DNA of 54,363 nucleotides from Patescibacteria group bacterium. GTDB lineage: Bacteria; Patescibacteriota; Minisyncoccia; Phycocordibacterales; JBBUBG01. Below the pieces are notes generated by a model. It ran no database searches. It was given only the letters and a program-made list of their open reading frames with translations, and was not told the DNA's origin. Of this stretch, positions 1-54,363 are shown piece after piece (position 1 is the stretch's first letter; every line of letters starts with the position of its first letter). Location of the stretch: the NCBI GenBank assembly GCA_040384765.1, contig JAZKIQ010000001.1, forward strand, positions 1-54,363, read 5' to 3'. The translations under genes and the position numbers were made by a program.

Positions 1-6
1 TTACTG

Positions 7-531
7 ATGAAGAACCACACCTTTGCTATCTACGCACGGATTCAAGTCGATGATGCGCCCGAGTGGCTCACCTCCTTTATGCGGAAATATCAGAAGCAGG
101 AGCCACATGTCACTCTCAAGCAGACCTGTTTTATAGATGCGGATGATCTCTCGGACGCACTTGAAAAAACGAGAGATTTTTTCAAAAGCTATATACTAGC
201 GGGTCATTCGATTCCAATTATCTTTAATAAGGTGCGAACAGAGCCCGGCTGGTCTCTGGTCATGATCGATGCGGAGGAGAATCTTGAGCTTTCCAGACTC
301 CAGAGGTCACTTGTAGAGGCGCTTTCGCACTATCGAAAAAACTATGTCGAGCCAGAGCTTCCTCAGTATGAGGAAAACTTTGTACCACATCTTACGGTGG
401 CAGATGAGATAGAAGAAGGGGATCGTATGCGTGTTTCGGAGGACTTTCCTAAGGAGTGCGTGGTGAGGGCCGAAATTCGTGAAATAGTTTTTTCAGTAGA
501 CGGCACTCCTCACGAGGTGTTTTTGCTCTAG
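7..531 (+). CDS. 2H phosphoesterase / 2'-5' RNA ligase family protein
   Basis: Two HxT motifs (PHVTL, PHLTV) about 90 aa apart in a 174-aa ORF. Confidence 0.8.
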   Translation: MKNHTFAIYARIQVDDAPEWLTSFMRKYQKQEPHVTLKQTCFIDADDLSDALEKTRDFFKSYILAGHSIPIIFNKVRTEPGWSLVMIDAEENLELSRLQRSLVEALSHYRKNYVEPELPQYEENFVPHLTVADEIEEGDRMRVSEDFPKECVVRAEIREIVFSVDGTPHEVFLL

Positions 532-577
532 GATTTGTACGTGAGGAGCAGATTTTATGCCGTGCTAGAGTTAAAGA

Positions 578-1141
578 ATGAACATTATTCTTCCTATTGT
601 TACGAGCTTGGCAGTGCTGTGGTATATGCTCAAGCGATCGCGCGTTCCAACTGAAACAAATACCGACGGAAAAAAGGTACTGAAATTTAACGTAATTGCC
701 GAGGCCGTTGGCTGGGTGTGTCTGCTGTTTTCGGTCTTTGTTGTATTTATCGTTCCTTCTCTCACCCGACCAGTTTTTGAATGGGAAAGCTCCGACTGGG
801 TGTCTACAGGACTCGTATTGCTGTTTTTTATTTCAACGGGTGTAACTATTATTGTCTGCTGTAGAAAGTGGCGTCTTCTTTTTGACGATACAAGCATTGA
901 AATTGTACCCATCTTTGCGAAACGAAGAGTGATAGAGTGGAAAGATATTCAAGAGATGAAGTTTAATGAGGGCACTCAGAGTGTGACGCTAAGGACGGCA
1001 GATCAAAAAATCGATGTAACGATGTACCTCAACGGCTTTCAGGATTTTATTAACATGGTCAAGCAGAAAATAGATCCGTCTATTTCGGCAAGCGCACTAG
1101 AAAAGCTAGACAAGGTGTACAAGGCTTTTGGATTACAATAA
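578..1141 (+). CDS. Hypothetical membrane protein, 3 TM plus probable bacterial PH-like C-terminal domain
   Basis: Hydrophobic helices then beta-rich 'IEWKDIQEMKF' segment; TGcTAGAGT -10 box 6 nt before ATG. Confidence 0.6.
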   Translation: MNIILPIVTSLAVLWYMLKRSRVPTETNTDGKKVLKFNVIAEAVGWVCLLFSVFVVFIVPSLTRPVFEWESSDWVSTGLVLLFFISTGVTIIVCCRKWRLLFDDTSIEIVPIFAKRRVIEWKDIQEMKFNEGTQSVTLRTADQKIDVTMYLNGFQDFINMVKQKIDPSISASALEKLDKVYKAFGLQ

Positions 1142-1343
1142 GGAAAATCTGTTCGATCGCCCATTAGATTCCTGTTTTCGCTCTAGACTTCTTATTTATT
1201 TTATTTTCTAACTGTTAAAAGTGCATATTCGGTGGATATCGGGGGACTTATTTTGAGAAAAAATGGCTTAAATTCGTCGCAGGAATCTTTTACTCAATTT
1301 GTGCGCGAAACTTTACAGCTGAGAGAAGAGTATACTTGTGTAT

Positions 1344-1455
1344 AGGATCGCGTGAGTTAACCAACATTTCACTCAGGGAGCCTCACATCTTGCTCGGCCT
1401 CGGCCGGCATCGCGGGCACCCACCTATGAGGAGAGGTTACTCCTCGCGTGATCCT
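1344..1455 (+). ncRNA. Candidate structured ncRNA, 6S-like rod with internal bubble
   Basis: AGGATCGCGTGAG (1344-1356) pairs with CTCGCGTGATCCT (1443-1455) using G-U pairs; inner stems TAACC/GGTTA, CCTCA/TGAGG, TGCTCG/CGGGCA; TATACT at 1331-1336; terminator follows. Confidence 0.45.
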
Positions 1456-1460
1456 GGCCT

Positions 1461-1504
1461 AAAGCAACCGGCCCTACACCTTCTCGGTGCGGGCCGTTTG
1501 CTTT
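1461..1504 (+). terminator. Intrinsic terminator hairpin after the candidate ncRNA (may also serve the convergent GtrA gene)
   Basis: AAAGCAA-CGGCCC...GGGCCG-TTGCTTT inverted repeat. Confidence 0.6.
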
Positions 1505-1525
1505 AGGTGAGATTTTAGAATTGTA

Positions 1526-1948
1526 CTACGCAGACCCGCTCGCTTTTTTGAAAATACGGGAGAATACAAAGAAGGAGAGAAGTGCAAATACTACCGAGGC
1601 GATCACTTGGCCAGTGACATACCACAGATGGAGCCGCTCAACGGCGATGTACAGAATAAAGCCGTTGAGGAAGAGGCCCAAGAATGCGTTTGCACCATAG
1701 AGGACGGCCTGGAGAGTGAATGCGCCCATGCGGGTATCGGTATTTCCAAACGTCCAAAATTTCTGGAGCGTAAAGCTCACGACAAGTGATACGAGGTATG
1801 CTGCGGTCGATGCGTACAGATACCACACCCCGAGCAGCTCTTTGAGCAGAATAAGCGTACCAAAAAAGGCGACCGCAGCGAGAAAGCCTGAGACGAGGTA
1901 GCGGAGAATCTGATACTCCTTAAACCAGCTGGAGATATAAGCGATCAT
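1526..1948 (-). CDS. GtrA family protein
   Basis: 140 aa, 4 TM, 'RYLVSG' and 'SFTLQKFWTF' GtrA-type motifs. Confidence 0.85.
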   Translation of the reverse strand: MIAYISSWFKEYQILRYLVSGFLAAVAFFGTLILLKELLGVWYLYASTAAYLVSLVVSFTLQKFWTFGNTDTRMGAFTLQAVLYGANAFLGLFLNGFILYIAVERLHLWYVTGQVIASVVFALLSFFVFSRIFKKASGSA

Positions 1949-2013
1949 GAAAGCTTGGGCGAAGTAGTATCTATCTTAGCACGGCCCTCGCGCTCGTCGT
2001 GTACAATGGGGCG

Positions 2014-2670
2014 ATGAAGCGGCTCATAGATGGCTTTTTGGAAAAAACGGAGAGCGTAGTTTCCCTTTCCGGGAAGCGCGTGCTTGAGATTGGCTGCGGT
2101 GAAGGGGGGCGATCGGTCAAGATTGCGGAGCGATGCCTAGAGCTTGTCGCTATAGAGCCTGATCCAGCGCATATTCTCGTTGCCAAGGAGCACCACCTGC
2201 GGCCAAATATCTCATACGAGCTTGGGCGAGCGGAAAGCCTTCAGTTTGGGGACGAGGCGTTTGATATAGCTTTTTTTACGCTCTCTCTTCATCATGTTCC
2301 ACGCGAAGAGATGAAGCGAGCCCTCCAGGAGGCTGCGCGTGTCACAAAGAGGGGTGGCTTTGTGCTATGCCTCGAGCCAGCACAGGAAGGGTCTTTTTTT
2401 GAGGGTGAGCTTTTGTTTGGGGCAGGGGACGGAGACGAAAGAATCGCAAAGGCAAAGGCGTACCTTACGCTGCTCGAAGAGTCGAGTAGTCTCGGCCTCA
2501 TGGAGGTTGCTGAACTTTTTGATGAAACTATTTTTGCACTTGAGTCGACACAAGATTTTTCTCAAGTGATGCATCCAAAGAAAAATCTCGACCGTCTCGA
2601 ATCTTTCCTTGAAAAGGAGAAGTTTAAGCTCAATGCCTGGCGGCGGCTTAATATCTATAAAAAAAGGTAA
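2014..2670 (+). CDS. Class I SAM-dependent methyltransferase
   Basis: VLEIGCGEG motif I, FDIAFFTLSLHH; start moved to ATG 2014, 6 nt after TACAAT. Confidence 0.85.
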   Translation: MKRLIDGFLEKTESVVSLSGKRVLEIGCGEGGRSVKIAERCLELVAIEPDPAHILVAKEHHLRPNISYELGRAESLQFGDEAFDIAFFTLSLHHVPREEMKRALQEAARVTKRGGFVLCLEPAQEGSFFEGELLFGAGDGDERIAKAKAYLTLLEESSSLGLMEVAELFDETIFALESTQDFSQVMHPKKNLDRLESFLEKEKFKLNAWRRLNIYKKR

Positions 2671-2676
2671 AAGAAA

Positions 2677-2699
2677 AGGGCTGTCCATGGGACAGCCCT
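2677..2699 (-). terminator. Intrinsic terminator of the ABC transporter gene
   Basis: AGGGCTGTCC-ATG-GGACAGCCCT with T-run on the minus strand. Confidence 0.7.
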
Positions 2700-2718
2700 C
2701 GAATTGTGAGGAGCGCGT

Positions 2719-4557
2719 TTAGGAGTCGAGCTCCTCCTCGGCCTGTTTCTTGCGCCGATCGCGTTCAGCCTTCACTTCTGCCGCGTAGTTGGCGATCTCC
2801 TCTGGGCCGTTGTAGCTGGCTTTCTGGGTGCCATTATCGAGCAGGATCACTCGCTCGAATGCATGAAGGTGGACCTCGTCATGAAGGATCACGACGACAG
2901 TCTTTCCCTTCAGGGCAACGAGCGAGTTGAAGAACTTCTCCCGTGCCCATGGGTCCATCGCTGAGCTCGGCTCATCGAAGAACACCATACGAACGAGCGG
3001 GTTGAGTGCCCGGTAGCACACGGCTGCGAGCTCGATCCGCTGTGCTTGCCCGACCGAGAGCTCGTAGTGTTTTTTGCCGATGATCGTTTCGAGCTTCTTC
3101 GGAAGCTTGTCCACGATCTCATCGGCACTCGCCATGGCGAGCGCCCGCGCGAGGCGCTTCGGGTCATACTCGCTTGCGTCACTTTCACCAGTGAGCACCT
3201 CTCCGATCGGAAGGATCGGCGGAGTGCTGCTCTGGATCATGCTTGCAAGATTGGTATGGAGCGACCACTGAGTGATCTTCTCGGTCGGAGCTCCGCCGAT
3301 GAGGACCCTTCCGCTTGTGGGCAGATGAATCTTCGACAGGAGCCGAAGGAGCGTCGTCTTGCCAGAGCCATTTTCGCCGACGAGGGCAATCTTGGCACCG
3401 GCAGGGATCGAGAACGAGAGTCCACGGAGCACCTCTTCTGCAGCAGAGCTGTAGCGGAAGTGAACGTCCGAGACTTCGATATCGACCGCTTCCCATGCGG
3501 TGAAGTCGACCGCGTGAGACTCGTCGAGGTCAGGCTTTATTGCCCAGAGCTGTTCGAGATGCCTGTACTCGGTATAGGTCTCCTTTGCACTAAGCATTCT
3601 TCCCATGTATGTAGCGATGGATCCCAAAAACGACCAGAGGCTTCCTATGATTGCTGTCGCCTCCGGGAAGGAGATCTCTCCTTTATGAATCTGCCAGATG
3701 AGACCTCCCGCGATCGTCGAGACCGCAAGCATGAGTGAGAAGTGTCTCACAAACGCATCCGCCAGATCCTTGCGCGAAGCTCTCTCCTCGGCACTCGTAA
3801 CGACAGAGCGGTAATGATTGTACCTCTCTATCAGGTAGTCGAGGTGGCCGACGAAGCGTGCCTGGATGTTGTGGGTGATGTTGGTGATCGCATTCTTGTA
3901 GAGTTCTTGCCTGTCTGCCGCTTCCCAGCGAAGCGGCCCGGTCTCACGTTCCCTCACTTTTTCCCAGAGAAGTATCATCACTCTTGGCACGAGTCCGGCG
4001 AGCGAAAGGAGGATGAGCCAGGGGTCGATCCACCAGATGATGCCAAGCGAGCTTATGAAGCCTGCTGTTGCACCGATCAGCTCCGAGTGAAGCTCCACCA
4101 TTCGTTCAACCGGATTGTGGTATTGGTAGTGTTCGTGCTGTGTTGGCGCAACAGCACGCTCAAATTGTCGCGTACTCAGGCCGGCCATGTCGAGCTCGCG
4201 AAACTTGCCGATTACGCGTGCATCGAGCTCGTCGGTGAGCTTTCGTCTGAACGCCCACGAACGCTTACGCGCCAAGGATGTCACGATGCCATAGACAAGA
4301 ATTCCAGCTATATATGCAACCAGCACCAGCAGAAGCTGAGAAGGCGTAGGGTCGTCCCATGTCATGAAGAGTCCCCACACGAAGGCAAGGATGATCTTCC
4401 AGACTGCGGACCACACTTTGCCGTACGTCAGCTTTCGGAAGGCGTTTGGTTCCACGGAGTCGTACACGACCCGTGCTCGTGCCGTGTACTTGAGTACATT
4501 GCGCACGATGATCAGGTACCCCAGGAGAGTGCGGCGAACTTTGCTGTAAATGAACAC
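2719..4557 (-). CDS. ABC exporter, fused permease/ATP-binding protein
   Basis: TM N-half; Walker A GENGSGKTT, signature LSVGQ, Walker B VFFDEP, H-loop ILHD; own TTGACT-17-TATTAT promoter and GGGAG SD. Confidence 0.85.
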   Translation of the reverse strand: MFIYSKVRRTLLGYLIIVRNVLKYTARARVVYDSVEPNAFRKLTYGKVWSAVWKIILAFVWGLFMTWDDPTPSQLLLVLVAYIAGILVYGIVTSLARKRSWAFRRKLTDELDARVIGKFRELDMAGLSTRQFERAVAPTQHEHYQYHNPVERMVELHSELIGATAGFISSLGIIWWIDPWLILLSLAGLVPRVMILLWEKVRERETGPLRWEAADRQELYKNAITNITHNIQARFVGHLDYLIERYNHYRSVVTSAEERASRKDLADAFVRHFSLMLAVSTIAGGLIWQIHKGEISFPEATAIIGSLWSFLGSIATYMGRMLSAKETYTEYRHLEQLWAIKPDLDESHAVDFTAWEAVDIEVSDVHFRYSSAAEEVLRGLSFSIPAGAKIALVGENGSGKTTLLRLLSKIHLPTSGRVLIGGAPTEKITQWSLHTNLASMIQSSTPPILPIGEVLTGESDASEYDPKRLARALAMASADEIVDKLPKKLETIIGKKHYELSVGQAQRIELAAVCYRALNPLVRMVFFDEPSSAMDPWAREKFFNSLVALKGKTVVVILHDEVHLHAFERVILLDNGTQKASYNGPEEIANYAAEVKAERDRRKKQAEEELDS

Positions 4558-4670
4558 GGGAGACTCCCTTCAGTAGCGATTCAGTTGGAGTTTCGGGCCA
4601 TCTACAATAATAACATAAAAAAAGAGTAGAGTCAATCTCCCGTTTTAGAAAAACTTGGTACGATCAAACA

Positions 4671-5768
4671 ATGGATTTCGGAACTATTTTCCTTATTGTA
4701 GTCGTGGTTTTTGCTGCTGCCTTTGCTCTTGCGTATGCGCTGTTTGGGCGCAAGAAAGAGCCCGAGGTTGTGCGTGACACACAGTCCGACCAAGCTTTTT
4801 TGATGATTCAAAACCAGCTCGGAGAGATTTCGCGACAGATGGATGGCAAGCTTGCACATCTCGACTCCAAGATGGGGGAGTCGTCGCGTCAGATGTTTGA
4901 CTCGGTGCGATCGCAGTTTGGCGAGTCTGCAAAGATTATTCGCGATGTCACCGATCGCCTCGCAAAGCTCGACGAGACCAACCGCCAGGTGGTGGGGTTT
5001 GCCGATCAGCTGCAGTCGCTCCAAGATATTTTTAAAAATCCAAAGCAGCGTGGGGTGGTGGGCGAGTACTACCTGGAGACGTTGCTCAAAAACGTACTTC
5101 CTCCGGGAAGCTATCAGATGCAGTACCCCTTTTCCGATGGCACCATTGTGGACGCGGTAGTGTTTGTGAAGGATAGGGTGATCCCAATCGACTCAAAGTT
5201 TTCACTTGAAAACTACAACCGCATTGTCGAGGAGAAAAATGAAGGTGAGCGCGCACGCCTCGAAAAGCTGTTTGTGGCAGATCTCAAAAACCGCATTCTA
5301 GAGACTTCTAAATATATTCAGCCTTCACAAAATACGATGGAGTTTGCTTTCATGTTTATCCCTCACGAGGCGATCTACTACGATCTCTTGATCAACAAGA
5401 TTGGCGCCCTCAAGGATGAGGATACCGAAAACTTTATCCAGCGAGCAGCTTCGAAGTATAAGGTGATCATTGTATCGCCAACATCATTCTTGGCGTACCT
5501 CCAGACTGTCCTTCAGGGTCTTAAAGCGATGCAGATTGAGGAGACGGCAAAAGATATCATTAAGCGTGTCGAAGAGCTGGGGACGCATCTGCGGCGCTAT
5601 GAGGAGTATCATGGCAAGCTTGGCGCCTCACTTGGTACGGTGGTGAATCATTTCAACGCTTCGGGAAAAGAGCTTAAAAAGGTGGATAAGGATATTCTAA
5701 GAATCACGGGCTCGGCGCCGGGGCTCGAGACTATCCTCATTGAAAAACCGGAAGCGGTTGAGGTATAG
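4671..5768 (+). CDS. rmuC: DNA recombination protein RmuC
   Basis: N-terminal TM, coiled coil, NPKQRGVVGE, IDSKF, FAFMFIPHE, VSPTS motifs. Confidence 0.9.
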   Translation: MDFGTIFLIVVVVFAAAFALAYALFGRKKEPEVVRDTQSDQAFLMIQNQLGEISRQMDGKLAHLDSKMGESSRQMFDSVRSQFGESAKIIRDVTDRLAKLDETNRQVVGFADQLQSLQDIFKNPKQRGVVGEYYLETLLKNVLPPGSYQMQYPFSDGTIVDAVVFVKDRVIPIDSKFSLENYNRIVEEKNEGERARLEKLFVADLKNRILETSKYIQPSQNTMEFAFMFIPHEAIYYDLLINKIGALKDEDTENFIQRAASKYKVIIVSPTSFLAYLQTVLQGLKAMQIEETAKDIIKRVEELGTHLRRYEEYHGKLGASLGTVVNHFNASGKELKKVDKDILRITGSAPGLETILIEKPEAVEV

Positions 5769-5794
5769 ACAAGGCAGTACTATTATGGTATAAT
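5766..5794 (+). promoter_or_regulatory. Sigma70 promoter of the 5840 orphan; -35 overlaps the rmuC stop codon
   Basis: TAGACA-17 nt-TATAAT with extended TG. Confidence 0.65.
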
Positions 5795-5839
5795 AGTAGC
5801 TGTATTAACTTAGATGCCTGAGAAGGCAGGAGGTTCATT

Positions 5840-6370
5840 GTGCGCTATCTTTGGGTTCTGTTCTTCGCATTCGCCAGCGCTTCCTTCGCGGAAACGTCGG
5901 CTCGGTACTCCGTACACTTTCCACTGTCAGAGGGGTGGAAGCTCGGACACAAGCAGGAGGTCAGCGGGACGGGCACCGAACACGACGGTACCGCCCTTTA
6001 CGAATGGGTTCGGGGCGAAGAGACTGTGCACACCTGGACCGAGCTTTTTTCGGTGACGGTGCACCCCGACACCCGCGAGGTACCCTCGGACAAGTTCCTC
6101 GAAGCGAGTGTCGCGGTCATGAAGTCACACTTCGGAGCCGATGCGACGGTCGATAAGGTCGAGACAAAGGGCAAGACGGCCCTCCTCGGCTGGACCCTTG
6201 CCGGCTCGAAGGCGTACCCGGACCAGACCACCCTCATGTATGCGTTCCCGCTCGGCAAGGGGATGGTCACAGTGCAGTACGCCCGTAAGGGCCGTACTCT
6301 GACGGCGCCGGAGATCGCTGAGCGCAAGCTGTTCCTCGAGAACGTGAAGGTCGTTCCGGCGGCGAAGTAG
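5840..6370 (+). CDS. Hypothetical secreted protein
   Basis: Signal peptide (…ASASFA), AGGAGG SD, GTG start, terminator at 6400-6430. Confidence 0.7.
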   Translation: MRYLWVLFFAFASASFAETSARYSVHFPLSEGWKLGHKQEVSGTGTEHDGTALYEWVRGEETVHTWTELFSVTVHPDTREVPSDKFLEASVAVMKSHFGADATVDKVETKGKTALLGWTLAGSKAYPDQTTLMYAFPLGKGMVTVQYARKGRTLTAPEIAERKLFLENVKVVPAAK

Positions 6371-6399
6371 GGGAACATTCCGGCGGATACTGTTTTTTG

Positions 6400-6430
6400 G
6401 TCCCCTGTACCGGCAGGGGACTTTTTCTTT
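6400..6430 (+). terminator. Intrinsic terminator
   Basis: GTCCCCTGT-ACCG-GCAGGGGAC followed by T-run. Confidence 0.7.
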
Positions 6431-6471
6431 CAGTGTTGCCCTTTTAGAGGGAATTTGATATACATATATCT

Positions 6472-6783
6472 ATGAAATTTGCTGTAATCGCAACCGGGGG
6501 CAAGCAGTATGTTGTTGCTCCAGGAGATACTCTCAAAATAGAGAAACTCGAGAAAAACGCGGGGGACAAGGTCGTTTTTGACCAGGTTCTTCTTGCTGAC
6601 GATGGCTCAGCTACAAAGCTCGGAACGCCGACTGTTTCTGGTATGTCGGTGGAGGGGGAAGTGGTAAAGCAGGGCCGCCACGACAAAGTGATCTCAGTGC
6701 GCTACAAGGCAAAGGCTCGCCAGCAGACAAAGCACGGGCATCGTCAGCCATACTCTGAGGTAAAGATCACGAAGATCGCCTAA
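6472..6783 (+). CDS. rplU: 50S ribosomal protein L21
   Basis: FAVIATGGKQY, GHRQPYS motifs. Confidence 0.97.
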   Translation: MKFAVIATGGKQYVVAPGDTLKIEKLEKNAGDKVVFDQVLLADDGSATKLGTPTVSGMSVEGEVVKQGRHDKVISVRYKAKARQQTKHGHRQPYSEVKITKIA

Positions 6784-6797
6784 GAGCAGTGGTTTCC

Positions 6798-6836
6798 AAA
6801 ACCCCCTTACAACTCTGTGTAAGGGGGTTTTGTTTT
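6798..6836 (+). terminator. Intrinsic terminator of rplU
   Basis: AAAACCCCCTTACA...TGTAAGGGGGTTTT plus T-run. Confidence 0.75.
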
Positions 6837-6879
6837 AAACGTTATCTAATGCAGAGATCTGGTTGAGAGGAGGAGCGAG

Positions 6880-7056
6880 ATGTTCAATGCCGAGTCTGAC
6901 CGAACGACTGAGTTGGATGAAAAGAGACCCGAGTGCGAAAGGTGCCAGGACAGTGGGTTTTTCCCTGCTGGAAACGGCAATGCAGAAACGCCGTGTCACT
7001 GTCCTTTGGGTCCACGTGCGCTCCAGAGTCTTGGAGTGAAGTTGTCACTCAAATAA
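6880..7056 (+). CDS. Small 58-aa Cys-rich protein (CxxC...CxC), below the ORF-track cutoff
   Basis: GAGGAGG SD; translation MFNAESDRTTELDEKRPECERCQDSGFFPAGNGNAETPCHCPLGPRALQSLGVKLSLK; terminator-like hairpin 7079-7113. Confidence 0.6.
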   Translation: MFNAESDRTTELDEKRPECERCQDSGFFPAGNGNAETPCHCPLGPRALQSLGVKLSLK

Positions 7057-7127
7057 GAGCCCATTTTGATGAGTGCTCAAAAGGCCTACTTTCTTGGTAG
7101 GTCCTTTTCTTTTGCTATAGTACGCAT

Positions 7128-7673
7128 ATGAAAAAAGTAGTACTTAATTTTGAGATAGATAGGCCGTTTGGCAACTTGTTGCGTCCTCGTCATGCGCTTA
7201 TCGCGTGTCGTGACAGTGATGGATTTTTTATTCTAGGGAAAAAGGATTCATATCCAGGATTTTCTCGTTTTGCGGGTGGCGGGGTAGACGAGGGGGAGGA
7301 GCCGAGACACGCCGCGGCAAGAGAGCTCGAGGAGGAGCTTGGAGTCTGTTTACCCGAGAGTGATTTCGTAGAGCTTTTTGAAATCGAGGCGCATGCCAAG
7401 GGCTTAGAAGATGAGTACCGTACGCAGATTTTTGTCTATTTTGTCGAGCTTCAAACAAATGAAGTGGTTCCGCAGGATGATCTCGATGGGATCGAGCGTC
7501 TGCGTCTGGCGCAGTTTCCCGATCTCGTAAAAAAGTACGAATCCTTTAGTCCAGACTTTCGCTCGAGCGGTGGTAACAAAGGCGACGACGGTTTCCGCTG
7601 GCTCGACTACGGCAAGCTATACGGGCCCGTGCATCGCATCGCGCACGATGAGATCGTGGAGCGGCACCTCTAG
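7128..7673 (+). CDS. NUDIX hydrolase
   Basis: Nudix box GGGVDEGEEPRHAAARELEEELG. Confidence 0.9.
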   Translation: MKKVVLNFEIDRPFGNLLRPRHALIACRDSDGFFILGKKDSYPGFSRFAGGGVDEGEEPRHAAARELEEELGVCLPESDFVELFEIEAHAKGLEDEYRTQIFVYFVELQTNEVVPQDDLDGIERLRLAQFPDLVKKYESFSPDFRSSGGNKGDDGFRWLDYGKLYGPVHRIAHDEIVERHL

Positions 7674-8287
7674 TGCCTATTGTTGAGTGCGTTTTTGAGA
7701 GTATCCGAGTCTGAGTACTCAAGCTCGGTGCCGGTAGAGAGGCCGCGGCCAAGGAGCGAGATCTTTACGCCAGAGGCTTCGGCAAGCCTACCTATACGGT
7801 CGCGGCGGATAAAGTCGGCGGTATAGTCGCCCTCGGCATTGGCAGAGAGTGCGAAGATGATCTCTTTAAGAGCGCCTGCTTTTGTTTCGCGTTCTATTCT
7901 TTCGTACAGCTCGTTCAGGCGCACCATCTTTTCTGGCTCCTGTTCGAGGATCGGCACAAGGCCGCCAAGTACAAAATAGTACCCTTCGTAGGCGTGCGAT
8001 TTTTCCATAGCATCGAGGTCGGAGTCGCTCGCGACGATCATGAGGAGAGAGTGGTCGCGATCGGGGCGTGCGCACGACTGACAGAGGGACGCTGACCCTT
8101 TTATAAAAAAACGATAGCAGAGCTCGCATATGCGCACCTCTTTTCGGAGGTTTACGATGAGGTAGCTGAGGTAGTCGATCTTTGTTCGGTCCTGGATTAA
8201 GAGATAGTACACAAAACGCCGCGCCTGCCTTGGCCCGATCCCAGGAAATTGAGCGAAAAGTTCCGTGAGTTTGTTTATGGTGTCCAT
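7670..8287 (-). CDS. recR: Recombination mediator RecR
   Basis: HhH FPGIGPRQA, C4 zinc finger, Toprim YFVLGG/EIIFA, ELEYSD. Confidence 0.95.
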   Translation of the reverse strand: MDTINKLTELFAQFPGIGPRQARRFVYYLLIQDRTKIDYLSYLIVNLRKEVRICELCYRFFIKGSASLCQSCARPDRDHSLLMIVASDSDLDAMEKSHAYEGYYFVLGGLVPILEQEPEKMVRLNELYERIERETKAGALKEIIFALSANAEGDYTADFIRRDRIGRLAEASGVKISLLGRGLSTGTELEYSDSDTLKNALNNRH

Positions 8288-8296
8288 GGCCTAATC

Positions 8297-8368
8297 AGTT
8301 TGTAGTTTATAGTGGGTAGTTTGTAGTAAGTTTCAGAATTCTGAACTATAAACTATCAACTATAAACT
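8297..8368. repeat. Inverted heptamer array (AGTTTAT)n...(ATAAACT)n
   Basis: 7-nt periodic arms around the palindrome TTCAGAATTCTGAA between dnaB and recR. Confidence 0.8.
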
Positions 8369-8374
8369 TGAGCC

Positions 8375-9757
8375 CTAAAATCCGCCAAAATCATTCTTTT
8401 CAATAGACGCAAAGCTGGTGCGCTTGTCGTCAAAGAAGAGGTCCACCTCGCCGGTAGGGCCATTGCGGTGCTTGGCGATGATTATTTTTGCGATGTTTGG
8501 ACGCGTCGACTCTTTGTCGTACTTGTCCTCGCGGTGAATGAACATTACTACATCGGCGTCCTGCTCAATCGAACCTGAGTCGCGGAGGTCGGAAAGGCGA
8601 GGCTCGCCTCCACGCTGTTCTACGGCACGGGAGAGCTGTGAAAGGGCGATGACGGGCACGTCGAGCTCGCGCGCCATGCCCTTGAGGCCGCGCGAGATCT
8701 CGGTAACCTGCTGTACCATCGAGTCGAAGTTGCGGCCTGGCACGATGAGCTGGAGGTAGTCCACTACGATGAGGCCGAGGCCATGCTCAGCCTTCATGCG
8801 CCGTGCTACCGATCGCATGCGCATGAGGGTGTTGGAAGAGTCGTCGTCTATATAGAGAGGCGCCTGAGAAAGGGTGTTGAGGGCTTCCTGGATCATCGAG
8901 AACTCAAGATCTGTCGAAAGCTTGCCGGTACGAAGCTTCCAAGAGTCGACGCGCGACTCCGCAGAGAGCATACGATCGACAAGCTGGTGTGAACTCATTT
9001 CGAGAGAGAAAACTCCAACCGGCACTTTTCCATGCACTGCAGCGTTTCGTGCAAAGTCGAGCGCAAGAGACGTCTTACCCACCGAAGGGCGGGCGGCAAG
9101 AATGATAAGGTCTGAGTTTTGAAACCCGGAAAGCTTGTTGTCGATATCAGGAAAGCCGCTTTTCACTCCGCGCGTTGCGTCGCTCGACTTGTGCAGTCGA
9201 TCGAGCCGCTCCCACGCCTCGGTGAGGGTTTCTTTGAGATGGATAAACTTTTGCTTGCCGGAGAAGTTGGTTACTTCGAAGATCGCCTTCTCAGCTTTTT
9301 CAAGACTTGATTCTAGATCTTCGCCCTCTTGGTAGCCGAGGTCCGCAAGGTACTCTGCACGAGCGATGAGCGCACGAAGAATGCTCTTTTTTTGAACGAT
9401 TGTTGCATAGTATTCTGCGTGCGAAGCGGCGGGTACCGAGCCAGTGATTTCAGCGAGATACGAGGAGCCGCCGATCTGCTCGAGAAGATCTCGCTCTTTT
9501 AATTTTGAAGAGACAGAGAGGAGGTCGATTGGCTCGCTCTTTCCAAAAAGCTCAAGCATCGCCTTCCAGATAATGGCGTGCTTGCCCACATAAAAGGTCT
9601 CTGGACGGATCATGTCGATCACGTCGTAGAGAGCGTTTGGGGATGTCATGATCGAGCCAATGAGCGCCTTTTCCGCCTCGATGTCTTGAGGCGGAATGCG
9701 TATTGAGCTGACTCGAAATGCACCGCGATTTTCGCGGGTATCAGTACTCGTTTCCAT
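8375..9757 (-). CDS. dnaB: Replicative DNA helicase
   Basis: AARPSVGKT, SLEMS, VDYLQL, LSQLSR, DLRDSGSIEQDAD, KHRNG. Confidence 0.98.
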   Translation of the reverse strand: METSTDTRENRGAFRVSSIRIPPQDIEAEKALIGSIMTSPNALYDVIDMIRPETFYVGKHAIIWKAMLELFGKSEPIDLLSVSSKLKERDLLEQIGGSSYLAEITGSVPAASHAEYYATIVQKKSILRALIARAEYLADLGYQEGEDLESSLEKAEKAIFEVTNFSGKQKFIHLKETLTEAWERLDRLHKSSDATRGVKSGFPDIDNKLSGFQNSDLIILAARPSVGKTSLALDFARNAAVHGKVPVGVFSLEMSSHQLVDRMLSAESRVDSWKLRTGKLSTDLEFSMIQEALNTLSQAPLYIDDDSSNTLMRMRSVARRMKAEHGLGLIVVDYLQLIVPGRNFDSMVQQVTEISRGLKGMARELDVPVIALSQLSRAVEQRGGEPRLSDLRDSGSIEQDADVVMFIHREDKYDKESTRPNIAKIIIAKHRNGPTGEVDLFFDDKRTSFASIEKNDFGGF

Positions 9758-9836
9758 TGCGGTACTTTAGCATGCTCACTCCTACCGAAAAAGATCTATT
9801 CGGGAATAAAGCGGTGCACAAGCTGTGCATAGTGGT

Positions 9837-11210
9837 TTAAGCAACTTTTCGAAGAGTGTGTCCAGCTTTTGTATCACTTATTTCGTACCCTTTTGCTCTT
9901 ATCTCTCCTCGAATCTTGTCTGCCGTTTCAAAATCTTTTGCCTTTTTTGCAGTCTCACGCAAAAGAGCAAGCTCTCTTATTTCAGAGGGGACCTCTTCGC
10001 GTTCAAAGAGGCCTATTTTGAAGAGAGATTCTACGTACATGAAGAAGCCGACAAGTGCGCTCTGGTCTATCGGCGCATTGGCATCTATCTTTTTGTGTAT
10101 CTCTCGGACGAGAGAGAAAAGTACTGCGATTGCTGCTGGGGTGTTGAGGTCGTCCTCGAGTGCAGCATCAAACTCCTTCCGTGCCTTAGGGGCAAAGAGT
10201 TCCGATGGCTCCTCGGGATGATGGTACCCCTCGAGTCTTTCAAGCAGCTCCTTGATACGGCCACGACTCTCCTTTGCTTGGTTAAAAAGCGAATCAGAAA
10301 AATCGAGGGGGGAGCGGTAGTGAGCAGAAAGCATGGCGAAACGGACGACATCTGTTGGATGCTGATCAAGGAGCTCTTTTGCGGTCGTAAAGTTTCCGAG
10401 GGACTTCGACATCTTCTCGCCTTTTACTGTGAGAAGACCACTGTGCATCCAGAAACGCACAAAAGGGGAAAGAGTCGTTGCGGATTCTTGTTGCGCAATT
10501 TCAGCCTCATGGTGCGGAAAAATAATATCGAGACCGCCGCCATGAATATCATATTGCGGACCAAAGTAGCGCTCGGTTATTGCAGTATCTTCAATATGCC
10601 AGCCAGGTCGCCCTTTGCCCCACGGAGAATCCCAAAAAGGCTCTCCCTCGCGGTACGCTTTCCAAAGCACAAAGTCATGCGAGTTGCGCTTGTCGGGATT
10701 TTCTTCCGTGCGCTCTGCTTTTTCGAGCTCCGCAAGGTTTTGACGTGAAAGAGCGCCAAAACGGGGGAATGATTCGACCGAAAAGTAGACACTACCGTTT
10801 GATTCGTAGGCGTGAGCCTTTTCGATGAGTCGCGTGATCTGGTCGAGCACCTCTTTTATATGATCACTTGCGCGGGCGTATCGGCTTACCCCGTCTAGAT
10901 GAAGCTTTGCCTCAATCTCGTGGTACGCCTGTTCGTACTCTCGGGCAATCTCTTCTGGGCTTTTGCTCTCTAGGTCTGCGCGAGCGATGATCTTGTCGTC
11001 GACATCAGTGATGTTCTGGAGGTACTCGAGCTCGTGTCCAAGCGTTCGAAGAAAAGAGGCAAAAAAATCAAAAAAAATGTAGGTGCGAGCGTTGCCTATA
11101 TGGATATGGTTGTACACGGTGGGGCCGCACACAAACATCCGAATTGGCCCTTTGGCGGGCGGTACGAATGCCTCTTTTGTTCGGGTGAGGGTGTTGTAGA
11201 GATGAAGCAT
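9837..11210 (-). CDS. cysS: Cysteine--tRNA ligase
   Basis: CGPTVY, HIGN, DFVLWK, GRPGWHIE, HGGG, KMSKS. Confidence 0.96.
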   Translation of the reverse strand: MLHLYNTLTRTKEAFVPPAKGPIRMFVCGPTVYNHIHIGNARTYIFFDFFASFLRTLGHELEYLQNITDVDDKIIARADLESKSPEEIAREYEQAYHEIEAKLHLDGVSRYARASDHIKEVLDQITRLIEKAHAYESNGSVYFSVESFPRFGALSRQNLAELEKAERTEENPDKRNSHDFVLWKAYREGEPFWDSPWGKGRPGWHIEDTAITERYFGPQYDIHGGGLDIIFPHHEAEIAQQESATTLSPFVRFWMHSGLLTVKGEKMSKSLGNFTTAKELLDQHPTDVVRFAMLSAHYRSPLDFSDSLFNQAKESRGRIKELLERLEGYHHPEEPSELFAPKARKEFDAALEDDLNTPAAIAVLFSLVREIHKKIDANAPIDQSALVGFFMYVESLFKIGLFEREEVPSEIRELALLRETAKKAKDFETADKIRGEIRAKGYEISDTKAGHTLRKVA

Positions 11211-11211
11211 G

Positions 11212-11276
11212 AGAGTTCGGAGTTCAGAGCTCAGTATTCAGTCAGGCTGAACTCTGATAGCTGATCACTGAACTCT
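11212..11276. repeat. Inverted heptamer element, AGAGTTC family
   Basis: 4x AGAGTTC-like, AGTC-ag-GCT centre, 4x GAACTCT-like, in the cysS 5' region. Confidence 0.85.
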
Positions 11277-11344
11277 TGATTCGTAGAGTATATCGCGATG
11301 CACTTTAATTGACCATATATGGCTTCTTTGCAATACTAAGCAGC

Positions 11345-12637
11345 ATGTTTCGACGCGAAAAATATACGGGAATAGTGATCGGTGCCCTGCTCCTTGTGGG
11401 CACTTTTGCCTCGGGTGTCTATATTGGGCAAGCCCAAGTGTCGCCCGAAGATCAGGTGGCAGGAGTGATAGGCAAAAATGAGGGGAAGCCTGATGAAGTG
11501 GACTTTGCCCAGTTTTGGGAAGCGTGGCGTATTCTCGACGATCGATATGTCACCAAAAATGGTAACAGCTCCACAACAAAGGCTGTTACGGCGAACGATC
11601 GCGTATATGGAGCTATCTCTGGCCTTGCAAAGTCGCTTGGCGATCCCTACACAACCTTTTTCCCTCCCGAGGATCTCAAGCTTTTTGAATCGAGCATTCG
11701 GGGCGATTTTGAAGGGGTAGGGATGGAGATCTCGAAGAAAGATGAGATTCTAACCGTAGTGGCTCCGCTCAAGGATAGCCCTGCGGAAAAGGCTGGCATT
11801 AAGTCGGGTGACAAGATTCTCAAGATCAATGATGAGGTTGCAACAGATCTTTCGGTAGAGGCTGCAGTGCAGAAGATTCGCGGCCAAAAGGGGACTGCCG
11901 TAAAGCTTTCCATCTACCGCGAAGGTGCAAGCGAACCTATCGAAGTTTCCATCACGCGAGCTGTCATCGTGATACCGACGATTGCTATCGAACAGAAGGC
12001 TTCGAAGGTAAGTGCGGGTGGGAAGGTCGAGGATTCCAAGGGGACCGACCTTCGCGACGGGGTATTTGTGGTGAAGCTGTACAGCTTTGGTGCGCAGTCA
12101 AGCAACCAGTTTGCAGAGGCGATAAATCGACTCTCAAAGTCGGATGCACAAAAGATGGTGATCGATCTACGAGGCAATCCGGGCGGCTATCTTGATGCAG
12201 CTGTTGATATGGCAAGCTGGTTTATCCCGAAGGGGAAGCCTGTCGTTATTGAACGGGGAGGTAGGAGTGATCAGGATGTCATCTATGAAAGCAAAGGGTA
12301 TGAGTTGCCCGAGAACGTTAAAAACGTAAAGGTTGCCATCCTTGTCGACAGAGGGAGTGCTTCAGCGTCTGAGATTCTTGCAGGAGCGCTTGAAGAGTAT
12401 GGCCGCGCGGTACTCGTAGGAGAAAAGACATTTGGTAAAGGCTCGGTGCAGGAGCTCGTGAATCTTCGAGATGGTGGAGCGCTCAAGATTACGATTGCCA
12501 GATGGTACACCCCGAAGGGGAAGTCGATCTCGCTTTCTGGCCTTGAGCCAAATGTAAAAGTAGAGGTAAAGCCAGATATGGTGAAAGAGGGTGTGGATCC
12601 TGTCCTCGCGAAAGCGATAGAGGTGCTTAATAAATAA
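11345..12637 (+). CDS. ctpA: Carboxyl-terminal processing protease, S41A family with PDZ domain
   Basis: DPYT, PDZ GVGM, DLRGNPGG, SASASE, TFGKGSVQ; start moved to ATG 11345 after TTGACC-17-AATACT. Confidence 0.92.
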   Translation: MFRREKYTGIVIGALLLVGTFASGVYIGQAQVSPEDQVAGVIGKNEGKPDEVDFAQFWEAWRILDDRYVTKNGNSSTTKAVTANDRVYGAISGLAKSLGDPYTTFFPPEDLKLFESSIRGDFEGVGMEISKKDEILTVVAPLKDSPAEKAGIKSGDKILKINDEVATDLSVEAAVQKIRGQKGTAVKLSIYREGASEPIEVSITRAVIVIPTIAIEQKASKVSAGGKVEDSKGTDLRDGVFVVKLYSFGAQSSNQFAEAINRLSKSDAQKMVIDLRGNPGGYLDAAVDMASWFIPKGKPVVIERGGRSDQDVIYESKGYELPENVKNVKVAILVDRGSASASEILAGALEEYGRAVLVGEKTFGKGSVQELVNLRDGGALKITIARWYTPKGKSISLSGLEPNVKVEVKPDMVKEGVDPVLAKAIEVLNK

Positions 12638-12694
12638 GAGATTGGAGTTCAGAGTTTAGTCTGACTGAGCTCTGAACTCTGTAAGCTGAACTCT
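12637..12694. repeat. Inverted heptamer element, AGAGTTC family
   Basis: 3x AGAGTTY-like, AGTCTGACT centre, 4x GAACTCT-like. Confidence 0.85.
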
Positions 12695-12701
12695 GGTTTC
12701 C

Positions 12702-13148
12702 ATGAAAGTAATACTCCTAAACGATGTGGCAAAGGTGGGACAGCGTGGCCAGGTGAAAGATGTGCCAGATGGATATGGGCGCAACTTTCTCATTGCACGG
12801 GGTCTGGCGAAGCCTGCTACTCTGGGCTTGCTTGCTGCACACGAGCACCAGGACAAAAGCGCGAGGCAGAAGCGCGAAAAGGAGTTTACGCTTGTAGACG
12901 GTGCTATCGCCGGGGCCACAAGCGCGCAACCCTTCATTGTGGTGCGAAGTGCGAACCCTGAAGGCGCGCTCTTTGCGGGTCTTAAGGCGGACGACCTTGT
13001 CTCGGAACTAAACAAAAAAGGTTTTTTTGTTCCCACTGCTTCAGTTCATCTTGAAAAGCCGATAAAGAAAACAGGCAACTATGAGGTTGTGCTCAGCTCG
13101 CCCTCGGGAAAGAAAACAGTACTTATGGTGGAGGTGAAGGGGGAGTAG
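12702..13148 (+). CDS. rplI: 50S ribosomal protein L9
   Basis: MKVILLNDV, VPDGYGRNFLI, PIKKTG. Confidence 0.95.
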   Translation: MKVILLNDVAKVGQRGQVKDVPDGYGRNFLIARGLAKPATLGLLAAHEHQDKSARQKREKEFTLVDGAIAGATSAQPFIVVRSANPEGALFAGLKADDLVSELNKKGFFVPTASVHLEKPIKKTGNYEVVLSSPSGKKTVLMVEVKGE

Positions 13149-13162
13149 GGCAGGGCGCAGGC

Positions 13163-13270
13163 CAGAAGTACAGAAGTGAAGAAACAAGAAATAAGTTCTC
13201 ATAAAAACACCACTCCGCTAGGAGTGGTGTTTCGTTTGTCTTCTGACCTTCCGATCTTCTGTACTTCTGC
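13163..13270. repeat. Inverted octamer array (CAGAAGTA...TACTTCTG) enclosing a bidirectional terminator
   Basis: 8-nt periodic arms; AAACACCACTCC-GCTA-GGAGTGGTGTTT at 13205-13232 between convergent rplI and rpmA. Confidence 0.7.
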
Positions 13271-13276
13271 TCTAAG

Positions 13277-13552
13277 CTACTCCATTACGTGCACAATCGT
13301 GCGTCGTGTGGTGGTGCCGTCAAAGTTTCCTTTGCGAGCAGAGCCAAATTTTACCGTCCCTGTTTTGTCAGCAAAAAGAGTATGGTCTTTGCCGATGCGA
13401 ACGTTCTTTCCGGCTAGAATCTTGGTGCCGCGCTGGCGAACGATAATAGAACCTGGCTGAGCTTTCTCGCCGTCATGGAGCTTGGTGCCAAGATATTTTG
13501 GTTGTGAATCTCGGAGGTTTCTCGCTGTACCCCCGGCCTTTTTATGTGCCAT
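13277..13552 (-). CDS. rpmA: 50S ribosomal protein L27
   Basis: [29 protein letters not shown]. Confidence 0.97.
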
Positions 13553-13690
13553 ATTTCCTTAAAATAAGTATCCCTTGAACTTTTTGCCGTCGCTTGTTCG
13601 GAACTGAAAACTGCTGCTTTCAGTTCTCTCACTTCGCTAGGCAATAGTGCTTAATTTGGGCTTTTTCCCTTATACTGGGTGAAAGCTTGA

Positions 13691-14149
13691 ATGAACAGAA
13701 TAGTACCAATAATCGAGCAAAAGATCAAGGATATCCTCGAGTGGGGTAGGTGGTACGAAAAAGAGCTCTATGTTGGGGCAGTGGTCGTGCTCTCCTCGGC
13801 ACTTGCGTACGGCTCAGGGCTTTTAGTATTGGAGCTTCGGGCCAAGGAGCCTGTGGTTATACGCGACTTGGCCGGCGCGCTTGTAGAGGCGAGTCCTGTT
13901 CGCTCCCCCTCCCCGGCGGGGGAGAAAGTAAGCGAAGTGGTGTCGACAGGAAAAGGCACGCCGCTTTCTGCGGCTTCTGCAAAAACAGCAGGCCTCGTGG
14001 TTGGCACACGCTCAACCAAAAAATATCGCCTCCCAGGATGTGCCGGTATTGATACTGTTGCAGAGAAAAACCGCGTCTATTTCAAGACAGCTGCGGATGC
14101 AGAGAAGGCGGGATACGTGCGGGTAAAAAATTGCAGTATAAAGCCATAA
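13691..14149 (+). CDS. Membrane-anchored protein with degenerate C-terminal Ada-like metal-binding domain
   Basis: One TM; KKYRLPGC...NRVYF...AEKAGY...NC pattern. Confidence 0.65.
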   Translation: MNRIVPIIEQKIKDILEWGRWYEKELYVGAVVVLSSALAYGSGLLVLELRAKEPVVIRDLAGALVEASPVRSPSPAGEKVSEVVSTGKGTPLSAASAKTAGLVVGTRSTKKYRLPGCAGIDTVAEKNRVYFKTAADAEKAGYVRVKNCSIKP

Positions 14150-14187
14150 GCTTTAGAGTGGTATTTTAAGCATCTATAAGAACATAT

Positions 14188-14730
14188 ATGAGAAAGATTA
14201 TTGGCGTAACGGGAACTGCTGCCTCCGGGAAAGATGAGGTGGTAAGGATGCTTGTTCGGTCTATTGGGTGGGAGCACTACTCAACCTCTGATGAGATCCG
14301 GTATGAGGCGACTGCGCGCGGGATTGGCCACAGTCGCCCAGAGCTCTCCGAGATCGCCAACGAGCTTCGTTTAGGCATGGGGACATCAGTTCTTGCTGCC
14401 CGTGCCCTTGCCCGTGCCAAGGGTGACGTGATCATCTCTGGGATTCGTAATGAAGGAGAGATTGAGTACCTAAAAACCCAAGGAGATTTTACGCTCATTG
14501 CGGTGGATGCGTCTGCGGATACTCGGGAGATGCGCTTGCGAAATAGGGACGAGGTTCGGCCAGGAAATGACCCAGACCTCAAGCAAGACAAAAAAGAGTT
14601 TGCAGGTGCCTCCCATGGCCAGCAGGTGGGGAAGTGCATTGAGGCGTCAGATATCATAATCATGAACGACGGCACGCTCGATGAGCTTCGAAAAAAAGTA
14701 GATGAGTTTGCGTCAGGTATTTTAAAATAG
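14188..14730 (+). CDS. P-loop nucleotide kinase (dephospho-CoA/NMP kinase-like)
   Basis: IIGVTGTAASGKD Walker A, ISGIR, IIIMNDG. Confidence 0.75.
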   Translation: MRKIIGVTGTAASGKDEVVRMLVRSIGWEHYSTSDEIRYEATARGIGHSRPELSEIANELRLGMGTSVLAARALARAKGDVIISGIRNEGEIEYLKTQGDFTLIAVDASADTREMRLRNRDEVRPGNDPDLKQDKKEFAGASHGQQVGKCIEASDIIIMNDGTLDELRKKVDEFASGILK

Positions 14731-14735
14731 ATTTT

Positions 14736-14859
14736 AGAGTCCGTTTTAAAACCCTAGATACGAGGCGCCGAAGGAGAAAAATGTGAGGCTGTACATTTTG
14801 GTACAGTGAGCGTTTTTCGACTGTGGCAACGAAGTAGGTGGGGTTTTAAAACGGACTCT
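14736..14859. mobile_element. MITE-like element, 124 bp, 19-bp perfect terminal inverted repeats
   Basis: AGAGTCCGTTTTAAAACCC ... GGGTTTTAAAACGGACTCT; internal CTGTAC/GTACAG hairpin; no ORF. Confidence 0.65.
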
Positions 14860-14910
14860 GCCCTCACCCCAAAAAGAGGGAAGTGCAGGCAGGAAGGCTT
14901 GCAGAGCGAA

Positions 14911-14955
14911 TAAAAAATCAGCGGACCAAAATCTTTTTGGTCCGCTGATTTTTTA
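14911..14955. terminator. Strong bidirectional terminator-like hairpin
   Basis: TAAAAAATCAGCGGACCAAA / TTTGGTCCGCTGATTTTTTA perfect stem. Confidence 0.7.
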
Positions 14956-15014
14956 ATTGAGTAGGTGGCTGGCGGGCGATAGAGAAGGGGCGTGTGTTCT
15001 TATATGAAACCAAC

Positions 15015-15023
15015 TGTGGATAA
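15015..15023 (-). promoter_or_regulatory. Perfect DnaA box
   Basis: TGTGGATAA is the reverse complement of TTATCCACA. Confidence 0.5.
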
Positions 15024-15160
15024 CTTTAGGGGGTCTCCCCAGGCAACGTCGTACAATATACATTTAACGACGTTGTAGAGGAGGAGAAATGGGCTGCGGG
15101 ACGGTCTTGCTTCGTACCTTCTATTGGCTTGCAGGCCCTAGTCGTACGTTGACCAACCGT

Positions 15161-15343
15161 CTATGCTCGAGCCTTTGCTCCTGCCTTCCTCTGCTCTCTG
15201 TGGCGCTTCCACCTGGCTTCGGCCGCGGCTCGTGCTACGGCTGTCCGAGCCTTTGGCGTCATTGTGGTAAGCCGCGCCCGGCCGCCGCGCCGGCCCAAGG
15301 CCGACATGTAGTGCCGTACGATGGATGCTTCCTCTTTTGTCAT
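15161..15343 (-). CDS. Small basic protein with 'ALGRRGGRAR...TPKAR...ARAAAEARW' pattern, probable nucleic-acid binder
   Basis: 60 aa, Arg/Ala-rich; pattern recalled from small KGG-type mobile-element proteins; TATAAA upstream and palindrome CTAAACCGCTTAG at 15358-15370. Confidence 0.65.
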   Translation of the reverse strand: MTKEEASIVRHYMSALGRRGGRARLTTMTPKARTAVARAAAEARWKRHREQRKAGAKARA

Positions 15344-15467
15344 AAATTCATTTTATACTAAACCGCTTAGCATTACAAACAGTTATTAGATTTAATGTTC
15401 ATATTTTGACCTCGTAAAATCCTCAAATTTAAATTGGGCTAGGGTTTGGGTCGATTAAAAATGAAAA

Positions 15468-15512
15468 GACCCCCGCGGAAGGAAGACCGTGTTGATCTTT
15501 TCCGCAGGGGTC
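15468..15512 (-). terminator. Intrinsic terminator of the 16202-15514 orphan pair
   Basis: GACCCC.GCGGAA...TTCCGC.GGGGTC hairpin with T-run on minus strand. Confidence 0.6.
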
Positions 15513-15513
15513 G

Positions 15514-15921
15514 CTATCTGTCGACTCCCGCATGGTCCCGCAGCCGAAGCTGGCCGTCTACGGCGACGTTGTTGTTCCCTGCCTTGCCGGAGCACTTCCC
15601 GTAGCAGGTCCACCGCCCCTTGTTTGACCTCACGAGCTCCTGCACATGGACCCGCCAGCCGTCGTGTGCGAACTGGCCATGATTGATGAACAGAAACAGA
15701 TCGCCTTCCTGGACCCAGCACGATTTGATCCGGCCCATGAACGCGAAGGGCTGCTTGCCCTCCTCGTCCACATGCTTCGGCGCCAAGAACGTGAAGGCCC
15801 GACCCACCAGTTCATCGAGGTTATCGACACCCAGCTCACGTGCCAGGTAGTTCATGGTTTCGTCCAGATGGTTCCGCAACCGAAGCTGCGTGAGCCCCTG
15901 CTTTGCACCGTTCTTCTTCAC
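15514..15921 (-). CDS. Hypothetical protein
   Basis: 135-aa ORF, GAGG SD before GTG, GC3-rich codons, terminator downstream. Confidence 0.55.
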   Translation of the reverse strand: MKKNGAKQGLTQLRLRNHLDETMNYLARELGVDNLDELVGRAFTFLAPKHVDEEGKQPFAFMGRIKSCWVQEGDLFLFINHGQFAHDGWRVHVQELVRSNKGRWTCYGKCSGKAGNNNVAVDGQLRLRDHAGVDR

Positions 15922-15953
15922 TCAATCCTCACTTTCAATCTTTCCTTGCTTGC

Positions 15954-16202
15954 TTACCTTCTCCTGTTCCAGTTCCAGCTTCCGCGCATAAGAAGCGGGT
16001 TGCCATTTTTGGCCAGCGCTTCCTCCGCTTCTTTGGCCTTTTCCGGATAGCTTCGCTTGAAATCAGCAGCTTTCTCCTTGGAGGTCTCGAGCTCCCTCCT
16101 TTCTTCGGACGAAAGGTCCGCGTAGCGTGCCTCCTTTGCAGCGATGGTTTCGATGTTGGAGTAGTAGAAACGTGAACCTCGGTCGACTCCGGTCCCGGAC
16201 AT
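15954..16202 (-). CDS. Hypothetical protein
   Basis: 82-aa ORF, AAGGAG SD, TTGACA-type promoter upstream. Confidence 0.55.
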   Translation of the reverse strand: MSGTGVDRGSRFYYSNIETIAAKEARYADLSSEERRELETSKEKAADFKRSYPEKAKEAEEALAKNGNPLLMRGSWNWNRRR

Positions 16203-16285
16203 GGATGTTCTCCTTTTTGGAGAGTTGATTTTCTCCGGTTTTATTTAAACATTCAAAATAAAAAATGTCAATATTAGATTACATC

Positions 16286-17620
16286 CTATCTTGGTAGATA
16301 GTCGAGTGGATTTAAATATGCGTTGAGGGCCGCAATGGGAAGCCTATAGGTGCCGCAGGCGGCGTTTTTGCTTTTGAGGTTGCCGATCTGGGAGCCGGCT
16401 GAGGCTGCTACGGAAAAGTGGAGGTGTGGGCCCGTGGAGTAGCCTGTGTTGCCGCTGTAGCCGATCACACTTCCGGTGCCTACCTGTGACCCCTCGGTGA
16501 CTGAGATAATAGAAAGGTGTGCGTAGAGTGTCGAAAGGCCATTCTCGTGGCGTATAAACACCCAGCGGCCATATGATGCGTTGGGGCAGGTGAGGTCGGT
16601 GTCCCCTGTGCCAAGCACGGTGCCGCCACGCGCTGCCTTTATCGGCGTGCCAAAGCTCGCGCGAAAGTCGATGCCGTTGTGTCCTTTGCCGTTGTATACA
16701 GCTCCGAGCGCTGATTGAGAGAAGCTTGTATTGCCGAAATACTGAGTGATAAGGACCGAGTCGAGCGGCCACGAGAGTGCTGAGCTGCCTGCCTTTGGCA
16801 AAGCGAGCGGATCGAGCTCGTACTTGAGCTTTGCTTCGATATTTGCGAGCTCCTTTTCAAACTGCTCCTCGCGCGCCTTTTTCTCGGCAAGTAGCTGCTT
16901 GTATCCTGACTCTTTGTTTTTGGTTTCCGCGAGGAGCTTTGTTTGCTGTGTCTTGTTTGAGTCTGCAACTTTTTTCTGCTCAGAAAGGCTGACACGCAAA
17001 CTCGTGAGCTTTTTTTCGAGCTCTTCATTTTCACTCTTGGTACTCTCGAGGCCAGCCTTTTTCTCCTTGAGATCGGATACTTTTATATTTACTGAGCCTT
17101 GAAGCTGCTTGAGCTCTTCGACGCGCGACCAAAACGTCGACAGATCGTCGCCCCCAAGTGCTCCCTCGATAACGCTAAACTCCTCTTGTTCATTCAGTCT
17201 ACGAAGCACTTCGCCGAGACCTCGGTTGTTCTTGGTGATCTCTCCACTTTTGGTGCCTATCTCCCCTGCGAGCCGCTCAATCGTGAGCTTAGTAAGGTCG
17301 ATCTTTTTCTCGGTGAGGCTTATATCAGCCGTGATCTTTTTCGAGGATGCCTCAAGTTGTTTCACTGCATCGGAAAGCGTCTTTGCGGTTTGGCTTGTCG
17401 CCTTTACCTTTGAATCGAGCTCTTTGATCTCCTTTTGGAGTGTCTCTATCTCTGTTTGCTTGCTCGAGATAGAGGTCTGCAGCTCTTCTACGCGCGTTGC
17501 TGCAGATGCATGGTTAAAAGTTAAAAGATAAAAGGTAAAAGAAAGAAGCGCAACCATGCGCACTATTGCGCTGACTACGATGTGCGATTTACGATGTGTG
17601 TTGGGCGATTTCGATCGCAT
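16286..17620 (-). CDS. Coiled-coil M23 family peptidoglycan endopeptidase (EnvC/NlpD-like architecture)
   Basis: Signal peptide, long coiled coil, HNGID, YAHL, STGPHLH. Confidence 0.9.
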   Translation of the reverse strand: MRSKSPNTHRKSHIVVSAIVRMVALLSFTFYLLTFNHASAATRVEELQTSISSKQTEIETLQKEIKELDSKVKATSQTAKTLSDAVKQLEASSKKITADISLTEKKIDLTKLTIERLAGEIGTKSGEITKNNRGLGEVLRRLNEQEEFSVIEGALGGDDLSTFWSRVEELKQLQGSVNIKVSDLKEKKAGLESTKSENEELEKKLTSLRVSLSEQKKVADSNKTQQTKLLAETKNKESGYKQLLAEKKAREEQFEKELANIEAKLKYELDPLALPKAGSSALSWPLDSVLITQYFGNTSFSQSALGAVYNGKGHNGIDFRASFGTPIKAARGGTVLGTGDTDLTCPNASYGRWVFIRHENGLSTLYAHLSIISVTEGSQVGTGSVIGYSGNTGYSTGPHLHFSVAASAGSQIGNLKSKNAACGTYRLPIAALNAYLNPLDYLPR

Positions 17621-18911
17621 GATCGATTCTTTTTAGGGTCTCTTCTTTGCCAATGAGGGCCGCTACGGTAAAGGGATCGGGTGATTTCTCTTTTCCGGTG
17701 AGCGCTACGCGAAGTGGCCAGAGCACTTTGCCCCTTCCCTTTTCGGTGGCGAACTCCCACAGAGCTTCCTTGATAGGTTCAAGGTTCCAGGTTTTAGGTT
17801 CCAGTTTTTCAAGAAGCTGGCGAGTCTCAGGGAGAAATTCAGGTGTTTTAAGAAGGGATGTTTCATACCCAGGTTGACCAAAGAAAAAGTCGAACTCGCC
17901 GGATTCCTTGATACCGCGAATGTCAGCAAAGGTTGCGATACGGTCGAGGATAAGTGGCTCTATCTTTTCGAGCGTTGCTTTGTCGGCATCGGGAAACACC
18001 TTTTCGATCTCGGCACTTACGCGCTCACGCGGGAGCTTTTTAATATATTCGCGATTCAGCCAGTTGAGCTTTTCTACGTTGAACACTGCTCCCGATTTCT
18101 GAACTCTTTCCAAGCTAAACCCCTCCACGAGTTCATCGAGCGAAAAGATCTCACGGTCGGTGCCAGGATTCCAGCCGATAAGGGCAAGAAAGTTGATCAT
18201 TGCCTCGGGCAGATAGCCTTGCTCTTTGTAGTAGCCGATCGATACGGTCTCTCCGTGCTTGCGCTTCGACATTTTGCTTTTGTCGGGTGCAAGGATGAGC
18301 GGAAGATGGGCATAGATCGGCCGCATGGCGCCAATCGCCTCTTGGAGGAGTATCTGGCGAGGAGTATTCGAAATATGGTCCTCACCACGTATGACGTGAG
18401 TCACTGCCATTTCGTGATCGTCGATAACGACGGCGAGATGATAGAGAGGCTCCTCGAGCGACTTTGCGATGACAAAATCTTTGAGCTCGGTGGTGTCAAA
18501 GGTAATATCTCCACGAATCTCATCGTGAAATGTTACCTGCCTGTTGGGATTTTTGAAGCGAATCACTTCGGTACGCCCACCGGGCTCGACGGGGGTCTCT
18601 TTCGATACATACGCAGTGCCTTCCGCTATCATCTTTTCTAGATAGCTTGTATAGATCGCCGTGCGCTCTGATTGGCGGAGCGCTTCCCCATCGTAGGAGA
18701 GGCCAAGCCAGCTCATGGCGTCGTAGATGCTTGTTTCGAGCTCGCGCTTCGAGCGCTCTTTGTCGGTGTCTTCGATACGCAAGAGAAAGCTGCCACCATG
18801 CTTGCGAGCAAAGAGATAGCTGAAAAGGGCTGTTCTCGCAGACCCGATATGGAAATAGCCCGTCGGAGACGGGGCCATGCGTGTTACTACTTTTTTTTGG
18901 TTATCGGTCAT
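17589..18911 (-). CDS. gltX: Glutamate--tRNA ligase
   Basis: RMAPSPTG, HIGS, LRIEDTD, THVIRGED, KMSKR. Confidence 0.95.
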   Translation of the reverse strand: MTDNQKKVVTRMAPSPTGYFHIGSARTALFSYLFARKHGGSFLLRIEDTDKERSKRELETSIYDAMSWLGLSYDGEALRQSERTAIYTSYLEKMIAEGTAYVSKETPVEPGGRTEVIRFKNPNRQVTFHDEIRGDITFDTTELKDFVIAKSLEEPLYHLAVVIDDHEMAVTHVIRGEDHISNTPRQILLQEAIGAMRPIYAHLPLILAPDKSKMSKRKHGETVSIGYYKEQGYLPEAMINFLALIGWNPGTDREIFSLDELVEGFSLERVQKSGAVFNVEKLNWLNREYIKKLPRERVSAEIEKVFPDADKATLEKIEPLILDRIATFADIRGIKESGEFDFFFGQPGYETSLLKTPEFLPETRQLLEKLEPKTWNLEPIKEALWEFATEKGRGKVLWPLRVALTGKEKSPDPFTVAALIGKEETLKRIDHAIEIAQHTS

Positions 18912-18918
18912 TGGTTAT

Positions 18919-20046
18919 CTAGTTCTCGTGCTCGAGGGCGATGCCAAGGAGTATTTTTGCAACCTTTTTTGCCGCGTCAGGTGCTGCGAATGCAGTAGCG
19001 GCTTTTTTCATCTCCGCAAGATAGGTGGGGTGTTCCATGAGGCGATTGATCTCGGAGAGCAGTACGTGCGGTGAAAGATTGTTCTCCTCAAGTACGATGG
19101 CAGCCCCGGTGCGTGAGTAGGTAAAGGCGTTCTTGTGCTGGTCGTGGCTAATCGATTGTGGGATCGGGATAAGGAGCGCCGGCAACCCCCACTGGGCAAA
19201 CTCAAACACGGCCGACCCCGCGCGAGAGATTACGAGGTTGGCAACGCCTGCTGTGAGTCGCATCGCTGTTTCGTTGAGATAATCAAACGGTTTATAGCGG
19301 CTCGCATGAGGGTTGCCTTTGAGAGATACGTTTGCAATAGCGCGCACGGTCCCGAAATGCTTTTTGCCTGTCTGGTGGATCACCTGATACTTTTCGATGA
19401 GATCAGGCAGAATATCGAGAATGGTGTCGTTGATCTTTTCTGAGCCGAGTGAGCCACCTACAATAAAAAGGACAGGCAAACCCTCTTCGAGGTGCAAAAA
19501 CTCTGATGCGCCGGTTGGAATGGGATGCAGAAGCTCTTTGCGAATCGGCAAGCCGACCACCTCTGTTTTTTCCTTGGGAAAATACGAAAGCGCTGTTGGC
19601 CACGAGATAAGAATCTTTTTTGCAAACTTTGCTGCCCAGCCGTTTACCCGCCCCGGCTCGGTGTCCGACTCATGAATGACGACGGGGATGCCGAGAATGC
19701 GCGCCGCAAAGAGTGCTGGAAATGTGGCGTAGCCGCCTTTGCCGAACACGACGTCTGGGTACAGCTTGTAGAGAGAGATGATGGCGCGAATGCCGCCAAA
19801 CGCGATCTTGAACCAGTCAAAAAAGTTGAGGATCGAAAAGTAGCGTCGCTGCTTCCCTGCCGTAACGGGGATAAAGGTGAGTTTGTTTTCAAACAGGAGC
19901 CGCGCATTGTAAGGCGCGTCAGAAATGTAAAAAAGCTCTACATCAACGAGCTTTTGCTCGCGGATCTCTTCACCCAGCTCTTGGGCGATGGCGATCACTG
20001 GATAAAAGTGGCCGCCAGTTCCTCCTCCGGTAAGGGCTATTTTCAT
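18919..20046 (-). CDS. murG: UDP-GlcNAc:lipid I transferase MurG
   Basis: GGGTGGH, GKGGY, IHESD, GGSLG, ISRAG, HQHKN. Confidence 0.95.
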   Translation of the reverse strand: MKIALTGGGTGGHFYPVIAIAQELGEEIREQKLVDVELFYISDAPYNARLLFENKLTFIPVTAGKQRRYFSILNFFDWFKIAFGGIRAIISLYKLYPDVVFGKGGYATFPALFAARILGIPVVIHESDTEPGRVNGWAAKFAKKILISWPTALSYFPKEKTEVVGLPIRKELLHPIPTGASEFLHLEEGLPVLFIVGGSLGSEKINDTILDILPDLIEKYQVIHQTGKKHFGTVRAIANVSLKGNPHASRYKPFDYLNETAMRLTAGVANLVISRAGSAVFEFAQWGLPALLIPIPQSISHDQHKNAFTYSRTGAAIVLEENNLSPHVLLSEINRLMEHPTYLAEMKKAATAFAAPDAAKKVAKILLGIALEHEN

Positions 20047-20056
20047 ATAGGATGGT

Positions 20057-20202
20057 TTTCTTTTCAGTCCAGCTGCGAGACTCGCGTGAGCGGTTCAAAA
20101 GTACGGATAATTTCTTGGTAGAAATTTCCTCGAGATTCGGCCGGCCGCCTCATCTAGTCTTTTGAACCGCTCACGCATCGATTCTCGCTGGCAGAAAAGA
20201 AA
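20057..20202. repeat. Long palindromic element upstream of murG
   Basis: 18-bp perfect stem GCGTGAGCGGTTCAAAAG (20084-20101)/(20159-20176), outer TTTCTTTTC/GAAAAGAAA. Confidence 0.7.
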
Positions 20203-20269
20203 GCTGATTTATGCATAATAGCCCAAAAAGCTGCGGAGGAACAAGGCTTAAGGTGATAGAAAAGAAAAC

Positions 20270-20294
20270 GGCTGGTCGCATCGAGCGACCAGCC
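20270..20294 (-). terminator. Intrinsic terminator of the 20673 orphan
   Basis: GGCTGGTCGC-ATCGA-GCGACCAGCC with T-run on minus strand. Confidence 0.7.
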
Positions 20295-20307
20295 AATGAA
20301 CAGCGCT

Positions 20308-20673
20308 TCAGCCTTGCCAGCCCGGGATGTAGTAGCCGAGGAGGGCTATTTTTTTCGGAGATCCATCTGGCTTTGTGTAGCTGTAGTTAGGATCCTCGTG
20401 CCGATCGTTCAGGTCGTTATCGAGCTGGAAGCGGTCCTTGCTGTCGAGGAACGCCTTCTGCACATCGGCGGGGAGCCCGACACCGTGCTTGATCGCATGC
20501 CAGAAGAATTCCAGGGAGACTTCGCGCCAGACGGTGAACTTTGGCCCATCTGAGGCGCTATAGCAGATTTCTGCGGATACTCTCCTGCAGGTAAACGTTT
20601 GGGCTATCTCTTCCCCGTCCTCACCTTCAGCGTGAATGTAGTAGAGGCCCGAGCCTCTTTCCCAGCAGATCAT
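20308..20673 (-). CDS. Hypothetical protein
   Basis: 121 aa; AAAGGAG SD; TTGACT-18-TAAATT promoter abutting the ddl stop; own terminator. Confidence 0.6.
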   Translation of the reverse strand: MICWERGSGLYYIHAEGEDGEEIAQTFTCRRVSAEICYSASDGPKFTVWREVSLEFFWHAIKHGVGLPADVQKAFLDSKDRFQLDNDLNDRHEDPNYSYTKPDGSPKKIALLGYYIPGWQG

Positions 20674-20732
20674 GTGCCAAACTCCTTTCTGCTCGCTTTC
20701 CTAATTTAGACACTAAATATGAAGAAAGTCAA

Positions 20733-21824
20733 CTATCTGCTGGTTTCTAGGGATAGATCCTGTGCGTGCTTTTCGAGGGCGAGCATGAGGAGGCGGTCGA
20801 TGAGGTCGCTATACGCGATGCCCGATGCTTCCCAGAGCTTTGGGTACATGGATACCGAGGTGAAGCCGGGAATCGTGTTGATCTCGTTGACGTACACCTT
20901 TCCGGTTTTCGTGAGAAAAAAGTCTACGCGCGCAAGCCCCGCACATTCGAGCGTTTTAAATGTTTTTATCGCGAGGTCCTGCACTTTTTTCCGGAGGATG
21001 AGCGGAAGTTTGGCCGGAATCTCGAGCGCTGCCCCACTCTCGTCGATATATTTTGCGTCATACGAATAGAAGTCGCTTTTTACGACAATCTCTCCTGGTA
21101 CAGAGGCGATCGGTTTGTCGTTGCCAAGTACCGAGCACTCGATCTCACGACCCTTAATAAACTGCTCGCAGAGGATTTTTGTATCGTAGCGAAATGCTTC
21201 AAGGACAGCAGCATCAAACTCCTTCTTTGTACGCACTTTGCTTACGCCCACCGAGGAGCCCATATTTGCTGGCTTTATAAAAAGAGGAAGTCCGAGAGTT
21301 TTTGAAATGGCGGGGAAAGAGACCTTGTCTCCCTTGCGAAAGACGAAAAACTTCCCAATGGGGATGCCAGCGTCACGCAATAGCCGCTTCATGACATCTT
21401 TGTCCATGCCTACAGCCGATCCGAGCACTCCCGCGCCAACAAAGGGCACGCCTGCGAGCCGCAGAAGGCCCTGCACGGTACCATCCTCCCCCATCGGGCC
21501 GTGCAGTATGGGAAATACCACATCCACAGCTTCGCTGGGCTTTTCTCCTGCTAAGGCGAGCACCCCTTTACTTTCAGGAATGAGGCTCACTGCCGTGGCG
21601 TGCTCCGGTGCGAGGCGGGCAAGCTTTGGATCGTGGGCATTGAGAAGAAACTCTGCCGAATCAGCTCGATGCCAGGAACCTTTCTTGTCGATGCCGATCA
21701 AAATTGGTGCATATTTTTTCTTGTCGAGCGCGTCCGCGATATTTCGTGCGGAGCGGAGGGACACTTCGTGTTCTGCAGATTTGCCACCAAAGAGGAGCGC
21801 CACCCGGATTTTTTTATCAGCCAT
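20733..21824 (-). CDS. ddl: D-alanine--D-alanine ligase
   Basis: GGKSAEHEVS, HGPMGEDG, KPANMGSSVG, FYSYDAKY, NEINTIPG. Confidence 0.97.
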   Translation of the reverse strand: MADKKIRVALLFGGKSAEHEVSLRSARNIADALDKKKYAPILIGIDKKGSWHRADSAEFLLNAHDPKLARLAPEHATAVSLIPESKGVLALAGEKPSEAVDVVFPILHGPMGEDGTVQGLLRLAGVPFVGAGVLGSAVGMDKDVMKRLLRDAGIPIGKFFVFRKGDKVSFPAISKTLGLPLFIKPANMGSSVGVSKVRTKKEFDAAVLEAFRYDTKILCEQFIKGREIECSVLGNDKPIASVPGEIVVKSDFYSYDAKYIDESGAALEIPAKLPLILRKKVQDLAIKTFKTLECAGLARVDFFLTKTGKVYVNEINTIPGFTSVSMYPKLWEASGIAYSDLIDRLLMLALEKHAQDLSLETSR

Positions 21825-21925
21825 CTATCTCAACTGGAGTTTTTGATTAAAAGTTGCCACAGGTTCTTTTCTTCTGAAAAGCCCTGCAGCCCCCGCCTCC
21901 TTCACCTTCGTTCAGTCCGGCCGGC

Positions 21926-21968
21926 CTTCTAATTAAAATGCGGGAGTGGCCCGCATTTTAATTAGAAG
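21926..21968. terminator. 19-bp perfect hairpin overlapping the murA stop codon
   Basis: CTTCTAATTAAAATGCGGG-AGTGG-CCCGCATTTTAATTAGAAG. Confidence 0.55.
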
Positions 21969-23476
21969 TCCCGGAGAACCGTAATTTTCGCGCCGAGCTG
22001 GTTTAAGCGATTCGCAAGATCTTCGTATCCCCTATTGATCGAGTACACATTGCGAAGCACAGAGGTTCCTTTCGCGGCGAGCATGCCGATTAAGATAATC
22101 GTGGCTGGGCGCAAGGCGGGTGGGCAGACAATCTGCGCTGCCCGCAGTGGTGTGGGACCTGTGATATAGATGCGGTGCGGGTCGGCAAGTATCGTATCTG
22201 CTCCAAGCTTTTCAAGCTCGGTGTAGTAGATCGCCCGCTTTTCGTACACCCAGTCGTGAATGAGGGTTTGCCCTTCCGCCTGTGTCGCTATTACGGCAAA
22301 GAACGGGAGGTTGTCGATGTTGAGGCCGGGGTATGGGCGTGAGTCGATCTTCTCTTCGAGCGCGGTGAGTTTTGAAGGGGCAGTTTTAATGTCCACAAGA
22401 TCGGTATGGCCGTTGGCTGCCTTGTATCGTTTTGAAAGCTTGTACTTAAAACCCATCTTCTCAAGTTTGTAGAGCTCGAGCTCCACAAAATCGATCGGTG
22501 CGCGCTTGATCTCGATGGCCGACCGGGTGACCGCAGCTACGGCGATAAAAAACATCGCCTCGGTTGGGTCTTCGCTTGGGTGATAGGTTACTGGGGTGTC
22601 GATCTTTTCGATACCGTGCACGATGAGCGTTGTGGTGCCGATCCCCTCAATATGTACGCCGAGCTTTTCAAGGAAAAAGCACATGTCCTGCACCTGGTAG
22701 TTTGCAGAAGCAAATTTGATGGTTGTAGCGCCAGGAATGAGCGCGGCGGCCATGAGTGCATTCTCGGTAACGGTATCGCCCGATTCGTAGAGGATGATCT
22801 CTGCGGGGTCTAGCTTCTTTGCTTTAACGGTGTAGCTCGTGTTGGTTGTTTCGATATCCACTCCGAGCCTCTCAAGTGCAAAGAAGTGGGGGCGCACGGT
22901 GCGGCTTCCGAGCTTGCAGCCGCCCACCTGCGGAAGGCTAAAGCTTTTCATGCGATGAATAAGCGGCCCGATCAACATGATTATGCTGCGGGTTTTGATC
23001 GCTGCCTCTACGTTGATTGCCCCGAGGTCGAGCTTTTCTGGTGGAGTGATCTCAAGATCATCCCCTACCCATTTCACTGATACGCCAATCGATTCGAGTA
23101 CCTCGATAATGCGATTGACCTCCTCGATGCGCGGCATCGCTTTGAGTGTCGTCGTGTTTTTGTTGAGGAGCGATGCGCAGAGCAGCGCTACGGCCGCATT
23201 CTTTGAGGTCTTAACAATCGCGGTACCTCGCAGGGCGTGGCCACCCTCTATCTGAAAATTGATCGTTCCCTTTGAGAGCGTGAGGATATCACCTTCCAAG
23301 GCATTCGAGATTTTTGAAAGCATCTCGGTGGTGAAGTTTTGCTCCCCTTTTTCCATGCGGGCTACGGCGCTCTGAGAGGTGCCTATCATCTCTGCAAGCT
23401 GCTCTTGGGTAAGGTTGTTTTTCTCCCGAAGAGTTGTAATAAGCGAGCCTATTTTAACGAGTTGTTCTGCGAGCAT
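21962..23476 (-). CDS. murA: UDP-GlcNAc 1-carboxyvinyltransferase with N-terminal XRE-family HTH
   Basis: LTQEQLAEMIGTSQSAVARMEKG HTH; SKNAA, GGCKLGSR (catalytic Cys), PYPG, RGYE. Confidence 0.93.
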   Translation of the reverse strand: MLAEQLVKIGSLITTLREKNNLTQEQLAEMIGTSQSAVARMEKGEQNFTTEMLSKISNALEGDILTLSKGTINFQIEGGHALRGTAIVKTSKNAAVALLCASLLNKNTTTLKAMPRIEEVNRIIEVLESIGVSVKWVGDDLEITPPEKLDLGAINVEAAIKTRSIIMLIGPLIHRMKSFSLPQVGGCKLGSRTVRPHFFALERLGVDIETTNTSYTVKAKKLDPAEIILYESGDTVTENALMAAALIPGATTIKFASANYQVQDMCFFLEKLGVHIEGIGTTTLIVHGIEKIDTPVTYHPSEDPTEAMFFIAVAAVTRSAIEIKRAPIDFVELELYKLEKMGFKYKLSKRYKAANGHTDLVDIKTAPSKLTALEEKIDSRPYPGLNIDNLPFFAVIATQAEGQTLIHDWVYEKRAIYYTELEKLGADTILADPHRIYITGPTPLRAAQIVCPPALRPATIILIGMLAAKGTSVLRNVYSINRGYEDLANRLNQLGAKITVLRDF

Positions 23477-23478
23477 AG

Positions 23479-23514
23479 TGGCATCAACATATCACATATG
23501 AGATGTTGATGCCA
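23479..23514. promoter_or_regulatory. Palindromic operator candidate overlapping the murA promoter
   Basis: TGGCATCAACAT-N12-ATGTTGATGCCA; minus strand reads TGGCAT-17-TATGTT-9-ATG. Confidence 0.6.
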
Positions 23515-23527
23515 GTGGAAAACTCTC

Positions 23528-24652
23528 CTACGCTGTTGCCTCTGCGAGGGCATGCCGCTTTGCATGCTGGGAGATATTGAGGAGGATCCCTATTTCGCAC
23601 AGTCCTATAAAAAGCGCTGTTCCTCCTTGGCTGATGAACATGAGAGGCACTCCGGTAAGCGGTATGAGGCCGAGCATCGCGGCAATGTTTATTGCCGACT
23701 GGGAGACGATATGTATGACGATACCCACAGCAAGGAGAGCTGAAAAGCTATCTGGCGCATGCGTAGCAATACGCATGCCGCGGAGGGCAAACAGAAGGAA
23801 GAGGAGAATAAGTACCGTGGAGCCGATGAGGCCAAACTCCTCTGCCGTAACCGCAAAGATAGAATCACCCACAGGCTCGGGAAGATATTTAAATTTTTGA
23901 ATGCTTTGTCCAAAACCCCTCCCCCCAATTTTGCCTGAGCCTATCGCGATGAGGGCTTGCTGGATCTGATAAGAAGACCCCTGTGCATCACGCGAAGGAT
24001 CTATAAATGTAAGAATGCGCTCCCGCACATACGGGCGCGTGGCAAAGAGGAGTGCAATACCTGCCAGTCCTACGGCGCCAAGTGCAAAAAAATGTTTCCA
24101 CTGTCCACCTGCCACAAAGTACATTCCTGCTCCGGTAAAGACGAACACCATAAAGGTACCCGTATCTGGCTGCTTAAGGAGGAGAAGTCCTACCGCGAGG
24201 AGTGCGCCGAGAAATGGTAGAAGGCCTTCCTTCACAGTCTCTGCTGCTCTCGGGCGGCGGGTGAACATTGTTGCGAGAAAAAGCACATACCCAAGCTTGA
24301 GTATCTCTGATGGCTGGAACATGAGGGGCCCAAGCCTAATCCAGCGATGCGCGCCGCCTGTGGCAAATCCGAGGCCTGGAACAAAGACGAGTGCCGTGAC
24401 GATAAGCGTAAGGATAAATATCCAGGTTGCGTACTTTTTCCAGAAGCTGTAATGGATCTGTGAGAAAACCGCGAGAGCTATTGCTCCCCCGACCACACCA
24501 ATAAGTACCTGTTTCCCCGCGAGCGATGCGAGGCTACTGCCGTCGCGGGCAACAAGGCCGAGCGACGCAGATGAAAATATAAAAAAGCCCAGTATGACAA
24601 GCGCCGCCACAATGCCGAGGAACATCTTGTCGAATGAGCGAGCTGCGGTCAT
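23528..24652 (-). CDS. ftsW: SEDS peptidoglycan glycosyltransferase FtsW
   Basis: GAHRWI, QPSE, QPDTG, YLPEPVGDSIF, TGVPLMFISQGG. Confidence 0.92.
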   Translation of the reverse strand: MTAARSFDKMFLGIVAALVILGFFIFSSASLGLVARDGSSLASLAGKQVLIGVVGGAIALAVFSQIHYSFWKKYATWIFILTLIVTALVFVPGLGFATGGAHRWIRLGPLMFQPSEILKLGYVLFLATMFTRRPRAAETVKEGLLPFLGALLAVGLLLLKQPDTGTFMVFVFTGAGMYFVAGGQWKHFFALGAVGLAGIALLFATRPYVRERILTFIDPSRDAQGSSYQIQQALIAIGSGKIGGRGFGQSIQKFKYLPEPVGDSIFAVTAEEFGLIGSTVLILLFLLFALRGMRIATHAPDSFSALLAVGIVIHIVSQSAINIAAMLGLIPLTGVPLMFISQGGTALFIGLCEIGILLNISQHAKRHALAEATA

Positions 24653-25702
24653 TTAGATAAGTGCAATAATGACGCCGATGATTGCGGAGATGATGCTGAC
24701 AATCCAAAACCGCATCGTCACTTTGTATGAGGGCCAGCCGAGCGCTTCGAAGTGGTGGTGTATAGGAGCTACGAGAAATACTTTCTTTCCCCGTACCCTT
24801 TTGGAGAGCAGCTGTATGATCACTGACCCTGATGCGAGAAAGAGTGGAAGAGCGATAATGGGTAGCTCAACTGATGCATTGGTGAGAAATGCAACCACCG
24901 TAAGTGTGGTGGTTAGCCCCAGAATGCCGGTTTCTGACATATAAAACTGAGCGGGCGGAATATTGAACCACAAAAATGCGAGGATTGACCCGGCTATCAC
25001 CGCACAAAATGCGGCCAGGTTTATCTGGTCCTGAAAAAAGGCGATCATTGAGTAGGCCCCGAAGATGATCGACATGATCCCTCCTGAGAGGCCATCGATG
25101 CCATCGATAACACCCCCTGAAAAAAGCGCGAGCATGGCAAGGGTGAATACTGGATAAAACCAGAGTCCGATATCAAGATTTCCACCCCCAGGAATATCGA
25201 TAGTGCTGATGCCAAGCTTGGTGTAGAACCACCAGGCTCCTATAAAGCCCATGATCGCTACGATTCCAATACGAACCATTGCCGGTATCCCCTTGCCCAC
25301 ATACGATCCACGGTCGGCTACGACAAGCAGGTCGTCAATGAGGCCCACGGCTGAGCCGATAAGCAGGGTAAAAAATGGAAGGACTGTTTGTCCTCGTGAG
25401 AGAAAGTTGAGCTTGCGTGTTGTTTCTGAGGGGAAAAGATACGCCACGAGGTAGAGCGCACAGATGGTGAGAAGGGTGCTACCCCAGATGACAACACCAC
25501 CCATGCGTGGCGTTTTCTTGGTTTCGTCTTGATGGAGCGTGCTCGAGATGAGCGCTTCCCTTCCATCAATAGTGATCGCGACTGACTTCTTTTTCCAAAG
25601 CTTGTGTTTGTACAGAAACTGAATGAGTGGGGTCGAGATGATGAGGCCAATGAAAAAGGCGAGTGTTGCAGGACCGACAACCTTGAGAACGTTAATGATC
25701 AT
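24653..25702 (-). CDS. mraY: Phospho-N-acetylmuramoyl-pentapeptide transferase
   Basis: TPRMGG, GLIDD, DGIDGL, FNIPPA, APIHHHFE. Confidence 0.93.
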   Translation of the reverse strand: MIINVLKVVGPATLAFFIGLIISTPLIQFLYKHKLWKKKSVAITIDGREALISSTLHQDETKKTPRMGGVVIWGSTLLTICALYLVAYLFPSETTRKLNFLSRGQTVLPFFTLLIGSAVGLIDDLLVVADRGSYVGKGIPAMVRIGIVAIMGFIGAWWFYTKLGISTIDIPGGGNLDIGLWFYPVFTLAMLALFSGGVIDGIDGLSGGIMSIIFGAYSMIAFFQDQINLAAFCAVIAGSILAFLWFNIPPAQFYMSETGILGLTTTLTVVAFLTNASVELPIIALPLFLASGSVIIQLLSKRVRGKKVFLVAPIHHHFEALGWPSYKVTMRFWIVSIISAIIGVIIALI

Positions 25703-25724
25703 AAGAGATAGGTGTATGGTAGCG

Positions 25725-26621
25725 CTATTTTTCGGTGCTTGCGAATTCGAGAGTCTCCTTTATGAGCAAGCGCATATCAGCAAAGCGGCCTTCTGCACTC
25801 GATCCAAGTACTACGGCGATCATCGGCCTGCCGGGGCCGGCGTCGTATGCAAGTGCGAGGTTGCCACCTGCAAGATCGGTAAGCCCAGTCTTCGAAGCAA
25901 ACACCGCAAACTCAGACTCAAGATCTTTGTTGGTGTTGCGCGCCTCGTGAGTAAATCCTGAGAGAGATTGGAACGCGAGGTTTGAAAGACCTGTTTTTTC
26001 GATAATGGCGGGCTGTTCGGAGATGATGTGCGAGAGAAGAGCCGCTACATCGTGTGCCGAGCTGTAGCCACCGCTTTGCTCGGGCGAGATATCAAGACCG
26101 GTTGGATTTAAAAAGTATGTTTGTTTGAGGTCGAGCGTGCGAGCCTTTTCGTTCATTGTTTCTACAAAGCGTACACGAGATCCAAGTGCGCTCGCTATAG
26201 CTGCCGCGCCATCGTTTGAAGAGGTGATGAGGGTAAAAGAGATAAGGTCGGCAAGGCGCCAATTTTCACCAACATAGAGCCCAGAATCTCCCTCTTCCCC
26301 GAGCGCCTCCTTGGAGACGCGCACAGGGGCGGAGCTGCTCGCGCTCGCTGCGACATAAGCTGTCATTAGCTTTGTGATCGACGCGATTGGAAGCTGAAGC
26401 TCCGCGTTCTTTGAATAGATAAAAGTGTCGCGGGATATGTCGTATACGACAGCAGCCTTTGCTTCAATCTTTGCAGCATCGAGAACAATACCGCGCGGTG
26501 CTGCAGTTTCAGCGATCACCGGGGGCGGGCTGTCTGAGATGGCGATAGCAATACCAATGAGTCCAAGAAGACCCAAAACGTAGCCATAGCTTCCGAGTAG
26601 TTGTTTGCGGTTGAATATCAT
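25725..26621 (-). CDS. D-alanyl-D-alanine carboxypeptidase, peptidase S11
   Basis: SITK, SSN and KTG penicillin-binding motifs; N-terminal TM. Confidence 0.9.
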   Translation of the reverse strand: MIFNRKQLLGSYGYVLGLLGLIGIAIAISDSPPPVIAETAAPRGIVLDAAKIEAKAAVVYDISRDTFIYSKNAELQLPIASITKLMTAYVAASASSSAPVRVSKEALGEEGDSGLYVGENWRLADLISFTLITSSNDGAAAIASALGSRVRFVETMNEKARTLDLKQTYFLNPTGLDISPEQSGGYSSAHDVAALLSHIISEQPAIIEKTGLSNLAFQSLSGFTHEARNTNKDLESEFAVFASKTGLTDLAGGNLALAYDAGPGRPMIAVVLGSSAEGRFADMRLLIKETLEFASTEK

Positions 26622-27151
26622 AAGGTTTCTGTTTTTTGTTTGTCGAGAAATGCACGGAGCGGCTCATATTCAGGAAGCTCGCTTGCCTGCCCTATCCCAA
26701 GATGCGCGAGGAGGTCGATGGAGGGGGTATACGTATAGCTTGCAGCTTCGCTCGCACGCTCTCGCTTGGCAAGCCCACGCATAAGCAGCTGGCGGAGCGC
26801 TGATTGTGAGTTTACCCCTCGAATCTGGTCGATATCAGCGCTCGTGACTGGTGCTTGGTAGGCGATGATAGAGAGCACTTCAAGAGCGCTCTTGGAAAGA
26901 GCTCTCTCTTCGGTGGCTTCGAGTCGCTCGAGAATAGGAGATGCCCCTGTTGAGGTGGCGAGAGTCACCTCTCCGTCATGGTCCATGAGCGCGATGCCTC
27001 TCCCCTCAAGCTTTGTTCGGAGAACGGCAAGAGCATCGTCGATCTCGCTGTCGCCTATATCAAGAAGCTCCCCGAGCCGCACTTTGGGCACTGGTTCCGC
27101 AGTATAAAAAAGGATTGCTTCGATAAGGGCGTCGGGTTCCATGTGGCTCAA
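26618..27151 (-). CDS. scpB: SMC-Scp complex subunit ScpB
   Basis: IEAILF, LSKSALEVLSIIAY, IRGVNS; 4-bp overlap with scpA. Confidence 0.92.
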   Translation of the reverse strand: MSHMEPDALIEAILFYTAEPVPKVRLGELLDIGDSEIDDALAVLRTKLEGRGIALMDHDGEVTLATSTGASPILERLEATEERALSKSALEVLSIIAYQAPVTSADIDQIRGVNSQSALRQLLMRGLAKRERASEAASYTYTPSIDLLAHLGIGQASELPEYEPLRAFLDKQKTETL

Positions 27152-27882
27152 AGATACGCAGGCACTCCAAGTGAGAGTGACTCTATTGTAATATCAGAAA
27201 AATGATCGTTCTGCGAGACCTTAATTGTCCCCTGTTTTACGAGCTCAAGGAGTGCGAGAAAACCAAGGATTGTCTCTGCCTTGCCGCTGCCGGTAAAACC
27301 CCGAAGGGTTGTACCCAGTGACTCTTTTGCGCGCAACAGGAGCGACTGCATCACCTCTTCAAGACGGATCTTTTTTTCGACCCGAGTTTGTGGGATCTTC
27401 TCTCGCGTAGGCATGAGCGAGGTTGTGCGGGTGATCGCGGCGTGGAGCGCTTTTGCGAGCGATGCCCCATCGGTACCAGGGCGAAAGCTCGCTTCCTTGG
27501 GGAGAGGGGCGGATGGTCTGCGAAAGAAACGACGAGGTTTTGCGAGCTCTAGGGAGAGCATGGCGGCAGCTCCTTTTATGGCCTGGTAGTGCGCGAGGCG
27601 CCCTTCGAGCACCGCAATATCTGCCTCTTCTTCTTTGGTGATCGAAAAGCCAGGGAGGAGCGATCGCGACTTGATGAGCATAAGCGTTGCGGCGAGGAAG
27701 ATGAACTCGGCGGTCTGCCCTATCGGTATTGGGTTTGCTGAAAGGAAATGCACATAGTCGTCGGTTATTGCCGCAAGAGAGAGATCGGAAATATGCATCT
27801 TCCGCTTTTCGACAAGTGAAAGCAGGAGGTCGAGGGGGCCCTCGAAGCTCCCGTGCTTAATTCGAAAATCCTGGTTAACCAT
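27148..27882 (-). CDS. scpA: Segregation/condensation protein ScpA
   Basis: FEGPLDLLL, IKSRSLLP, FLALLELVK; start moved to 27882, 6 nt after TATAGT. Confidence 0.92.
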   Translation of the reverse strand: MVNQDFRIKHGSFEGPLDLLLSLVEKRKMHISDLSLAAITDDYVHFLSANPIPIGQTAEFIFLAATLMLIKSRSLLPGFSITKEEEADIAVLEGRLAHYQAIKGAAAMLSLELAKPRRFFRRPSAPLPKEASFRPGTDGASLAKALHAAITRTTSLMPTREKIPQTRVEKKIRLEEVMQSLLLRAKESLGTTLRGFTGSGKAETILGFLALLELVKQGTIKVSQNDHFSDITIESLSLGVPAYL

Positions 27883-27967
27883 GGGCATACTATAGCACAA
27901 GCTGGCCAAAATCGCATTTGTGTTGTATTGTTGTTTGCGTACTTGTAACCACCTAGGAGGGTGATAG

Positions 27968-28216
27968 ATGGAAGGTCAGGATCGAGGGCGGCCGTCGAAC
28001 GAGGAGTTCGTGCTCGAGCTCTTGCGGGTCAACGGGGGCAGTTTGCCGCTCGTCCGCATCTCGCGTGCTCTCTCGGCGGAAAACCGGATCGGAAGGCGTA
28101 GGGGTGTCGATACCTCCGATCTCGTCAGCGAGCTTCTGAAGCAGGGGCTGGTGCGCATGCGCGGTCAGGACGAGTACGTCGAGATCGTGCGCAAGGAAGA
28201 ACAGGCTACGGCCTGA
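27968..28216 (+). CDS. Hypothetical 82-aa protein, possibly winged-helix-like
   Basis: AGGAGG SD; helix-helix-helix-beta-hairpin pattern; terminator at 28226-28264. Confidence 0.55.
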   Translation: MEGQDRGRPSNEEFVLELLRVNGGSLPLVRISRALSAENRIGRRRGVDTSDLVSELLKQGLVRMRGQDEYVEIVRKEEQATA

Positions 28217-28225
28217 GTACGAAAG

Positions 28226-28264
28226 AACCGGCTGTCGCGAGCGCGACAGCCGGTTTTCATTTTT
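28226..28264. terminator. Bidirectional terminator between the orphan and aspS
   Basis: AACCGGCTGTCGCG/CGCGACAGCCGGTT stem with flanking A/T runs. Confidence 0.7.
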
Positions 28265-28272
28265 GAACGTAT

Positions 28273-29658
28273 CTAACCTAGTTTAATTCCAAGTTCTTTG
28301 AGTTGTTTTGGCGTAAGTGGCTTCGGAGCTTTCATTACGGCTGTTTGCCCGCCGCGGGTCATAGGAAAAGCCTGCACCTCTCTTAGATATGTTTCGCCGG
28401 TGAGATTCATGATCATACGCTCTACGCCTAATGCTATTCCTCCATGCGGCGGTGTCCCTGATCTAAAAGCACGAAGCATATGCCCGATTCGTTCCTCGAG
28501 GTCCTCTTTTGAGTAACCCATAACTTTATAGGTAGCTTCGAGGATTTCTGGCTTATGAGCTCGAATGCTCCCACCTCCCGCTTCGTATCCATTGCATACG
28601 AGGTCGTATTGCGTAGTGAGGATTTCACCGATGCGCTCCCCTTTCATCAGCCAGTCGATGTGTTCTGGAATTGGCATCGAGAAGGGGTTGTGCGTAAAGG
28701 TCCATCCGCCTTCGTCTGTCTTCTCAAAAAATGGGAAATTCACAACCCATGCATATGCGAGAACCCCGTTTGCCTTATCCTCCTCGGAGCGCATATCAAA
28801 TTTGTCCGCGCCGTACTTTTCCATCGAGTCCTTGTAGCTGATTCGGGGAAAAGGTTTTTGCTTAATGGTAAAGCCCATTGCTTCTACGGTTATTGTCACC
28901 ATCTCTTCCACCAGACTCATTACATCTTCCATCGTTACAAACGACATCTCAAGGTCGATCTGAGTATGTTCAAAGCCGCGATCTGCCCGGAGGTCTTCGT
29001 CTCGGACTGCGCGTGCAATCTGGAAGTATCGCTCGAAGCTTGCGGCCATCAAAAGCTGTTTATATTGCTGAGGCGATTGTGGAAGTGCGTAGAACTTTCC
29101 AGGATTTAGTCGTGAAGGGACGACGAAGTCTCGAGAGCCTTCCGGAGTTGATTCTGTAAGCAAAGGAGTCTCGATTGCCGTAAAATCTTTTGAATAGAGG
29201 AAATCTGAGGCGCGCCGAATAAATTCGCTTCTGAGCTTCAAGTTTCGCTGCATCCGTGCCGTACGTAGGTCGAGGTAGCGATATTCGAGACGCGCATGTT
29301 CATCGATTTCCGACGTATCACCCGTGACATCAAACGGAGCGGGCTCTGCCTCGGCCAGGATTTCAATCGAAAGAATCTCGAGTTCAATATCCCCGTTCTG
29401 CTTGTCAGCCTGGATATTTTTGTCGGGTCGCTTGTTTATTTTTCCATTCACAGCCACGACCCACTCCGAGCGGAGCTTGCTCCCTACTTCGTGTGCCTCT
29501 TTTGCGTTTGGGAGTATGACGCCCTGCACAAAGCCTGAACGGTCGCGAAAATCGAAGAAGATGAGCTTGCCCTGGTCGCGGCGAATATGTACCCACCCTT
29601 TGATCAGCACCTCCTCGCCAACTTTTGTATTTAGTTTTCCAATTTCAGTTCGTTCCAT
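28273..29658 (-). CDS. aspS: Aspartate--tRNA ligase, shortened
   Basis: OB-fold RRDQG/DFRDRSG, TPEGSRDF, LPQSPQ, RDED, PPHGGIALG; 461 aa. Confidence 0.93.
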   Translation of the reverse strand: MERTEIGKLNTKVGEEVLIKGWVHIRRDQGKLIFFDFRDRSGFVQGVILPNAKEAHEVGSKLRSEWVVAVNGKINKRPDKNIQADKQNGDIELEILSIEILAEAEPAPFDVTGDTSEIDEHARLEYRYLDLRTARMQRNLKLRSEFIRRASDFLYSKDFTAIETPLLTESTPEGSRDFVVPSRLNPGKFYALPQSPQQYKQLLMAASFERYFQIARAVRDEDLRADRGFEHTQIDLEMSFVTMEDVMSLVEEMVTITVEAMGFTIKQKPFPRISYKDSMEKYGADKFDMRSEEDKANGVLAYAWVVNFPFFEKTDEGGWTFTHNPFSMPIPEHIDWLMKGERIGEILTTQYDLVCNGYEAGGGSIRAHKPEILEATYKVMGYSKEDLEERIGHMLRAFRSGTPPHGGIALGVERMIMNLTGETYLREVQAFPMTRGGQTAVMKAPKPLTPKQLKELGIKLG

Positions 29659-29667
29659 GGTGTTTTG

Positions 29668-29702
29668 AGTGACTAAACTCTGAACTCTAATCTCTGTACT
29701 CT
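29668..29702. repeat. Half heptamer element (GACT plus 4x GAACTCT-like)
   Basis: AAACTCT GAACTCT AATCTCT GTACTCT between trpS and aspS. Confidence 0.75.
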
Positions 29703-30704
29703 TTATGCAAGATAATTTATCCGCATCTTCTCTTTCACCTCCTCAAGTGTCGCTCGAGCAATTAGCCGCATCTTCTCTGTGCCTGCTCGAAGCACCTCTT
29801 TGATCTGATCGGGATTCTTTTCGAGTTCTGCTCGGCGTGCGCGCATTGGCTCAAGGAATTCATTCAATACAGCCGCGAGGCGCTTCTTGATCACCACGTC
29901 GCCAAGGCCGCCTTTGCGATAGTGCTCCTTGAGATCGGCGACCTCTGCTTTGTTGACATCAAAAATATCGAGGAATGTGAATACTACGTTTCCTTCGACT
30001 GAACCGGGATCATTCACGTGAACGTGGTTTGGGTCGGTGTACATCTCCATTACCTTGGCTTCAACTGTCGCCGGGTCATCCGAAAGTTTTATGTCGTTAC
30101 CAAGCGACTTGGACATCTTGGCCTTACCATCGAGGCCTGGAAGCGTGCCTGAATCTTTAGGAATCAGTGCTTCTGGCACAGGAAACATATCTCCATATGT
30201 TGTGTTAAAACGGCGAGCTACTTCTCGAGCAAGCTCGAGGTGGCTTGTCTGGTCTTTACCGACGGGCACGACGTGCGCTTTTCCAATGAGAATATCGGCC
30301 GCCATAAGCACGGGGTAGACGATAAGACCCATTGAAGGGCTTTCAATATTGAGATCACGTAGCACTTCTTTCAATGTCGGGACATTTGTAGCCATCGAGT
30401 GCGTAACGAGCATCGAGAGTATTACCCCAAGTTCAGCAATCTCGGGAACATCGCTTTGGAGATAGAAAGTGGCCTTTTCCGGATCGATCCCTGCCGCAAG
30501 CTGGTCGAGGACGAGGGTGTGAATATTTTCAAGCTGGTTTGCGGTGTCGGTCTTTGTGGTGAGGGCGTGTAGGTTTGCTACGAGCAGAAAAAGATCGTGC
30601 TCATCTTGGAGCGCGATGCGGTTTGCGAGGGACCCTACATAGTGGCCCAGGTGAAGCTTGCCGGTTGGCCGGTCGCCAGTGAGTACGCGTTTTCGTTCAG
30701 GCAT
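29703..30704 (-). CDS. trpS: Tryptophan--tRNA ligase
   Basis: LTGDRPTG, HLGH, YPVLMAAD, VPVGKDQ, KMSKS; start moved to MPERKR. Confidence 0.95.
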   Translation of the reverse strand: MPERKRVLTGDRPTGKLHLGHYVGSLANRIALQDEHDLFLLVANLHALTTKTDTANQLENIHTLVLDQLAAGIDPEKATFYLQSDVPEIAELGVILSMLVTHSMATNVPTLKEVLRDLNIESPSMGLIVYPVLMAADILIGKAHVVPVGKDQTSHLELAREVARRFNTTYGDMFPVPEALIPKDSGTLPGLDGKAKMSKSLGNDIKLSDDPATVEAKVMEMYTDPNHVHVNDPGSVEGNVVFTFLDIFDVNKAEVADLKEHYRKGGLGDVVIKKRLAAVLNEFLEPMRARRAELEKNPDQIKEVLRAGTEKMRLIARATLEEVKEKMRINYLA

Positions 30705-30789
30705 TATTTTCTCAGAGTACCAAAATGGCCCCGCTTTCACAACGGCTGAGTCAAGGGTCGCTTGGGAGCCAGGCTTCCAAATATTAGAA

Positions 30790-30817
30790 CACCCCAGGTC
30801 CACGAGGACCTGGGGTG
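30790..30817 (-). terminator. Intrinsic terminator of the alpha-CTD gene
   Basis: CACCCCAGGTCC-ACGA-GGACCTGGGGTG. Confidence 0.7.
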
Positions 30818-30821
30818 CGTA

Positions 30822-31370
30822 TCAGCGTACGGGGTTCGGAGGGTACTCTCCTTTCAGGGCGAGTCCGTACTGTGCAAGAACAGTTCGTACCTCACCCAGC
30901 GAATGCTTTCCGAAACGGGGGATGGCCATGAGGTCCGCCGCCGTATGCCCCGAAACTCTTCCAAGTTCGATGAGGTTTTCTTGGGTGAGTAGCTGGAGCG
31001 TCCGAGTTGTAAAGCCGACCGTTCGGACATCTATGCTCTTCGCTTTTTTCCGAGCGGCTTCGATTACGACCTCCTGGGTCTGCAGTAGCTTTCTCCGTTG
31101 AAGTTCTTGCTCGAGCTCCTCACTTGAAACGCTCTGCTTCCAGTCGAGCTGGCTAAGCATCTCGTCAAGCTGTTGGTCGGAGAGCTTGTCGATTCGAGAA
31201 TACTTGCGACGCACTCTGCCGAGCGATCCGACCCAGAAAAGATCGAGCGCCTTAGCTAGTTCGCTAAGTCTGCTGCGCACCTCCTCTGTGGGTATCTCAA
31301 GCAGTTGGAAAGCGTTTCGCTCGGCCAGCTCGAAGAGCTTCTTCAGCTTCTCTTTCGTGACTTCTCGCAT
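30822..31370 (-). CDS. Stand-alone protein with RNA polymerase alpha C-terminal domain-like module
   Basis: C-terminal GFTTRTLQLL...DLMAIPRFGKHSLGEVRTVL..YGLAL; TTGACG-17-TACTGT promoter and GGAGGTGA SD. Confidence 0.7.
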   Translation of the reverse strand: MREVTKEKLKKLFELAERNAFQLLEIPTEEVRSRLSELAKALDLFWVGSLGRVRRKYSRIDKLSDQQLDEMLSQLDWKQSVSSEELEQELQRRKLLQTQEVVIEAARKKAKSIDVRTVGFTTRTLQLLTQENLIELGRVSGHTAADLMAIPRFGKHSLGEVRTVLAQYGLALKGEYPPNPVR

Positions 31371-31421
31371 TTCATCACCTCCAGTAACTACAGTACAATT
31401 TATTTATCGACTCGTCAATTT

Positions 31422-33014
31422 TTAGAACTCAATAATGAAGCGCGAACCTTTCCCTACTCCATCTGATTCTGCTCGTATTACTCCCCCATTTGCCTCCATG
31501 ATCTGCCTGGCGAGATACATGCCGAGGCCTGTGCCACCAGCATTCACCTTCCCTGCCCCCTCTGCACGGCTAAACTTTTGAAAGAGCTTTGCGATGGTCT
31601 CTTTGCTCATGCCGATGCCTGTATCTGAGATAACAATGCTGATCTTTCCACCCACGTTGCGGTCAATTTTCACAAGAATGCTACCGCTCGGAGTGTATTT
31701 TGCGGAGTTGTCGAGTACGTTGAGGATCACCTGCTGGACCTTGTTCTTATCAAGGTTTGCGACATATTCTGCGTGCTCAGAGGCAACCTCAAAACGTACC
31801 TTGAGGCCCTTTTTCTCAATATTGGGCAGCAGCTGCTCTACCACGCTTTGGGTGAGGAGTTTGAGGTCTGTTGGTGCCATGTCGTACGTCATTCGGCCCT
31901 GCTCGATGCGCGAAAGGTTGAGGAAGTTGTCGATAACGCGCACGAGGCTTTCGCTTGATTCAAAAATAGTATGAATCGCCCCACCCACTTTCTTTGTTGT
32001 TTTTCCAAACGAGCCCTCGAGAAGCATCGATGAGTATCCCTTGATGGCTGTTAGTGGAGACCGGAGCTGGTGCGAAGCAATAGAGACAAACTCTGACTTT
32101 TGCTGGTCTAGCTCTGTGAGTTTCTCGTTTGCAGACTCTAGATCCTTTGCCAAACGCTCAACTTTTTCTCTAATTTCAACCTCACGAATTACGCTTCGAA
32201 CTAAAAGAAAACCAAAAAATACCGTAAGTACCAATAAACTCCCGTTAGCAATTTGATCTTCTGTCGTTTGAGATATGAGTAGTCGCACTGTAATGAAAAG
32301 CCAGAGCGATGCTGTAAGTAACTGCGCGGCTATTACCTTAAGGTTAAATAGTCGGTATTTAACAATTGCAAAGGCGATGGAGCCAACCATGAATACAGTG
32401 AAAACTGGCCCGAGACGAACGAAGTTATAGTTGTTGACAGCTAGAGGCAAAAATAAGTTAAAAAATGAGCCGCACAGTGTTGCCAAGATCGTACCTGCAA
32501 AAATAAAGCCAATCTGTCTTTTCTGTATATCCTCACTCTTTTTTTGTTTATTACGCAAAATCCTGAATGACCAAGCCATTATGAGAATAAAAAAAGCAAA
32601 GATGACAAGTACCCCATTGCCAGTGTTAATTTTCCATGGATTTAGCTCAATGTTTTGGATGGCAAGATTGGGTACAAACATAAGTGCAATTACTAATATA
32701 GTAATTGCGTTTAAAATTCGCTTTTGGTTTTGTGTAAAACCTGATATGTCGGAAAGAAAGAGATCTGAAAATCTCAAAAATGTATATCCGATTAGTATTG
32801 CAGATAGGTACCCAAGTATTGCAATAAGTAGTCCGTAGGAAGTGTCTTTTATGCTTGTTACTACAAGGTTTGTATAAATCCAAAGAGAAACGGAAAGGGC
32901 CAGACCAAGAAAATATTGGTTAGTCTTGAGCAAGCTGTTGCTTAAGTATACAAAAAGCCCCAAAGCCACATTAAGCAGGATTGAAATGAGAAGTATGAAT
33001 GAAGTGAGATCCAT
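31422..33014 (-). CDS. Membrane sensor histidine kinase, about 9 TM helices (HisKA_7TM/LuxN-like input), no receiver domain
   Basis: H-box ASHQLRSPL, N-box DNSAKYT, G1 DTGIGM, F-box, G2 GTGLG; ATG 33014 lies 2 nt after the luxI-like stop. Confidence 0.9.
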   Translation of the reverse strand: MDLTSFILLISILLNVALGLFVYLSNSLLKTNQYFLGLALSVSLWIYTNLVVTSIKDTSYGLLIAILGYLSAILIGYTFLRFSDLFLSDISGFTQNQKRILNAITILVIALMFVPNLAIQNIELNPWKINTGNGVLVIFAFFILIMAWSFRILRNKQKKSEDIQKRQIGFIFAGTILATLCGSFFNLFLPLAVNNYNFVRLGPVFTVFMVGSIAFAIVKYRLFNLKVIAAQLLTASLWLFITVRLLISQTTEDQIANGSLLVLTVFFGFLLVRSVIREVEIREKVERLAKDLESANEKLTELDQQKSEFVSIASHQLRSPLTAIKGYSSMLLEGSFGKTTKKVGGAIHTIFESSESLVRVIDNFLNLSRIEQGRMTYDMAPTDLKLLTQSVVEQLLPNIEKKGLKVRFEVASEHAEYVANLDKNKVQQVILNVLDNSAKYTPSGSILVKIDRNVGGKISIVISDTGIGMSKETIAKLFQKFSRAEGAGKVNAGGTGLGMYLARQIMEANGGVIRAESDGVGKGSRFIIEF

Positions 33015-33016
33015 GG

Positions 33017-33670
33017 TTACTTTTTTAGGAGCCAACGAAAAGCGATGTACTTACGCGGGTCCCAAGAATTCAGACTGCGCTCTAACTCTCTGAGATCAAT
33101 AAAGGCTCCATGGTATTTTTCTCCACGATGATCCTTGTGCAACTCTCCGGTAATTTCAACTACAAGTCCGAATCTTTTCTTCAGTGAAGTTACAAATCTT
33201 TCAGTTGATGCAAAGTACCAGTATCTTTTTTTATTCGCTATAGACCACTGATAAACAGACTTATATAGCAATCGAGCTACTAGGTTTCCCAGAGATGTTT
33301 TTTGAATGCTGGGATCTACAACTAAACGGGACAGCTCAATTGTATCGTTCTCTGTTCTTATGGAATGTTTTTCATGTACAAGATGGAGAAAATCCTTGTG
33401 CATCATAAAATGCTCCGGTTTATCTATTATCCGGACCATCCCAAGGAGAGTTTCGTTTCGAAACACACCAAAAACTATCGAGTGTTCATCGTATGTATCT
33501 TTCTCGTGCTGCGCGTCTTCCTGCCCCACCCACTTAAGCCTTTTAGTGAAGACCTCTTGCCTTAACTTGTAAGCCTGATCCAACAGAGCCGGCTCGTTAA
33601 AGTTTCTGGCCACTAGGTCTTGCTCACGTATAAATATCTCGGATTTATTTTCCTGAGAATTTACAATCAT
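33017..33670 (-). CDS. LuxI-family acyl-homoserine-lactone synthase-like GNAT acyltransferase
   Basis: LRQEVFTKRLKW (R,F,W), EKDTYD (E,D,D), GMVRII (R), IELSRL (E,S,R) match the conserved LuxI residue set. Confidence 0.75.
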   Translation of the reverse strand: MIVNSQENKSEIFIREQDLVARNFNEPALLDQAYKLRQEVFTKRLKWVGQEDAQHEKDTYDEHSIVFGVFRNETLLGMVRIIDKPEHFMMHKDFLHLVHEKHSIRTENDTIELSRLVVDPSIQKTSLGNLVARLLYKSVYQWSIANKKRYWYFASTERFVTSLKKRFGLVVEITGELHKDHRGEKYHGAFIDLRELERSLNSWDPRKYIAFRWLLKK

Positions 33671-33771
33671 TTAACAAGGATAGCATAAAATTCTAGCTCC
33701 TATTAAAAAGTTGGGATAACTACCGCTTGTTCTTTGTTGGCAGATGAGTCCTGCTTCGCTATGATCTTGGA

Positions 33772-34206
33772 ATGATTAAAATACTCGATAGCATGAGTCC
33801 AAACATGAAGTTGGTGCTTAGTATCCTGCAGGATGAGATTGACGGAAACACAAAGGCTGCCCTTGGAAAGATGCACCCAGGCTATTCAATGACCTGGATG
33901 TTCAAGGCCAAAAGTGGAGAGTTCTTTCCTTCTTCGCGCCCTGATTTTACCGCAGAGCTTGCCGAGGCGTATGCCATTACGGGCCGTGAATACGATATTA
34001 AACATATTACTGAAGCCGCGGATACGATATTTGTGGAGTTAATCGAAAGCTACCCAGACCCTGCTTCAGGTGAGGTCTTTCATACTCCTCTTGTTCTTGT
34101 GCTTGAGATTGAAGATGGAAAGATCAAAACAGGGAGACACTACTGTGATCCCGATATTTCCTACGCACATCTTTCGGCAGAGCAGATTAAGAAAGCTTTT
34201 AAATAA
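33772..34206 (+). CDS. SnoaL/NTF2-like fold protein
   Basis: 'MHPGYSMTW', 'TIFVE', 'VLEIEDGKIKTGRHYCD' NTF2 pattern. Confidence 0.8.
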   Translation: MIKILDSMSPNMKLVLSILQDEIDGNTKAALGKMHPGYSMTWMFKAKSGEFFPSSRPDFTAELAEAYAITGREYDIKHITEAADTIFVELIESYPDPASGEVFHTPLVLVLEIEDGKIKTGRHYCDPDISYAHLSAEQIKKAFK

Positions 34207-34211
34207 AGTTT

Positions 34212-34375
34212 TGCCTCGTCCTATCCCCGCAGCAAGCTGTTCCCTCGGACTACCTCGGCGGGGTATCAGGCGAGGCATCAGGGAATACTTTGTTGGATAA
34301 GAGCGAGCTCCGCTCGCCCATACCTCTCTGCGGCCATTCATCCTCGCCGCAAAGCGGACGAGGTATTCTGGCCGC
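34212..34375. mobile_element. Pair of IS200/IS605-end-like hairpins, non-autonomous remnant
   Basis: ATCCCCGCAGCAAGCT...GCGGGGTAT and TTCATCCTCGCCGCAAAGCGGACGAGGTATTC, each inside an outer stem; no tnpA/tnpB. Confidence 0.5.
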
Positions 34376-34390
34376 TCCCAATAAGAAACA

Positions 34391-34413
34391 GCCCTGCGTA
34401 GAAGACGCAGGGC
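34391..34413 (-). terminator. Intrinsic terminator of the 35113 orphan
   Basis: GCCCTGCGT-AGAAG-ACGCAGGGC with T-rich tail on minus strand. Confidence 0.65.
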
Positions 34414-34438
34414 CGCGGATTGGTCTTGGTCGCTTGAG

Positions 34439-35113
34439 CTAGGCGACCTTGGAGGCGGCGGGTGTTGCCGTCAGAGAGCCGTAGCCCTTTTCGGCGTACC
34501 AGACCTCGGTGGAGAACATGCTCGAGGCGAGGAAGAGCTGGTGGAAGTTCGCCCACGAGCTGTAGAGCTGTGCGAACTCGACCTTCACGTTACCCGGCAG
34601 GTTCTGCTCCATCACGGCGGTGAGCAAGGTGAGGTGCTCCCGCGAGCAGAACTGCTTGAACTTCGTAGCGAGCAGGTCCGTCTTCTCGCCGAGATCGATC
34701 AGGCGGCTCTTGATGACCTCGAGGAGGTCGTAGAAGCTACCGCCCTTCATGATCCCAGAGACGGCTTCCCAGGAGGCTTCCGACACGATGCCGTTCTCCG
34801 AGAGCCGCTTACCGAGCGCCGACATGTTGATCTGCTTCTTCGCAGGCAGGTCGGTGTAGTTCTCCTGCTCCATCTGAGCCCGCAGGAGCTCGCACACCGA
34901 GATGGCGAGCAGGATCTGCGTCTTCGAGGACGCGAGGTGCTCGCACACCTTGGTGGGCCTTCTGAACTGTCCCCCATCGAGCTCTGCGAGGATGAGATCC
35001 TCGAAGGCGATGTTGGACTGCTCGAGCGACGCATACGCGCTGCTCAGGCCGCGAGAGATCATGGTTGAGTTCCTGAGATACCGACCGCACGGGGCGTGAT
35101 TTATGCCGCCCAT
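34439..35113 (-). CDS. Hypothetical all-alpha protein (224 aa)
   Basis: AGGAGG SD before MGGINHAPC; TTGACG-17-TATGGT promoter; GC-rich codons. Confidence 0.7.
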   Translation of the reverse strand: MGGINHAPCGRYLRNSTMISRGLSSAYASLEQSNIAFEDLILAELDGGQFRRPTKVCEHLASSKTQILLAISVCELLRAQMEQENYTDLPAKKQINMSALGKRLSENGIVSEASWEAVSGIMKGGSFYDLLEVIKSRLIDLGEKTDLLATKFKQFCSREHLTLLTAVMEQNLPGNVKVEFAQLYSSWANFHQLFLASSMFSTEVWYAEKGYGSLTATPAASKVA

Positions 35114-35215
35114 AAGAGCTCCTCCTGAATTCCCAGAACTGTTTTCGTAGCTTTTCAAACCATACTCCCTCAATAAGTTATCGTCAAACCCTAGCTGCTT
35201 TGGTTAAAAAAATAA

Positions 35216-35238
35216 GAGCATCAACAGGGTTGATGCTC
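35216..35238 (-). terminator. Intrinsic terminator
   Basis: GAGCATCAAC-3 nt-GTTGATGCTC followed by TTATTTTTTT on minus strand. Confidence 0.7.
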
Positions 35239-35257
35239 AAGGGGAAAGGGGTTCAAG

Positions 35258-35472
35258 GTGTACGGAGTCGGCTGGTAGGCGTACACGATGAAGCCGATTC
35301 TGGGAAGGGAAGATGGGCATCGGCTCACCCAAGAAGTGAGGTTCGACAGCAAGGTGGTGTTCAGCGGCGTCGGGCCGAGTGTATGAACACGAGGGTTTGC
35401 ATGTCGCGATGCAAGATCAAAGGGGGCGAAGTCTATCGGTTCCTATATGCGCCATCTTTTGATCCATCTTCC
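35258..35472. ncRNA. Unassigned multibranched structured RNA/ssDNA candidate
   Basis: Closing stem GGAAGATGG(35308-16)/CCATCTTCC(35464-72) around four hairpins, preceded by crossing stems GTGTACG/CGTACAC and GAGTCGGCT/AGCCGATTC. Confidence 0.5.
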
Positions 35473-35591
35473 GCTTCGCAGAATGTACTGCTCTATCTGA
35501 GAGAACTGTCCTAACACAGGAAAGGTTACATACCAATCCAATGCGCTAGGAAAGTAATTAAAACAGATGGGCTTGCCCTGCGCAAGAGGTG

Positions 35592-35600
35592 TTATCCACA
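35592..35600 (+). promoter_or_regulatory. Perfect DnaA box
   Basis: TTATCCACA. Confidence 0.5.
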
Positions 35601-35601
35601 G

Positions 35602-36453
35602 CTACGATTTATGTGCTTTTTCAAAATCGACAAAGGTATCTGCGTCCCACGAGAAAGCTGCTGCCTGAGGGTGGCCCCCACCGCCATATTTTTGTGCAAT
35701 TTTTGCAACATCTACCGATCCATCTGAACGCAGTGATACTACCACTCGCTTCCCTCTTCGGGACCAGATAAGCGCCATGGGTGGTAGCTTTGTATAGAGT
35801 ACGTGGCCAAGCTCAGATGTGTGGCGCGAAAGAGCCGAGTTCACAGCGTAGACACGGTGCCCTTCGAACATCACCTCTTCTGCATTTTCGGCGAGCTTTG
35901 CAATGTCGCGCTCGTTCATGGTGCGCATGAGCTCGCCCTCTGCCCGTAGCTTCTCAGTCCCCTCTTTTGTTTCGAGGAGAAGCTCAAGCTTGTTCCACGA
36001 TTCAAATGTTCTCGGAGCGCTCGCTATTGCCTGGGTGATCTCTCGTGCATTGGGAAGCTCAAATTTCCAGAGATCAGCATTTTCTACATATTTAATGAGT
36101 GTGGGAGTTGGCGCTTCTTTATGAAAATAGCTCCAGGAGAGTGCAGCCCCGGAGTGGCCAAGATCAAAAAGCGAGTCAGTCGCGTGGGCTACTGCAGGCT
36201 CGTTGGTAACATGATGGTCGATGATCACCCACCTTTTGGCGAGTGGGGCGTGCGTGCGAACCTGCTCTTCTCTAAAGCTGTAGTCTAGGGTGTACACCTC
36301 TTTTCCTTCGAGGCCCTCAGGTACCTCTGCACGGTTGAGCACCGGAAGGTATGAGGCTGTATCTCCGAGCGCTTTCCATGCGGCCCACGCCGCACCAAAG
36401 CCGTCCGGACAGTCGGAGTGGTAGATGATGACGATATCTTTGAGGTTCTCCAT
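35602..36453 (-). CDS. DHH/DHHA1 phosphoesterase (NrnB/oligoribonuclease-like)
   Basis: YHSDCPDG, LD, IIDHH, DLW, SLRS, GGGGHPQAA. Confidence 0.9.
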   Translation of the reverse strand: MENLKDIVIIYHSDCPDGFGAAWAAWKALGDTASYLPVLNRAEVPEGLEGKEVYTLDYSFREEQVRTHAPLAKRWVIIDHHVTNEPAVAHATDSLFDLGHSGAALSWSYFHKEAPTPTLIKYVENADLWKFELPNAREITQAIASAPRTFESWNKLELLLETKEGTEKLRAEGELMRTMNERDIAKLAENAEEVMFEGHRVYAVNSALSRHTSELGHVLYTKLPPMALIWSRRGKRVVVSLRSDGSVDVAKIAQKYGGGGHPQAAAFSWDADTFVDFEKAHKS

Positions 36454-36503
36454 ATGGAAAGAGTCTAGCGTGCTTCGCATGAAAAAGAAATTGCCATGCG
36501 GTC

Positions 36504-36770
36504 CTACTGGAGATCCTCTTTTTTGGGTGAGTCTTGCTTGGCTTTTTTGTCTTTTGCTAATTCAGCCAAGCGCTGATTGTTGTATTCGGTGGATAGTCTT
36601 TCGGCCTCCTCTCGCATCTGCTCAATTTTTGCGGCAGTTGCGAGAGCATTTTGCGCCTCGAGCTCCTTCTTCTTGTCCATATCTGTTTTCTCTCCAAGGG
36701 CTTTATCTGCAAGCATCTCTTCGATTGTTTTTCGAGGCTTCATGAAGCCATCCCATGATTCTGATCTCAT
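36504..36770 (-). CDS. Hypothetical charged coiled-coil protein
   Basis: 88 aa, K/E-rich; TATACT 6 nt before ATG 36770. Confidence 0.5.
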   Translation of the reverse strand: MRSESWDGFMKPRKTIEEMLADKALGEKTDMDKKKELEAQNALATAAKIEQMREEAERLSTEYNNQRLAELAKDKKAKQDSPKKEDLQ

Positions 36771-36787
36771 AATTGAAGTATAGGGTA

Positions 36788-37822
36788 CTAGAGTACTGGC
36801 TGCAAAAGCCACACCAGAGCGCCGATAAGGGTGTCATACCAACGTGGCACATCTAGGGCAGGATCAAATTTAAAAGCCTCTCTCTTCCAGCCTACGATAA
36901 TTCTCTGAAGATCACGGATCATATCTTTGCGTTGAAAAAGCACTCCTGTTTCCATGTTGTAGTTGTAAGAGAGGCCATCGAGATTTTGTGAGCCTATTAC
37001 CGCCTCTTTCCCATCGATGATGAGTGCCTTGGCATGCATCATCGAGCGGGTAAAGAAAAACTCAGCACCCTTTGGATAGAGCGCGCGTACGAAGATGCGA
37101 TGAGCGAGGTCGGCGACCTGTGGGTCGGAGTGCTCTGGCAAGATCACCTCTACCTTTACCCCACGCGCAAGGGCTCGCTCAAGCTCGATAACAATAGAGG
37201 GGTTTGGTATGAAATAGGGTGAGATGATCTGAATAGTTTCGGCGGCAGAGCGAATATGGTCGCGATAGTAGCTACCGAGAAGGTTCTTTTTTGCACCGGG
37301 GATATGGTCGTAGATCCATGTTTTGGTGCCGGCAAGCCGGGAGCGGGTCAGTCGCTTTATGAGGCGAGCATCTTTGCCGCCCGATTTCCTGTACGATTTT
37401 GCAAATGATCCAATGAGGCCTTCTACGACACGGCCCGTCACCATGACGTGCAGATCGAGCCAATGAATATACTGCTGGCCAATATTCACGCCTCCAAGAA
37501 AGCCGACTTTCTCGTCGACAACAAGCACCTTGCGGTGCGTGCGGCGAAACCACTCCTTGAAGACGATCACCTCTGCTCCCCGGCTTCGAAGCCGCTCAAG
37601 CTCGGCATAGGGTGCGGTGGCGCTACCGAAGGCATCGATAATAATTTTTACGTTTACCCCCTGCTCGGCTTTTCTTCCAAGGAGATCGTAGAAGTTGTGA
37701 GAGGGAAACGTATCGTTGAGAAAAATATACATCTCCAGGTACACCGAAGACTGGGCCGCTTCGATCGCGCTGTACATTGCGTCCCACGTTTTTCGAGATG
37801 TGCTGAAGATTTTGTAACGCAT
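36788..37822 (-). CDS. Phospholipase D superfamily, cardiolipin synthase ClsB-like
   Basis: Two HKD motifs (HRKVLVVD, HAKALIID), GGVN, GSQN, PYFIP. Confidence 0.88.
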   Translation of the reverse strand: MRYKIFSTSRKTWDAMYSAIEAAQSSVYLEMYIFLNDTFPSHNFYDLLGRKAEQGVNVKIIIDAFGSATAPYAELERLRSRGAEVIVFKEWFRRTHRKVLVVDEKVGFLGGVNIGQQYIHWLDLHVMVTGRVVEGLIGSFAKSYRKSGGKDARLIKRLTRSRLAGTKTWIYDHIPGAKKNLLGSYYRDHIRSAAETIQIISPYFIPNPSIVIELERALARGVKVEVILPEHSDPQVADLAHRIFVRALYPKGAEFFFTRSMMHAKALIIDGKEAVIGSQNLDGLSYNYNMETGVLFQRKDMIRDLQRIIVGWKREAFKFDPALDVPRWYDTLIGALVWLLQPVL

Positions 37823-37831
37823 ATTAGGATA

Positions 37832-37896
37832 AGAGCTCAGAGTTCAGAGTTTAGTATTCAGCTAGACTGATCTCTGAACTCTGCAAACTAAGCTCT
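37832..37896. repeat. Inverted heptamer element, AGAGTTC family
   Basis: 4+4 heptamers around AGCTAGACT. Confidence 0.85.
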
Positions 37897-38536
37897 AGTT
37901 TAATGCATAGACCCTATCCATAATCTTCTGCGAAAGATGAATGGCCGGGTCGATGGCTTCTGCGGAAGGGGTGGTGTCGCGCTCTAGGTCATCGATCGAG
38001 AATGGCTCTCCGAAAACGACGCGCAGGTTTCGCTCGGTAACCCCTTCTATCTTTGTTGGAACGATCACTGCATTCCCAAGCCGAGCAAGGTGCACGATCC
38101 CCGGCCGAGCATGTTTCTTTGTGCCGTCCGCATTCCACCCACCCTCAGGAAAAAAACAGACCGCACGGCCATGCTTAAGAAACCATATGTGATGTCGCAA
38201 GGCCAGAGAATAGTTGCTCTGTTTCCGGTATACAGGATACGCGCCCCAGGCTCGAAACAGTGCTCCACCGTAGAGATGCTTCCCTACAGGGAACATTGAG
38301 TATTCACCTTTTGGCCGCGAGCCATAGTAGAGCGGAGTAAAGCGCCCTAAAGGGGTGAGTGCGGCGGTTACCACAATAGGATCAAGGGGGCTTGCATGGT
38401 TTGCTGCAAAAATAACCCCTTTCCCTGAAGGGATGTTCGCAAGCTTTTCGCCGCCCTCAACACGCATCCCATATCTGAATCTAAGAAGGGCTCTTGTCGG
38501 GAGCCAAGCGAGAGACTGAAGGATGCGGGGCAGCAT
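37895..38536 (-). CDS. Lysophospholipid acyltransferase (PlsC-like)
   Basis: NHASPLD and FFPEG motifs. Confidence 0.88.
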   Translation of the reverse strand: MLPRILQSLAWLPTRALLRFRYGMRVEGGEKLANIPSGKGVIFAANHASPLDPIVVTAALTPLGRFTPLYYGSRPKGEYSMFPVGKHLYGGALFRAWGAYPVYRKQSNYSLALRHHIWFLKHGRAVCFFPEGGWNADGTKKHARPGIVHLARLGNAVIVPTKIEGVTERNLRVVFGEPFSIDDLERDTTPSAEAIDPAIHLSQKIMDRVYALN

Positions 38537-38560
38537 GCTGGCATTATAAGGGACTCCAGA

Positions 38561-38640
38561 CCAGTACGGAAGGACAGAAGAACCGAAGGAGATACGTATT
38601 ACTCCTTCGGTTCTTCTGTCCTGAAACTTCTTCCCTACTT
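38561..38640. repeat. Inverted octamer array (CNGAAGNA) forming a 21-bp stem after dnaJ
   Basis: AGGACAGAAGAACCGAAGGAG / CTCCTTCGGTTCTTCTGTCCT. Confidence 0.7.
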
Positions 38641-38650
38641 GTGTCTGAAT

Positions 38651-39745
38651 CTAGATCCCCTCCTCCTTCAGCTCCTCCACGAGCTTCGCTGCTTTCTTCG
38701 AAAGTTTGCTTGGTGTTTTGAGAATCACTCGCACAAGAAGGTCGCCGCGGCGTGATCCGTCGAGAGGTACCCCTTTCCCTTTTACGCGAAGAAGCTCTCC
38801 ATGAGAGATACCTGCCGGAACCTTGAGCGTGAGAGGTGCCTCGAGTGTTTCGATCTTGTACTCAGCACCGAGAAGCGCATCGGTAAATTTGATCTCGAGA
38901 TCCATGAGGAGGTTTGCCCCATCTCGTGTGAAGAGAGGGTGTCGTTCGACATGAATTTTTACGTAGAGATCACCCGGTGTGCCGTGCGGTATCGCCTCTC
39001 CGCGGCCTCCCATACGAATCATCTCACCATCTCCAATACCCGCAGGGATATGTACGGCAATCTCCTCTGCCTGCTTCACAATCCCTTTTCCTGCACAGGT
39101 TGCACACGGCTCATCGGGCAGTTGGCCTTTTCCTGCGCACTGGTCGCACTCACGCTCTGTGGTAAAGGTACCCATGAGAGATCGGCGTGATTCTCGAATG
39201 GTGCCCTTGCCGTCACATGACTTGCAGGTGACCATCTTGCTCCCTGGCTTTGCGCCTTTGCCGGAGCAGATGTTGCACGCACCTACTTTGTTGAGAAGCA
39301 TCGTACGAGTGACCCCAAATACAGACTCACGAAAGGTGATCTGTACATCGATAGCGATATCGCGCCCACGCCGTGGAGCACGGCCGCGCCCACCCCCAAA
39401 GATTCCTTCAAAAATATCAGAGAAGTCTGCTGATTGTCCGTCGCCACCTCCAAAGCCTGCCTGACGAAACATCTCCGAAAAGTCGAAACCTTGTCCGCCT
39501 GCAAAGCCAGAGTAGTCAAACCCTCCTGGGCCACCGTTTGCGCCCGCCTGGCCAAACTGGTCGTACTGAGCCCTCTTTTTTTCATCGGAGAGTATCTGGT
39601 ACGCCTCGTTTACTTTTTTGAACTTCGCCTCATCCCCTCCTTTTTTATCAGGATGGTATTGATGCGCGAGCTTTCGGAACGCTTTTTTAATTTCGTCCTT
39701 TGTTGCCCCGCGCTCTATTCCAAGTATTTCGTAGTAGTTTTCCAT
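38651..39745 (-). CDS. dnaJ: Chaperone DnaJ
   Basis: HPD J-domain, G/F region, four CxxCxGxG repeats. Confidence 0.98.
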   Translation of the reverse strand: MENYYEILGIERGATKDEIKKAFRKLAHQYHPDKKGGDEAKFKKVNEAYQILSDEKKRAQYDQFGQAGANGGPGGFDYSGFAGGQGFDFSEMFRQAGFGGGDGQSADFSDIFEGIFGGGRGRAPRRGRDIAIDVQITFRESVFGVTRTMLLNKVGACNICSGKGAKPGSKMVTCKSCDGKGTIRESRRSLMGTFTTERECDQCAGKGQLPDEPCATCAGKGIVKQAEEIAVHIPAGIGDGEMIRMGGRGEAIPHGTPGDLYVKIHVERHPLFTRDGANLLMDLEIKFTDALLGAEYKIETLEAPLTLKVPAGISHGELLRVKGKGVPLDGSRRGDLLVRVILKTPSKLSKKAAKLVEELKEEGI

Positions 39746-39754
39746 GGTTGGGTC

Positions 39755-39834
39755 AGAGATCAGAGCTCAGTTTTCAGAGTTCAGTCGACGCCAATTAGGA
39801 GTGACTGAACTCTGAGCTCTAAACTCTGAACTCT
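39755..39834. repeat. Inverted heptamer element, AGAGTTC family, 16-nt spacer
   Basis: 4 heptamers-AGTC-GACGCCAATTAGGAGT-GACT-4 heptamers. Confidence 0.85.
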
Positions 39835-39838
39835 AGAT

Positions 39839-41740
39839 TTACTTCGTCTCCGCATCCCGAATCGGGCCCTCCTCCGGTCCACCTTCGTCCTTCTTTGGTT
39901 CCTCGCCTGCCCCCGGTGGGGTTTGCTGATTTTTCATCATTGCCTCACCGATTTTCGAAAGCTCTCGTGAGAGCTCTTCGGTTGCTGTTTTAATTGCAGC
40001 CGTATCCGAGCCGTTGCGAATGTTTTTGAGCGCATCGATCTTTGCCTGTACTGCACTCTTTACCTCGGCAGGGGCTTTGTCACCTGCATCGATGAGGGCC
40101 TTCTCTGCTGTATGCACCAGGGTGTCGGCATTGTTGCGAGTCTCTGCCTCATCCTTTTTCTTTTTATCCTCCTCTGCGTAGAGCTCGGCGTCTTTCTTCA
40201 TCTTCTCGATCTCCTCAGGCGTAAGGGCCGATCGGGCTTCGATTTTGATCGACTGCTCCTTTCCGCTTGTTTTGTCTTTTGCTTTTACGTTCAAGATGCC
40301 GTTTACATCGATGTCGAATGTCACCTCAACCTGTGGCATGCCGCGTGGAGCAGGAGGGATACCGTCGAGCGTAAACTGTCCGAGAGATTTGTTGTCTCCT
40401 GCCATCTGTCGCTCACCCTGAACGACATGGATGGTTACCGATGTTTGGTTGTCTGATGCTGTAGAAAAGATCTGCGAGCGAGACGAAGGGATCGTGGTGT
40501 TCTTCTCAATGAGCTTAGTCGAGATCCCTCCCATGGTCTCAATGCCGAGCGAAAGTGGGATAACGTCGAGGAGGAGGATATCTTTTACGTCACCCTGCAA
40601 AATACCGGCCTGAATCGCTGCGCCGAGCGCCACCACTTCGTCAGGGTTGATCGAGCGATTTGGCTCTTTGCCGAAAAGCTTCTTCACCTCTTCCTGGATT
40701 TTCGGCATGCGTGTCTGTCCTCCTACGAGAATCACCTCGTTGATCTCTTCCATCTTGAGGCCTGATGCCGCAAGCGCTCGCTTGGTGATCTCGATTGAGC
40801 GGTCGATATACTCTCCGGCAAGCCCCTCAAGCGCGCTGCGTGTGAGCGTCATAAGGAGGTGCTGGGGTCCGTTTTCGTTTGAGGTGATAAACGGAATATT
40901 GATCTCGCTCGAGAGCGTACTCGAAAGCTCATGCTTTGCTTTCTCTGCAGCCTCCTTCAGGCGCTGTACAGCGAGCGGGTCATTGATGACATCGATGCCT
41001 GACTGCTTTTTAAACTCGTCCGCAATCCATTTAATGATCTTCTGGTCGATATCCTCGCCTCCCATGTGAGAGTCGCCATCGGTCGACTTCACCTCGATCG
41101 ACTGCTCGTCGCCATCCCCGCCGATCTCAAGCACGGTGACGTCAAATGTGCCACCTCCGAAGTCGTAGACGACCACTTTCTCATCTTTTTTCTTGTTAAA
41201 ACCGTATGCGAGCGCGGCTGCTGTTGGCTCGTTGATAATGCGTCGCACCTTGAAGCCTGCAATCTCTCCGGCATTCTTGGTTGCCTGGCGCTGAGAGTCG
41301 TCAAAATAGGCAGGCACCGTGATTACGGCCTCTTCGATCTTCTCGCCGAGGCGCGCTTCGGCATCTGCCTTGAGCTTGGCAAGCACCATAGAGGACACCT
41401 CTTCCGGGCGATACGTCTTGTCGCCCATTTTTACCTTTACGCCACCATCGTCCGAACGCGTGATCTCAAAGGAGACCGCTTTCATATCGCGCTGCACCGA
41501 TGCATCCTCGAAGCGGTGACCCATGAGGCGCTTCACGCCGTAGATCGTGTTTCTAGGATTGGTGATCGCCTGGCGCTTCGCGAGCAAGCCGACTAGTCGC
41601 TCCCCACCTTTTGAGATCGCCACCGTAGAAGGGGTGGTGCGCACACCCTCTGTGTTTTCAATGATTTTCGGTTCGCCTCCCTCTACATACGCCATTGCGG
41701 AGTAGGTGGTACCGAGATCGATTCCAAGAATTTTTGCCAT
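39839..41740 (-). CDS. dnaK: Chaperone DnaK
   Basis: GIDLGTT, TVPAYF, DFGGGTFD, GGQTRMP, DILLLDV. Confidence 0.99.
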   Translation of the reverse strand: MAKILGIDLGTTYSAMAYVEGGEPKIIENTEGVRTTPSTVAISKGGERLVGLLAKRQAITNPRNTIYGVKRLMGHRFEDASVQRDMKAVSFEITRSDDGGVKVKMGDKTYRPEEVSSMVLAKLKADAEARLGEKIEEAVITVPAYFDDSQRQATKNAGEIAGFKVRRIINEPTAAALAYGFNKKKDEKVVVYDFGGGTFDVTVLEIGGDGDEQSIEVKSTDGDSHMGGEDIDQKIIKWIADEFKKQSGIDVINDPLAVQRLKEAAEKAKHELSSTLSSEINIPFITSNENGPQHLLMTLTRSALEGLAGEYIDRSIEITKRALAASGLKMEEINEVILVGGQTRMPKIQEEVKKLFGKEPNRSINPDEVVALGAAIQAGILQGDVKDILLLDVIPLSLGIETMGGISTKLIEKNTTIPSSRSQIFSTASDNQTSVTIHVVQGERQMAGDNKSLGQFTLDGIPPAPRGMPQVEVTFDIDVNGILNVKAKDKTSGKEQSIKIEARSALTPEEIEKMKKDAELYAEEDKKKKDEAETRNNADTLVHTAEKALIDAGDKAPAEVKSAVQAKIDALKNIRNGSDTAAIKTATEELSRELSKIGEAMMKNQQTPPGAGEEPKKDEGGPEEGPIRDAETK

Positions 41741-41760
41741 CTGTGTTGTGGGTTGGTTGA

Positions 41761-42318
41761 TTAGTTCGACAATTCTTCAAAATGGGCCACCTTCACTTTT
41801 GCGGGACGGAGCAGCTTGTCGTGAAGCTGGTAGCCAGGCTGAGTGACTACTGCGACGGTATCGTCCTCATCTTTTGTCTCTGTCGGCACAGCTGCTATGG
41901 ACTGATGCTTTCCCGGGTCAAACTTGTCCCCGGGGCTCGGCTCGATCTTTTTAATGCCGTGACTCTCGAGCTGGGAGATCATCTTCTGGTAGATCGACTC
42001 TACGCCAATGCGCCAGTTGCGGTCTACTTTTTCCCAGGCTTCCTTATGGGCAAAGGCCATATCAAACGTATCGAGCACTTCAAGCATATCCTCGATGACA
42101 TGAGCCGAGGCGTATTTCACGATCTCCACACGCGCTGTCTCCTCCTGTTTCCGAGCGTTCACGAAGTCAGCCTTTACGCGCTGCCAGCCGTCGAGATACT
42201 CCTGGCGCTCACGCTTGCACACCTCGAGCTCCTCGCGCAGCTTTTTTAGCTTGTCTTTAGGAGAGAGCTCCTCCCCTTCCTTTTCATCCATTGCTTCGTA
42301 TGAAATGTCGTCGCTCAT
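41761..42318 (-). CDS. grpE: Nucleotide exchange factor GrpE
   Basis: ADFVNARK, FDP..H, GY.LHDKLLRPAKV. Confidence 0.96.
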   Translation of the reverse strand: MSDDISYEAMDEKEGEELSPKDKLKKLREELEVCKRERQEYLDGWQRVKADFVNARKQEETARVEIVKYASAHVIEDMLEVLDTFDMAFAHKEAWEKVDRNWRIGVESIYQKMISQLESHGIKKIEPSPGDKFDPGKHQSIAAVPTETKDEDDTVAVVTQPGYQLHDKLLRPAKVKVAHFEELSN

Positions 42319-42472
42319 AATTGCCCGAGGAAAAGACTAAAAGTTTTAATGACCTATTATACACGATTTTGGAGTTGTCAACAAATCAGACATTCTCAAT
42401 GGACGCAAGGTCGAACCTTGTACACATAGTAGAACGGGCGACCTCCTGGACGCCCTGTTTTCCCCGATCGCC

Positions 42473-43006
42473 TCATCCCTTTTTCTGTGCTGCGATGTTC
42501 ATGTCGAGGTACTGGATCAAGCGTTTGCGAAGTGCTCGCCACTCCTCGGGACAGATATATTTGCCGTGTCCAGAAGGATTACTTAGCTCGGGCCCTCTCT
42601 CAGGCCAGTGGAGTCCGGGCAGACCGATGACTTTGAGACTGGGAACTCGTACCAGCTGCTCGTAGTCGCTCCGTACCGTGTTGACGACGTAGCTCGGCGC
42701 ATCCAGGGGCGCTACTTTAGGGTTGATACGCAGGTCGACATGTCCCTTTGTGTCAACCGTGACCCAGAACACCTCGCAGACGACCAGCGAATCATCGACA
42801 TGTGAGCACTCAAGCTCGATCGGAACAGGATCCCAGATCGCGTATATCTTGCGGTCACGCACATCGACGTTCTTGACACCACGCTCCTTTTTGAGGTGCG
42901 CCAGAACTGTTTCTAGCGGAATACCTATTTCCCCTCTGTGAACTTTACCGGCAACTTCCGAGACGACCTCATGGGCTCTTCCAATAAACTTCGCACCATT
43001 GAGCAT
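42473..43006 (-). CDS. Hypothetical protein
   Basis: 177 aa; GGAGG SD; TAGACT-17-TACTTT promoter overlapping the cdaA stop. Confidence 0.6.
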   Translation of the reverse strand: MLNGAKFIGRAHEVVSEVAGKVHRGEIGIPLETVLAHLKKERGVKNVDVRDRKIYAIWDPVPIELECSHVDDSLVVCEVFWVTVDTKGHVDLRINPKVAPLDAPSYVVNTVRSDYEQLVRVPSLKVIGLPGLHWPERGPELSNPSGHGKYICPEEWRALRKRLIQYLDMNIAAQKKG

Positions 43007-43064
43007 CTCCTCCCACCTTTCACGTTAGCTCTAGAAGCAAAGTACCACAAAAAATTAAAGCAGT

Positions 43065-43919
43065 CTACTTCCCTATTACCACAAGCCAAAGAAGGAGCGC
43101 GATAGCGAGAGCGACGAGGCGGTCGGGAAGGTTTTGGCGAAAAAGGATATGCCACATTGAAGGGCTCTTGCGGGAAAACATATGCTCTCCAAATGCTTCG
43201 AGTTGGGTTTTGAGTTCGTCGATAGTCACTTTTTCGAGCTTCCCGTTTCGAGCAAGCGAGATGGTCTGTTTTTCTTCTGAGACGATGACGATGAATGCGT
43301 CGGTGCGCTCTGCAAGGCCTAGGCCTGCCCGGTGGCGGGTACCATGGTCGCGAATGGCGCGAATATCGTCGGCGAGCGGCAGGTGTACACCAAAACGACT
43401 TACTTTGTTCCCTTCTATGATTACTGCTCCATCGTGGCCAGGAGATGAAGGGTCGAAAATGGATACGAGAAGGCTCGATGAGAGGCGGCCATCGAGCATA
43501 TTGCCACCATCTAGATGGCGCTCGATCGGCATCTCGCCTGGGAAAACGATGAGGGCACCGATCTTTCGTTCAAGAAAGTAGCTTATAGATTTAACGACGC
43601 TTTCGACTGTCTTGTTGAATTCGGGAATTGCCGGAGAAAAAAGCAGGTTGCCAACAAGAGAGAATGAAAAACCTTCAAAAAATCGCCGAAACTCTCGCTG
43701 AAACACAACAACCAGAATGATGATAAAAAATGAAAAGAAGAACTGGAAAATGTTGACCGTGAGCGAGAGACCGAGATAGAACGCAAGCAGGTAGACGATA
43801 AGCAGCGATACAATACCGCGGAAAATAAAAATCGACTGCGTCCGTTTGAGCAGCTGAATTACCGTATAGATAAGTACGGCCACTATGAGAATGTCGACAA
43901 GACTCGCGAGTACGCTCAT
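43065..43919 (-). CDS. cdaA: Membrane-bound diadenylate cyclase, CdaA type
   Basis: 3 N-terminal TM, VFQREFRR, HDGA, GTRHRA, IVSEE. Confidence 0.88.
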   Translation of the reverse strand: MSVLASLVDILIVAVLIYTVIQLLKRTQSIFIFRGIVSLLIVYLLAFYLGLSLTVNIFQFFFSFFIIILVVVFQREFRRFFEGFSFSLVGNLLFSPAIPEFNKTVESVVKSISYFLERKIGALIVFPGEMPIERHLDGGNMLDGRLSSSLLVSIFDPSSPGHDGAVIIEGNKVSRFGVHLPLADDIRAIRDHGTRHRAGLGLAERTDAFIVIVSEEKQTISLARNGKLEKVTIDELKTQLEAFGEHMFSRKSPSMWHILFRQNLPDRLVALAIALLLWLVVIGK

Positions 43920-43927
43920 TGCTGCAG

Positions 43928-43992
43928 AGAGATTAGAGCTCAGAGTTTAGAGTTCAGTCTGACTAAGCTCTGAACTCTGTAAACTGAACTCT
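43928..43992. repeat. Inverted heptamer element, AGAGTTC family
   Basis: 4+4 heptamers around AGTCTGACT. Confidence 0.85.
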
Positions 43993-43998
43993 TGGATT

Positions 43999-45252
43999 TT
44001 AGTAGTTTAGTAGCCGTTTCGACTTATCATGTCCTCGAATCTTCTCGTGAGCTTTTGCTTCGATCTGGCGGATGCGCTCGCGAGTTACTCCAAACTCCTG
44101 CCCTACCTCTTCGAGTGTATGCATGATGCCGTCTGAAAGGCCGTGGCGCATCTCAAGAATCTTCCGCTCTTTTGGAGTAAGGTCGGCGAGGATCTCTTTG
44201 ATCTGGTCTGCGAGAATACGCTGGGATGCCTGGATATCAGGTGCAAGAATCTTGTCGTCGGCAATAAACTCTCCGAGCACTGACTTTTCGTCGTCGTCGC
44301 CAACAGGGCGCTCAAGCGACACCGTGCTCTGGTCGATCTTTTCGATGGTATGCACTTTTTCTACCTCGATCCCCATTTCGGTTGCGATCTCCTCTGGAAG
44401 TGGGTCTCGGCCGAGGTCTTGTGAAAGTCTGCGAAGCACCTGCTTATATTTTGCGATGGTCTCCACCATGTGCACAGGGATACGGATCGTGCGCGACTGG
44501 TCGGCAAGAGCACGCGTAATAGCCTGGCGAATCCACCAGGTTGCATAGGTTGAAAACTTGTACCCTTTCGTCCAGTCAAATTTCTCTACGGCTTTGAAAA
44601 GACCGAGGTTTCCTTCCTGGATAAGGTCGAGAAGTGTGAGGTCGCTTGAGCGGCCAATATATTTCTTTGCGATAGATACCACGAGGCGAAGGTTCGCCTT
44701 GATAAGCATATTCTTTGCCTCGTCGTCACCCACCTCAATACGCTTTGCGAGCTCTCGCTCTTCGCTTGCGTTGATCAGCTTGTGGTGGCCGATCTCCTTG
44801 AGATACATCTGTACCGAATCGAGCCCTCCGCCCTCGCGGTAGCTCCTGCTTACCGACGGCGTCTTTTCGTCGACATCGATATCGAGAAGACCCCCACCCT
44901 CGAGTACGTCCACACCAGCTTCAGAAAGCCTCTCGTAGAGTGAGTCGAGGAATACGATATCATTCTCGATATACGGAAACTCTCGCAAAAGCTCTGCGTG
45001 GGTAATGAAGCCGCGCTGCTTTCCCTTTGCAATAATCTTGTTTACTCGACGCTCGGTAACCTCTTTTGATTCTTTTCTGTTTGCAAGAGCGTCGGCGTTT
45101 TCTGCAGCCCGTCTAGGAGCAGGTAGCGTAGAACCACCTCCTTTTTTCTGGAGTTTTTTAGGAGGCGCAGCTTTTTTTGCAACCGGTGGCGCTTTTGCCT
45201 TCGGTTTTTTAACAGGAGCCGCTTTTGCTTTGGTGGTTTTTTTGGTTGCCAT
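43999..45252 (-). CDS. rpoD: Primary sigma70 factor
   Basis: [37 protein letters not shown]; start moved to MATKK. Confidence 0.96.
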
Positions 45253-45272
45253 GCGATATAAGTACGAAAAAT

Positions 45273-46979
45273 CTATTCGCGTAGAATGCGCTCTTTCTTG
45301 AGTTGTGTGATCTGCGAGGTGATCCGCTGGCACTCGGCCAAAAGTAGTTTTACTTGTTCGGTGTCACCCACTGCCTCTGCATCACGAAGTTTTTTCATAG
45401 TAACACTAAACTCATCTTTTAGGAACCCCTCCGCGAGTGCTGGGAAAAGCTCCCGTATCCCTTTCGGATTTTCTCCGTACATCACTTCCGCCTGCAGTGC
45501 ATACTCGGGTATCTTTGCGGACACCTCTTCTACGAGTGCTGCTGCGCGCTCGCCAAGAAGCAGATCTACCTCTCGGCGAATCTCTGCGACATTGATCAGC
45601 GAATCCGCTTTCTCCGAAACCATGGCAAGAGCACCTAAGAGCTTTGCCAAAAGCTCTTTTACCCGCGACTCCTCCTTGGGCAACTCCTTGCGAGGCGCTC
45701 CGGCGTCGGGCCGAGTGCGAGAGATCTTGGGTACGCTTCGCACGCTCTCCCACACAGCGGACTCGCTCACTCCAAGGTGTTCAGCTACTTTTTTCACGTA
45801 GTGGCCCTGATCGAGCGAGCTAGCGAGAGACCCCACAAACGGCATCAGCTCTTCCTGTATTCGCTTGCGAAGCTCTGCGCCGGAGAGATTTTGTGCTCGG
45901 TATACGCCGAGATAAAAGTCGATCACATGGTCCGCCTCCTTGATAAGACGTGTCCACTCGGAAGGATTTGCACGCGCGACATCCGCAGGGTCCATTCCTG
46001 GCGGCAAAAGTGCCACTTTTACGTTCATGCCGAGGCCAAGCGCCATGGCGAGAGCTCGCCCCGCTGCTTTTATCCCTGCCGCATCTGCATCAAAGGCCAT
46101 CACCAGGTTTTCGGAGAGGCGCTTGAGGGATACGAGGTGGTCTTCGGTAAGAGCTGTGCCTGATACGGCAACTGCGTTGGTGACCCCCGACTGGTGCGAA
46201 AGCACAAGGTCCATCTGGCCTTCTACGAGTATGGTGCAGTCGCTTTTGCGGATCGCCTGCTTTGCCTTGTCGATGCCAAACAGCACGTGAGACTTCTGGT
46301 AGAGCGTGGTCTCAGGCGAGTTCATATATTTGGGAAGCTCGTCTCCCAATACACGGCCCGAAAACCCAATGGTGTTACCAACCGTATCTTTGATCGGGAA
46401 CATTACTCTGCCGCGGAAGCGGTCGTAGAACGGGCCTTTCGGTGAGCGTATGATCATCCCCGTCTTTTCGATCAAAGCCTCATCGTGCTTTCTTGAGAGC
46501 AGAAACTCATGCAACACTCTCCAGCCGTCGGGTGCGAACCCCACCTCAAAGTGGCGAATCGTCTCGTCGGTAAGGCCACGATCGTGTACATACTCGAGTA
46601 CGGACATGTTCTTGCCAAGCGTGGCCTGAAACATGAGCGATGCATCGGTCATGATCGCAAGCAGCTTCTCTTTTTCGGTGCGCTCTTCTTTGCGCTCACG
46701 CTCGAGAGTTACTCCCGTGCGATCAGCCAGCATTTTAAGCGCGCCCATGAAGTCGAGCCCCTCGATCTCCTGGGTAAAGGTGAAGATGTCACCTCCCTTT
46801 GCGCAACCAAAGCAGTGAAATGTTTCCCGTCCAGGAGAGACGAAGAACGATGGCGTTTTTTCGTTGTGGAAAGGACAGCGCCCTTTCCAGTTGACCCCTG
46901 CTTTTTCCAACTTCACATAGCCGCCGACCAGGTCGACGATAGAGAGCTTCTGCTTAATCTGCTCGACTGAGTTGGACAC
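45273..46979 (-). CDS. dnaG: DNA primase
   Basis: CPFH...CFGC zinc finger, [21 protein letters not shown]; probable GTG start 46979. Confidence 0.95.
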
Positions 46980-46986
46980 TAGTTGG

Positions 46987-47103
46987 AAGCACCAAGCACC
47001 AAATCCCAAATTCCAGATAATCCTCAAGTATCAAATCTCAGGCAGACAATTTGAATCTTGAATTTTGGAATTTTTCTGGAATTTGGTGCTTGGATTTTGG
47101 AAT

Positions 47104-47105
<2 letters not shown>
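46987..47105. repeat. Inverted heptamer array (AAATTCC/AAGCACC ... GGAATTT/GGTGCTT)
   Basis: 7-nt periodic arms between rpoC and dnaG. Confidence 0.8.
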
Positions 47106-50787
<3,682 letters not shown>

Positions 50788-50796
50788 GGTGATGAA

Positions 50797-53700
50797 TTAA
50801 TTATTCCTAAGCTCAATATCGAGTGCGAGACCTTTCAATTCTGATACAAGCACGTTGAACGATGCCGGAAGGTTTGGTGCTTTGATCTCCTCACCTTTTA
50901 CAATCGAGTCGAAGGTTGCTGAACGGCCGGAAATATCATCGGACTTGATCGTAAGCACCTCACGAAGTGTGTGTGCTGCTCCGTATCCTTCGAGTGCCCA
51001 CACCTCCATCTCTCCAAAGCGTTGTCCTCCACCCTGCGCCTTTCCGCCAAGTGGCTGCTGGGTAATGAGCGAGTACGGCCCAATCGAACGCATGTGGATC
51101 TTGTCCTCTACCATGTGGTGAAGCTTGAGAATATACATGTAGCCGATAGCTGTCTTCTGCTCGAATGCATCACCGGTGAGGCCATCAAAGAGCTGCACCT
51201 TTCCATCCACAGGAAAACCTGACTTTTCGAGCTCTCCTGCGATCTCTGCCTCTGTCGCGCCAAGAAATGATGGTGTGATCGCCTGGTAGCCAAGCGTGTT
51301 TGCGGCAAGACCAAGATGCATCTCAAGAATCTGACCAAGGTTCATACGAGAAGGAACACCGAGCGGCGTTAGAATAACGTCAATAGGTGTACCATCTGCC
51401 TGGTATGGCATATCCTCCTCTGGCAAGATGCGCGAAATAATACCTTTGTTGCCGTGGCGTCCTGCGAGCTTGTCTCCTACTGACACCGCACGAAGCTGTG
51501 CCACTTCGATATGAATGCGCTTGATGATGCCACTCTCGAGCTTGTCGCCGCGGTCGCGAGAAAATACTTTAATGTCGATAATGCGGCCACGCTTTCCGTG
51601 CTCCATGCGAAGCGACGTATCTTTTACGTCACGTGACTTCTCACCGAAGATCGAGCGCAGGAGTCGCTCCTCTGGAGTAAGTTCTGTCTCGCCTTTTGGC
51701 GTAATCTTGCCTACGAGAATATCGTTTGGACGAACCTCTGCACCGATGCGGATAATACCGTCTGCATCAAGATCCTTGAGCTTTGCCTCGCCCACGTTTG
51801 GAATATCGCAGGTGGTGAGCTCGGGTCCAAGTTTTGTGTCGCGTACATTTACCACAAACTCCTCAACGTGAATCGTTGCGAACTTGCTGTTCTTTACGAG
51901 GCGCTCAGAAATAATGATAGCGTCTTCGTAGTTGTTGCCACCCCAAGGGAGAAATCCTACGAGTACGTTTTGGCCGAGAGCGATCTGGCCGTGGTCGGAC
52001 GATGAGGTGTCGGCAAGAAGGTCACCACGCTTTACTTTGTCGTTAAGGTTTACTACTGGTCGCTGGTGGAATGCGGTGAAGTTGTTGGTACGTGAGTAGT
52101 TTACGAGCTTTGATTCGTGCATCTTTCCCTTCTCGTCTTTTACTACCACTTCACGAGCACTTACCTTTACTACCGTGCCATCTGCATCTGCAAATACGAG
52201 GCGCCCTGTGTCGCGTGCAGCGCGGCCTTCAATGCCCGTAGCCACGAGCGGAGCCTCTGGAACGATACATGGTGTTGCCTGTCGTTGCATGTTCGAACCC
52301 ATAAGCGCGCGGTTAGCGTCATCGTGCTCGAGAAACGGAATCATGGATGTTGCGATCGAGTACGCCTGGTTTGTGGCAACATCGATAAAATCTACGAGGT
52401 CACGTGGCACGATGCCTGGCTTTCCGCTAATGCGTGCCTCTACCTCTTCGCCAAGGTTGCCCTTGTCGTCATATTTGTTGCCTGCGTGAGCAATGGTGTA
52501 CTGCTCTTCCTCAAGTGCGTTGAGGTACGAAATCTCGGTTGAGATCTTGCCCTTCTTTACCTTTACATACGGAGTCTCGATAATGCCGAGATCGTTGATA
52601 CGTGAGTGAGTTGCGAGCGTGAGAATAAGACCAATGTTTGGACCCTCAGGAGTCTGAATTGGGCAGACGCGGCCGTAGTGTGAAGGGTGTACGTCGCGCA
52701 CCTCGAAGCCTGCGCGTTCACGCGTAAGACCTCCTGGACCAAGAGCCGAAAGGCGGCGAAGATGCTCGATCTCTGAGAGAATGTTCTCCTGACCCATGAA
52801 CTGCGAAAGCTGGTTTGTCGTGAAGAACTCCTTGAGACGAGCCTGAAGAGGGCGAGCTGAGATGAGCTGTACCGGGAGTGTGGTCGAGCTGTCGACGGTC
52901 GACATACGGTCCTGAATGTTGCGCTTCATCTGCGCAAGACCCGTACGGATCTTGAGCTGGAGCATCTCACCCACCGAGCGCACGCGGCGGCTGCCGAGGT
53001 GATCGATATCATCCTCTTTTGCCTCAGGATCATTGTTGAGCATGATCATATGAGAGATCGTTGCTGCAATATCCTCGAAAGAAAGGGTGCGGCGCGCCAT
53101 CTCTTTGTCTCCCATATCCTTGCCAAAGCGCTTGTTGAAACGGAAGCGACCTACAAGCGAGAGATCGTAGCGCTCCTTTGAGAAGATGCCGTCAAGAAAC
53201 TCCTTTGCGTTTGCAACAGTAGCGAGGTCGTTGTCGCGGAGCTTGCGGTAGATTTCGATATATGAGTCCTCCCGGTTCTTTGCTGGATCTTTTGCGAGCG
53301 AGTTTTTGATGTACGGGATAGCGCTCTCGACACCTGAAAACGCCTCGACGATCTGCTCGTCGGTCATACCAGCTCCAAGCACGCGCAAGAGTGACATGAG
53401 CGAAAACTTGCGCTTTCGGTCGATGCGAACGTAAAACGTACCGTCTGGATCAGATTCAATCTCGATCCATACACCACGGGAAGGGATCACCTTTGCGCCA
53501 AAATATTTCTTTCCCTTAAGCTCGTTGCCCGTAAAGAACACCCCGAAGGAGCGGGCGAGCTGCGGTACCACCACGCGCTCGTTGCCGTTTACAATAAAGG
53601 TGCCGTGAGGCGTCATGACCGGGAAATCAGCGAGGAAGATCTCCTGTTCCTTCTCCTGGCCAATAAGCTTGTTGGTGAGCTTTACGCGCACGCGGAGCGG

Positions 53701-53964
53701 TGTCTCGAGCGAGAGCTGCTGCTGCTTTGCATAGTGCTCGTCGTATTTGAGAGGATCGAGCTCGAAATGGGTAAACTCGAGCTCAAACTTCTTGCCCGTG
53801 TAGTCTTTGATAGGTGAAAACTCCTTGAACACCTCCTCGAGACCCTTCTCTACAAGCCACTTGTAGGAGGTCTGCTGCATCTCTACCAAGTTTGGCAGGT
53901 CTGAAAGGGGCTCTTTGTGCCGAGAGAAATGCTTCTGGGGGAGGTTGGTTTTGGTGGTTGGCAT
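50797..53964 (-). CDS. rpoB: RNA polymerase beta subunit
   Basis: RRLSALGPGGL, GDKLAGRHGNKG, GGQRFGEME. Confidence 0.99.
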   Translation of the reverse strand: MPTTKTNLPQKHFSRHKEPLSDLPNLVEMQQTSYKWLVEKGLEEVFKEFSPIKDYTGKKFELEFTHFELDPLKYDEHYAKQQQLSLETPLRVRVKLTNKLIGQEKEQEIFLADFPVMTPHGTFIVNGNERVVVPQLARSFGVFFTGNELKGKKYFGAKVIPSRGVWIEIESDPDGTFYVRIDRKRKFSLMSLLRVLGAGMTDEQIVEAFSGVESAIPYIKNSLAKDPAKNREDSYIEIYRKLRDNDLATVANAKEFLDGIFSKERYDLSLVGRFRFNKRFGKDMGDKEMARRTLSFEDIAATISHMIMLNNDPEAKEDDIDHLGSRRVRSVGEMLQLKIRTGLAQMKRNIQDRMSTVDSSTTLPVQLISARPLQARLKEFFTTNQLSQFMGQENILSEIEHLRRLSALGPGGLTRERAGFEVRDVHPSHYGRVCPIQTPEGPNIGLILTLATHSRINDLGIIETPYVKVKKGKISTEISYLNALEEEQYTIAHAGNKYDDKGNLGEEVEARISGKPGIVPRDLVDFIDVATNQAYSIATSMIPFLEHDDANRALMGSNMQRQATPCIVPEAPLVATGIEGRAARDTGRLVFADADGTVVKVSAREVVVKDEKGKMHESKLVNYSRTNNFTAFHQRPVVNLNDKVKRGDLLADTSSSDHGQIALGQNVLVGFLPWGGNNYEDAIIISERLVKNSKFATIHVEEFVVNVRDTKLGPELTTCDIPNVGEAKLKDLDADGIIRIGAEVRPNDILVGKITPKGETELTPEERLLRSIFGEKSRDVKDTSLRMEHGKRGRIIDIKVFSRDRGDKLESGIIKRIHIEVAQLRAVSVGDKLAGRHGNKGIISRILPEEDMPYQADGTPIDVILTPLGVPSRMNLGQILEMHLGLAANTLGYQAITPSFLGATEAEIAGELEKSGFPVDGKVQLFDGLTGDAFEQKTAIGYMYILKLHHMVEDKIHMRSIGPYSLITQQPLGGKAQGGGQRFGEMEVWALEGYGAAHTLREVLTIKSDDISGRSATFDSIVKGEEIKAPNLPASFNVLVSELKGLALDIELRNN

Positions 53965-53977
53965 GGTTATTAAAACG

Positions 53978-54157
53978 AAAAAAGATCCTTCTGGGTAAAG
54001 GATACTGTATAAATTGGGCTCTCTACGAAGTGTGCAAGATTCGTGTGAGGTCTCTCCGGCGAGAGGCCGGAGCTGAGTTATTAAGATTGCCCTGCCAGCC
54101 GTAACTCAATCTTGCAAGTGCATAAATAAGTATAGATGAAAGAAGCTTGCATGTCAA
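53978..54157 (-). promoter_or_regulatory. rpoB promoter and structured 5' leader with attenuator-like hairpin
   Basis: TTGACA(54157-52)-17-TATACT(54134-29); stems TGCAAGATT/AATCTTGCA, GAGTTA/TAACTC, CTCCGGC/GCCGGAG; ATCCTT/AAGGAT hairpin plus U-run. Confidence 0.65.
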
Positions 54158-54202
54158 GGAGAGTGTGTTGGTGTGCGGTGTCAATTGTGGATATCTTATC
54201 GC

Positions 54203-54306
54203 CAGCCCGGTACTCTCATTTTGAAGCACGATAAAATTCTCCTGAATTTTTCTCTACTCCCTGCCTTCGCAGGTCCGTAAGGCTTCAAAATGAGAGTACC
54301 GGGCTG
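54203..54306. repeat. Palindromic element with 25-bp perfect inverted repeats
   Basis: CAGCCCGGTACTCTCATTTTGAAGC ... GCTTCAAAATGAGAGTACCGGGCTG. Confidence 0.75.
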
Positions 54307-54363
54307 TCTTACTGGCTACACCTTCTTCTTGGCATATGAGCTTCTTTCGGGGGGGGGGTAAAA

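Follow-up and report, generated by a model that had tools for sequence, protein, structure and literature searches.

The window analysed here is a stretch of DNA of 54,363 nucleotides, located on contig C1 of a CPR-like Patescibacteria genome (822,710 bp, i.e., 0.82 Mb; 99.83% complete; relatives 0.5–1.1 Mb). Two genes that are read one after the other were located on its minus strand. The following features were assigned, each listed together with the evidence used:

33017..33670, minus strand: LuxI-family acyl-signal synthase, 217 aa (Pfam, residue set, fold, tblastn)
31422..33014, minus strand: sensor histidine kinase, 530 aa from the ATG at 33014 (open reading frame, Pfam, kinase boxes)
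32136..33014, minus strand: membrane sensor region of the kinase, residues 1–293 (HisKA_7TM, hydropathy, AlphaFold model)
31422..32135, minus strand: cytoplasmic signalling helix, DHp domain (HisKA) and catalytic domain (HATPase_c) of the kinase (Pfam, motifs)

The junction of the two genes was read from the sequence as TAA-CC-ATG: The stop codon of the synthase gene (33019–33017) is followed by two nucleotides and then by the start codon of the kinase at 33014, exactly the spacing that had been given in the preliminary description of this locus. An alternative TTG start at 33035 would lead to a kinase of 537 aa. The Met encoded at 33014 is aligned with the start of the homologous kinases (19 homologues), which favours the ATG over the TTG. 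A leaderless promoter had also been proposed for the unit; this proposal was not borne out by a consensus scan, in which the minus-strand sequence upstream of 33670 contained no sigma-70-type site (three consensus sites in the region, versus 5.3 expected). The sequencing runs listed as containing this stretch comprise one DNA run, possibly the source, and no RNA run.

The identity of the synthase was determined by profile, residue and fold comparison. The 217-aa open reading frame was matched by Pfam Autoind_synth (PF00765) with 54.3 bits (cut-off 24, residues 27–173). Residues R37, F41, W47, E56, D58, D61, R80, E112, S114 and R115 were all aligned with their counterparts in LasI (1ro5), so that the ten residues earlier ascribed to the protein are indeed present; the pattern R-F-W / E/D-D-D / R / E-S-R is what we take, from the literature on LuxI, EsaI and LasI, to be the LuxI residue set; it belongs to the N-terminal half and is presumably typical of SAM-using LuxI enzymes. 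In an alignment of the family (72 sequences), five of these positions never vary (R37, W47, D58, R80 and R115), and conservation of at least 90% is seen for D61 and E112; the invariance of residues of the catalytic set across the 72 sequences argues for purifying selection on the synthase. When the AlphaFold model (pLDDT 93) was compared with the PDB by use of Foldseek, ranks 1–11 were all occupied by AHL synthases (structures of BjaI, RpaI, MesI, TofI, LasI and EsaI; E 1.2e-11 to 2.3e-08), with TM scores of 0.71/0.78 for LasI. The family profile matched seven solved AHL synthases (E 4.5e-22 to 2.1e-14). A tblastn search against plasmids gave 262 records, and among the matches listed most were annotated as AHL synthase or TraI; the identity to TraI-type enzymes is about 24–30%, and the scores for the TraI equivalogs NF052393 and NF010408 of NCBIfam (53.2 and 52.8 bits) lie well below the respective cut-offs of 250 and 292. 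With regard to the type of acyl donor (ACP or CoA), the profile scores favour LasI and EsaI, whereas BjaI is ranked first by Foldseek.

The comparison of autoinducer synthases with FeeM, which had been suggested as a check, bears on the question of whether the protein should be classed with the N-acyl amino acid and N-acyl amine synthases (FeeM/NasY or PEP-CTERM type) and not with the AHL synthases. Its product would then be a lipoamino acid or an acyl-amine, which the kinase might or might not sense. Such an assignment could draw on the scores obtained on the synthase with Pfam FeeM (PF21926, 25.9 bits) and with the PEP-CTERM/exosortase-associated acyltransferase family TIGR03694 (47.6 bits), but both are lower than the curated cut-offs (27 and 111.95, respectively). 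FeeM is also matched by 58 of the 72 family members, as compared with 71 of 72 for Autoind_synth. In the ESM Atlas, most of the clusters that lie nearest to the synthase in feature space carry the label FeeM, and PEP-CTERM-type acyltransferases account for two of its structural neighbours; the failure to find MetK and MTA nucleosidase in the genome (see below) points in the same direction. Against this, FeeM is absent from the matches of the family profile even at E ≤ 10, FeeM (2g0b, TM 0.61/0.71) is placed only 15th in the fold search, and the residue set that we take to be of the SAM type is invariant or nearly so. Nor does a decarboxylase gene adjoin the pair in the window. The grouping of the synthase with LuxI-type enzymes, and not with FeeM or generic GNATs, is supported by these data, and a FeeM/NasY- or PEP-CTERM-type activity is regarded as unlikely.

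The architecture of the kinase was deduced from hydropathy, an AlphaFold model and Pfam searches. Nine hydrophobic segments were detected, and nine helices are present in the model (mean pLDDT 87.6). The sensor region consists of HisKA_7TM plus two extra helices, with a short beta hairpin (residues 119–131) between helices 4 and 5; HisKA_7TM (PF16927) gave 40.5 and 42.9 bits (cut-off 28.6), the latter match spanning residues 14–232 of the frame that starts with TTG. HisKA and HATPase_c follow HisKA_7TM, and the kinase motifs were located at residues 314 (H), 434 (N), 464 (G1), 478 (F) and 494 (G2) in the numbering of the 530-aa protein. The roughly nine transmembrane helices and intact kinase boxes that had been described were found again. 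Pfam detected no GAF domain in the kinase; in longer kinase homologues, GAF domains are inserted between the sensor and HisKA. No Response_reg match was obtained in the 537-aa frame, in which HATPase_c ends at residue 536. The label "LuxN-like" given to the kinase previously holds for the number of helices, but neither for the sequence nor for the receiver domain, none being found by Pfam: Homology of the sensor to LuxN was ruled out by the score with the NCBIfam model LuxN_Vibrio (NF041945; 4.1 bits, E 9.9, cut-off 1550). When the fold of the modelled sensor was compared with the PDB, nothing was obtained at E ≤ 0.001. The likeness to eukaryotic seven-helix receptors is weak (TM about 0.37–0.53, E 3e-3 and weaker) and was read as a generic resemblance between helix bundles.

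A receptor of the LuxR type was sought by means of its ligand domain, Autoind_bind (PF03472), which gave no match in the whole 822,710-bp genome. The same domain was found in none of the 21 carrier genomes (this genome and 20 others). Five receiver-domain matches are present in the genome, on contigs C4, C5 and C6, and none lies in the window on contig C1 or next to this copy of the module; the absence of LuxR and of response regulators noted before for the window was thereby confirmed, and for LuxR it extends to the genome as a whole. The stand-alone receivers are encoded at C5:168802–169203, C6:4195–4644, C5:118430–118810 and C4:59887–60258. The best-scoring receiver is located within a type IV pilus operon.

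Gene order was compared across 20 homologous loci, which come from further small genomes within the phylum and belong to other genera. In 16 of them, the synthase gene is directly followed by a co-oriented gene for a HisKA_7TM kinase with a homologous membrane domain, and the same order was found in two named Patescibacteria records (L057, Ca. Vogelbacteria, and L058), so the synteny survey that had been called for shows a recurring pair. The partner kinases of L037, L038, L048 and L054 match HisKA_7TM. A receiver-gene cluster lies near the module in eight of the 20 loci (two of these open reading frames were confirmed by Pfam). The nearest named synthase relatives outside CPR are luxI genes of Nitrospira (34% identity), which are contained in the clade adjoining that of the window in the synthase tree; a LuxR gene adjoins the Nitrospira luxI in L059, the sole such locus examined. 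LuxI homologues of Nitrospira produce C8- and C12-HSL (PMC8553950).

Adjacency may reflect co-expression rather than a ligand–receptor pair. The kinase would in this case respond to a cue from the membrane or the host, and the product of the synthase would be aimed at the host or at neighbours, as presence signalling or manipulation. HisKA_7TM is named in only two papers of the literature searched, with no stimulus assigned to it, and HisKA_7TM kinases without an accompanying synthase also occur in this genome; conversely, the synthase stands without a kinase in two of the 20 loci, and orphan synthases acting on other species are discussed by Bernard et al. (PMC7567580). These points have to be set against the persistence of the arrangement: Synthase and kinase genes often overlap or are separated by a few bases, on the same strand and across genera, although the synthases of the paired loci share just about 17–42% identity. 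Functionally coupled genes would be expected to stay adjacent in this way, and mere co-expression is considered rather improbable.

The supply of substrates was assessed by searching the genome for the relevant genes. No match in this genome was obtained for MetK, ACP, ketoacyl synthase (FabF/B type), acyl-CoA ligase, CoaE (dephospho-CoA kinase), MTA nucleosidase or DegV. The search for luxR, acpP, fab and metK that had been recommended was therefore negative for the LuxR domain, ACP, ketoacyl synthase and MetK alike, and the description of the genome as CPR-like agrees with its size, its completeness, its small relatives and the missing ketoacyl synthase. RsmH is present, which indicates that SAM is used by the cell. 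Among the 21 carriers, MetK was found in eight (absent from 13), a carrier protein in five (absent from 16) and a CoaE match in two, one of them over the cut-off. Because these genes are unmatched here, and MetK, a carrier protein and CoaE in most carriers as well, the canonical substrate supply appears to be missing.

The lack of genes for ACP, fatty-acid synthesis, acyl-CoA ligase, CoaE and MetK fits the idea that the output of signal is gated by host-derived metabolites, or that the synthase uses a non-canonical activated acyl donor, with the kinase acting through a stand-alone receiver, for instance that of the type IV pilus operon; the module would then report host contact and not cell density. 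This version is doubtful as a whole, and a signal that reports host contact through scavenged substrates is speculation.

The same missing pathway genes could point to an acquired module that is decaying or inert and has no function here, as the host cannot supply the substrates. Base composition was examined in this connection. The synthase gene has the fifth lowest G+C content among 654 long open reading frames, and the synthase and the sensor half of the kinase are poor in G+C (GC 0.408 and GC3 0.353, versus genome means of 0.521 and 0.559), whereas the catalytic half of the kinase is typical of the genome. The low G+C content of the synthase and the sensor part recurs, however, in other carriers: In 10 of 11 further loci, the sensor part has a lower G+C content than the catalytic part. 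A recent horizontal acquisition was rejected for this reason, and the low G+C content is regarded as characteristic of the module itself rather than as proof of recent transfer. Moreover, both reading frames are intact with all catalytic motifs kept, and the module is retained in the carriers that have no MetK or no ACP. An inert remnant is accordingly judged highly improbable.

Two further candidates for physical association were discarded. A downstream gene encoding an alpha-CTD-like protein of 182 aa, matched in relatives solely through RpoA, has no counterpart in any compared locus and was not taken as a part of the module. Type IV pilus genes were physically linked to the module in one locus only (L044).

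The reading preferred here, to which a probability of about 0.55 is assigned, is that of a two-gene module in which a self-made acyl signal is sensed by the cell's own membrane kinase and passed on to a stand-alone receiver. The LuxI-family enzyme would use S-adenosylmethionine and an acyl thioester to produce a membrane-soluble signal, a small N-acylated compound that is most likely of the acyl-homoserine-lactone type. The kinase, the translation of which begins directly after that of the synthase, would detect this signal within its nine-helix membrane domain; detection would alter its autophosphorylation, and the phosphate would be handed to a stand-alone receiver encoded elsewhere in the genome. 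With a membrane kinase replacing the cytoplasmic LuxR, such a circuit would therefore work by the logic of LuxM/LuxN or CqsA/CqsS, but with components unrelated to theirs. Control of type IV pili is a possible output, by way of the best-scoring receiver mentioned above.

CPR/Patescibacteria are for the most part uncultured bacteria with a life attached to hosts, and little is known of how they sense their partners. If the preferred reading is true, the coupling of a LuxI-family enzyme to a membrane kinase in place of LuxR would represent a third way to build an acyl-signal circuit, and the widespread HisKA_7TM sensor would gain its first ligand. As most carriers have no recognisable SAM, ACP or CoA routes, the chemistry of the module lends itself to a direct test.

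Among known systems, LuxM/LuxN and AinS/AinR of Vibrio rely on a nine-helix membrane hybrid kinase for the sensing of an AHL; LuxN has nine membrane helices and a C-terminal receiver domain. The module resembles these systems and CqsA/CqsS in its logic: The synthase gene adjoins that of a polytopic membrane kinase, which is proposed to sense the lipophilic product inside the membrane, and no LuxR is involved. It differs from LuxM and AinS in that the synthase belongs to the LuxI family, and from LuxN in that the kinase has no sequence similarity to it and, lacking a receiver domain, is not a hybrid; the nine helices in common are a resemblance only. With the LuxI/LuxR systems (LasI, EsaI, TraI, BjaI; Nitrospira NspI/NspR1) the synthase shares family, fold and key residues, whereas a LuxR-type receptor is missing from this genome and from the 20 other carriers: The Nitrospira relatives pair with LuxR, and the CPR synthase pairs with a kinase. 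FeeM and the PEP-CTERM/exosortase-associated synthases have the GNAT-derived fold in common with the synthase and give weak HMM matches; they differ in their sub-threshold scores and, for FeeM, in being missed by the family profile.

The systems closest to the module are the CPR pairs of Bernard et al. (mSystems 2020, PMC7567580), which were the only work on LuxI–kinase pairs in CPR found in the literature search and match the module in both organism type and gene pair. In that article, 36 CPR homologues of LuxI were collected by HMM, 18 of which adjoin a sensory kinase; the key LuxI residues are conserved, and the pairs were proposed as complete quorum-sensing systems, no experiment on them being reported. 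In the module described here, a LuxI homologue likewise directly adjoins a membrane sensory kinase, in a 0.82-Mb genome. The pairing is thus not new, candidate CPR systems having been in print since 2020 (PMC7567580), and the preliminary claim of a non-canonical synthase–receptor pairing is supported by the recurrence of the pair and by the lack of a LuxR match in the 21 carriers, but a relation of the sensor to LuxN by sequence is not supported. Of the three outcomes named in advance as refuting that claim, none that was open to analysis was observed. The terms "histidine kinase", "LuxN", "acyl carrier" and "precursor" do not occur in the main text of Bernard et al. (PMC7567580), and the sensor composed of HisKA_7TM and two helices, the receiver genes and the substrate problem are for this reason considered additions of the present analysis, the value of which lies in this added anatomy and in the substrate puzzle rather than in the discovery of the pair.

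The two genes of the module (a LuxI-family synthase gene and the histidine kinase gene directly after it) are listed below with two further minus-strand genes of the same stretch.

33017-33670, minus strand: synthase ORF, 217 aa
31422-33035, minus strand: histidine kinase ORF, longest frame
30822-31370, minus strand: 182-aa ORF directly 3' of the kinase, with an RNA polymerase alpha C-terminal domain match (28.5 bits) over its last 60 residues
37895-38536, minus strand: PlsC-type acyltransferase (PF01553), 4.2 kb from the module

The junction was read as TAA (33019-33017), CC, and ATG (33014). Because an alignment of 19 homologous kinases opens at the Met of this ATG, the kinase was taken as a protein of 530 aa starting 2 nt past the synthase stop, the spacing given in the preliminary description. 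The label "CPR-like" used there is likewise sound, in view of the size of the genome (G000; 822,710 bp, 12 contigs, 99.83% complete), the small genomes of its relatives (0.5-1.1 Mb), and the origin of the named homologous loci (Ca. Vogelbacteria and "Patescibacteria group bacterium"). The window corresponds to C1:1-54363 of G000. Upstream of the synthase the minus strand showed no consensus promoter, and its one strong hairpin of terminator type (30818-30789, 13-bp stem) lies past the 182-aa gene. This gene was rejected as a part of the module, since the module occurs without it in the other loci compared; relatives matched its product through RpoA only. A second short RpoA-CTD-like gene seems to be present on another contig (C2:22165-22350). 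An AGGAG stands 10 nt before an out-of-frame ATG at 33686 (within 33645-33701, minus strand), the first codon of a mini-ORF of 13 codons that overlaps the start of the synthase gene; this arrangement may well be due to chance. Two neighbouring ORFs were also recorded: a 244-aa ORF (34439-35173, minus strand) with a third-position G+C of 0.84 (99th percentile of the genome) and no match in Pfam or NCBIfam, and a divergent, G+C-poor (0.444) 144-aa SnoaL/NTF2-like ORF (33772-34206, plus strand; 23.5 bits, cut-off 27), which was not seen beside the module in other loci.

The synthase was compared with both autoinducer synthases and the FeeM family. It scored 54.3 bits with Pfam Autoind_synth (cut-off 24), 33.7 bits with Acetyltransf_5, and 25.9 bits with FeeM, under the cut-off of 27; in NCBIfam, the TraI models gave approximately 53 bits, below their cut-offs of 250 and 292, and an exosortase-associated acyltransferase model gave 47.6 bits, below its cut-off of 111.95. 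When PDB sequences were searched with phmmer, LasI was aligned (E 3e-05), with R37, F41, W47, E56, D58, D61, R80, E112, S114, and R115 as counterparts, so that the LuxI residue set noticed earlier in this ORF was recovered. Among 1.84 billion representatives, 336 relatives were found at E <= 0.001, 133 at E <= 1e-10, and three at E <= 1e-30. In an alignment of the 72 best full-length relatives R37, L45, W47, D58, R80, and R115 are invariant, and Y60, D61, and E112 are conserved to at least 90%; Autoind_synth was matched by 71 of these sequences and FeeM by 58. The profile built from them matched seven solved AHL synthases in the PDB, including LasI (E 4.5e-22), EsaI (4.7e-19), BjaI (9.2e-17), TofI (1.6e-16), RpaI (2.9e-15), and 6wns (2.1e-14), and did not match FeeM among PDB sequences down to E <= 10. 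The AlphaFold model (pLDDT 93.0, pTM 0.88) placed AHL synthases at Foldseek ranks 1-11 in the PDB, with FeeM at rank 15. A tblastn search against plasmids gave 262 records (best E 3e-9), and the majority of the best 25 are annotated as AHL synthase or TraI, most with 24-30% identity. Contrary to this family evidence, a comparison by language-model features in the ESM Atlas gave mostly clusters labelled FeeM as neighbours, although the best structural neighbour there is a mixed Autoind_synth/FeeM cluster. On the whole the protein is a true, if divergent, LuxI-family member and a putative acyl-signal synthase.

In the kinase, HisKA_7TM was found at residues 14-232 (40.5 bits with the whole protein, 42.9 bits with the N-terminal part alone; cut-off 28.6), together with HisKA and HATPase_c and with no receiver domain by Pfam. 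The kinase boxes are intact, and nine membrane segments were obtained from hydropathy as well as from an AlphaFold model built with 19 homologues (pLDDT 87.6), in which a beta hairpin separates helices 4 and 5. The earlier count of about nine helices thus stands, but the proposed likeness to LuxN does not extend beyond it: the NCBIfam LuxN model gave 4.1 bits (E 9.9), the sole weak named NCBIfam match was a Leptospira membrane-protein family (24 bits, cut-off 200), and a fold search with the sensor (the N-terminal membrane region) returned nothing at E <= 0.001. The sensor is HisKA_7TM plus two helices, alike to LuxN in helix count only. Third-position G+C is 0.417 in the synthase and 0.353 in the membrane half of the kinase, versus 0.565 in its catalytic half; the membrane half is also the lower one in 10 of 11 other loci.

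Of 401 genomes taken from across the phylum, 21 (the carriers, G000 counted) gave a synthase homologue with the family profile, and two of 61 near relatives exceeded the Autoind_synth cut-off. Twenty loci were compared, 19 from the survey and one from a near relative (G024); the set excludes the weakest match (G438) and a further fragment, the second, of G351. In 16 of these loci the synthase is directly followed, on its own strand, by a kinase with a membrane region matching the sensor (phmmer E 4.7e-58 to 2.1e-06), and both named Patescibacteria loci (L057 and L058) carry the pair. Among the 16, the kinase is cut by the contig end in L041, and a ThiF-family gene separates it from the synthase in L042 and L046. 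Of the other four, L052 and L055 have no kinase, and contig edges truncate L049 and L056, so that pairing cannot be judged there. Since only one HisKA_7TM kinase exceeds the Pfam cut-off among approximately 650 long ORFs of G000, and the pair is kept across different genera at 17-42% identity to the synthase of the window, chance adjacency is not tenable. Partner kinases are mostly longer, with GAF domains; the short form occurs in the window, L037, L057, and L058. A tandem, paralogous second synthase is present in six loci (L041, L043, L047, L048, L050, and L051), and these second copies form their own clade. ThiF-family (E1-like adenylating) genes, which flank the synthase-kinase pair or lie inside it in three loci (L040:5131-5982, L042:6584-7378, and L046:6623-7567), hint at variant chemistry in those lineages.

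Searches of G000 for PP-binding/ACP, bacterial or archaeal SAM synthetase, ketoacyl synthase, AMP-binding ligases, MTA/SAH nucleosidase, DegV, and CoaE gave no match, and control genomes were matched in every one of these searches. RsmH is present (314 bits), so the cell uses SAM, which is presumably imported. As MetK was found in eight of the 21 carriers, a carrier protein in five, and CoaE in two (one over cut-off), most genomes that keep the module are unable to make the canonical substrates themselves. This gap fits the host dependence suggested in the preliminary description, without proving it, and also keeps alive a chemistry other than AHL synthesis. The presence of the PlsC-type acyltransferase, a gene of which kind directly adjoins the pair in L038:5239-5889, L047:2251-2916, and L058:5282-5977, means that the cell must contain an activated acyl donor of some sort; G000 has no ACP, CoaE, or acyl-CoA ligase match that would account for the donor of this enzyme or of the synthase. 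The terms "acyl carrier" and "precursor" do not occur in the body of the paper by Bernard et al. (2020).

Four HisKA and five receiver matches were obtained in G000, the clear receivers all being stand-alone domains. A cluster of small receiver genes accompanies the module in eight of the 20 loci (two ORFs confirmed as Response_reg by Pfam), and a profile of these receivers scored best in G000 on C5:168802-169203 (131 bits), within a type IV pilus operon (C5:165997-171068) between PilB on one side and PilT-PilC-pilin genes on the other. Judged from profile and gene position, control of type IV pili through this receiver is a possible output of the module. C1:118765-120408, a second orphan kinase, is a competing partner for this receiver, and the profile scored nearly as high (119.5 bits) on C4:59887-60258, a receiver adjoining two other kinases.

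The LuxR ligand domain, Autoind_bind, was found neither in the whole of G000 nor in any of the 21 carriers, which extends the lack of LuxR first noted in the window. The only named non-CPR relatives among the genome contigs searched were three Nitrospira loci (34% identity), and in the one scanned (L059) the synthase is flanked by an Autoind_bind and GerE protein, that is, a LuxR. According to PMC8553950, Nitrospira LuxI homologues make C8- and C12-HSL, although L059 may not be among the genes tested. In a quick maximum-likelihood tree (73 rows, SH-aLRT support only, many CPR branches long), four proteobacterial LuxI proteins were set apart from the rest (97), the window was grouped with L057 and L058 in a clade of 13 rows (99), and the adjacent 18-row clade (99) holds the Nitrospira genes. 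In Bernard et al. (2020), CPR LuxI homologues with conserved key residues are described, 18 of them adjoining a sensory kinase, and complete systems are proposed for homologue and kinase; the kind of locus is therefore already known, though uncharacterised, and that of G000 is a further example. The present analysis adds that the sensor is of the HisKA_7TM type with two extra helices rather than a LuxN, how often synthase and kinase are paired, that no carrier showed a LuxR, that substrate supply has a gap, and that there is a Nitrospira sister group in which the synthase is paired with LuxR.
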